Source: a virus (Duplodnaviria; Heunggongvirae; Uroviricota; Caudoviricetes). From it: a stretch of DNA of 64,000 bases. The stretch covers positions 32,001-96,000 of the IMG/VR virus record IMGVR_UViG_3300015177_000008; one strand, written 5' to 3'. The position numbers and the translations under genes were made by a program. Below, piece by piece: positions 1 through 64,000 of the stretch. The first letter of the stretch is position 1. Each line of letters starts with the position of its first letter. The notes under the pieces are model-generated. The model did not search any database. It was given only the letters and a program-made list of their open reading frames with translations, and was not told where the DNA came from.

Positions 1-2
1 CA

Positions 3-194
3 CGTCGTGACTTTTTTAAGATATGTCGTCAGGCTTACCAAAACGGCAAATCTATAAGGGTCTACATGGCAGACGGTCGTGAAATAGAAGGGATATCAAG
101 AGGCGTTGATGCTTGCCAGGTCACTCTTAAGTTAGAAGACGGCAGAAAAACACTTGTATTCTTCGATTGGGTTGAACGAATTTTACCGTTTTGA
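3..194 (+). CDS. Partial CDS, C-terminal fragment (N-terminus outside window); hypothetical protein
   Basis: Frame open from window start to TGA at 192-194; translation ...KSIRVYMADGREIEGISRGVDACQVTLKLEDGRKTLVFFDWVERILPF; not in ORF track because truncated. Confidence 0.3.
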   Translation, partial: RRDFFKICRQAYQNGKSIRVYMADGREIEGISRGVDACQVTLKLEDGRKTLVFFDWVERILPF

Positions 195-197
195 GTT

Positions 198-494
198 ATG
201 AAATCGATACTATTGACATCTTTATTTTTAGTTTACTCAATTTCGGCCAATGCAAAGGATGATATCGCAATTATTCAGTCGCTGATGAATGACGTATGCT
301 CAACGTCTCAGAATGTACCAGTTTGCATGTTTAAACTTTCAGCAGCTGTAAAATTAGGGATAAACATTGGTAAGACCGCTCAACTATGTGAACAAGTGGA
401 AAATTATGAACCATGTGAATCGAACAACTCTTCTGTGCAGTTCGTTGATGCGTTATTTGACACCAATCGTAAGGCTGTAGAGTCAGTCCGATAA
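198..494 (+). CDS. Small secreted protein (signal peptide, several Cys), function unknown
   Basis: 98-aa ORF; hydrophobic N-terminus MKSILLTSLFLVYSISANA consistent with a signal peptide. Confidence 0.45.
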   Translation: MKSILLTSLFLVYSISANAKDDIAIIQSLMNDVCSTSQNVPVCMFKLSAAVKLGINIGKTAQLCEQVENYEPCESNNSSVQFVDALFDTNRKAVESVR

Positions 495-787
495 ATGTAT
501 AAGGGTAATAACCGGCTAAGTCCGGTTATTTTTTTAAATGCCATTTATTAAATACACCTCCAATTCTACTCCGTATAAACATATAAGGTTATAAGCCGGA
601 ATTAATTATTTATTTAGGGAACACCTTCGACGATCTCGCTTTTATTTCTAGGACTTTCGTCCCTGCAAAAAACTAAAAAAAACACTTGCAATCTTTTTTT
701 GCGTATCGATAATTGAACTCGTCGAAAGCGAACTGGCTAACGACAGTAAAAAATAAATTCATTTTAATTTTTGTAAGGAATAAAACC

Positions 788-1438
788 ATGACCAATATTA
801 TCTTATCTAAAAAATCCATCGTTGAAGCTGCGCGTGTTGTAACAAATGAATTAAAAGAAAAAGCAGATCTGGCAACTCAAACATATAACGAATATTATAA
901 AAATGGTACGCACACCAAAGCAGATAAAGCAAATATGCAAGCTGCTACCACTAAACTTGCTTACTTCATCAACAACGTTGTAAACGCTGTTGAAGACGAA
1001 AAATTATGCTCTGTTTTCTACTATGCGATTAAAGCAAGCAAACAAGCGCCAGAAGTATTTTTCCGTGATGCAATGACTAATAGTTATTCACTGGAAAAAC
1101 TGGTTTATCTGGTTAAATCCATTAAAGCTGGTAAATGCGTTTATTCCGTCGCTGATATGTCAGGATCTCGTGTATTCGCTTTAATCGATATGATTAACGA
1201 CGAGATCGACACGTTCACTAATGGCGCTGTTTTCGATTTAATGAATGAAGCTAAAAAAGCGTGCGAAATTAAATTGGACGCTGGCTATACTCAAGCCAAC
1301 CAGTTGATCAATCTTTGCGAACGTCTTGGACTTGTTGAGAAAGTCAAAGGAATGGGAAGCGCAAAAGCTGGTACGCAGCAATATCGCTTTATTAAAAATG
1401 ATTTCTATAACTATCTGGCTGATGCTTTCAAAGCGTAA
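788..1438 (+). CDS. Hypothetical protein (about 217 aa)
   Basis: ORF 713-1438; start moved to ATG 788 (MTNIILSKK) preceded by aaggaataaaacc; hairpin terminator follows. Confidence 0.55.
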   Translation: MTNIILSKKSIVEAARVVTNELKEKADLATQTYNEYYKNGTHTKADKANMQAATTKLAYFINNVVNAVEDEKLCSVFYYAIKASKQAPEVFFRDAMTNSYSLEKLVYLVKSIKAGKCVYSVADMSGSRVFALIDMINDEIDTFTNGAVFDLMNEAKKACEIKLDAGYTQANQLINLCERLGLVEKVKGMGSAKAGTQQYRFIKNDFYNYLADAFKA

Positions 1439-1450
1439 TTAATGGAATCT

Positions 1451-1472
1451 GGCGCCCACTATGGGCGCTTTT
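1451..1472 (+). terminator. Intrinsic terminator-like hairpin (ggcgcccactatgggcgc + TT)
   Basis: Perfect inverted repeat GGCGCCCA/TGGGCGCC with short T stretch right after the 788-1438 stop. Confidence 0.5.
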
Positions 1473-1485
1473 AAGGAGCTTAATC

Positions 1486-1716
1486 ATGTTTATGATTATC
1501 GCTGGCGTTAACGTGCGCAATGAATATTTTGTTAATCGCATCGCTGGGATCGCTGGTTACGCTGGGCGCGCAGTCGAGCTTATAGATGAAACGACGCGCA
1601 AAATTGACTTATTGAGCGACCAGGAGCGAAAAAAAGCAGACGTGAATGACGCTGATATATTTTTAATGTTAAAAGCGTTTGTAGAAATGGGATTTGAAAT
1701 CAGTTTACATAAATAA
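1486..1716 (+). CDS. Small hypothetical protein (76 aa)
   Basis: ORF with SD taaggag 8 nt upstream of ATG; followed by hairpin plus T-run. Confidence 0.5.
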   Translation: MFMIIAGVNVRNEYFVNRIAGIAGYAGRAVELIDETTRKIDLLSDQERKKADVNDADIFLMLKAFVEMGFEISLHK

Positions 1717-1721
1717 AATCG

Positions 1722-1746
1722 AGCGCCCACTATGGGCGCTTTTTTC
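1722..1746 (+). terminator. Rho-independent terminator (same hairpin as 1451-1468, then TTTTTT)
   Basis: agcgcccactatgggcgct followed by tttttcg immediately after stop of 1486-1716. Confidence 0.65.
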
Positions 1747-1769
1747 GTTTCCAATACTTCCACCATAAC

Positions 1770-1793
1770 GCGCCAATGATGGCGCTTTTTTTT
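1770..1793 (+). terminator. Second rho-independent terminator (gcgccaatgatggcgc + T8)
   Basis: GC-rich hairpin followed by 8 T. Confidence 0.6.
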
Positions 1794-2207
1794 ATTGTCT
1801 TTGACTCACTCCAACAACATAAAAATAAGCGCAAAAATAACGCCATAGACGAGCTTTTATATCCTTACCAGCATATACCCATTACTTAGCGCATTAACGC
1901 GCTTAAAACGCGTTATATTGCGTTATGGTGTATGGTTAATCATTGGCTTTTAGTCTTGCTTTATGATCCGCGTTTATTTGTCGGCGCGGATCGGCATTTT
2001 GTTTTGTTCCGTATCCGCTCGCGTATTATGTGCGCGTGATTTTTCACATAATCACACCACTTAATCACGTATGTGATTACGCTACGAAAGAAATCTGGAT
2101 GTCTCAGGCGACGAAAGTCATCATGATTTCCCCGCTCACCTGTCCGACAACCGCTGGTTGGATTCCACCAGCTTCCCGATGTTTTTTCTACATAAAGGCG
2201 AATGCAG

Positions 2208-2281
2208 CCGTTTCCCGAAAAAATCCTGGCCGTTTCCCGTCGGCTCATGAATACGTTCCTCGCCGTTTCTGAAAATTTCCC
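2208..2281. repeat. Three direct copies of CCGTTTCCCG-type motif (same family as the array at 6694-6831)
   Basis: ccgtttcccgaaa (2208), ccgtttcccgtc (2230), ccgtttctgaaaatttccc (2262) in a convergent intergenic region. Confidence 0.4.
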
Positions 2282-2332
2282 TGCGGCAGCTGGTGGCTAT
2301 AGAGAAAGGGCCGTTTCTGGCCCTCTTCTCAG

Positions 2333-2815
2333 TTACACGCCATCAAGGATGTGGATGCGGTTGCTTGCGTATACATTCAACATAAAGTTAGCGCAAAACA
2401 GTTTCCATGTATCAACGCCAGCGGCATACGTAATGTTTTTGCATTTTATTGCATTGTTGGCGATCCGCATCCCCTGCGATACTGCTTTATCGTCGGAAAA
2501 TTTGAACGACGATTGAGTTTTAATCCAGACAGAAATCTGCGTAGCGAACTCAATCAGCTTGGACTGGCAGAATCGCCCGGAGCGCACCGGAAAGACGAAC
2601 GTTCCGAATCCAGAATTTACCACATACGCTTTCTCAAATACCCGCGAGTAACGACGATTGCCAATGATGTCGCGTGCAATAATGCATTTTTCTTGTGCTG
2701 ACAGTTCTACCGTCTCATTGTCGCGCCATGCACCAAGTACTCGTTTTTCAATGTCAGAGAACGTTACAGCGATATTGCCATGTGCGGGTGCGTTTACAGT
2801 AGCGATAAAATTCAT
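2333..2815 (-). CDS. Hypothetical protein (160 aa)
   Basis: ORF; AAACAA..TTGTTT motif 22-40 nt upstream of ATG. Confidence 0.55.
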   Translation of the reverse strand: MNFIATVNAPAHGNIAVTFSDIEKRVLGAWRDNETVELSAQEKCIIARDIIGNRRYSRVFEKAYVVNSGFGTFVFPVRSGRFCQSKLIEFATQISVWIKTQSSFKFSDDKAVSQGMRIANNAIKCKNITYAAGVDTWKLFCANFMLNVYASNRIHILDGV

Positions 2816-3018
2816 GATTAATTCCTTATCGTAAATAACAAATTGTTTTCTTGTTGGTGTTAATTATCGTTGTACGAATAAGGCGTCAAAGTGGAAAGTT
2901 GCGGTAGCCGGACGGGAACAGGTGGGTTTGTCGGTTGCCTGGAGGTAAGAGGTTGGTGTTTTTAGCCTGCGGGGAACAGGATGGTCATTTAAGGCCACCA
3001 CTGCTGGTGGCCTTGTTT

Positions 3019-3951
3019 TCAACTGGAATAAGAATAATCTGTATTGATGAGTAAAGGCGCATCATCCACTAATCCTGACAGAAACCAGCGAGCAGTCCCG
3101 TAAAGTTCAAGGGCGTCAAGATAGCCTTCATGCAGTGCACCAACCCCAAACACATCATTATCAGCCATAGCTACCGCATCTACGGCCAGATACTCTATGA
3201 GTTCTTCCATGCTTTTTATATTTATATCGTCTAAATTCTCCAGTTTGTTCTCAATCTCATTGAAAGGGATATCCGGCATCGAATGCACTATGATTTTTGG
3301 CACATCATTCTCATTATTTACCTCCACAATAACAATTCCATACTCTGTAAAAAGAGAACTAAAGAATCTATTAAACTCTAAATTAACAAAAGATGCCGAA
3401 CCATTTAAACGCTCAACATATGGGGAACGAAAAGCTGAATGTAAATTATTTTTTCTACTTTCCTTGCCATATTCTATAATCAACTCTTTATTTTTGATCT
3501 TCTCGAGTATTCCACCTAGCTCCTCTACAATTAAAGCGCCAGTGTTTTCTCTTTCTTTTGATACTATAGTTGAAAGACTGATCAAGGCTTCTGTTATACT
3601 GTTATTAGAAACGATCAGATGAAATAGCTCCAGCATAGCCAATCGACCACTATCAGTGAACGTAACAAAGTTTATTGCATCTATTTCATTTTTAATCGCA
3701 AGAAACTCACATTTATTTTTGATGTTTTCCCGAATTGACATCTCCACACGCTGTCTTATTCTCAACACCTGCTTAAAGTAAGTATTTTCAAAACATTCGA
3801 CAGAAAATGTCTTCTTACCATCATTCACAATAGCCAATCTGTATTCATATTCAAGACCATTAAGTTCAAGGCAATCACTGTCATATTGGGACCCATCTTT
3901 AACTGAAAACAATTCACTAATGTCAATTTGTCCCAAAAATACTGGTTTCAT
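3019..3951 (-). CDS. Hypothetical protein (310 aa), AT-rich
   Basis: ORF with SD gagga upstream of ATG; no recognisable motifs. Confidence 0.55.
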   Translation of the reverse strand: MKPVFLGQIDISELFSVKDGSQYDSDCLELNGLEYEYRLAIVNDGKKTFSVECFENTYFKQVLRIRQRVEMSIRENIKNKCEFLAIKNEIDAINFVTFTDSGRLAMLELFHLIVSNNSITEALISLSTIVSKERENTGALIVEELGGILEKIKNKELIIEYGKESRKNNLHSAFRSPYVERLNGSASFVNLEFNRFFSSLFTEYGIVIVEVNNENDVPKIIVHSMPDIPFNEIENKLENLDDINIKSMEELIEYLAVDAVAMADNDVFGVGALHEGYLDALELYGTARWFLSGLVDDAPLLINTDYSYSS

Positions 3952-4088
3952 TTTTAATTCCTCGTTTGTTTTCGATGTGATAATTATCGCTGAATGAAAT
4001 AGGCTAAAAAGAAGATTTGTAAGGCAACTATCTGGAAGTAAGGCAAAGGGTGGTCATTTAAGGCCACCAGCATTGGTGACCTTATTCT

Positions 4089-4370
4089 TCAGTGGAGCAG
4101 ACCGATGTCGATGGTATCCCCTGAATCATCCACACGGATCATCAGCATGGCAAAGGCGTTTAGTGGATAGCTTGCGTGCCATTCAGGGAAGCGGTCATCT
4201 CGCATGAAGTCGGCAATGTCATAAACGCATCCCTCAAAGTGGAAGAATCGCGTGCTTACCTGCTCGTCATAATCCACATGATCCATTTCTTGCTGTTCTT
4301 TTTCCGGCAAATCCAGCCATGATTCAAGGAATACATTTTGTGCTTTAGTGGTAATGGTGAAGTCAGTCAT
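4089..4370 (-). CDS. Hypothetical protein (93 aa)
   Basis: ORF with SD ggaggtg; follows a 46-codon ORF in operon-like arrangement. Confidence 0.5.
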   Translation of the reverse strand: MTDFTITTKAQNVFLESWLDLPEKEQQEMDHVDYDEQVSTRFFHFEGCVYDIADFMRDDRFPEWHASYPLNAFAMLMIRVDDSGDTIDIGLLH

Positions 4371-4374
4371 TCTT

Positions 4375-4515
4375 CACCTCCATTTTGATAGAAAATCATC
4401 CATCTCAAGATAGCCATTAAGCTCCTGCTCTGACATGATGATGTTTTCCATGCTTCTGATAGCCTCAAGTAACGACTCCCGATCTGACGAAGCGACAGTA
4501 ACAATGTATTCCATA
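4375..4515 (-). CDS. Small ORF (46 aa), hypothetical
   Basis: ATG at 4515 (MEYIVTVASSDRES...) downstream of motif copies at 4533-4596; below ORF-track length cutoff. Confidence 0.3.
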
Positions 4516-4641
4516 TTATTTCACCACCTAATAAACACGTTGTTTTCTTGTTGTTGTAATTATCGCGGTGTAGATAAGGCAGAAAACAAATTGTTATCGG
4601 GTATAAGAAAATGGCGCGGTTTACGCGCCATTCAAAGAGGA

Positions 4642-5037
4642 TTAAGCGAATACGCTTTCAGGGATTAAGGTGTCAGCAGGAATGCCGGATGTAATGCGCA
4701 GACCATACTGACCAATCCAGGTGGTGCTGGTGTTCAGGCTGGAGGTGAATACGGAATTAACCATATTCATCATGGTTTCAAACACCTCTTCATCAACCTG
4801 GCGGAAGTAGTTCTCGATTTTCAGCAGCAGCGGGTCAGTTGCATCGAGAATGGACTGGTATTGAGTCGCGTACTCGCCGCCGGAGGCATCACCTTTACGC
4901 ACGATCGTACTGGCCTGTACTTCGGCACCAGTTTCGGTGTTGTACGTAACAACGGTGATTTTTGCCACATTCTTACCTTCGGCGGTTTCAGAGGCATAGT
5001 AAACATCAACTGTCAGTTTTTCGCGTTTAACGGTCAT
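4642..5037 (-). CDS. Hypothetical protein (131 aa)
   Basis: ORF; upstream palindrome gtaagtatgtacttac (5081-5096) and TATAAAATA box. Confidence 0.55.
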   Translation of the reverse strand: MTVKREKLTVDVYYASETAEGKNVAKITVVTYNTETGAEVQASTIVRKGDASGGEYATQYQSILDATDPLLLKIENYFRQVDEEVFETMMNMVNSVFTSSLNTSTTWIGQYGLRITSGIPADTLIPESVFA

Positions 5038-5101
5038 TTCACTCTCCGTAGTGTCTTGATTATTTTTCTATTTTATAGCCGTAAGTATGTACTTACAATA
5101 C

Positions 5102-5129
5102 AAAAAAGCCCCGTAAGGATGGCGGGGCT
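5102..5129 (-). terminator. Rho-independent terminator (minus strand)
   Basis: On the minus strand agccccgccatccttacggggct followed by TTTTTT; lies just downstream of the 5164-5475 gene. Confidence 0.55.
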
Positions 5130-5163
5130 GTCGTACTGTCGACTAATTACCACTTGCACATTA

Positions 5164-5475
5164 TCAGGCTATTGCCATCACTGATGCTCTCTGAATTTCT
5201 TGCTGGGCCACGCGGTTAACTTCCATCAAAGCCAGTTCGAGCTGATGTTCCGGCCACATTCTTTGAAATGCCACCCAGCCTTTTCCACGCTGGCGACGAA
5301 CATTCATTACATAACGAGTAAAGGTGTTTTTATCGAAAGACACCGCTGTTTCACGGAACAGACGAATAGAGGTCCCATTGGCAACGATGTCCAGCAAAGT
5401 TAATTGAGCAACCAGTGCAGGCTTCTCTTTTCTCTTCTGGTCTTTGTCCAGACCAAGAACCAATGATTTTTTCAT
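5164..5475 (-). CDS. Hypothetical protein (103 aa)
   Basis: ORF 5164-5505 trimmed to ATG 5475 (MKKSLV); motif AAACAACTTGTTT 12 nt upstream. Confidence 0.5.
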   Translation of the reverse strand: MKKSLVLGLDKDQKRKEKPALVAQLTLLDIVANGTSIRLFRETAVSFDKNTFTRYVMNVRRQRGKGWVAFQRMWPEHQLELALMEVNRVAQQEIQRASVMAIA

Positions 5476-5628
5476 CACAACTCCGTAAACAACTTGTTTT
5501 CTCAATGGCGTAAATAATACCAGTAAGAAAACGGCTACAAAGCATATTGATCAGGCGCATGAGCGATATGCAGGTTCTTCCCTGCGGCTATAGAGAAATT
5601 AAGCCAGCAATGCTGGCTTTGGTTGGGG

Positions 5629-5958
5629 TTACTCGAATACTTCAAGAAACTCCTGAACGTCCCAATGCTGGACGAGGTGAAGATAGACCTTAGAAATCAC
5701 GTCATTTTCGCTATCGCATGTGAAGTAGTACTTCTGGCTGCGGTTGTATGTGTCCACACAAAATTCGCTCATATCCATAAAGTCAGCATCTTCACCCATG
5801 TCGCAAATCATCAAAGCAGGTGCGTCATCACGAGTCATCAGCTCCAGCACCCATCTTGAATTGATCAGAGTGGAAGACCAACCTTCTAACTCATAAAACT
5901 GATCAAACTCTTTTTGAGTTAATTTCTTGATTTGGTTGATGTCGATATTTGTAAACAT
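5629..5958 (-). CDS. Hypothetical acidic protein (109 aa)
   Basis: ORF 5629-6024 trimmed to ATG 5958 (MFTNID); motif AAACATGTTGTTT 13 nt upstream. Confidence 0.5.
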   Translation of the reverse strand: MFTNIDINQIKKLTQKEFDQFYELEGWSSTLINSRWVLELMTRDDAPALMICDMGEDADFMDMSEFCVDTYNRSQKYYFTCDSENDVISKVYLHLVQHWDVQEFLEVFE

Positions 5959-6096
5959 AAAGCAATCCTTAAACATGTTGTTTTCTGAATTGCGTAAACA
6001 ATACCAGTAAGAAAACGGCCACAAAGTATATCGTTACGGTGTTGCGCTGCCCGGAGGTTAATAGCGACAAAAGCCACCGTGCTGGTGGCCTCACTC

Positions 6097-6315
6097 TTAA
6101 TCTTCGTCGCCCGGGAACTCGCTGTGTACCGCGTCCACCAGCTCCCGCTTTTCATCTTCACTCAGCAGGTGCCAGATATCCTTCCCCTTGGGCGGTTCCC
6201 CTTCTGCCGGGACGAACGACCACAACTTGCGGTACAACTCCGGCCCCACTGCATCCAGACACTCAGCCAGGGAATCCACGCCCCACACCTCAACCGTCAC
6301 AGGCATCTTAATCAT
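6097..6315 (-). CDS. Hypothetical acidic protein (72 aa)
   Basis: ORF starting atgattaag with SD gaggatg; motif copy at 6348-6365. Confidence 0.45.
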   Translation of the reverse strand: MIKMPVTVEVWGVDSLAECLDAVGPELYRKLWSFVPAEGEPPKGKDIWHLLSEDEKRELVDAVHSEFPGDED

Positions 6316-6693
6316 CTCTTCATCCTCACTTCGTTTATATAACGTCTAAACATGTTGTTTACTTGTTGGTGTTATTATCGCAATAAGACAAAGGCGGAAA
6401 AGGATTTTATGTCGGGAAAGCCAGGCGGGTAGTGAGTATCCGGGAACGACACGGGAACCAGTATTTACGATATTCTGCTCTACGCGCGCCGCAGGGCTGG
6501 TGGGCAGAATTTTCTTCTCCCCGAAAACCTACTGAAATCGATTGTGACCCGCTGACTGTCTGGCACAATTACGCTGTAGCTGGGCATTCAGAGGGAATCC
6601 AGCGGTAAGCAAGTCCGCCTACGTGAGCGCCTCTCTTCTTCCCGCACATTACAGGTGGGTAGCCGCAACTCTCCCTCTCGCTATACCGGTACG

Positions 6694-6831
6694 CCGCCGT
6701 TCCTGAACCGGCATCGAGCCTTTTCCCGAAATCCACACAGGCAACTCAACCGTTTCCCTGAAAATCCCCAGCCGTTCCCCGAAGGCAACCCAGCCGTTTT
6801 TGTAGCGGGATGCAGCCTTTTCCCTGTATGG
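6694..6831. repeat. Iteron-like array: six direct repeats of GCCGTT(T/C)CC(C/T)GAA with about 22-bp periodicity
   Basis: Copies start at about 6694, 6718, 6749, 6771, 6793, 6815; inverted CGGGAA copies at 6413-6460. Confidence 0.5.
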
Positions 6832-6959
6832 ACCGAAGGCTGACCGTAGGGGTGTTACGGGGGATAAAATCAGGAGTTGAATAAATACGAAAAAGGAGGC
6901 GACACCCCTCCTTCCCTCCCCACTTATACATACCTGGCTTCTTCGCTATACATGTTGTG

Positions 6960-7500
6960 TTTTATCTGTCTCAACCTCTCTATAGGCGTTAATGCTCACT
7001 CCTTCCAGAATGTTCTATACGGCGACTATTTCTGTTGGTGAATTGGGTGTGTTGTTTTCTCTGTCGGTGTATGTGGTTTCGTTCGTTTTGCGGTGGTTCT
7101 TCTATGGGGTGTTCTCGTCGTTTTGGTGATTGTTCTTCTCCGTGTATGGAGTAATGGCAGGTGGGCGATTCCTTTCGTTGTTGTGTTTGAGTTGTTTGTC
7201 TGGAGTGTGTGAAAGGCTTTTGTAGTTATTCGTGTATTGGGTAATGGCGTTTCCCGTGATTGTTCTGTTTCGTGTCTTTTGGGATTGAGAGAAACCTTGC
7301 GGTTACAGGCTTCGTTGGGGTTTCAGTGATTCTGGTGTTTCTTCGCTGTTTGGGGAATGGCGTGTCGTGGGTATCGCGCGTATGAATGTTTTCGGATTGC
7401 CTGTGAAAGTTAGGTTGGTTGTCCGGTAGCCTGGGAAGAAGAGGTGGGTCTTTTCGGTAGCCTGCCATAAAGAGGTTGGTTGTTTTTGGTAATGGCATAT
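6960..7500. repeat. Strand-skewed (GT-rich on plus) noncoding region with degenerate tandem repeats
   Basis: Recurring core G(T/C)TGT(A/T)T(G/T)GG(A/G)(G/T)AATGGC at about 7141, 7231, 7344, 7485; only low-complexity ORFs. Confidence 0.45.
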
Positions 7501-7897
7501 GTGTTATTTAGTTGTTTTGTTATACCTGAAAATAAGTTGTTTATATGGTTGTGTAACGCAACGGGAGCGATTTTGAGCGTGTGTTTTTGTTGGTAGTGTG
7601 TTTGGTCGTCTGCGGTGAAAATTGGACGCTGTGGCGCTGTCTGCTGCGTAGAATTACGGGTATAAGCAGTGATGTGTGAAAACGTCAATTTTTTAGACCA
7701 AATCGGGTGAAAGCGTTGATGTTTCGTTGATCTGTTATTCAGTTGTTTTCTTGATTGTATAAACAACCATAACTTATTGATATTTAAGGATATGATTGCG
7801 GGTATGGAAGGGGAGTAGTGGCGATCAACGGATTCTTATAGAAAAGAATCAAATTGTGACCGCCATTATCAACTGATTGATTTGTTTACTTGTGTAG

Positions 7898-8296
7898 TCA
7901 GTTCTCGAAATGAATAGGGTCAACGTAATGCCGCTCACCGCTTTTACCATTACACAGCACTGTAACTTTCGCCTTTTCACTCCAGGCTGAGTATAGAAAG
8001 TTCCCATCAGGTTGAACATGGTAACGAGAGAAGTAAACATCGCCGACTGAGGCGTCGAACATGTTCCTATCTTTTTCACTTTGGGCAAGCGAGATGGATA
8101 TCACCGAATTCCCATTTGGGGAAACGATTTTAAATTTATTCCCTATATCCATAACAATATTGTAACCAGGTAATTGCTTGTGTGTTTCCGGATCTATTTT
8201 CATGCATCGTGGGTACACGATAGTGTTAGGCTCTTCAACTGGCGTGGCATTAGCAGAAAGCACAAAAAATATTAGTGCCAATGGTGCATATTTCAT
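7898..8296 (-). CDS. Secreted protein (signal peptide), function unknown
   Basis: 132-aa ORF; N-terminus MKYAPLALIFFVLSANA; SD gaggg. Confidence 0.5.
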   Translation of the reverse strand: MKYAPLALIFFVLSANATPVEEPNTIVYPRCMKIDPETHKQLPGYNIVMDIGNKFKIVSPNGNSVISISLAQSEKDRNMFDASVGDVYFSRYHVQPDGNFLYSAWSEKAKVTVLCNGKSGERHYVDPIHFEN

Positions 8297-8408
8297 TTAT
8301 CCCTCACAATTTCCAATTTTCCAGACCATCTTCTATTTCAGCGTCAGGGTGGAATTGTACCGCATCAAATCCTACATCGAGCACCTTTCGAATGTTCTTG
8401 ATGGTTTG

Positions 8409-8597
8409 CTATGTGACACCGTAATCACGCAGCTTTTCTTCCCTCCCCTGACTCCCCCATACTCCGTTTCTGTACCCAATTGAGTCCGAGATCGTATGGT
8501 GCTCGAAACAGATATTTGGTAGACACTCAGAGTCATGCTGTGTAACGAGGGTAGGGCTACTAACTGTCGTCTTATACAATTTGGTGAGTTTCAGCAT
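8409..8597 (-). CDS. Small hypothetical protein (62 aa), translationally coupled to upstream gene
   Basis: ATG overlaps stop of 8591-8839 gene (ATGCTGA arrangement). Confidence 0.4.
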   Translation of the reverse strand: MLKLTKLYKTTVSSPTLVTQHDSECLPNICFEHHTISDSIGYRNGVWGSQGREEKLRDYGVT

Positions 8598-8839
8598 TTT
8601 ACCACCCCGTTCGGAAACAACTCATTCGCCGTAGTTGATATAACCTCCCAATTAACGCCGACATCAGCGTTATGGCATTGTCTGATTTTTTGCATCACCT
8701 GTACGCATTGTTCATCAGTGAGATCTGTCCTTACTTCAGCAATATCTTCTTTGTGCCACATAACCATGAGTAAGGGTTCGTCTTCTGGATAGTTTTTCAG
8801 TTTCTCGATGATTTCTTTTGCTGTTCCAAACATCTTCAT
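8591..8839 (-). CDS. Hypothetical protein (82 aa)
   Basis: ORF with aggagATGaagATG start context; motif copies at 8847-8864 and 8893-8910. Confidence 0.5.
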   Translation of the reverse strand: MKMFGTAKEIIEKLKNYPEDEPLLMVMWHKEDIAEVRTDLTDEQCVQVMQKIRQCHNADVGVNWEVISTTANELFPNGVVKC

Positions 8840-8846
8840 CTCCTAA

Positions 8847-8910
8847 ATAATTTGTTTTCTTATGTGGCTTATTATCTCAATCAACAAAAGGTAGAAAACA
8901 AATTGTTTTA
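8847..8910. promoter_or_regulatory. Inverted pair of AAACAA..TTGTTT motifs at the left backbone/chromosome junction
   Basis: aataatttgttttcttat (8847-8864) and agaaaacaaattgtttta (8893-8910) in opposite orientation, upstream of gene 8591-8839. Confidence 0.45.
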
Positions 8911-8992
8911 GGGCTTGTGTAAATTAGGAGGGATTGTGTCTATATGAAAATGCCCAGCGTGTTGCCGGGCATTGTGAAGAATGGTTGTTTAG

Positions 8993-28506: not shown

Positions 28507-28926
28507 TTACAACTTCTTAGCGCCCTTGAGTAGTGCACTACGTACAAATTGAGCCGCTTTTTTCAAAGTTTCTTCACTGGTTTCACAGACAATCGGATCT
28601 TTCCACTTACCTGACGCAGTATTGAGAATATTGATTTGGTTGCTATCCAGACAAACAGAGATATAAAGCACCGTGCCACCAGCCAGCATCAAATGCATAG
28701 GAAACAGAGGCTTTTTACTGTCTTCACTGAACTGAGACATGGCGATGTTAATGGCTTCACCCACTTGTGTACCAACAAGCCCCTGCGCAGTTTCGAATAT
28801 GGCACGAATAGCCAGACGAGCCTCTCGATCGCTCATAAGCGACCGGGAATGTTCGTCCGCTACACGAATCAAAGCCTCTGTTGTTTTCCGATCCAGTTCA
28901 TCTTCAAGCAACATTTCACTAAACAT
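28507..28926 (-). CDS. Hypothetical protein (139 aa)
   Basis: ORF-track ORF; weak SD aaggat. Confidence 0.5.
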   Translation of the reverse strand: MFSEMLLEDELDRKTTEALIRVADEHSRSLMSDREARLAIRAIFETAQGLVGTQVGEAINIAMSQFSEDSKKPLFPMHLMLAGGTVLYISVCLDSNQINILNTASGKWKDPIVCETSEETLKKAAQFVRSALLKGAKKL

Positions 28927-28987
28927 TTTTTATCCTTAACCCATTTTGAGAGTTTTATTGTCGCAATGTCGAAGAGGCGAACAATTT

Positions 28988-29632
28988 CTAATGAACGGTC
29001 ACTCGGCCACAGAACCGGTTTTCTATCTTTTCTACAGCGTTATCTAGCATTCTCATCACTGATCTGGCTCTTGCTTCAACCGTGCGATATCGGTTGGAAA
29101 CGACGAAGGTTTGCAGATCCCCCCTTTGCGGATGCAGGTGAATTTTTGTCAGTTCCCCGCACATCAACGCATCAATACGAGCGACATACAGACGGTCTAA
29201 TGATGCTCGTTGTGATCGCAAGTAATCTCGCTCTGAGAGAGCGACTCCCGGGCGTAGGCCAGCAATGGCGTTAAAGTTTGAAATAGCAGTTTTGTGGCAA
29301 AACTTTTCGATATCGAGGGCTAACTCAATACATCGATCTTCATTGGTATGGCCGACCAAATCCAACGTGTAGGCCATAACATCAGCAGGTGTGCGATCGA
29401 TAACAAAGCCTTCAACACCACGCGTAAGTAGCTCTATATGCTTTGCTATTTCCATTTGAATCTGAAGCCGCTCATATAGAGACATAGACTCACCTACTCG
29501 AACACCGAGTCGGCTCATCAAACTTCCGACACCAGCATCCACGTAAGGGATTCCGTAATGTTTGTCGATATATTTTGCCAGGGTTGTTTTCCCACTGCCC
29601 TGAGCACCAGTGATCCCAATCCGGTAATCCAT
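28988..29632 (-). CDS. P-loop NTPase, putative (deoxy)nucleotide kinase
   Basis: Walker A GITGAQGSGKTTLAKY at N-terminus; ATG overlaps the DHFR stop (TAATG). Confidence 0.6.
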   Translation of the reverse strand: MDYRIGITGAQGSGKTTLAKYIDKHYGIPYVDAGVGSLMSRLGVRVGESMSLYERLQIQMEIAKHIELLTRGVEGFVIDRTPADVMAYTLDLVGHTNEDRCIELALDIEKFCHKTAISNFNAIAGLRPGVALSERDYLRSQRASLDRLYVARIDALMCGELTKIHLHPQRGDLQTFVVSNRYRTVEARARSVMRMLDNAVEKIENRFCGRVTVH

Positions 29633-30108
29633 TACGACCTTCTGTATACGATCTGCGAAAAGCCAGGCTCTTCCTCGCTGGCTCGTTGGGTATAAGCTGT
29701 TTCAACAGGCACAAAGCCTAAATTACGCATCATGCTTGCCGGGAAGAATGCATCGGCGTTTGGCACATCAACGCCGATGTGGGAGAGCCAAATCTCTTCA
29801 ACATGCGGCATGAATAGCGAGTAAATTTGTTCCCCGCCAATCACCCACACAGGCTCTGGTAATCGCAACACATCATCCACACCAGCAGGGTAGAATCCAT
29901 TTGGTACAAAGCCATGAGAGCGCGTCAAAACGAGGTTATGACGCTCTGGAAGAGGGCGTTTGAGACTTTCCATCGTTTTACGCCCCATAACGACAGTGGC
30001 GTTTTTGGTGAGTCTCTTAAATAGCTTCAGATCGGTAGAACAACGCCAGGGCAGTTCGTTCGCTATGCCGATCTCATAGTTACGGCCAACAGCAGCTATC
30101 ATCTTCAT
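29632..30108 (-). CDS. folA: Dihydrofolate reductase
   Basis: 158 aa; MIAAVGRNYEIG, ELPW, VVMGRKT, WVIGGEQIY motifs typical of DHFR. Confidence 0.9.
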   Translation of the reverse strand: MKMIAAVGRNYEIGIANELPWRCSTDLKLFKRLTKNATVVMGRKTMESLKRPLPERHNLVLTRSHGFVPNGFYPAGVDDVLRLPEPVWVIGGEQIYSLFMPHVEEIWLSHIGVDVPNADAFFPASMMRNLGFVPVETAYTQRASEEEPGFSQIVYRRS

Positions 30109-30518
30109 TTGCTCACCTCATAGATGACCGGTCTATGATGAGAGTCAGCTAAGGCGGCACGGAGTCGAGGATCGTGCACCAGCGCAGCGATAAGCAGATC
30201 GCCTTTATGCTCCGCTAATGTGCGCTTAATATGCTTCTCATAACTGGTGCCATTCGGTACGAGATGAAGCCAGTCATAATCAACGCCAAAATCTTTCAGC
30301 CATCGTTTAGTTGGCGCTTCAAGAGTTTCAGAGCGGCTACTGATAAGCACCACTTCAGCCCCTGAGCGAGCAAAACCACGCAACATACGGCTGGTGGGGA
30401 AAATGAGTTCATCACCGGCAATGAGCTGGCCTGCATCCGCGTCAGATACTGATTTACGATGGCTGGCATTTGCCAGCACACCTTCAATTTCGCATAAGAC
30501 ATACATACCTCTTGCCAT
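30105..30518 (-). CDS. Hypothetical protein (138 aa), possibly HAD-like
   Basis: ORF trimmed to ATG 30518 (MARGMYV), 1 nt after the thyA stop. Confidence 0.45.
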   Translation of the reverse strand: MARGMYVLCEIEGVLANASHRKSVSDADAGQLIAGDELIFPTSRMLRGFARSGAEVVLISSRSETLEAPTKRWLKDFGVDYDWLHLVPNGTSYEKHIKRTLAEHKGDLLIAALVHDPRLRAALADSHHRPVIYEVSK

Positions 30519-30519
30519 A

Positions 30520-31623
30520 TCACACCGCCACTGGAACCTTGATCCACGGTAGAGGGTCATAGCCAAGAATTAAAACCTCGTCCCATTTGAAATCATCCAA
30601 CTCTGACCATTCATGAGGGAAAATAACGACCGGATCTGAATGCTCTGGAGCCTGTCGTTTCATTAGCTCACACACACCTTCCATGTGGTTGTTGTACAAA
30701 TGCACGTCAAAGCCAAAATGCACAAATGCACCGGCCATGTGACCCGTAATCTTCGCGAGAAAATGAGTGAGAATGCCATAGCCAGCAATATTGAATGGCA
30801 TACCAACAAAAGTGTCTACGCTACGCTGTACGAGGCAGGAGTTGAGGATGCGTTTGGGGATTCCAAGTTCATCCAGTTCAGCTTCAGTAACACTGCCGTC
30901 CATCTCCAGATCGTATAGCATCTTGGTGTAGATAGACTCGTAACCGAGGCGACTGTGTTGAAGACCAATGTCAGTTGCCATCGTTAAACGGGTTTCAAAA
31001 TCCAGCTCACGACTCCACAAAGAGAAGACAAAGTGGCAAGGTGGCAGTTTCATATCCTCAAGCTCGCCTACGTTCCATGCGTTAAGCATGATGCGACGAT
31101 CGGTAGGGTTCGTGCGCAGTGTATCGACAATACGCTGTAGCTGATCGATTTCACGGGACAGCACTACGCGATCTTCACTGATACCCAGGTATCCCTCGAC
31201 TTTGTACCCGCGTTCACGGAAAGTAGCGATCTTGCTCAGATATTCACTATGGCTCACGATGCGGGTATCTTCCCATCGACGCCACTGCTTACCGGAAACC
31301 GGCCCCAAATCGCCATTCTCATCGGCCCATGCATCCCAAATCTTAACGCCGTTATCCTTGAGAAATTGGATGTTGCCCGTGCCTTTCAGATACCACTCAA
31401 GTTCGACAAGCAGTGGCTTAAGATTTACCGCCTTTCCAGAAATAAGCGGCACAGTCCCACCAGTAAGCATGTAGTAAGAGGGAACGTAGCAGGTGCTTAA
31501 AGTACCAGTGCCTGTGCGATCATCAGCCTGCACGCCGCTTTTAAGCACCGTCTCAATAACTTTTGCATACGATGCGTTTGTTACCTGACCGTTCGTATGC
31601 TCACGATTCAAAAGGAGTGACAC
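30520..31623 (-). CDS. thyA: Thymidylate synthase family protein with an approximately 50-aa insertion
   Basis: DRTGTGT, IWDAWADENGDLGPVSGKQWR, PPCH (catalytic Cys), PFNIAGY, HLYNNH; start assigned to GTG 31623 after SD gagg (uncertain). Confidence 0.85.
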   Translation of the reverse strand: MSLLLNREHTNGQVTNASYAKVIETVLKSGVQADDRTGTGTLSTCYVPSYYMLTGGTVPLISGKAVNLKPLLVELEWYLKGTGNIQFLKDNGVKIWDAWADENGDLGPVSGKQWRRWEDTRIVSHSEYLSKIATFRERGYKVEGYLGISEDRVVLSREIDQLQRIVDTLRTNPTDRRIMLNAWNVGELEDMKLPPCHFVFSLWSRELDFETRLTMATDIGLQHSRLGYESIYTKMLYDLEMDGSVTEAELDELGIPKRILNSCLVQRSVDTFVGMPFNIAGYGILTHFLAKITGHMAGAFVHFGFDVHLYNNHMEGVCELMKRQAPEHSDPVVIFPHEWSELDDFKWDEVLILGYDPLPWIKVPVAV

Positions 31624-31706
31624 AAAAACCTCACAAAGATAAGTAATCACTTATTCATTAAGTGAGTTTACATTTATTGAGGGAACAAGGCCAGATAGAT
31701 AAAAAA

Positions 31707-31728
31707 TGGTGGCCTATGGCCACCAAAA
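31707..31728. terminator. Bidirectional hairpin terminator
   Basis: tggtggcctatggccacca flanked by A-runs on both sides. Confidence 0.5.
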
Positions 31729-31793
31729 ACGAATAGTTGCTTCAGGAATTTAACGCGCCAACACAATATACATAGATAGATAACTACCTACAA

Positions 31794-32663
31794 TTATTTT
31801 TTGATCATTCCGTACATTGCTGAGGCTTTAGCTTGCTCAACAAAGGAGGATAAATCGACATCACTATAGGTTGGAGACTTCAGAATCTTTCCATCGGAAA
31901 TTCGAAAACCGATCATCTTATCGGTACCATCAGCATGGCGAAATCCCAGGTCTGAAGAGTCGTATTTGCAGTTGGCCACAGCCTGGCGACGTTCCTCGAC
32001 ATCAGCAGGCCATAATTTTGTCATGTTAGACCGATGAATTTCGCCAACCAGCTCGACTACATTGATGCCGAGGAAATCAGCCAGTCGATAGGTCATCATG
32101 CACGCCACATAGATTTTGTTCATGACACGGCGCAGTTCCTGAATCAGCTCAGAATCCTTAACAGTCTTGTTCTCAAGTTTATCTGCCAGCTCTTCGAGCA
32201 TACATGACGCCTCACGAGCTTCCTGAAATGGCATTGCCATATCATCGAAAACAGTGTTACCGGGCACAAAAATTGTCTGAATAAAGCGATCAATGCTCTG
32301 TTCCTGCGTGTAATAGGTCATGCCGGTAGAAATACCACCTTTGATGGCGACCATCGTACCAACACCAACGTATAAAAAGTCGGCCATTGCATCCAGCAGT
32401 TGCTCAATATCCCCATTCATTGCGGCTGGAATACCTTCCACTACAGCTTCTTCATGAATCAGGCTTGCACGGAGACGAAGCAGCTCTGGTGTCGGCATAA
32501 CGCGTCTCGGATGCTGGAAGAGTTCATGAAACTGATCGACCATCTTGTAAATACTTTCAGTAGCTACACCATGACCTTCATGCAACTCATATGGTTCTGG
32601 CTTAAATCCAATGAGTCGCTCGGTGGCAAGTTTCAGGTGGTCAGTCAGTTTGGTAAAGTTCAT
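31794..32663 (-). CDS. MazG-like nucleoside triphosphate pyrophosphohydrolase (tandem domains), tentative
   Basis: Two helical segments with E-E-x-x-D pattern resembling MazG/NTP-PPase; 289 aa. Confidence 0.5.
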   Translation of the reverse strand: MNFTKLTDHLKLATERLIGFKPEPYELHEGHGVATESIYKMVDQFHELFQHPRRVMPTPELLRLRASLIHEEAVVEGIPAAMNGDIEQLLDAMADFLYVGVGTMVAIKGGISTGMTYYTQEQSIDRFIQTIFVPGNTVFDDMAMPFQEAREASCMLEELADKLENKTVKDSELIQELRRVMNKIYVACMMTYRLADFLGINVVELVGEIHRSNMTKLWPADVEERRQAVANCKYDSSDLGFRHADGTDKMIGFRISDGKILKSPTYSDVDLSSFVEQAKASAMYGMIKK

Positions 32664-32740
32664 GCTAGTTTTGTTCCTTCTTAATTCTTGTGATCCATTG
32701 TGGCCCAGCGTTGCCAGGCCACATAATGCTTTGTATCGGT

Positions 32741-33883
32741 TTACAGGTCTGCAAACTGGCTTAGAGAAGCCTTATCCACGGTAGAATCGATCTGACCTAC
32801 CAGATATGTGCTTTGCTCTGCCTCTTGTGGTGCAATTTGCAGTGTGTCGGTTAACAACCACTTGTTCATCCAGACCAGCGGATCTGTGGTAACTTCTGGA
32901 AATAAAGCCTTCAGGCCAAGACGATTCATAGCCAGATTGGTTCGGTATTTTACATAGGTCTTCAGAATATCCGCGTTTAAACCAATCATCGAACCGTCTT
33001 TGAAGAGATAGTCTGCCCAGTTCATTTCTTGTTCGGCGACTGATTTCATGGTGTCGTAAATGACGCTTTCTTCATCAGCAGCAATCTCTTTCCACAATAA
33101 ACCTTCGCGACCGGTACGCATGAAGCGGATCATGCGTTCAGTTCCTTCGCAATGCAGAGCTTCATCACGAGCAATAAAGCGCATAATTTTGGTGTTACCC
33201 TCAAGCAACTTCCGTTCGCCAAAGGCAAACGTACATGCAAAACTTACATAGAAACGGATCGCCTCAAGCGCATTAATGGACACCAACGTGCGGAAAAGCT
33301 GACGGTGCAAAGGGTATGGCTCCCAGCCATATTCATTTACGTACAGACGTTCAAACTCTTTCTCACCTAACGACTGGCGCTCGCAGGTCATCCCATAAAG
33401 CCTGTCATATTCAGCAGAGATACTGATCGCTCGGTTGATGATTTCTTCATCCGTAACAATACCGTCAAAAACAATGCTCGGATCGTCCACCATGCCACGA
33501 ATAATGTGGGTGTAGCTGCGGCTATGGATAGTCTCAGAGAAAGACCATGTTTCAACCCACGTTTCCAGTTCAGGAATAGAGATAAGCGGCAGCAGCGTTG
33601 CATTTGGGCTACGTCCCTGAACTGAGTCGAGTAACGTTTGATAACGGAGATTGCTCAGAAAAATGTGACGTTCGTGGTCCCGCAGCTTCGTGTTGAAGTC
33701 GATACGATCGCTCGAAATATCAACTTCTTCCGGCCGCCAGAAGAAAGACAATTGACGTTCAATCAACTTTTCAAAATCACGGTATTTTTGCTGATCGTAA
33801 CGTGCCACGTTGACAGATTGTCCGAGGAACATAGGCTCTTTGGTTGCATCATTAGCACCCAAACGGAACGTTGAATATGACAT
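32741..33883 (-). CDS. nrdB: Ribonucleotide reductase class Ia beta subunit (NrdB)
   Basis: MSYSTFRL... with [48 protein letters not shown]; strongly resembles E. coli NrdB; start ATG 33883. Confidence 0.93.
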
Positions 33884-33913
33884 GTGTTTTTCCTTTTGCT
33901 TTTTGATGTGTTT

Positions 33914-33932
33914 AAACAAGTTGTTATCTTAT
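33914..33932 (-). promoter_or_regulatory. Family-1 motif upstream of nrdB, with adjacent TTGTTTAAACAA palindrome
   Basis: aaacaagttgttatcttat followed by tttgtttaaacaagg in the nrdA-nrdB intergenic region. Confidence 0.45.
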
Positions 33933-33987
33933 TTGTTTAAACAAGGCTTACAAATCAAAGAGAAGGTGGGATACACCCCACCATATG

Positions 33988-36303
33988 TCAGATTTTGCAG
34001 GCTCCGTCGCACTCATCTTCTGGCTCGACGGCTACAGCTTGCGTCATTGGATTCTGCGGTTCGTCGTCATCACGCTTTCCTGCCCCATCTCTGGTGTTGT
34101 GGTAGTAAAGCGTTTTAACTCCCATCTTGTAGGCGAGAAGCAAATCTGACAGTAGCGTCATCATTGGGACTTTATCGCCTTCAAAGCGAGAAGGGTCATA
34201 GTTGGTATTGGCTGAAATAGCCTGGTCAAAGAACTTCTGGATGATCGCCACCTTTGTCAGATAGCCGCGGTTGTCCGGCATATCCCACAGGTATTCATAC
34301 TGTTCCTTCAGTTTTTCAAACTCAGGCACGACCATCTTAACGATGCCGTCCTTAGAAGATTTCACCGACACCGGGCCACGAGGCGGTTCGATGCCGTTGG
34401 TGGAATTAGTGATCTGGCTGGAAGTCTCGCATGGCATTTGTGCCGTCAGTGTGGAGTTGCGAAGACCGTATTTTGCAATACGTTCACGCAGTTCTTCCCA
34501 CGGCATCTTTAACTCAAAGTTGGTTTCGCCACTTTCGTCTAATGAAGAACGATAATGGTCGATCGGCAACTGACCAATTGCGTACTTGGTCTGCTCAAAC
34601 CAGTCACACTCACCTTTTGCTTCAGCAAGTCGGCAGCTGGCATCAAGAAGGTAATACTGGATAGCTTCGAACGTTTCATGCACCAGTTTATTGCCAGCGG
34701 TATCAGAATAACGAACGCCATTCTTTGCCAGGTAATAAGCAAAGTTGGTTACACCGATTCCCAGGCTACGGCGAGCTTTGGCTGGCACTTCGGCTGCCTC
34801 CATCGGATAGTCTTGATAATCCAGTAACGAATCCAGTGCAGCAACGGCATAGAACGCCACCTCTTTAAGAGACTCCAGTGAACGGATGGCTCCGAGGTTA
34901 AAAGCGGATAAAGTGCAAAGCGCGATCTCACCGTTCGGGTCGTCGGTAAATGCCAGTGGACGAGTGGGTAGAGTGATCTCCATGCACAGGTTTGACTGGC
35001 GAACAGGTGCAAGAGCAGGAATGAAAGCGCCATGCTCGTTAATATGATCGACGTTCGCAATATAAATTCGGCCCGTGGACGCTCGTTCCTGCATCAGAGA
35101 TGAGAACAGCTCAATGGCAGGTACTGACTTCTTGCGAATTGAATCATCGGCTTCGTATTTATGGTACAGCTTTTCAAACAGATCCTGGTCTGTGAAGAAG
35201 GCTTCGTACATATCAGGCACATCACGCGGGCTGAACAGAGTGATGTTCTCGCTTCTGACGAGTCGACGGTACATTAGACGGTTACTCATGACGCCGTAAT
35301 CAAGATGGCGAACGCGGTTTTCATCAATACCACGGTTATTTTTCACCACCAGCAGACTTTCAACTTCAAGATGCCAGATCGGGTAAAACGCTGTTGCTGC
35401 GCCACCACGAACACCACCTTGCGAACAAGATTTAACAGCCGTCTGGAAATGCTTCAGGAATGGAATAACTCCGGTATGGGTGGCTTCACCATTGCGGATC
35501 TCGCTGCCCAGCGCACGGATACGGCCAAAACCAATACCAATTCCAGCACGACGTGAAACGTAGTCGATAATTGCGGCTGAAGCTGCACTAATCCCTTTCA
35601 GACTATCGCCAGACTCAATCAGCACACAACTGGAGAACTGACGGGTTGGAGTACGGACGCCGGCCATGATTGGTGTGGGCAGAGACAGTTTGAACGTACT
35701 TGTAACGTCATAGAAACCTTTGACCATCTCCATACGTGTTTTGCCAGCGCAGTCGTCTTCCCAATTCTGGAACAGACACATGCCTACCAGCATATAGATA
35801 TGTTGCGGCCCCTCATGAATCTCACCAGTAACGCGGTTTTGAACGAGGTATTTGCTTTGCAATTGCACCGTAGCTGCATAGCCAAAAAGATCGTCACGTT
35901 TAGGCTTAATGTAATTGCCGAGTTCTTCGATCTCTTCAAATGAATAATGTGTCAGCAAATCCTTGTCATAAACGCCCTTGTTAACGTTCTTGACAATGTG
36001 TTGGTAGAAGTTCGGATAGTCGTAACGACCGAAGGCATCTTTGCGGATTTTAAAAATGTTCAGGCGGGCAGCCACCTGTGAGTAATTTGGTGCTTCTGGT
36101 GAGATCAAATCAGCGGCAGATTTAACCAAAGCCTCATGCAACTGGCTGGTGGTAATCCCATCAAAAATGCTGGCCGCAGCTCCCATTGCTACAGCGGATG
36201 CGCTTACGCCACGAATGTCTTCTACGCCATACATTACGACGCGGTTGTATTTATCTTCGGATAACGGCTCTGTTTGGCCGTTACGTTTTACGATGCTTAT
36301 CAT
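33988..36303 (-). CDS. nrdA: Ribonucleotide reductase class Ia alpha subunit (NrdA)
   Basis: 771 aa; ATP-cone N-terminus, FSSCVLIE, GGVRGGAAT, NLCMEI, C-terminal Cys pair; very similar to E. coli NrdA. Confidence 0.95.
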   Translation of the reverse strand: MISIVKRNGQTEPLSEDKYNRVVMYGVEDIRGVSASAVAMGAAASIFDGITTSQLHEALVKSAADLISPEAPNYSQVAARLNIFKIRKDAFGRYDYPNFYQHIVKNVNKGVYDKDLLTHYSFEEIEELGNYIKPKRDDLFGYAATVQLQSKYLVQNRVTGEIHEGPQHIYMLVGMCLFQNWEDDCAGKTRMEMVKGFYDVTSTFKLSLPTPIMAGVRTPTRQFSSCVLIESGDSLKGISAASAAIIDYVSRRAGIGIGFGRIRALGSEIRNGEATHTGVIPFLKHFQTAVKSCSQGGVRGGAATAFYPIWHLEVESLLVVKNNRGIDENRVRHLDYGVMSNRLMYRRLVRSENITLFSPRDVPDMYEAFFTDQDLFEKLYHKYEADDSIRKKSVPAIELFSSLMQERASTGRIYIANVDHINEHGAFIPALAPVRQSNLCMEITLPTRPLAFTDDPNGEIALCTLSAFNLGAIRSLESLKEVAFYAVAALDSLLDYQDYPMEAAEVPAKARRSLGIGVTNFAYYLAKNGVRYSDTAGNKLVHETFEAIQYYLLDASCRLAEAKGECDWFEQTKYAIGQLPIDHYRSSLDESGETNFELKMPWEELRERIAKYGLRNSTLTAQMPCETSSQITNSTNGIEPPRGPVSVKSSKDGIVKMVVPEFEKLKEQYEYLWDMPDNRGYLTKVAIIQKFFDQAISANTNYDPSRFEGDKVPMMTLLSDLLLAYKMGVKTLYYHNTRDGAGKRDDDEPQNPMTQAVAVEPEDECDGACKI

Positions 36304-36320
36304 GTATCACCAAATAAAGA

Positions 36321-36342
36321 GGGCCACTATATTTAGTGGCCC
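36321..36342. other. Hairpin gggccactatatttagtggccc in the nrdA leader
   Basis: 9-bp stem between the family-2 palindrome and the nrdA start codon. Confidence 0.35.
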
Positions 36343-36349
36343 ATATTAA

Positions 36350-36369
36350 TAGATAAGCACTTACCTATC
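36350..36369. promoter_or_regulatory. Family-2 palindrome TAGATAAGCACTTACCTATC upstream of nrdA
   Basis: About 45 nt upstream of nrdA ATG; family recurs before other operon-leading genes. Confidence 0.5.
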
Positions 36370-36376
36370 AATGAGA

Positions 36377-36946
36377 TCAAATGAGAGACTTGAGAACATC
36401 GCGCACCTGGCGAAACTGATCTGTTTGCATACCGGTATGGATGGCAGCCACCGCATCAGCCAAATGTTCGTTTTTGTTCACGAGAACATCCTGTCCAGAT
36501 TGCTTACGACGCAGCCACGGTGCTTTAGGGTGTTTTTTCGTAGCCCACTGGATAATCTCTTCTTTCGATGTTGTAAGTTTATTGCCGATAAAATGTTTAA
36601 TTTCGTTTGGAGTAACCTGGATCAATGGCTTATCTACGCACGCAAGTACACCGATGCAAATACCGTAAGACGTCTGCGAACGAGAGTTTTGGCTCCCAAC
36701 CGGTAGCTCACAAAAAACCATATTTGCCTTATCAATGATTGGCTTCGCAACACGCCATATTTCACTGGCACGGCGCAGATCGTCACTGTTCACACGAACG
36801 GTCTTTTTGTTACTCCCCGCTTTAGTCTCAACAAGAGTAAGGCCGTGAATCTCAAGTTCGTCCGTTTCAAGGTCTAAAGTGCCCACAGCAAGCCCAAAGT
36901 TGCTCATTGAGGGATCAACACCAACTACGCTGATTTTTTTACTCAT
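36377..36946 (-). CDS. RuvC-like Holliday junction resolvase
   Basis: 189 aa; N-terminal VVGVDPSMSNFGLAV resembles the RuvC/RNase H-fold catalytic start; SD aaggagac. Confidence 0.65.
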   Translation of the reverse strand: MSKKISVVGVDPSMSNFGLAVGTLDLETDELEIHGLTLVETKAGSNKKTVRVNSDDLRRASEIWRVAKPIIDKANMVFCELPVGSQNSRSQTSYGICIGVLACVDKPLIQVTPNEIKHFIGNKLTTSKEEIIQWATKKHPKAPWLRRKQSGQDVLVNKNEHLADAVAAIHTGMQTDQFRQVRDVLKSLI

Positions 36947-36955
36947 ATAGTCTCC

Positions 36956-37699
36956 TTACCATGTTCCCCATATAGGGTTTTCCAATAATCTCGCCTCCAA
37001 CGAATTGGTTACTATTGCCGTTTGCAACGTTGGTTGGGGATAGTTTGCAAAGTCTGAATACTCATTTTCCTGCGTGACACGTTTATCTACGGCATGTTTA
37101 ACGCCACTTGCTATGAAATGACGCATGATGCCCAACAGCCTCCGACTGTCTGCACTATCGTTTGCTAAAACATGAGGGAGCTGAAGTTCGATTTCCACCA
37201 TTTCCCCATACTTACCAACAAACTGTAGTTTGTCCGCACTGTACTTTTTATCCCTCCTTTGGATAAGGAAACCAGTAAAAGCATCACCTGGCGATGCCAA
37301 ACTATCCACCCGCTTATTGGCAAGTCGAATAAGGTTCGTGAAAGCCATACAGTGATGCGCACCCATTCCCCCAAAGAACCCTTCGCTATTAATGTTAAGA
37401 TCTTCAGTTTCATGGGATGCAATAAACCCAGGCCCGACGTTGGGAAGATACCCCCCCTCAACAAAAGGATTAATCAGGATCGGCGCAATACATCCAGGTG
37501 GTAGTGATTTCAAACTTTGCATCAATGGTGTCTCGGATATTAGACCAAGCAACGCGGCGAATTGTACTCCGTCAATATTGTTGCTGCCCCACAGAATACG
37601 TGGAGCCGCACCATTGGAAGTATGCCCATTGATCAGTTTTATCGACTGCATCACTGCAAATACCTGCAAAAACTGCGAGCGGCTTAATTTAAACGACAT
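36956..37699 (-). CDS. Hypothetical protein (247 aa)
   Basis: ORF between resolvase and SbcC-like genes. Confidence 0.5.
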   Translation of the reverse strand: MSFKLSRSQFLQVFAVMQSIKLINGHTSNGAAPRILWGSNNIDGVQFAALLGLISETPLMQSLKSLPPGCIAPILINPFVEGGYLPNVGPGFIASHETEDLNINSEGFFGGMGAHHCMAFTNLIRLANKRVDSLASPGDAFTGFLIQRRDKKYSADKLQFVGKYGEMVEIELQLPHVLANDSADSRRLLGIMRHFIASGVKHAVDKRVTQENEYSDFANYPQPTLQTAIVTNSLEARLLENPIWGTW

Positions 37700-39605
37700 A
37701 GCTGCGCCCCTCTTTAACTTCCAGCGTAATAGTTTCCCGGAACCATGACTTCATCTCTTTATGGGAGATAATCAGCACAGTACCTCGCTCGCGAGCTTTG
37801 GACTCCAGAATACCCATGAGGCGTTCAAGACCGGCTGTATCGAGTGCATCGTCAATTTCGTCGCCGATAAACAAATCGATGTTTTTACTCGCCCGGTTAC
37901 TAACCAGATCCTGCAATGCCAAAGAACACGCAATGCGAACCTTCCGCTTCTCACCACCAGAGAGGGTTTGGAACGACTTACTTGAACCTTTCTTCTGCAC
38001 ACTAATGTTGAATTTGTCGCGATACTCACCTTTTTTAGTGACATCCATCGTCGACCACTCAGCAGTAATGTTCCCGTCAGACAACGTATTGAGATATTCG
38101 GCTGTGCGTGTATTCAGGAAAGGCGTAACAGACGTCAAAATATGAGAACGCACCCCGGCAGGAGAGTAGACCTGACGAGCTTTTTCCAATAGCAACGTTT
38201 GTTCCTGAATAGCCTTCAACTCATCTTTTAAGGACTTGAAGGTAGACTTACTGGATACCAGGTTATCTTCGTGTCTGGCGATAAGAGCAATAAACGGATT
38301 AATCTCTTTTGATATACGATCGACCTCAGTGCGAGCACGAGTCACAAGAGACTCAATAGCAACAACCTCCTTCTCACGATGACGCAAAGATGAGAGTTGT
38401 TTCGTAAGCTCTTCAATCCGGGCAATGATAGCAGTTACATCAGGTGTCGTTTTAACAAGGGCAGACTCAATGCTTAACGCTTTCTCAAGATTCGTTTTGT
38501 GTTTAGCCATTGCCTCTGCAAGTGTCTTCGCCTGACCAATTTCCTGACGTGCTTGTTCAATGAAATTCTCCTTCACCGTTGATAGATCTTCTTCGCAGTA
38601 GGCTTTGCCACAAGTAGGGCATGGTGATCCCACTTTAGTACCAACCTCTTCTGCTTTGGTCTTAAAATTACGCGCGCGGTTCATTGCATCAGCCTGACTA
38701 TTTTCTGTAGCTTTGATGCTTGCCCGAATATCAGTTATCGCACCACGAACTTTGAGCAACTTGGCGTCATGTTCTTCTTTTGAGGCTAACTTTTTGCGCT
38801 CCCTTTCGATTGCCTTCTCGGTATCACGTATCTGTTCGGGAAGAGTGCGGATCTCAAGTTCAACTTCCGTTAACTCAACTTCGGCACTGGCCAGCCCAGC
38901 CTGGGCATCGTCATAACGTTTAGAACGCTCTTGCTCCCATGATTCAGAGGAGGCTTTCGCTGACTCAATTTCTGACTGTGTTGCCTCAATGGTCGAGATT
39001 GTCGACTCCAATTTGGTTTTAACCACATCCATACGTGCGGCAGCTGCATTAGCTCGCTCACGAGCAATAGCGTAGGCGCGTGTCAGTCTGTCAACGCCAG
39101 CGGCTTCTTCTACGATGGTTTTGAGGTTTTTGTCGGACATTCCAGGTAAATCTGGCATAGCTTCTTGGCTCGCATAGATGGAAGCCATGAAAACCTCTTT
39201 AGATGCACCGATCAGACGCTCGACGAACTCCTGCGTCAGCGCATCTTTGCCTTTCGTCATATCGCCATCTTCACCACGAACGATAAGACGATTTTTGAAC
39301 TCTTTGTGTTTACGGTGACGAATGATTGCGTATCTCTTGCCTTCATCCTCGATGGTTACTGCAACACGACAGTTCTTTTCATGGTCGGTAGACAACACAT
39401 CGTCACCCTTCACACCATGAGCTGTTTCGCCATAAAGACACCACATCAGGCTATTCATTAGAGTTGACTTTCCAGAGCCATTACTTGATGCGGAACTATC
39501 ATCACTATTAACACCCTGAATGAGCACTAAACCACGCTGATCTAACTCGACCTCCGCGCTGGCGATAGCCATAAAATTCTCAACCTGGAGCTTTAAAAAC
39601 TTCAT
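37689..39605 (-). CDS. SbcC/Rad50-like recombination ATPase (T4 gp46-like)
   Basis: Walker A GVNSDDSSASSNGSGKST, long coiled-coil middle with CPTCG zinc hook, C-terminal ABC signature and Walker B. Confidence 0.88.
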   Translation of the reverse strand: MKFLKLQVENFMAIASAEVELDQRGLVLIQGVNSDDSSASSNGSGKSTLMNSLMWCLYGETAHGVKGDDVLSTDHEKNCRVAVTIEDEGKRYAIIRHRKHKEFKNRLIVRGEDGDMTKGKDALTQEFVERLIGASKEVFMASIYASQEAMPDLPGMSDKNLKTIVEEAAGVDRLTRAYAIARERANAAAARMDVVKTKLESTISTIEATQSEIESAKASSESWEQERSKRYDDAQAGLASAEVELTEVELEIRTLPEQIRDTEKAIERERKKLASKEEHDAKLLKVRGAITDIRASIKATENSQADAMNRARNFKTKAEEVGTKVGSPCPTCGKAYCEEDLSTVKENFIEQARQEIGQAKTLAEAMAKHKTNLEKALSIESALVKTTPDVTAIIARIEELTKQLSSLRHREKEVVAIESLVTRARTEVDRISKEINPFIALIARHEDNLVSSKSTFKSLKDELKAIQEQTLLLEKARQVYSPAGVRSHILTSVTPFLNTRTAEYLNTLSDGNITAEWSTMDVTKKGEYRDKFNISVQKKGSSKSFQTLSGGEKRKVRIACSLALQDLVSNRASKNIDLFIGDEIDDALDTAGLERLMGILESKARERGTVLIISHKEMKSWFRETITLEVKEGRSYVV

Positions 39606-39834
39606 ATAACACCTCTGATACCGTGTGTTAGCTTTTGGCCTTCTTTCAATCTGAACTCCGTATGCGCCGGGAAGGATCTGCGCCTCAATACGCCTTTTCT
39701 TGTTAACCTTCCAAGATAAAACGCTACGGGATTTCCTTGTGGGGGGTAGGGCTTGTGAAACATCACCGTCTGGCCTCGTTCAAGTCTTTTCATCGTGATG
39801 GCAAAGTCTCGAAAGCTCCCATAACGACTTTGCT

Positions 39835-40920
39835 TCACACAGCCTCCGAACTCTCCGCTTCGGTGAGGATTTCCTGACACAAAATATCCAATTTGCTCAG
39901 ATCAAATCCGCCGTCAGTATCGTGGACAATCTTGCAATAAGCAGATACCGACTCTCCCAGGCTATCGATTTTGCTGGTTTCAGTTGTGCTGGCTGTCCCT
40001 TCCATCATTGATGACTTACGGATGAAGTTGCACACGACACCTTTTGCACCCATTGTTTTGAGGATGTTCTGGTACTTAATGCCTTCTTCATCGTTCTCAA
40101 TTACGGCGCGGAAACGCACGTAGTTGCCGCGAATTTGGTCATCAGCAACATCATCTTCCAGGTTAATGAATTTAGGCGCACTGGTTTCGTAGTGACTGAA
40201 ACTGCCGTCCGGGTTTACGATCATGTAGCCAGCCAGAGATCCAACATCTCCCCAATTTTGATGAGTCAGTGCACCGACACTGATAACTCCAGGAATGACC
40301 TCTTTGTGGTTGTGGTAATGCCCACTAAGCACGAGACGAAAGCCGATATCCTTTAACTCCTGCGCATCGATACCGACGTCAGGCATTGTTGGAATGGCTT
40401 TGTTAATGGATGTATGGATAACAACGTCATGGTTATCACCTTCTACGCTCTTACGTAATGCTTTCAGATCGCTGATAAGCTCCGCATGATTGTTACGCCA
40501 GCTAATCAGGTGGACAGTCACATCACCAATTTTTATTGAGTGTGGGCGCTTGCCACATACGATTACCACGCCGATAGAACTCAGCGATGCTGCTGCGTTG
40601 GCGCTATATACTGAATCGTTGGTTTCAAGATCGTGATTACCGGCCAGCATTACTACTGTCAGATCAAGCTCGTTGATAATCCACTTGTACGTTTCAGTTA
40701 CGTAATGCAAAACAGAAGGGGACACAGTTCCTCGGACGTGAAATGTATCACCGGCAACCAACATGTACTTACAACCGGCCTTCTTCATGGCGATGGCTGC
40801 TTCTTTCGTTGCTTCCAACTGTATTTCAAGTCTGGAGTTAAGCCCCTCAGCGTTCGTCGTGGAGAACGCATCCCATTTGTGGTAGTGGCAGTCAGAAATG
40901 ACGCCGTATGGCAAAGTCAT
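39835..40920 (-). CDS. SbcD/Mre11-like nuclease (T4 gp47-like)
   Basis: Calcineurin-like phosphoesterase motifs SDCHYH, GDTFH, GNHD, GHYH. Confidence 0.9.
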   Translation of the reverse strand: MTLPYGVISDCHYHKWDAFSTTNAEGLNSRLEIQLEATKEAAIAMKKAGCKYMLVAGDTFHVRGTVSPSVLHYVTETYKWIINELDLTVVMLAGNHDLETNDSVYSANAAASLSSIGVVIVCGKRPHSIKIGDVTVHLISWRNNHAELISDLKALRKSVEGDNHDVVIHTSINKAIPTMPDVGIDAQELKDIGFRLVLSGHYHNHKEVIPGVISVGALTHQNWGDVGSLAGYMIVNPDGSFSHYETSAPKFINLEDDVADDQIRGNYVRFRAVIENDEEGIKYQNILKTMGAKGVVCNFIRKSSMMEGTASTTETSKIDSLGESVSAYCKIVHDTDGGFDLSKLDILCQEILTEAESSEAV

Positions 40921-41033
40921 GTATTTTTCCTTTGTGGTTATTTTGATACAAATTCTAAGAGCAATGAGGAGGTAAACAACTATGCATAACGGTATGTTAG
41001 GAATGAAACGAGTGCCTTAATATACAAAATTTA

Positions 41034-41053
41034 TAAGTAAGTATATACCTATT
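41034..41053. promoter_or_regulatory. Family-2 palindrome upstream of the sbcD-sbcC operon
   Basis: ataagtaagtatatacctat within the AT-rich leader. Confidence 0.4.
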
Positions 41054-41174
41054 TATTTTGGCGTGAAGTTGCTTGTCTATATGGCTAAAAATAAGACAAC
41101 GTCACTGTAGAACGAAATGAGAGCGATTTTGAGGAGGCGTAGATTCTATCTACGCCAATATGCGATCTGGAGGG

Positions 41175-41819
41175 TTACAGCGCGTCAGTGGTCTTTTTAC
41201 GCGCTGCGTTTATGCTTATGACGCCAGCTTTTGGACGTGGGTCAACAAGGTTAAGTTCTTCTTCACTGTGGTATTCGAGGTCGAACTCACGTTTTACATG
41301 TCTGATGTAGATTGCGGTGAGCAGGCTATCTTTGGTCAGAAAGTGTCCGTAGGATTTGCGGATCACTTCTTCTACCTTCTCGATTTTCTCACCACCCATA
41401 CAGAGATGATTAAACCGGCTGTGTTTCCGCAACATTTCGTCTACTGGGCCTGAGTAAACCTTGTCTACTTTCCCAAAACGGATGATTTTTCCTGTGTCTG
41501 CGGATACGAGGCAAATCAGCTTGTCTGGTGATAAACGATCTCGCCACGTCACACCTGAACGGAGTGTGTTGAAGTAGGGGGCATCCAATCCGATGATCGG
41601 TTTACGAAATGCGAGTAATGGAACGTACCTGATGCAACTGTTTAAATGAAAATTCACACCAGCCTTATCAAGTTTAATTCTGGTTTCGTAGATCGGGCAC
41701 TTCGCCGCTATACCGCAGATGTCACAAAGCAACTTCTGCTTATTCAGGTTGGAATTTGATTCGATAGTGTAGGAGCCGTCTTCAAGACGACGAACCCAGC
41801 GCGTGCGTTTTAGATCCAT
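41175..41819 (-). CDS. Hypothetical protein (214 aa) with Cys cluster
   Basis: ORF-track ORF; CDICGIAAKCP motif. Confidence 0.5.
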   Translation of the reverse strand: MDLKRTRWVRRLEDGSYTIESNSNLNKQKLLCDICGIAAKCPIYETRIKLDKAGVNFHLNSCIRYVPLLAFRKPIIGLDAPYFNTLRSGVTWRDRLSPDKLICLVSADTGKIIRFGKVDKVYSGPVDEMLRKHSRFNHLCMGGEKIEKVEEVIRKSYGHFLTKDSLLTAIYIRHVKREFDLEYHSEEELNLVDPRPKAGVISINAARKKTTDAL

Positions 41820-41897
41820 ATGTCATTTTTCTGTGATTGTTAGCCGAGGCAACGATAACCCACCAGGTGCGCCGAAGGTAGTAAATGCCTGTTTTAA

Positions 41898-41978
41898 TTA
41901 TTCACATATCCACAGGATAGATCCTAATAAAGAGATCCATAGATAGATCCTTGTATAGATCAAATAAGATCCCCGATC
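41898..41978. promoter_or_regulatory. Origin-like region: two DnaA-box-like 9-mers plus six GATC sites in 59 bp
   Basis: TTATTCACA (41898-41906) and ATATCCACA (41906-41914); GATC at 41920, 41934, 41946, 41958, 41968, 41975 within AGATCC-type heptamers. Confidence 0.6.
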
Positions 41979-42018
41979 GCTGTAAGCCGCGCCACGACTG
42001 GTCTGAAGCCATGTTCAT

Positions 42019-42120
42019 GTATGCTGTCAGCGGTAATTGATAGTCTGTCAGCGGTTCACCGTATGCTGCCAACTGTTTTTGGTATTCTGTCAGCGGCAAA
42101 TCAAGTATGCTGTCAGCGGT
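42019..42120 (+). repeat. Upstream iteron array (5 copies of GTATGCTGTCAGCGGT, 22-bp spacing)
   Basis: Copies at 42019, 42041, 42061, 42083, 42105 immediately upstream of repA. Confidence 0.75.
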
Positions 42121-42140
42121 TGAATGACAAAGGTGTCCAC

Positions 42141-43235
42141 ATGTCCACAAAAAATAAAAAAGGTAAAAATAACAAAGAAGTAGAAGATAATCTCGACAAC
42201 TTTGAAGAAGGTTCCCTTGAATTGTACACAGGGGAACTTGTCCCTAATAGCAACAATACAGTCCAACCAATTGCGTTGATGCGGCTGGGATTGTTCGTGC
42301 CCACGCTCAAGGGGACAAAATACAGCAAGCGTAACAAGCCAAATGAGATCGATGCTTCAAAGGAGCTTGTTCAGCTCGAAGTAGCCCGTTCTGAAGGCTA
42401 TTCCGATATCAAGATAACCGGTCCTCGTCTCGACATGGATCATGATTTCAAAACGTGGGTGGGCGTTGTGCGTTCGCTGGCAGAATACGGCGAACCTAAC
42501 GGTCGTGTCGAGTTAAGCATCACGAAATTTGCGAAGTTTTGTGGCTATCCATCGTCACAGATCCGCAAAACACTCCGCGACCGGCTTACAAACAGTCTTT
42601 TGAAGATCATGCGTACAACTCTGTCTTTCCAGAGAACATATGAAGAAAAGAACGTCGACGGCTCTAACAAGATCTCGCTTCTGATGGTGCACCTCATCAA
42701 TAGCGTGGACTACAACGAGCAGAAAGATACGGTGGTGTTCTATGCAGAACCGAAGCTGGCCGAACTATATCGCTTTGACCATAAGGTTCTTTTGCAGTTA
42801 AAGGTTATCAATAAGCTACCACGCAAAGAAACAGCACAGGCTCTGTACACCTTCATCGAAAGTCTTCCAACCAAGCCTGCGCCGGTGTCGCTTGCTCGAT
42901 TGCGTGCGCGACTCAATTTGAGTAGCAGGAATGTCAGCTCGCAGAATCAGACTATACGCAACGGCTTAAAAGCTCTCCAAGATTTGGGCTATCTCGAATA
43001 CAGCGAGATTAAGCGAGGGCGGTCGATCTATATCCAGATTCACAGCCGTAATCCAAAACTTAAAGTCGCACCGCCAAAACCTGAAGACATCGAACCCAAA
43101 AAAACAGATGAGAAAGCCGGGGAAATTGATGCTAAACAGAACATTATCAACAAGATAACTGAGCTTTCGCAGAATTTGACGCCTGAAAATATCAAGATGA
43201 TTGAGATCCTTTCCAATAGTCTCAAACTGCTTTGA
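42141..43235 (+). CDS. repA: Iteron-type plasmid replication initiator (RepA-like), 364 aa
   Basis: ORF flanked on both sides by arrays of the same iteron; start at ATG 42141 with SD aaaggtg; basic Lys-rich N- and C-termini. Confidence 0.8.
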   Translation: MSTKNKKGKNNKEVEDNLDNFEEGSLELYTGELVPNSNNTVQPIALMRLGLFVPTLKGTKYSKRNKPNEIDASKELVQLEVARSEGYSDIKITGPRLDMDHDFKTWVGVVRSLAEYGEPNGRVELSITKFAKFCGYPSSQIRKTLRDRLTNSLLKIMRTTLSFQRTYEEKNVDGSNKISLLMVHLINSVDYNEQKDTVVFYAEPKLAELYRFDHKVLLQLKVINKLPRKETAQALYTFIESLPTKPAPVSLARLRARLNLSSRNVSSQNQTIRNGLKALQDLGYLEYSEIKRGRSIYIQIHSRNPKLKVAPPKPEDIEPKKTDEKAGEIDAKQNIINKITELSQNLTPENIKMIEILSNSLKLL

Positions 43236-43766
43236 TATGCTGTCAGCGGTGAAATGTATGCTATCAGCGGCTATTTTTCTGAAAAGTATGCTGTGAACGG
43301 TTAAAGATATGCTACCAGCGGTATAGTGAGATGAACGTATGCTGTGAGCGGTAAATCATCTATCACCACTCAATGCTCTGTCATACCTCCCCAGTGGTTA
43401 CTAACCTCGAAGAGTGCATTCCATATAGGTTTGCGCTCACTAACATTCTATTGCTATTGCGCTGATTGCTTGTAGTGAAAGGCATTTATTGCCTGCTGCT
43501 CCCTGATAGAACGTATGCTGTCAGCGGTGTTTTATTGAGGAATTTTTGTTTGGATATGCTATCAGCGGTAATTAATGGTATATGTCAGACCTTCGTATGC
43601 TGCCAGCGGTAATTTTGTTCTGGTTATACCCATACCGGTACACATTATTCATGCAATGTCTTAAGTATGCTGTCAGCGGTAAAAAATCGAGTAAAGTATG
43701 CTGTGAGCGGTGAGATAGACTCTCGATATGCTATCAGCGGTAGTTGATTGTGTATGCTGTCAGCGG
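43234..43766 (+). repeat. Downstream iteron array (about 12 copies in two groups), incA-like
   Basis: Copies at 43234, 43256, 43286, 43306, 43336, 43512, 43553, 43594, 43664, 43694, 43724, 43749; first overlaps the repA stop. Confidence 0.8.
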
Positions 43767-43814
43767 TGACGACTATGAAATATGACTGCGGAACGTGCCG
43801 CAGTCAGTTTGCAT

Positions 43815-44027
43815 TTAGTGTATTTTCTTTAACAGACCCCAAAGTGTTCCGGCTTTTGTAGTCAGTTTTCCTGTTTCTGGATCGTACATACGCCATTCAC
43901 GCCGCTGGTGGACGATATACCCATCTTCACGTTCCAGACGCTCAAGAATGCCAGGTTGCTTGAAACCCTTAGCACGCCAGTAGCCGCTTGTTTTCTCGAT
44001 TTCCAGACCTGCCAGTGTTAATGCCAT
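43815..44027 (-). CDS. Hypothetical protein (70 aa)
   Basis: ATG overlaps stop of the upstream gene (TAATG). Confidence 0.45.
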   Translation of the reverse strand: MALTLAGLEIEKTSGYWRAKGFKQPGILERLEREDGYIVHQRREWRMYDPETGKLTTKAGTLWGLLKKIH

Positions 44028-44362
44028 TATTCAACCTCCTTGCAGTCATCGAAAAGGTAGCTTTGCTGAGAAGCGTGAACGCCATAGAAGCCCTTGTATT
44101 TGTTGTATACGAAGTGGTCTTCTCCGACGCCGGTTAATTTGCCATTACGGTTTGTGAGATATGGGGATGACAACACTCGATCGTCACGCACAACATAGAA
44201 CTGGTCGCCGCTGTCTACGACCATCGCTCCATATGGTGCTTTTATGACGTCGGTAAGAGCGCCATTCTTAACGTCGGCTACAGACATTTCACACTGATAA
44301 ACAGTGGTGTCGGCCACAACGATCGAAGAAAGGAACAACAGCGCGAATGGGATGGCCTTCAT
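44027..44362 (-). CDS. Secreted protein (signal peptide), function unknown
   Basis: MKAIPFALLFLSSIVVA signal-like N-terminus. Confidence 0.5.
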   Translation of the reverse strand: MKAIPFALLFLSSIVVADTTVYQCEMSVADVKNGALTDVIKAPYGAMVVDSGDQFYVVRDDRVLSSPYLTNRNGKLTGVGEDHFVYNKYKGFYGVHASQQSYLFDDCKEVE

Positions 44363-44538
44363 GCTGCCACCTCTTTGATTACATCAAATGCTGAATTAAA
44401 TACGAGCACGATAGCCAAAGCGTTTATGACTACGTCGTTCACCGGGGAAAAGACTTTACGAATGACACCGGTGAAAATGCAGTCGATGACAAAAGCTATT
44501 GAAACGATGAGTAACAAGTATTCAATAAAAATCTTCAT
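44359..44538 (-). CDS. Small membrane protein (59 aa), hypothetical
   Basis: Not in ORF track; stop overlaps next ATG (ATGA); two hydrophobic segments. Confidence 0.35.
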   Translation of the reverse strand: MKIFIEYLLLIVSIAFVIDCIFTGVIRKVFSPVNDVVINALAIVLVFNSAFDVIKEVAA

Positions 44539-44577
44539 GATAGGTAGATACTAACTTATATAAATTTTACTGTAAAC

Positions 44578-44853
44578 TCACTCAAAAGTGCTGATGCTTA
44601 AAATACGCTCAAGATGTGCGGCATCTTCATCACTGATTTGTTGAGTCTCTTCTACGTACCAACAGTTGCCGTTATGCCAACAAACACCATCATCATCAAC
44701 CATCACTGAATCAGCGTCATGACCTGTATATTCAACGAGAATACGCTGGATCAGCGCGTCAGTTTCTTCGTCGTTAAGGCCATCGGCTTTGACCATAAAA
44801 ACCGGAAACACGTCATAGACAGTGCTGGTAACGATTCGAACTAAAACTCTCAT
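44578..44853 (-). CDS. Hypothetical acidic protein (91 aa)
   Basis: ggaaaaacacATG start context. Confidence 0.45.
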   Translation of the reverse strand: MRVLVRIVTSTVYDVFPVFMVKADGLNDEETDALIQRILVEYTGHDADSVMVDDDGVCWHNGNCWYVEETQQISDEDAAHLERILSISTFE

Positions 44854-44908
44854 GTGTTTTTCCTTTTGTGGTTAGTGTTTACTTATTTTGTTAGTTATGA
44901 ATAGGCGA

Positions 44909-45334
44909 TCAATCTTCTTGTTTAGGGAAAAACTGTTCAATAACTCTGTCAACGGCTGTGTCTATATGGAGTAGATGCCACACAACCATATCTTTGCTTC
45001 CCATGCCTTGTGTGAATATCACGTCATACTTACGCCATGCGCAGTGGAACCAATATGCTGAGTCATCAATTGGTAAATCCTCTCCCGCCTCTTTGAAGTA
45101 TTTCAGCAGCATTGCCTGCTCTGCCGTTGGCGTTGGGCCTATTTCCTGAGCGTACATACGGATGAATCGCTGCCAGTCTGTCTCGTCGGGAGTTGGATCT
45201 GGTGGATTCATTTCGGCGATAGCTTTTCGCAGCTGATGCGCCCAATCAGGTTCAGGAAAGCCTTTTGCTACTTCATCATCAATAACATCCAGAGCCACGT
45301 TTGCGGCATCGTAGAGTTTCTTAATAGCTGTCAT
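44909..45334 (-). CDS. Hypothetical protein (141 aa)
   Basis: Motif aaacaagttgttttcttaa at 45351-45369. Confidence 0.5.
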   Translation of the reverse strand: MTAIKKLYDAANVALDVIDDEVAKGFPEPDWAHQLRKAIAEMNPPDPTPDETDWQRFIRMYAQEIGPTPTAEQAMLLKYFKEAGEDLPIDDSAYWFHCAWRKYDVIFTQGMGSKDMVVWHLLHIDTAVDRVIEQFFPKQED

Positions 45335-45383
45335 GTTTTCTTAACCCTTTAAACAAGTTGTTTTCTTAATAGGATAATTGCGA

Positions 45384-45409
45384 TAAAAAAGGCGTCCAAC
45401 TGGACGCCT
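45384..45409 (-). terminator. Rho-independent terminator (minus strand)
   Basis: On the minus strand aggcgtccagttggacgcct followed by TTTTTT; downstream of the 45426-46256 gene. Confidence 0.55.
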
Positions 45410-45425
45410 GAACTTTTAAGGGGAG

Positions 45426-46256
45426 TTATTTCACTGTAATGAAAGGAGTGTTAGCCCCTTGAGTCATGTACTGCGGTAACTGGCCATTCCATTTATTGAT
45501 GGCTTCCAGCTCCATAACGTTCGGGTTTTGACGCAGAGCTTCACCGCGCAGACGAATGGCGTCTGCTTCTGCTTGCGCACGAGCACGGATAGCATCAGCT
45601 TCACCATTAGCCTGTTCACGCAGCATATTCGCCTCAGCTTTACGTTGTTCAACTTCCTGCTGACGTTGCAGAGTACGCTGGTTAGCCGTTACTTTGGCGT
45701 TAATAGATTCAATGACGGTTTTTGGGTAATCAGGCTTTCCAACCCATGACAAGCTCAGTACCTCAATACCAACCGGAGACATCTCTTTCTGAATATCTTT
45801 CAGTGCGTTGTCCAGCAATTGTGCCTTACCACCGTCGATAAATGAGTCAGTGGTCATACGGCTGGCCAAACGGTTTAGAGAGTCGGCAATTTTCTGACGC
45901 AGATCTGATTCGGTGATATCGTCTACGCCTTTGCGATAGGTCTGGAACACCGTCGTTACCTTGTCACGATTAACCAGATACGCAACGCCAATTTTGTGAC
46001 CAATAGCAGTACCGTCACTCATCTGGAATGTGAACGGCTCGTCGTAGGTCTTCATTTGTTTGAAGGTCGGGAATACGTAAAGTTCGGTGTTAAGACCTGT
46101 CCATTGGCGACCAACGCCAACCACTTCACCAATCCCTTTGTCTTCACCTAATTTGTTTACTTTGATGCCAACGTATCCAGACTCCACGCGATCGCAGCCA
46201 GTAAGACCCATTGTGCAAATAGCCGCCAGAGCAACTGCAAGTAAACCTTTCTTCAT
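45426..46256 (-). CDS. SPFH/band-7 (prohibitin-like) domain lipoprotein
   Basis: Lipobox-like LTGC at N-terminus; SPFH-like core; C-terminal Ala/Glu/Arg-rich coiled coil. Confidence 0.65.
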   Translation of the reverse strand: MKKGLLAVALAAICTMGLTGCDRVESGYVGIKVNKLGEDKGIGEVVGVGRQWTGLNTELYVFPTFKQMKTYDEPFTFQMSDGTAIGHKIGVAYLVNRDKVTTVFQTYRKGVDDITESDLRQKIADSLNRLASRMTTDSFIDGGKAQLLDNALKDIQKEMSPVGIEVLSLSWVGKPDYPKTVIESINAKVTANQRTLQRQQEVEQRKAEANMLREQANGEADAIRARAQAEADAIRLRGEALRQNPNVMELEAINKWNGQLPQYMTQGANTPFITVK

Positions 46257-46259
46257 TAC

Positions 46260-46460
46260 TTATTTCCCCTTTGCTTTGATTAATGAGTTGATAAACTTAC
46301 GACCAGCAATAAGACCGATTACAGGAGCACCAAAACCAACGATAACTCCAAACATGACGGCTAAATCACTCTTGGTAGAAATCAGCGACGGAACCAGTAA
46401 TCCGTAGATGAGAGCCACTGAAAGGCCTGTGGCTACTGCCAATAGATAGATTTTGATCAT
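46260..46460 (-). CDS. Small membrane protein (66 aa), possible partner of the SPFH protein
   Basis: Two hydrophobic helices; 3 nt upstream of the SPFH gene start. Confidence 0.45.
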   Translation of the reverse strand: MIKIYLLAVATGLSVALIYGLLVPSLISTKSDLAVMFGVIVGFGAPVIGLIAGRKFINSLIKAKGK

Positions 46461-46491
46461 GTGTTTTCCTATGTGGTTGTTATGTGAAAAT

Positions 46492-46509
46492 GATAAGTAA
46501 GTACTTATA
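46492..46509. promoter_or_regulatory. Family-2 palindrome ATAAGTAAGTACTTAT
   Basis: Perfect 7-bp arms ATAAGTA/TACTTAT about 35 nt upstream of gene 46260-46460. Confidence 0.45.
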
Positions 46510-46522
46510 TATTTTCAAGAAA

Positions 46523-46547
46523 TAAAAAAGGCGTCCTGTGGACGCCT
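46523..46547 (-). terminator. Rho-independent terminator after recA (minus strand)
   Basis: On the minus strand aaggcgtccacaggacgcct followed by TTTTTT. Confidence 0.55.
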
Positions 46548-46552
46548 TGTGT

Positions 46553-48892
46553 TTACTCTTCTACTGACTCGGTGGGATTGTCTTTTGATCTCCGGTCGTC
46601 GATTGCCTGTAAAGCCGCAATGATTTCAGCTAGTGGCTTCTCCCGATACATCTCGACGATCTGTGATTTGGTGTATTTCTTGTCACCAATTTCTACTCGA
46701 CCGCTGGCGTTCTTTGGCAGGTATCCTTCTTCCAGCATGTACTCGACGAGCGACTCGATAACGTCGAGGCCACGAGTAGGATCGAAGTAGAATTTCCAGG
46801 TGCATTTGCCATACGGTGGTGCAACTTTGTTTTTGATGCACTCTGCGCCTACGTCCTGACCGATCTTCTCTTTCCCATCCTTCATCACCGATGCACCGAG
46901 ACGGATGCGCACAGAAGCGTAAAACTTCGGTGAATCGCCGCCTGGAGACGTAGTAGGGTCGCCAAACATTACACCGATTTTTGTGCGAACCTGATTCAAG
47001 AAGATGATGCAGGCGTTGTATTTGCGTGCCCACAAAGCCAGAGTGGGGAAGTTCGCACTCGTCGCACGAGCCAGCGCCGTATTGTCGTTCATGTTTAGCT
47101 GATCTTTGTCTTTGGCAGTGCCTTCAGCCATCTTTTCGAACTTCTCGGCTTTGGAGTTCGGAACCATAGACGCAAGTGAGTCAGCCACGATACAGATAGG
47201 TGCTGATTCAGGAATAAGCTCTTCATCACGTACCAATTTAAGAATTGTGCCGATCAACTCTACAGAGTCTTCGAAGGTATCAGGCTGCTTGTATACCCAC
47301 TGACCGTCATCCTCATCTGCATTCAAACCATTGGCTACAGCCAGGCCAACGTCAAAACTGTTTTCATGATCGAGGAATACCGCCAGACCATCTTGTTTTT
47401 GAGCGGAGATCATCGCTGCTGTTGCAAGGAATGTGTTGTGGCTGATAATCCCGTTAGACCAGAAAGAGTGTGTTTCCGGCATCGCTACGTCGAACGTTGG
47501 TGCTTCACCTTCCTCAATAGCCACGACTTCGTCGTAGAACAAGTTAGAGCCAATTACCGCTGCCAGTTGTGCAAACAGATGCTCGTTAAAACGATTCTTT
47601 CTGCCAATGAAGGAGACATAGATTTCTCGCAGTTTGTCTATTCCGACACGATCGCCGCGGCCAATAACGTGGTCTACCAGAGCGTAGTCTTCACGGGTGG
47701 TCTTGGTGAGCGACTCGTAGAGTGATTTCACTAAGCCGCTGATGTGCGGAACATAGCCTGAGTAAGTGCGGTCAAAACCAATGTCCCGTTTGGTTGCCAC
47801 TGATAAACGTGCCGGAGATTCGAAACCAATCGTTGACAGAAAAAGGTCGTAATTAGAGCCACTGAATGACAGCCGGTAATATGTATTTTCATAACCCGCG
47901 ACGTGTTTTTCAGAGATAGTTGACGTAATCCCCAGATTCAGGAGCATGAGGCGAATTTGCTGTAGCAGCAGCCCACTCGCGCTCACAACCTCAATGCAGC
48001 GACCATCATTGACGTGGCATTCCAGCTCAAAGTAGCCGCGAAGGAATGCAATTTGAGCCTCGCTATTGGCGCGACGCACACTCAACGGAACCTGCTTGCC
48101 AGCAGCTTTCTCATACTCCAGACCATATTCTTTAAAAAGCAGCGAACGCACCTCTTTGCTAAACAGCACATGGTCTTCCGAGCCGTTATGTTTTCTCGTA
48201 ACTGGCATCTTGTCTGATACCAGCGAAATGAGGCGGTAGTACTCATCCTTGATGAAAGGATCTGTGTTAGAAAAATTCACTGAATTTTCAGAGGCCACGT
48301 ATCCGTCAGCAATTAAATAGCCCATCAGTTTTGCGATATTGGCATCCAGGTGCTGATCGCCGAATTGATGTGTGCCAACCATTGAAGGAATCGTGTCGCC
48401 TACACTGATTTTTTCAGCATGTCGCCAGACGACATTACCTAAGTCGTCAACCACACGGATTGGGTGACGGAACGTAGCCTCGATATAACCGCCTGATGCC
48501 AGCTTAATACGCTTGAATTTGCGACGGTTGTTCCATGTCAGGTGTGAGGTCTTCTCTATCACGCCATTTTCATTGATGAGTCCAACGTTATGCTCTACAT
48601 CGCGAGTAGTGCATGTCGCTTTGTACCCTTCAATCTCAAACAACTCTTTCACTGTTACCATTCCACGCTCCGTCAGCAGCATGGTGTCTGCGGTAACACA
48701 TTTCCCCGCACTTGGAGGACCGAATACTTCGACGATACGACCACATGGGAAGCCGCCATCGTAACGACCAGAAATAGCTTTGTTTAACGGTGGAAAGCCT
48801 GTATCAATCCAATGAGTTACTTTCTGAATTTCGTCGTTGCTACCGATTTTCTTTTTCAGAGCAAGTGCCAGTGCGGATTTTCCTTTTGCCAT
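46553..48892 (-). CDS. recA: RecA-family recombinase interrupted by an intein (779-aa precursor, about 357-aa mature protein)
   Basis: N-extein ends GPPSAGK; C-extein has IFLNQVRTKIGVMFGDPTTSPGG and KFYASVRIRLG, closely RecA-like; SD aggagcc. Confidence 0.9.
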   Translation of the reverse strand: MAKGKSALALALKKKIGSNDEIQKVTHWIDTGFPPLNKAISGRYDGGFPCGRIVEVFGPPSAGKCVTADTMLLTERGMVTVKELFEIEGYKATCTTRDVEHNVGLINENGVIEKTSHLTWNNRRKFKRIKLASGGYIEATFRHPIRVVDDLGNVVWRHAEKISVGDTIPSMVGTHQFGDQHLDANIAKLMGYLIADGYVASENSVNFSNTDPFIKDEYYRLISLVSDKMPVTRKHNGSEDHVLFSKEVRSLLFKEYGLEYEKAAGKQVPLSVRRANSEAQIAFLRGYFELECHVNDGRCIEVVSASGLLLQQIRLMLLNLGITSTISEKHVAGYENTYYRLSFSGSNYDLFLSTIGFESPARLSVATKRDIGFDRTYSGYVPHISGLVKSLYESLTKTTREDYALVDHVIGRGDRVGIDKLREIYVSFIGRKNRFNEHLFAQLAAVIGSNLFYDEVVAIEEGEAPTFDVAMPETHSFWSNGIISHNTFLATAAMISAQKQDGLAVFLDHENSFDVGLAVANGLNADEDDGQWVYKQPDTFEDSVELIGTILKLVRDEELIPESAPICIVADSLASMVPNSKAEKFEKMAEGTAKDKDQLNMNDNTALARATSANFPTLALWARKYNACIIFLNQVRTKIGVMFGDPTTSPGGDSPKFYASVRIRLGASVMKDGKEKIGQDVGAECIKNKVAPPYGKCTWKFYFDPTRGLDVIESLVEYMLEEGYLPKNASGRVEIGDKKYTKSQIVEMYREKPLAEIIAALQAIDDRRSKDNPTESVEE
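47435..48700 (-). mobile_element. Intein (422 aa) with LAGLIDADG-type homing endonuclease domain, inserted in the RecA P-loop
   Basis: Starts with Cys (CVTADTMLL), ends IISHN followed by Thr+1; LAGLIDADG-like blocks LMGYLIADGYV and LRGYFELECHVNDG. Confidence 0.85.
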
Positions 48893-48894
48893 GA

Positions 48895-49167
48895 TCAGGC
48901 TCCTTTTGTTTCGTTGATTCGTTTTAAAGCGGCGGATTCATCGAATACAATCGCATCGTGGTTAAGGAGTCTGGATACACGAGCGAGGATTTTTACGACT
49001 TGCTCGCTGACTAATCCAAACTCGCGATCTGTCGCTTTCATTCCGACAGCGCCCAGAATTGACGGCAGTGCGATGACAGCGTACTCACCGTGATAAAAGA
49101 CAATCTCTTTTGCCAGTTGGGCAGGGGTGGTTGTAGCGCCATTGATAATCGATTTAAGCATTAGCAA
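48895..49167 (-). CDS. Hypothetical protein (90 aa)
   Basis: Start overlaps the FEN gene stop. Confidence 0.45.
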   Translation of the reverse strand: MLMLKSIINGATTTPAQLAKEIVFYHGEYAVIALPSILGAVGMKATDREFGLVSEQVVKILARVSRLLNHDAIVFDESAALKRINETKGA

Positions 49168-50105
49168 TACCTTTCGAATGGAAGAACAAACACTTCAAGG
49201 TCTTCAAGGAACGAACGGAAATTCAGCTCGTAGCACAGTTGCTCGAATGCTTTCACGTCACGATTGCCTTTGATTGTTTCGATTTCGGTAGGCGGAAACT
49301 TCGTCTCAATCAGGTTCATTAGCGTGATGTTTCTCTTGAACGCTTCGAGCATTCGACAGCCTGTTTTCTCGTTGAAGGCATTCTTCGCTAGTTTGTTGAA
49401 GGCGGTCTTATGACGCCCTTTATTAACCACGATTGAGCCGTCGTTGATGCCGCGTACCATCGTTGCGACACTTCCCCATTCATGCAGCAGCTCTTTCGCA
49501 CCGCCAGCACCAATGCCACCAACACCGCTAATGTTGTCCGAGTTATCGCCTTGTAATGCTTTTGCTTCCAAAAATGCGCGAGGCGTGGCGAATCCTGTCA
49601 GCTCCGCAAATTGCTCAAAATTAACCTGCTTGTTTTTGGCGTCTTCACGCAGGCTTACCCAGCTTACGTTTTCACGAACTAACTGAAGCCAGTCGCTATC
49701 GCCTGTTAACAGATAGATGTGTTCAACGGTTGGCTGCGGTGCCATGCGGGATACCAGCAGCCCGGCCAGATCATCCGCTTCTGCATCTTTTGCAATGAGT
49801 TGGGTAACTCCAAGCGCGGTCATCATTTTGAGGATGTATGGCTTCTGGATAGCAAAGCCTTCCTTCATCTTTTTCATATCAGGATCGCCGTCGCGATTTG
49901 CTTTGTAGTCCGGGTAAAAGTCGCGACGCTTGTCACTAAATCCATCCCAAAGAATCATAGGTCGGGCATGGAGGATGGAGGCATAACGACGGACGTTCTT
50001 AACAAAGCCGAAAGCAGCCTGTACTTCCATTTCGCCGTTGTGCAATTTGTCAGATTGTTGATGGTAATAACCCAGGCTATTGCCATCTACGAAGAGATAA
50101 TTCAC
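49161..50105 (-). CDS. 5'-3' exonuclease / flap endonuclease (FEN, T4 RNase H-like)
   Basis: NYLFVDGNSLGYY, LTGDSDWLQL, helix-hairpin-helix region GVGGIGAGGA; start moved to GTG 50105 after SD ggaagg because a terminator hairpin occupies 50124-50150. Confidence 0.8.
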   Translation of the reverse strand: MNYLFVDGNSLGYYHQQSDKLHNGEMEVQAAFGFVKNVRRYASILHARPMILWDGFSDKRRDFYPDYKANRDGDPDMKKMKEGFAIQKPYILKMMTALGVTQLIAKDAEADDLAGLLVSRMAPQPTVEHIYLLTGDSDWLQLVRENVSWVSLREDAKNKQVNFEQFAELTGFATPRAFLEAKALQGDNSDNISGVGGIGAGGAKELLHEWGSVATMVRGINDGSIVVNKGRHKTAFNKLAKNAFNEKTGCRMLEAFKRNITLMNLIETKFPPTEIETIKGNRDVKAFEQLCYELNFRSFLEDLEVFVLPFERYC

Positions 50106-50123
50106 CGGTACATTCCTTCCAAA

Positions 50124-50150
50124 AAGTAAGGCGTCCGTAGACGCCTTACT
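50124..50150 (-). terminator. Rho-independent terminator after the SSB gene (minus strand)
   Basis: On the minus strand cagtaaggcgtctacggacgccttac followed by TTTTT. Confidence 0.5.
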
Positions 50151-50165
50151 GGTCACGTAATGGGA

Positions 50166-51194
50166 TTACAGAGAGTCCAGCTCTCTCAGTAGGTCATCCA
50201 GACCTTCATCTTCCGTCGCAGATGCGGTTGCTACAGATGTCGCTGCGACTGCTTCAGACTCTTTGACTGATACGGCAACGGCAGCGGAACTTGCCTCTGG
50301 TTTAAATTCAGTTTCAACGGCACGGAGGATTTCTTCATCAACCAGACTGGTTGGTTCAGAAGCCGGTGTGTGCGCGGTTGCTACAGCCGTCGCTCCTTCT
50401 GTATGACCAGTGACAGAGCCAAATCCAGGTAGTGCCGCAGCCGATGTTTTCGCGGTTGAGGAAATTGCTGGTGCAGATGCTGCGGCAGTTGGTGCAGCGA
50501 TGCCAATCAGACGACCCATAGTGCGAACTGTCGACAGAAGACGAGTTTCATCAGCCTGATTTGCGTATGCGATCAGATCATGCTGGGTGTTCCAGAATTT
50601 ATCTTCGATATCGCCTTTGTAGACTTTACGCTTAGGCGAGACGTCATATTTGGTATCGCGACCAGAGCCAGTACGTTTAATCAGGAATGCGTAGCCTTCC
50701 TCTTTGCTCAGTGGATTGCCGATATCATCAGCGATGTCTTCGGTGATTGCTTTGCAGATATCATCGAATACAGTAGACGGCAGCTCGATTAACTGGCATT
50801 TCTCAGCATCTGCGAAATCCTCACGAGCAGAAAGAATGCCGTTGACCAGGTAGCGAGGAGTGGCACGCATTTGACCGATGCGTTCTTCCATTGCTTTGTT
50901 ACCCTTGTGACGAGCGCGACCTTCCATAACCATTTCGCATAGCTGACAAGCGCGACCGTGAGTATGTTGCTCACAAATATAAGCGTTGGTTGCTTCTTTA
51001 CCTTCCTCGTTCTGATACTTAACGTAGTGCATACCGAAAGTCTGGAAGAACTTACCGTTTGGGTCGTCTTTATTCGGGAAGATGCGGATATAGTTGACGC
51101 CGTCTTTTAAGCGAGTCAGATCAACGTTGTTGCCACGTTTGGCGGCAATGTCTTCACGAGTTTTGTTAAGCAAATCAAGTAATGTCTTAGACAT
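50166..51194 (-). CDS. Single-stranded DNA-binding protein, T4 gp32-like
   Basis: Cys/His cluster CEQHTHGRACQLC (Zn subdomain-like), Ala/Ser/Thr-rich linker, acidic C-terminal tail; SD aaggag. Confidence 0.65.
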   Translation of the reverse strand: MSKTLLDLLNKTREDIAAKRGNNVDLTRLKDGVNYIRIFPNKDDPNGKFFQTFGMHYVKYQNEEGKEATNAYICEQHTHGRACQLCEMVMEGRARHKGNKAMEERIGQMRATPRYLVNGILSAREDFADAEKCQLIELPSTVFDDICKAITEDIADDIGNPLSKEEGYAFLIKRTGSGRDTKYDVSPKRKVYKGDIEDKFWNTQHDLIAYANQADETRLLSTVRTMGRLIGIAAPTAAASAPAISSTAKTSAAALPGFGSVTGHTEGATAVATAHTPASEPTSLVDEEILRAVETEFKPEASSAAVAVSVKESEAVAATSVATASATEDEGLDDLLRELDSL

Positions 51195-51277
51195 GTGTTT
51201 CTCCTTGTTGTGATTTGGCCGATGGCGCTATGCGCGTTGGGCTTTCGTTCATTCGTGGCTCTTTCGAGCTGTTAAAT

Positions 51278-51306
51278 GATAGATCAGTACTTACTTATTA
51301 TCTATC
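51278..51306. promoter_or_regulatory. Family-2 palindrome GATAGATCAGTACTTACTTATTATCTATC upstream of the SSB gene
   Basis: Nested inverted repeats about 85 nt upstream of the SSB start. Confidence 0.45.
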
Positions 51307-51311
51307 AAAAA

Positions 51312-51743
51312 TCAACGGGGAGTAATAAAGCGTTCAGAGCCTAATCGCTCTAATTCAACGATGGCCATCTTTGACGCCTGAACGATCATGTCTCGGCGAT
51401 GCGAAAAGGCGGCGACAGCATGTTTGTATATGTCTGCGATGTGCCGTGCTTCATCCAACTTCTGCCGTTTAGACAGATACTGTGGGTTTGTTTTAACCTT
51501 AGCGTCCAGTACAGACTCGTTGAACTTAATGCCGTTCATACTCAAGTTCTTACGCTCTGTGTCGTATAGCTTTGCTTCAACAGCTTCAAGGTTAAGTTTT
51601 GCCTCTGCGACATCTCGATCTGCCTGCGCTAGTTTTGACCCATACTCCATTAAAAGCCGTGGCTGTTTACGCCATACTTCCTCAAGGTTGTCGCGGTCGA
51701 ACTCCAGATCGGCCATGATTTTAGAAAAAATATCAGTGTTCAC
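51312..51743 (-). CDS. Hypothetical protein (143 aa); position suggests a recombination mediator (UvsY-like), speculative
   Basis: ORF upstream of and co-oriented with the SSB gene. Confidence 0.45.
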   Translation of the reverse strand: MNTDIFSKIMADLEFDRDNLEEVWRKQPRLLMEYGSKLAQADRDVAEAKLNLEAVEAKLYDTERKNLSMNGIKFNESVLDAKVKTNPQYLSKRQKLDEARHIADIYKHAVAAFSHRRDMIVQASKMAIVELERLGSERFITPR

Positions 51744-51997
51744 TCTAATAGGTTCCTACTTATAAAATCTGTATCAATTATATCAAACAGAGAACGGGTT
51801 TATGGCGTCATGTCAACTTTGTTCAGGGGAAAATATTGAGATCACCGAAGATAATTAGTTGTCTTATTTTGGTAAGCTGTGCTGACCATCTTTAGGTCAC
51901 ATACATGAGATGGATGGGGGTGTGGCATGAACGGATGAAATTCAGTCGCCGTTGACAGATGTCAACACTGTGAATAGAATACTATTATCGGAGGCGA

Positions 51998-52222
51998 ATG
52001 AAGCAACATCCGAATAAGCATATTCAAGCAGCCATTGACTATGCATTAAGTAAAGGCTGGATCTGGGTAGCAGCTGGTGGTGCTGCACATTGTTTTTGCA
52101 GACTGCGATGCGGTAATCCAGAAGGTGAACACAAAACTCACCAAATGAGCGTATGGTCGACTCCGGGTAATCCCGAAAACCATGCCAAACAGATCAAACG
52201 AATGGTTGATCGTTGTAAATGA
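51998..52222 (+). CDS. Small protein, possibly HicA-like toxin (tentative)
   Basis: 74 aa; LSKGW...GGAAH...STPGNP pattern loosely resembles HicA; terminator ggcggcattagccgcc follows. Confidence 0.3.
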   Translation: MKQHPNKHIQAAIDYALSKGWIWVAAGGAAHCFCRLRCGNPEGEHKTHQMSVWSTPGNPENHAKQIKRMVDRCK

Positions 52223-52282
52223 TTTCAAGGCGGCATTAGCCGCCTTTTGCAGAAACTGTCCAACTATCTTCAAAGGAAAACT

Positions 52283-52846
52283 ATGGCGCTTTATAACTTC
52301 ACTCTGACGCTCTCAGGCGTATCGTATGAGACGGAAGGACTGGAAGACGCGCTGTACCAAAACGGCTGTGACGATGCGCTAATTTGCGCATATGGAAACT
52401 CCGTCTATGTAGAATTTGACCGCGAAGCACAATCACTTGATGCAGCTATCGCATCTGCGGTCGACAATATTGAATCAGCCGGTATCGGTGCAATTGTTGA
52501 ATCCGTCGACTCGGCTCTTGTGGGCTTAAGCGATATCGCGGAACTGACAGACCTGTCTCGCCAGGCAGTGGCGTTGCTCAAAGACGGTAAGCGCGGAAGC
52601 GGCGACTTCCCTTGCCCTGTACAACGCATAAAAGGCCAGTCTCCTCTCTGGGATTGGGCTGATGTGGCTGAATGGCTCATGAATAACGGACGACTTAAAG
52701 AGGGCGATCAAATTGTCCAAAATGCCCGAACTTTGAGTAAATGGAATCTGGCGCTTCGAAACAGCGTCTCGAAAGATTTCAACGAAATAGAGCAAATTGC
52801 GGAGAAACTGATTAAACGCCGCAAAGATATTGCGAAATGCGCATAA
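52283..52846 (+). CDS. Hypothetical protein with helix-turn-helix-like segment (about 187 aa)
   Basis: ORF 52247-52846 trimmed to ATG 52283 (MALYNF) after SD aaaggaaaa. Confidence 0.5.
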   Translation: MALYNFTLTLSGVSYETEGLEDALYQNGCDDALICAYGNSVYVEFDREAQSLDAAIASAVDNIESAGIGAIVESVDSALVGLSDIAELTDLSRQAVALLKDGKRGSGDFPCPVQRIKGQSPLWDWADVAEWLMNNGRLKEGDQIVQNARTLSKWNLALRNSVSKDFNEIEQIAEKLIKRRKDIAKCA

Positions 52847-52847
52847 T

Positions 52848-52871
52848 GATGCCCGCCAATTGGCGGGCATC
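52848..52871 (+). terminator. Hairpin terminator-like element
   Basis: gatgcccgccaattggcgggcatc directly after the stop of 52283-52846. Confidence 0.45.
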
Positions 52872-53175
52872 TGTTCTCTGTAAAGGTGTCTGGCATCGTC
52901 TGGTTCGTTAACGTTTACTAAACCAATGGTGACAAAAATTAGTTATCTTTGAAAAATAAAGGTTGCATGAAAAGAAGGGGTATGCGTTAATAGCATCGTT
53001 GGTTTGCAAGACAGACCTTATGTAAGCAGTTTTAGTAAAGCAGTCTCAGTTCAGTGTTATCTTCTGATTTCCCTTCTTCGTGAGTCTCCTCCTTAAGTGC
53101 CTAAGTAAGTCCCAATCTATACAGATCAAATTCTCGCCGCACTATGTGGCTCACAAAATTAAGAAGGTAATATCT

Positions 53176-53391
53176 ATGTCTAATAAAATGACTGGTTTAG
53201 TAAAATGGTTTAACTCTGATAAAGGCTTTGGCTTTATTTCTCCTGCTGATGGCAGTAAAGATGTTTTTGTACATTTTTCGGCAATTCAGAGTAATAATTT
53301 CCGCACTTTGGAAGAAGGCCAGCAGGTCGAATTCTCTATCGAGAATGGGGCTAAAGGCCCAGCAGCAGCAAATGTCGTTGCTCTAAGCTGA
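53176..53391 (+). CDS. cspA: Cold-shock protein, CspA family
   Basis: [38 protein letters not shown] with RNP1/RNP2 motifs; long 5' leader upstream. Confidence 0.85.
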
Positions 53392-53667
53392 TTCAACGCT
53401 GATGATCCTCATTTCTACAATAACGAAGACGGTGTAAGCCTGAGTGGATAGATTTGTAGGATTGTACAAGTTGAATAAATTAGCATGGTAAGGCCATGCT
53501 AATTAAATCGACACAACGGCCAGTTTATTCCATAAAAGTGAATTGCCCATTGTGGCGAAATGCGGGGTTGCCGCATGAATAGTCAAAGGCAGAAGCTAAC
53601 TGCCGGCATGGCAAAACAAAGTGCGTAAGAGGAGTGACTTCCTCAACAAGCGCCATAATTCTTTATA

Positions 53668-53693
53668 AACCCGCCAACAGGCGGGTTTTCTTT
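53668..53693. terminator. Bidirectional hairpin terminator next to the dnaE stop
   Basis: aaacccgccaacaggcgggttt flanked by T/A runs. Confidence 0.5.
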
Positions 53694-53694
53694 A

Positions 53695-56600
53695 TTACTT
53701 ATTTATTGTCTCCGCGATATCAGCCAGAATGGCCTCCAGTCGCTCTCCTTCTTCCGGTCGGAAGTACAGGATATTCGGGTTAAATCCGTAGAAGACGGTT
53801 GCATCAAGCTCTGGGAAGTACTCCTTACGACCAATCAGATCTGATGGTTTACTCTTATTGTTAAATAGTGCGGTTGAACGACTACCACACGTCAAAATGT
53901 AGGTTGGTCGTACAAGATTAATTTCTTCCCGCATAAAGTCTGTGAACTGGCCTATCTCGTCTTTGGTATAGTCTTTCTCTTTGTCCTTAACCTTCTTACA
54001 AACACCCGTGACATAAAGATCGCCCATGCGCAGATCTCCAACTGTCAGTAGTTTTGCCTTAAAGTCGTCGTATCCGTTCTCCATGAAGTAGCCGGTACGA
54101 GCGTCATTGCCGTTCGCATTGTCCAGAATGATCATGATTTTGGGTTTAATACCAATAGTCGGGCGTATCAACTCCTCACCCAAGCCCATTTCAGCCGCCA
54201 TACGTGTCATGAGTACGTTGATTTCGGCAGAACGCTTAGGATTCATTTCGAACGGACGTGATGCTTTAACAGCGTCAATGATGAGATTGCCCATCAGCTC
54301 AGCCTGGTCGCGCAGTCGTTCAGGATCAGTTGCTGGCAGACTGCCTGGCTCAATTGACGCAAAAGCCCCTACTTTATGAAGCGACTCGCGTACACGACTG
54401 TTACATGCACGCTTCTCGACCGCTTCATCGAATTGTGCCACTGACTCGAATTTGCCACCAACTTTCTCACGCGCACGCATAATTGCCTGACAACCATTTT
54501 CAGAACAGCCTTTCACAGCAGAGAATGGCGCATACAGTGCCTGACTGCCGTCTTCGAGTGTGCGGATCTCAATTCGGTTAGATGACACATTAACGTCTGG
54601 TGGCAATACGCGAATGCCATAGGTCAGCGCATCCTTCACCAGCCCCTGATGCTTATCCTCGCCCAGAATGGTGAGCGCAGCTGCGAAGAACTCAGCAGGG
54701 TAGTGCGTCTTTAGCCACATAGACTGATAACTGATTAAAGAATAAGCAACGGAGTGTGATTTATTGAACTGATAGGCTCCGTTTTTCTCAAATGCGGTCC
54801 AGATCTCCTTCGCTTTCATCTCTGATAGCCCTGGATGTGACGCTGTAACGCGTACTGCGTTTATAGGTAGTTTTGCGCCGTGCTCAAGTGCCTCTTCGAC
54901 AGTTTTCAGAGTTCCGTCTTCGCATTTAAAATGTTCCGCACGGTGAATGCGCTGTGTAGTGCCATCTTCCAGCTCAACGTCTATCCAGCCAGCTTGAGCC
55001 TGAACGATGAACTTCTCGCCCATGCTCTTCATTTTTTCCATGTTCTTCTTACCGATTGCGGAACGCACAGCGTCAGCTTCAGCCATTGTGAAGCCGGCAA
55101 GCAATCGAGTCGCGTTCATCGTCTGTTCCTGATAGAGAATCACGCCATTTGTTTCCGCGGTAAGTTTATCAAGAACGGGGTGTAATGATTCCGGCGTCAT
55201 AAAGCCTTTGGCGACAGAAACATAGTCATCCAACATGCCTGATTGAATTGGCCCCGGCCGGAAGAGCGCAGTTGTAGCGACGACCGTTTTAAAGCTCATT
55301 GGCTCAATTCCACCACCTAAATCTTTAAGCAGCTTGCGCATTGGGCCTGATTCAAGCTGGAAAACACCTTGAGTGTACCCAGCAGCAAAACCATCCAGCA
55401 CCTTGCGATCTTCAAGAGAAATGGCATCAAGATTGATATCTTCACCTGTGTTCTCTTTTATGTAGCGTTTTGCACTATCGAGCAAATCGAGAGTTGCCAG
55501 GCCAAGCACGTCCAGCTTAATTAGGCCCATAGCCTCGCAGTAACGCTTGTCAAATGCGATACAACGCGCGTCACCACGGCGCTCAACCGGTGTACGTTCT
55601 GTCAGAGGAACACCTGCTACGATCATCCCTGCCGCATGTCTACCAAAGCCACGCATAAGGCTTTGTAACTTGCAGGCTGCATTGAATGCATCAGGATATT
55701 TTGTTGCGTATTTGTCGAGACTTGCCAGTTGTTCGCGCAGTTCTTCCAATGGAAGGCTATCATCCTCAGCGTTCTTCAGTTCTTTTGATACCGCCATATC
55801 TGCGGACTCCACACCATAAATACGAGCGGTGTCACGTAGTGCAGAGGCTGCGCCCAGGTAGGTGAAGTTCGGAATGCCTGCAACGTAATCTTCGCCGTAG
55901 CGTTCATTCAGATACTCGATCACCTCATGGCGACGTGCCTGGCTGAAGTCCAAATCCGCATCTGGCAAGTCGAGACGCTCAGGGTTGATGAAACGCTCAA
56001 ACAGAAGACCGTGACGGATTGGGTCGACGTTGGTTATGCCTATGCACCACGCCACCAGAGAACCGGCAGAGGAACCACGACCAGGCCCAACGGGAATGCC
56101 AGTTTCACGACTATGATTCATCAGATCGCGCACCATCAGGAAGTAACCACAGAATCCCAGGCGAGTCAGCGTGTCCATTTCGTACTTTAGCCGCTCAACA
56201 TAAACCCTGTTCTCAGAAGCAGGTGGTGTGTATCCAAACTCTTTTGTGGTAAGACGTTTACGCAGCCCTGCAACAGCCAGTTTCATAAGCGTTGCAGGCT
56301 CGTCGTCTGCCATCTTTGGCAGTGCTGGCGGCAATTCATGCCAGCGCCATGTGCAGGCATCGATAATGGTATCCTGCGTTGTTGAGGCCATTGCAGCTGT
56401 TACCGGCACATCCATGCGAACGGAGAAGGCTTTAAGCGCCTCAAGGAGATGGCGGCGACCATTGACGGCGTTATCTCGCTGGTGGGGGATACGCAGACGA
56501 TGCGGCTGGTCGATTTTGATGTTGTTCGTAACCATGTGCGCAATGTCTTTAATGTCTGCATCGTCGATCGATTCGTAATAAGCGGGATAGAACGCCACTG

Positions 56601-64000: not shown

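What the first reader, a model, noticed from the sequence alone, without database searches (positions are those of the whole stretch)
51998..52846. Possible toxin-antitoxin-like pair (HicA-like small protein followed by an HTH protein)
A 74-aa ORF with a loose HicA-like pattern (LSKGW...GGAAH...STPGNP) is followed 60 bp downstream by a co-oriented 187-aa ORF with a helix-turn-helix-like segment. The pair is bracketed by hairpin terminators and opposes the flanking genes. The assignment is weak.
Basis: inference. Interest (0 to 1): 0.35.

Follow-up and report, generated by a model that had tools for sequence, protein, structure and literature searches.

The report
HicA-fold toxin–antitoxin-like pair on phage-plasmid
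A small two-gene operon on an E. coli phage-plasmid looks like a self-repressing toxin–antitoxin or candidate anti-phage module whose small protein has the shape, but not the sequence, of the HicA RNA-cutting toxin, while its partner is not the usual HicB antitoxin; it is an untested variant of a familiar kind of system.

Summary
Both ORFs are real: A is 51998-52222 (74 aa) and B is 52283-52846 (187 aa). The window is about 99.7% identical to E. coli LF82 phage-plasmid Cyrano (SSU5-like). There the genes are annotated HicA/HicB and are transcribed in the lysogen.

Neither protein matches Pfam or NCBIfam HicA/HicB profiles. Both match PADLOC's untested candidate defence pair PDC-M06A/B.

B is not HicB. 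It has a ferredoxin-like N-domain, an AlpA-like winged HTH and a helical hairpin.

Comparative evidence favours a type II toxin–antitoxin logic:
- A-then-B order is kept in very different contexts.
- A is basic and B is acidic.
- A perfect GTTGAC-N4-GTCAAC palindrome overlies the -35 in 68 of 73 loci.
- A has been inactivated independently many times with B intact. In the only A-seeded sample (59 viral loci) a B relative always followed A.

Toxicity, RNase activity and DNA binding remain untested. I rate it a new variant of a known kind, of moderate interest.

The parts
51951..51966 (.). Candidate operator: perfect palindrome GTTGAC-AGAT-GTCAAC overlapping the -35 hexamer
   Evidence: it is the only copy in the 64-kb window, against 0.11 expected; the same GTTGAC-N4-GTCAAC, with a variable spacer, lies 36-67 bp upstream of A's start in 68 of 73 genome loci whose flanks are unrelated. 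There are 73 occurrences in 997 kb, nearly all at this site. It is retained upstream of B in 3 of the 7 loci with no A match, and upstream of some truncated A remnants (e.g. L066, L069). Binding by B is inferred.
51952..51980 (+). Sigma-70-like promoter: -35 TTGACA (51952-51957), 17-bp spacer, -10 TAGAAT (51975-51980)
   Evidence: 11 of 12 matches. PMC9928086 reports both genes transcribed in the LF82 lysogen at 30x and 14x the local prophage background.
51990..51994 (+). Shine-Dalgarno GGAGG for gene A
   Evidence: Sequence. The ...CGGAGGCGAATG context recurs in many homologous loci.
51998..52222 (+). Gene A: 74-aa basic protein with a HicA-like (alpha-beta-beta-beta-alpha) fold; the putative toxin
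52227..52246 (+). Intercistronic hairpin AAGGCGGC-ATTA-GCCGCCTT followed by TTTT (a possible partial terminator or mRNA 3' stabiliser)
   Evidence: a stable hairpin starts just after A's stop in 52 of 58 distinct intergenic regions of 45 nt or more (median z -2.5), with different stem sequences. It is absent where the two genes abut.
52283..52846 (+). Gene B: 187-aa acidic DNA-binding protein; the putative antitoxin and autorepressor
   Evidence: PDC-M06B, 1e-32; phrog_2620, 2e-105; pLDDT 82; median pI 4.7.
52283..52513 (+). B residues 1-77: ferredoxin-like beta-alpha-beta-beta-alpha-beta domain (proposed A-binding domain)
52517..52687 (+). B residues about 79-135: divergent AlpA/excisionase/MerR-type winged helix-turn-helix
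   Evidence: sub-family PHROG hits to excisionase/regulator families over residues 71-150; 11 of 66 homologues give weak Phage_AlpA hits. NCBI names include 'AlpA family transcriptional regulator'. The model is low-confidence here (pLDDT 54-63).
52709..52840 (+). B residues 143-186: C-terminal helical hairpin (proposed dimerisation element)
   Evidence: H143-162 and H166-186, pLDDT 83-95. The dimerisation role is inferred from the two-fold symmetric operator.
52848..52871 (+). Intrinsic-terminator-like hairpin ending the operon
   Evidence: 10-bp stem with 8 G-C pairs, loop of 4, T-rich tail.

Best explanation
This is an autonomous, self-repressing two-gene toxin-antitoxin-like module. It corresponds to PADLOC's candidate PDC-M06 and is carried as an accessory (moron) operon of the SSU5-like phage-plasmid Cyrano/pLF82.

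Gene A encodes a small basic protein with the dsRBD-like alpha-beta3-alpha fold of HicA. I propose that it binds and cleaves RNA using a face formed by three elements: the N-terminus of helix 1 (H4, K7), the beta1-beta2 turn (H31, at the position of HicA's catalytic His) and the N-terminus of helix 2 (H62). I also propose that a Cys/His zinc site stabilises the fold, using C38, H45/H48 and C73 in this protein and C38, C48, C73 and often a C-x-H histidine in the wider family.

Gene B encodes an acidic three-part protein.
- Its N-terminal ferredoxin-like domain is proposed to bind and mask A.
- Its winged HTH, as a dimer held by the C-terminal helical hairpin, is proposed to bind the GTTGAC-N4-GTCAAC palindrome over the -35 and repress the operon.

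If B stops being made, through plasmid loss or shut-off during a superinfecting phage's attack, free A would arrest the cell. This would give plasmid addiction, abortive infection, or both.

Shown here: the gene anatomy, the folds (predicted), conservation of the pair and of the operator, charge asymmetry, and asymmetric gene loss. Shown by others: transcription in the lysogen. Inferred: toxicity, RNase activity, zinc binding, the A-B contact, operator binding and the biological role.
For: Identity and expression.
- The window is 99.7% identical to phage-plasmid Cyrano.
- CYRAN_51 (A) and CYRAN_50 (B) are 30x and 14x above local background in the lysogen transcriptome (PMC9928086).

Fold of A.
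- The AF2 model has pLDDT 88 with elements H7-18, E22-25, E32-37, E49-53 and H59-72.
- hhalign aligns A residues 12-34 colinearly with HicA 6-28. The G-W motifs match and H31 falls one residue from the catalytic His.
- H31 is conserved in 96% of 141 diverse relatives.

TA hallmarks.
- The toxin gene comes first, as in hicAB.
- Median pI is 9.5 for A and 4.7 for B.
- A lies directly upstream of B in 73 of 80 genome loci found through B. B lies directly downstream of A in 59 of 59 viral loci found through A.
- Contexts are otherwise unrelated: SSU5-like plasmids, a Providencia chromosomal housekeeping region, and a P4-like island beside a RelE-type TA.
- At least ten independent inactivations of A (deletions, truncations, frameshifts) have B intact. 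Many of them keep the operator. No intact A without a B relative was seen.

Operator.
- A perfect palindrome overlies the -35 in 68 of 73 loci, with a variable spacer. Half-site centres are 10 bp apart.

Defence link.
- Both proteins match PDC-M06 HMMs. Those cassettes were defined by being embedded in BREX, DISARM, type I RM or Hma systems.
Against: - No sequence profile links A to HicA. Pfam and NCBIfam are negative for A and for 141 relatives. hhalign probability is only 12%. A PDB profile search finds no HicA.
- Foldseek found nothing significant.
- H31 could be a metal ligand rather than a catalytic residue.
- B has no recognisable antitoxin domain.
- A's mRNA is more abundant than B's in the lysogen, and a terminator-like hairpin sits between the genes. 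That is an awkward arrangement for keeping the antitoxin in excess.
- The PDC systems are explicitly untested.
Confidence: 0.6

Rival explanations
1. It is a bona fide member of the HicAB family, as the public Cyrano record annotates it: a HicA mRNA interferase neutralised by a HicB antitoxin.
For: - The record's annotation says so and the paper repeats it.
- The toxin gene comes first.
- The HicA family is so diverse that an E. coli HicA profile does not find the other PDB HicAs either.
Against: - The HicA_toxin profile is not matched by A or by any of 141 relatives.
- B's DNA-binding domain is AlpA-like rather than RHH or Xre.
- A carries extra conserved Cys/His residues not seen in the PDB HicA sequences aligned here.
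Confidence: 0.1
2. The pair works mainly as an anti-phage abortive-infection or defence system that the phage-plasmid gives its host (PDC-M06), rather than as a plasmid-addiction module. The molecular logic may still be toxin plus antitoxin.
For: - Both proteins match PADLOC PDC-M06A/B.
- PDC cassettes were defined by embedding inside BREX, DISARM, type I RM or Hma loci.
- One homologue sits in the cargo region of a P4-like satellite next to another TA. The Providencia copy lies about 5 kb from a variable region with a restriction enzyme and a reverse-transcriptase gene.
- The pair is expressed in lysogeny like other prophage morons.
Against: - The PDCs are untested, and no paper mentioning PDC-M06 was found.
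- In E. coli the pair is found only on SSU5-like plasmids. It occurs in 110 of 5,426 complete genomes and never on a chromosome. That fits a plasmid-maintenance role at least as well.
- A DefenseFinder survey of SSU5 phage-plasmids does not mention HicA.
Confidence: 0.3
3. It is a non-toxic regulatory pair. B would be a ligand- or partner-responsive repressor with an ACT/RAM-like sensor domain. A would be a small zinc-binding co-regulator or nucleic-acid-binding protein.
For: - B's N-domain most resembles RAM, ACT and HMA regulatory or ligand-binding domains.
- A has a zinc-site-like Cys/His pattern.
- No toxin profile matches A.
- A's mRNA exceeds B's.
Against: - A is repeatedly lost or broken while B and the operator persist. 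No intact A without B was seen in 59 A-seeded loci. A mere co-regulator would not be expected to show this asymmetry.
- The pair moves as a unit between unrelated contexts with no conserved target genes nearby.
- The palindrome occurs once in the window, at the pair's own promoter.
Confidence: 0.12
4. B is an excisionase or recombination directionality factor, as the PHROG family label says, and A is an unrelated small phage protein.
For: B matches phrog_2620, 'excisionase and transcriptional regulator', at 2e-105, and weaker excisionase PHROGs. Some relatives give weak Phage_AlpA hits.
Against: - Cyrano replicates as a plasmid, at about 5.5 copies per cell.
- No integrase adjoins the pair in the SSU5-like plasmids or in Providencia chromosomes.
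- B is 187 aa with two additional domains.
- The conserved binding-site candidate is its own promoter.
- The strict A-B linkage would be left unexplained.
Confidence: 0.03

Closest known systems
HicAB type II toxin-antitoxin systems (HicA: COG1724 / Pfam PF07927; HicB: COG1598/4226)
   Same: - A near-invariant His sits at the beta1-beta2 turn, where HicA has its catalytic His.
- The toxin gene precedes the antitoxin gene, with an intergenic spacer, as in Y. pestis hicA3-hicB3.
- The antitoxin has an N-terminal globular domain and a downstream DNA-binding domain, and a palindromic site lies at the promoter.
   Different: - There is no profile-level sequence relationship.
- A has an extra conserved HPNK N-terminal motif and a Cys/His cluster suggesting zinc.
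- B's N-domain is ferredoxin-like, not a partial RNase H fold. Its DNA-binding domain is an AlpA/MerR-type winged HTH, not RHH or Xre. It also has a C-terminal helical hairpin.
PADLOC phage defence candidate PDC-M06 (A and B components)
   Same: Both proteins match the PDC-M06A (best 1.2e-19) and PDC-M06B (1.3e-32) HMMs, and they are adjacent in the A-B order.
   Different: PDC-M06 is only a bioinformatic candidate, derived from cassettes embedded in BREX, DISARM, type I RM or Hma loci, and it is untested. Here the pair is not embedded in a defence system. It sits among the replication and recombination genes of a phage-plasmid.
Other inverted-order type II TA systems with an autorepressing antitoxin (e.g. 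higBA, mqsRA)
   Same: The toxin comes first in a bicistronic operon, and the antitoxin carries the DNA-binding domain. This gene order is described. The presumed binding to a palindrome over the promoter is my inference from established knowledge of these systems.
   Different: HigB and MqsR toxins are RelE-like. A's predicted topology is not RelE-like.
Excisionase / AlpA-family winged-HTH regulators (PHROG 2620, 66 and 2790; Pfam Phage_AlpA)
   Same: B's central region is related to this class of winged HTH.
   Different: B is two to three times longer, has flanking ferredoxin-like and helical domains, has no integrase partner, and is strictly linked to A.

Membership tests
HicA toxin (Pfam PF07927 HicA_toxin / COG1724) | Significant match to the family's sequence profile | tested here: not met
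   Pfam and NCBIfam give no HicA hit at E<=10 for A. None of 141 diverse relatives hits PF07927. A profile of the A family finds no HicA in the PDB. hhalign against four PDB HicAs gives 12% probability.
HicA toxin (Pfam PF07927 HicA_toxin / COG1724) | Small single-domain protein with a dsRBD-like alpha1-beta1-beta2-beta3-alpha2 fold | tested here: met
   [not shown]
HicA toxin (Pfam PF07927 HicA_toxin / COG1724) | Catalytic histidine at the start of beta2 (His23 in E. coli, His24 in B. pseudomallei, His36 in S. pneumoniae) | tested here: inconclusive
   H31 precedes beta2, is 96% conserved, and aligns one residue away from His24 in the only colinear hhalign match. No superposition was available, and H31 could instead be a metal ligand.
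HicA toxin (Pfam PF07927 HicA_toxin / COG1724) | Ribosome-independent RNase activity, toxic when expressed alone | not testable with these tools
   This needs expression and RNA-cleavage assays.
HicB antitoxin (COG1598/4226) | N-terminal partial RNase H-fold domain that neutralises HicA | tested here: not met
   [not shown]
HicB antitoxin (COG1598/4226) | C-terminal RHH or Xre-type HTH DNA-binding domain | tested here: not met
   B's DNA-binding region matches excisionase/AlpA-type winged-HTH families only, and it is followed by a helical hairpin.
Type II toxin-antitoxin module (generic) | Two small adjacent co-oriented genes that travel together between unrelated genomic contexts | tested here: met
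   A is directly upstream of B in 73 of 80 loci, and B is directly downstream of A in 59 of 59 loci. Contexts differ.
Type II toxin-antitoxin module (generic) | Antitoxin with a DNA-binding domain and a palindromic operator at the operon promoter (autoregulation) | tested here: inconclusive
   The conserved GTTGAC-N4-GTCAAC over the -35 is present in 68 of 73 loci and is kept when A is lost. Actual binding and repression by B were not tested.
Type II toxin-antitoxin module (generic) | Asymmetric decay: the toxin gene can be lost while the antitoxin persists, but not the reverse | tested here: met
   There are at least ten independent deletions, truncations or frameshifts of A with B intact. 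No intact A lacks a B relative in 59 A-seeded loci. The genome sample was seeded on B, so only the viral sample is unbiased.
Type II toxin-antitoxin module (generic) | Toxicity of one protein, neutralised by direct binding of the other | not testable with these tools
   Only indirect support is available: basic A (median pI 9.5) against acidic B (4.7). No complex prediction was possible.
PADLOC PDC-M06 candidate defence system | Adjacent genes matching the PDC-M06A and PDC-M06B HMMs | tested here: met
   A matches six PDC-M06A models (best 1.2e-19). B matches PDC-M06B (1.3e-32).
PADLOC PDC-M06 candidate defence system | Protection against phage infection | not testable with these tools
   The authors list the 145 PDCs as untested. 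No paper mentions PDC-M06.
Excisionase / recombination directionality factor (PHROG 2620 label) | Small winged-HTH protein acting with a neighbouring integrase on an integrating element | tested here: not met
   B is 187 aa with three parts. No integrase is nearby in Cyrano, related plasmids or Providencia. The element is a plasmid-prophage.

The most novel reading that the evidence does not exclude
A represents a large family of zinc-stabilised HicA-fold toxins with no Pfam match among 141 members scanned (at least 740 clusters at 50% identity). It is paired with a previously undescribed antitoxin architecture: a ferredoxin-like domain, an AlpA-like winged HTH and a helical hairpin, with a family-wide GTTGAC-N4-GTCAAC operator. 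On SSU5-like phage-plasmids, including Y. pestis pMT1-type plasmids, the pair would act as an abortive-infection defence as well as an addiction module. That would make it a new TA and defence family rather than a HicAB variant.
Probability: 0.35. Interest if true: 0.5.

Novelty: new variant of a known kind. Interest (0 to 1): 0.35.

Why it matters
SSU5-like phage-plasmids are common in clinical Enterobacteriaceae, and Yersinia pestis plasmids also carry A (63 Yersinia records among 299 plasmid hits). This pair is one of the few genes they express during lysogeny.

If the pair is a working toxin-antitoxin or defence module, three things follow:
- It would help explain how these roughly 100-kb plasmids are stably kept, or how they protect their hosts.
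- It would give PADLOC's untested PDC-M06 a concrete mechanistic hypothesis.
- It would add a large family with no Pfam match to the HicA-fold toxins, with a different antitoxin solution.

It also corrects a public annotation: 'HicB' is not supported. The analysis supplies a precise operator and precise residues to mutate.

Tried and rejected
- Pfam and NCBIfam scans of A and B gave only noise: RuBisCO_small, CagE_TrbE_VirB and mycosin, all below their cut-offs. Scanning 141 A relatives and 66 B relatives did not change this.
- PDB sequence searches with both family profiles found nothing meaningful.
- hhalign of the A family against E. coli-type HicA gave 76% probability, but only for a 25-column non-colinear match. 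It paired A's N-terminal HPNKxI helix cap with HicA's C-terminal PRHPxxEI helix cap. I treat this as a local motif resemblance, not homology.
- The E. coli HicA profile is too narrow to be a fair test, because it does not even find the other PDB HicAs. I therefore rebuilt a profile from four PDB HicA sequences recovered from tool output.
- The search for related loci with the broad A3 alignment failed because no stretch was conserved enough. The narrower A1 alignment worked.
- A literature search for 'PDC-M06' returned nothing.
- A second palindrome over the -10 (AATAG-AATA-CTATT) is visible in the window sequence but is not conserved in other loci, so I dropped it.
- I rejected the excisionase reading of B and the canonical HicB reading (see the rivals).
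- My automatic count of T-tails after the intercistronic hairpin was unreliable. By eye, some lineages have a T-run and others do not.
Full report
**What is there**

The window is 99.7% identical, over the region examined, to Escherichia phage Cyrano (OV696614). Cyrano is the SSU5-like phage-plasmid pLF82 of adherent-invasive E. coli LF82.

The finding covers two co-oriented plus-strand genes:
- A at 51998-52222, 74 aa.
- B at 52283-52846, 187 aa, counted from the ATG that all homologues use.

The operon anatomy, in order:
- A strong sigma-70-like promoter, TTGACA-17-TAGAAT, at 51952-51980.
- A perfect 16-bp palindrome, GTTGACAGATGTCAAC, at 51951-51966, overlying the -35.
- An 8-bp GC-rich hairpin followed by TTTT directly after A's stop, at 52227-52246.
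- A 10-bp terminator hairpin directly after B's stop, at 52848-52871.

The neighbours on the minus strand are a UvsY-like gene and dnaE. A cold-shock gene on the plus strand lies between B and dnaE. There is no terminator upstream of A, and one neighbouring gene is co-oriented.

**What the databases call it**

- The Cyrano record names the genes 'HicA toxin protein' and 'putative antitoxin HicB'.
- The accompanying paper lists both genes among the few transcribed in the lysogen, at 30x and 14x the local background. It did no functional test (PMC9928086).
- RefSeq calls them 'hypothetical protein' and 'helix-turn-helix transcriptional regulator' or 'AlpA family transcriptional regulator'.
- Pfam and NCBIfam give no HicA or HicB hit even at E<=10.
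- PHROGs places A in an unknown-function family and B in 'excisionase and transcriptional regulator'.
- PADLOC-DB matches both proteins: A to PDC-M06A (1.2e-19) and B to PDC-M06B (1.3e-32).

PDC systems are 145 untested candidates. They were picked because the cassettes occur embedded inside BREX, DISARM, type I RM or Hma loci (bioRxiv 10.1101/2024.01.29.577857). No paper mentions PDC-M06.

**Protein A**

Family size:
- 55 close homologues in Enterobacterales and a few other Gammaproteobacteria.
- In an exhaustive HMM search, 740 clusters at 50% identity with E<=1e-3, and 272 with E<=1e-10.
- None of 141 diverse members hits any relevant Pfam family, so the family appears to lack a Pfam model.

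Fold:
- The AlphaFold model (pLDDT 88) is alpha1 (7-18), beta1 (22-25), beta2 (32-37), a short helical turn, beta3 (49-53) and alpha2 (59-72). This is the dsRBD-like topology that defines HicA.
- Foldseek against the PDB was uninformative.

Sequence link to HicA:
- Against a profile of four PDB HicAs, hhalign gives 12% probability for a colinear 23-column match. In it the G-W at the end of helix 1 coincides and H31 falls one residue from the catalytic His.
- Against the narrow E. coli-type HicA profile, hhalign finds only a non-colinear helix-cap resemblance.

Conserved residues in the broad family:

| Position | Conservation |
|---|---|
| H4 | 96% |
| K7 | 87% |
| W21 | 97% |
| H31 | 96% |
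| C38 | 98% |
| 48 | Cys 72%, His 21% |
| T55-P56 | 96-97% |
| H62 | 79% |
| C73 | 87% |
| two residues after C73 | His 47% |

I draw two inferences from this pattern.
- First, the Cys/His interchange at position 48 points to a structural zinc site rather than a disulfide. C38 and position 48 flank the beta2-beta3 hairpin, and C73 lies at the end of alpha2.
- Second, H4/K7, H31 and H62 fall on the three elements that bind RNA in dsRBD folds: the helix 1 N-terminus, the beta1-beta2 loop and the helix 2 N-terminus. This rests on established knowledge of dsRBDs. I propose these residues as the active face.

**Protein B**

The model (pLDDT 82) has three parts:
- A confident beta-alpha-beta-beta-alpha-beta domain (residues 1-77).
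- A poorly modelled region (about 79-135) that contains the HTH.
- A confident C-terminal helical hairpin (143-186).

Evidence that B is not HicB:
- HicB is defined by a partial RNase H-fold N-domain plus an RHH or Xre HTH.
- hhalign of the B family against HicB N-domains from 6hpb, 5yrz and 4p78 gives 0.3% probability.
- No HicB Pfam family is hit by 66 B relatives.

The HTH is of the AlpA/excisionase/MerR winged type. The evidence is weak PHROG and Phage_AlpA matches. B's three-part layout resembles HicB in plan only.

**Comparative genomics: the strongest evidence**

Linkage:
- Searching one genome per species for B gave 80 loci. In 73 of them A lies immediately upstream on the same strand.
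- Searching viral contigs for A gave 59 loci. In all 59 a B relative follows immediately, even when A is only 41-44% identical and B 29-44% identical.

Varied contexts:
- The same slot between recombination and replication genes in SSU5-like plasmids of Enterobacter, Citrobacter, Klebsiella and Yersinia pestis.
- An isolated pair between housekeeping genes in Providencia.
- The cargo region of a P4-like island, next to a RelE/HTH toxin-antitoxin, in Prodigiosinella.
- In E. coli, 110 of 5,426 complete genomes carry it, always on plasmids; those listed are about 106-115 kb.

Charge: A is basic (median pI 9.5) and B is acidic (4.7).

Operator:
- GTTGAC-N4-GTCAAC, with invariant arms and a free spacer, lies 36-67 bp (mode 47) upstream of A's start in 68 of 73 loci, although the surrounding DNA is unalignable.
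- There are 73 occurrences in 997 kb, essentially all at this position.
- There is a single occurrence in the 64-kb window, against 0.11 expected.
- Half-site centres are 10 bp apart. That fits a dimer bound to one face of the DNA over the -35.

Asymmetric decay of A:
- Seven loci have no A match and about six have a broken A, all with full-length B.
- Inspection shows independent events:
  - a near-complete deletion of A in L011;
  - truncations after 10 codons (L039) and 21 codons (L066);
  - an N-terminal deletion (L069);
  - four different frameshifts (L019, L031, L079, L081);
  - two loci where the operator remains upstream of B but A is gone (L015, L038).
- No intact A without B was seen.

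Loss of the first gene but never of the second alone is what a toxin and its antidote predict.

**Mechanism proposed**

A is a HicA-fold, probably zinc-stabilised, RNA-binding endoribonuclease toxin. B neutralises it through its N-terminal domain. As a dimer, B also represses the operon at the palindrome. Loss of B supply would free A. The biological role would be plasmid addiction, abortive infection, or both.

- Shown here or by others: anatomy, predicted folds, conservation, and expression.
- Inferred: toxicity, catalysis, zinc binding, the A-B contact, and operator binding.
- Overall confidence is about 0.6.

Points against:
- There is no sequence-profile link to any toxin family.
- A's mRNA exceeds B's.
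- A terminator-like hairpin lies between the genes.

That hairpin is itself conserved as a structure. It is present in 52 of 58 distinct spacers of 45 nt or more, with a median z of -2.5 and different stem sequences. It is absent where the genes abut. Its function is unexplained.

**Rivals**

| Rival | Confidence | Main reason |
|---|---|---|
| True HicAB | about 0.1 | Fails on the profiles and on every HicB feature |
| Primarily a defence system | about 0.3; not exclusive of the main model | Rests on the PADLOC match and island contexts; the E. coli copies are exclusively plasmid-borne |
| Non-toxic regulatory pair | about 0.12 | Does not explain the asymmetric decay |
| Excisionase | about 0.03 | Contradicted by size, context and the self-promoter site |

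**Comparison and novelty**

The pair works like an inverted-order type II toxin-antitoxin of the HicAB kind. By the tests above it is not a member of the HicA or HicB families. It is a member of the untested PADLOC candidate PDC-M06. I rate it a new variant of a known kind.

It is of moderate interest (0.35). It is not surprising to a specialist. It does correct a public annotation, it defines an operator and candidate catalytic and metal-binding residues, and it makes PDC-M06 directly testable.

Noticed in passing
window 52998-53416 (+), with the CDS at 53176-53391: A complete cspA-type thermoregulator mRNA is present (Rfam RF01766, 185.7 bits, E 7.6e-51). It carries a 71-aa cold-shock-domain protein gene (Pfam CSD, 1.4e-33) and has a promoter-like site at 52929-52957. 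The public Cyrano record has no CDS annotated here, between CYRAN_50 and CYRAN_49.
   Followed up: partly
window 52227-52246, and the A-B spacers of loci L002-L150: A stable hairpin lies immediately after A's stop codon in 52 of 58 distinct spacers of 45 nt or more, although the stem sequences differ. Some are followed by a T-run and others are not. Lineages whose genes abut lack it. It may be a partial terminator or a 3' stabiliser that sets the A:B ratio.
   Followed up: partly
L082-L085 (Enterobacter SSU5-like plasmids), compared with window 53695-57213 (-): In the related plasmids the Pol III alpha gene is split by an HNH/NUMOD4 homing-endonuclease ORF, whereas the window has one 1172-aa ORF. 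Their RecA carries an intein (Intein_splicing plus LAGLIDADG). A 214-aa ORF with no Pfam hit follows B there, where the window has the cold-shock gene.
   Followed up: no
window 51998-52054 (A residues 1-19): A's N-terminal HPNKxIxxA helix cap aligns with the C-terminal PRHPxxEIxxxL helix cap of E. coli-type HicA. hhalign gives 76% probability over 25 columns, but the match is non-colinear. I treat it as an unexplained local resemblance.
   Followed up: partly
L040 (Enterobacter pulveris), upstream of A: Two tandem copies of the GTTGAC-N4-GTCAAC palindrome lie 24 bp apart, start to start, ahead of the A gene, instead of the usual single copy.
   Followed up: no
L005 and L125-L132 (Yersinia pestis pMT1-like and related loci): In this lineage the right half-site of the palindrome is degenerate (L005: GTTGACACGCGCTCAC), yet both genes are intact. 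This may reflect a shifted operator specificity or relaxed repression.
   Followed up: no
H16: NZ_CP073940.1, E. coli MB53 plasmid, 15875-16502: This plasmid matches only 61% of the query at 86.7% identity. Only the HTH regulator is annotated under the match, so it may be another A-less copy in E. coli.
   Followed up: no
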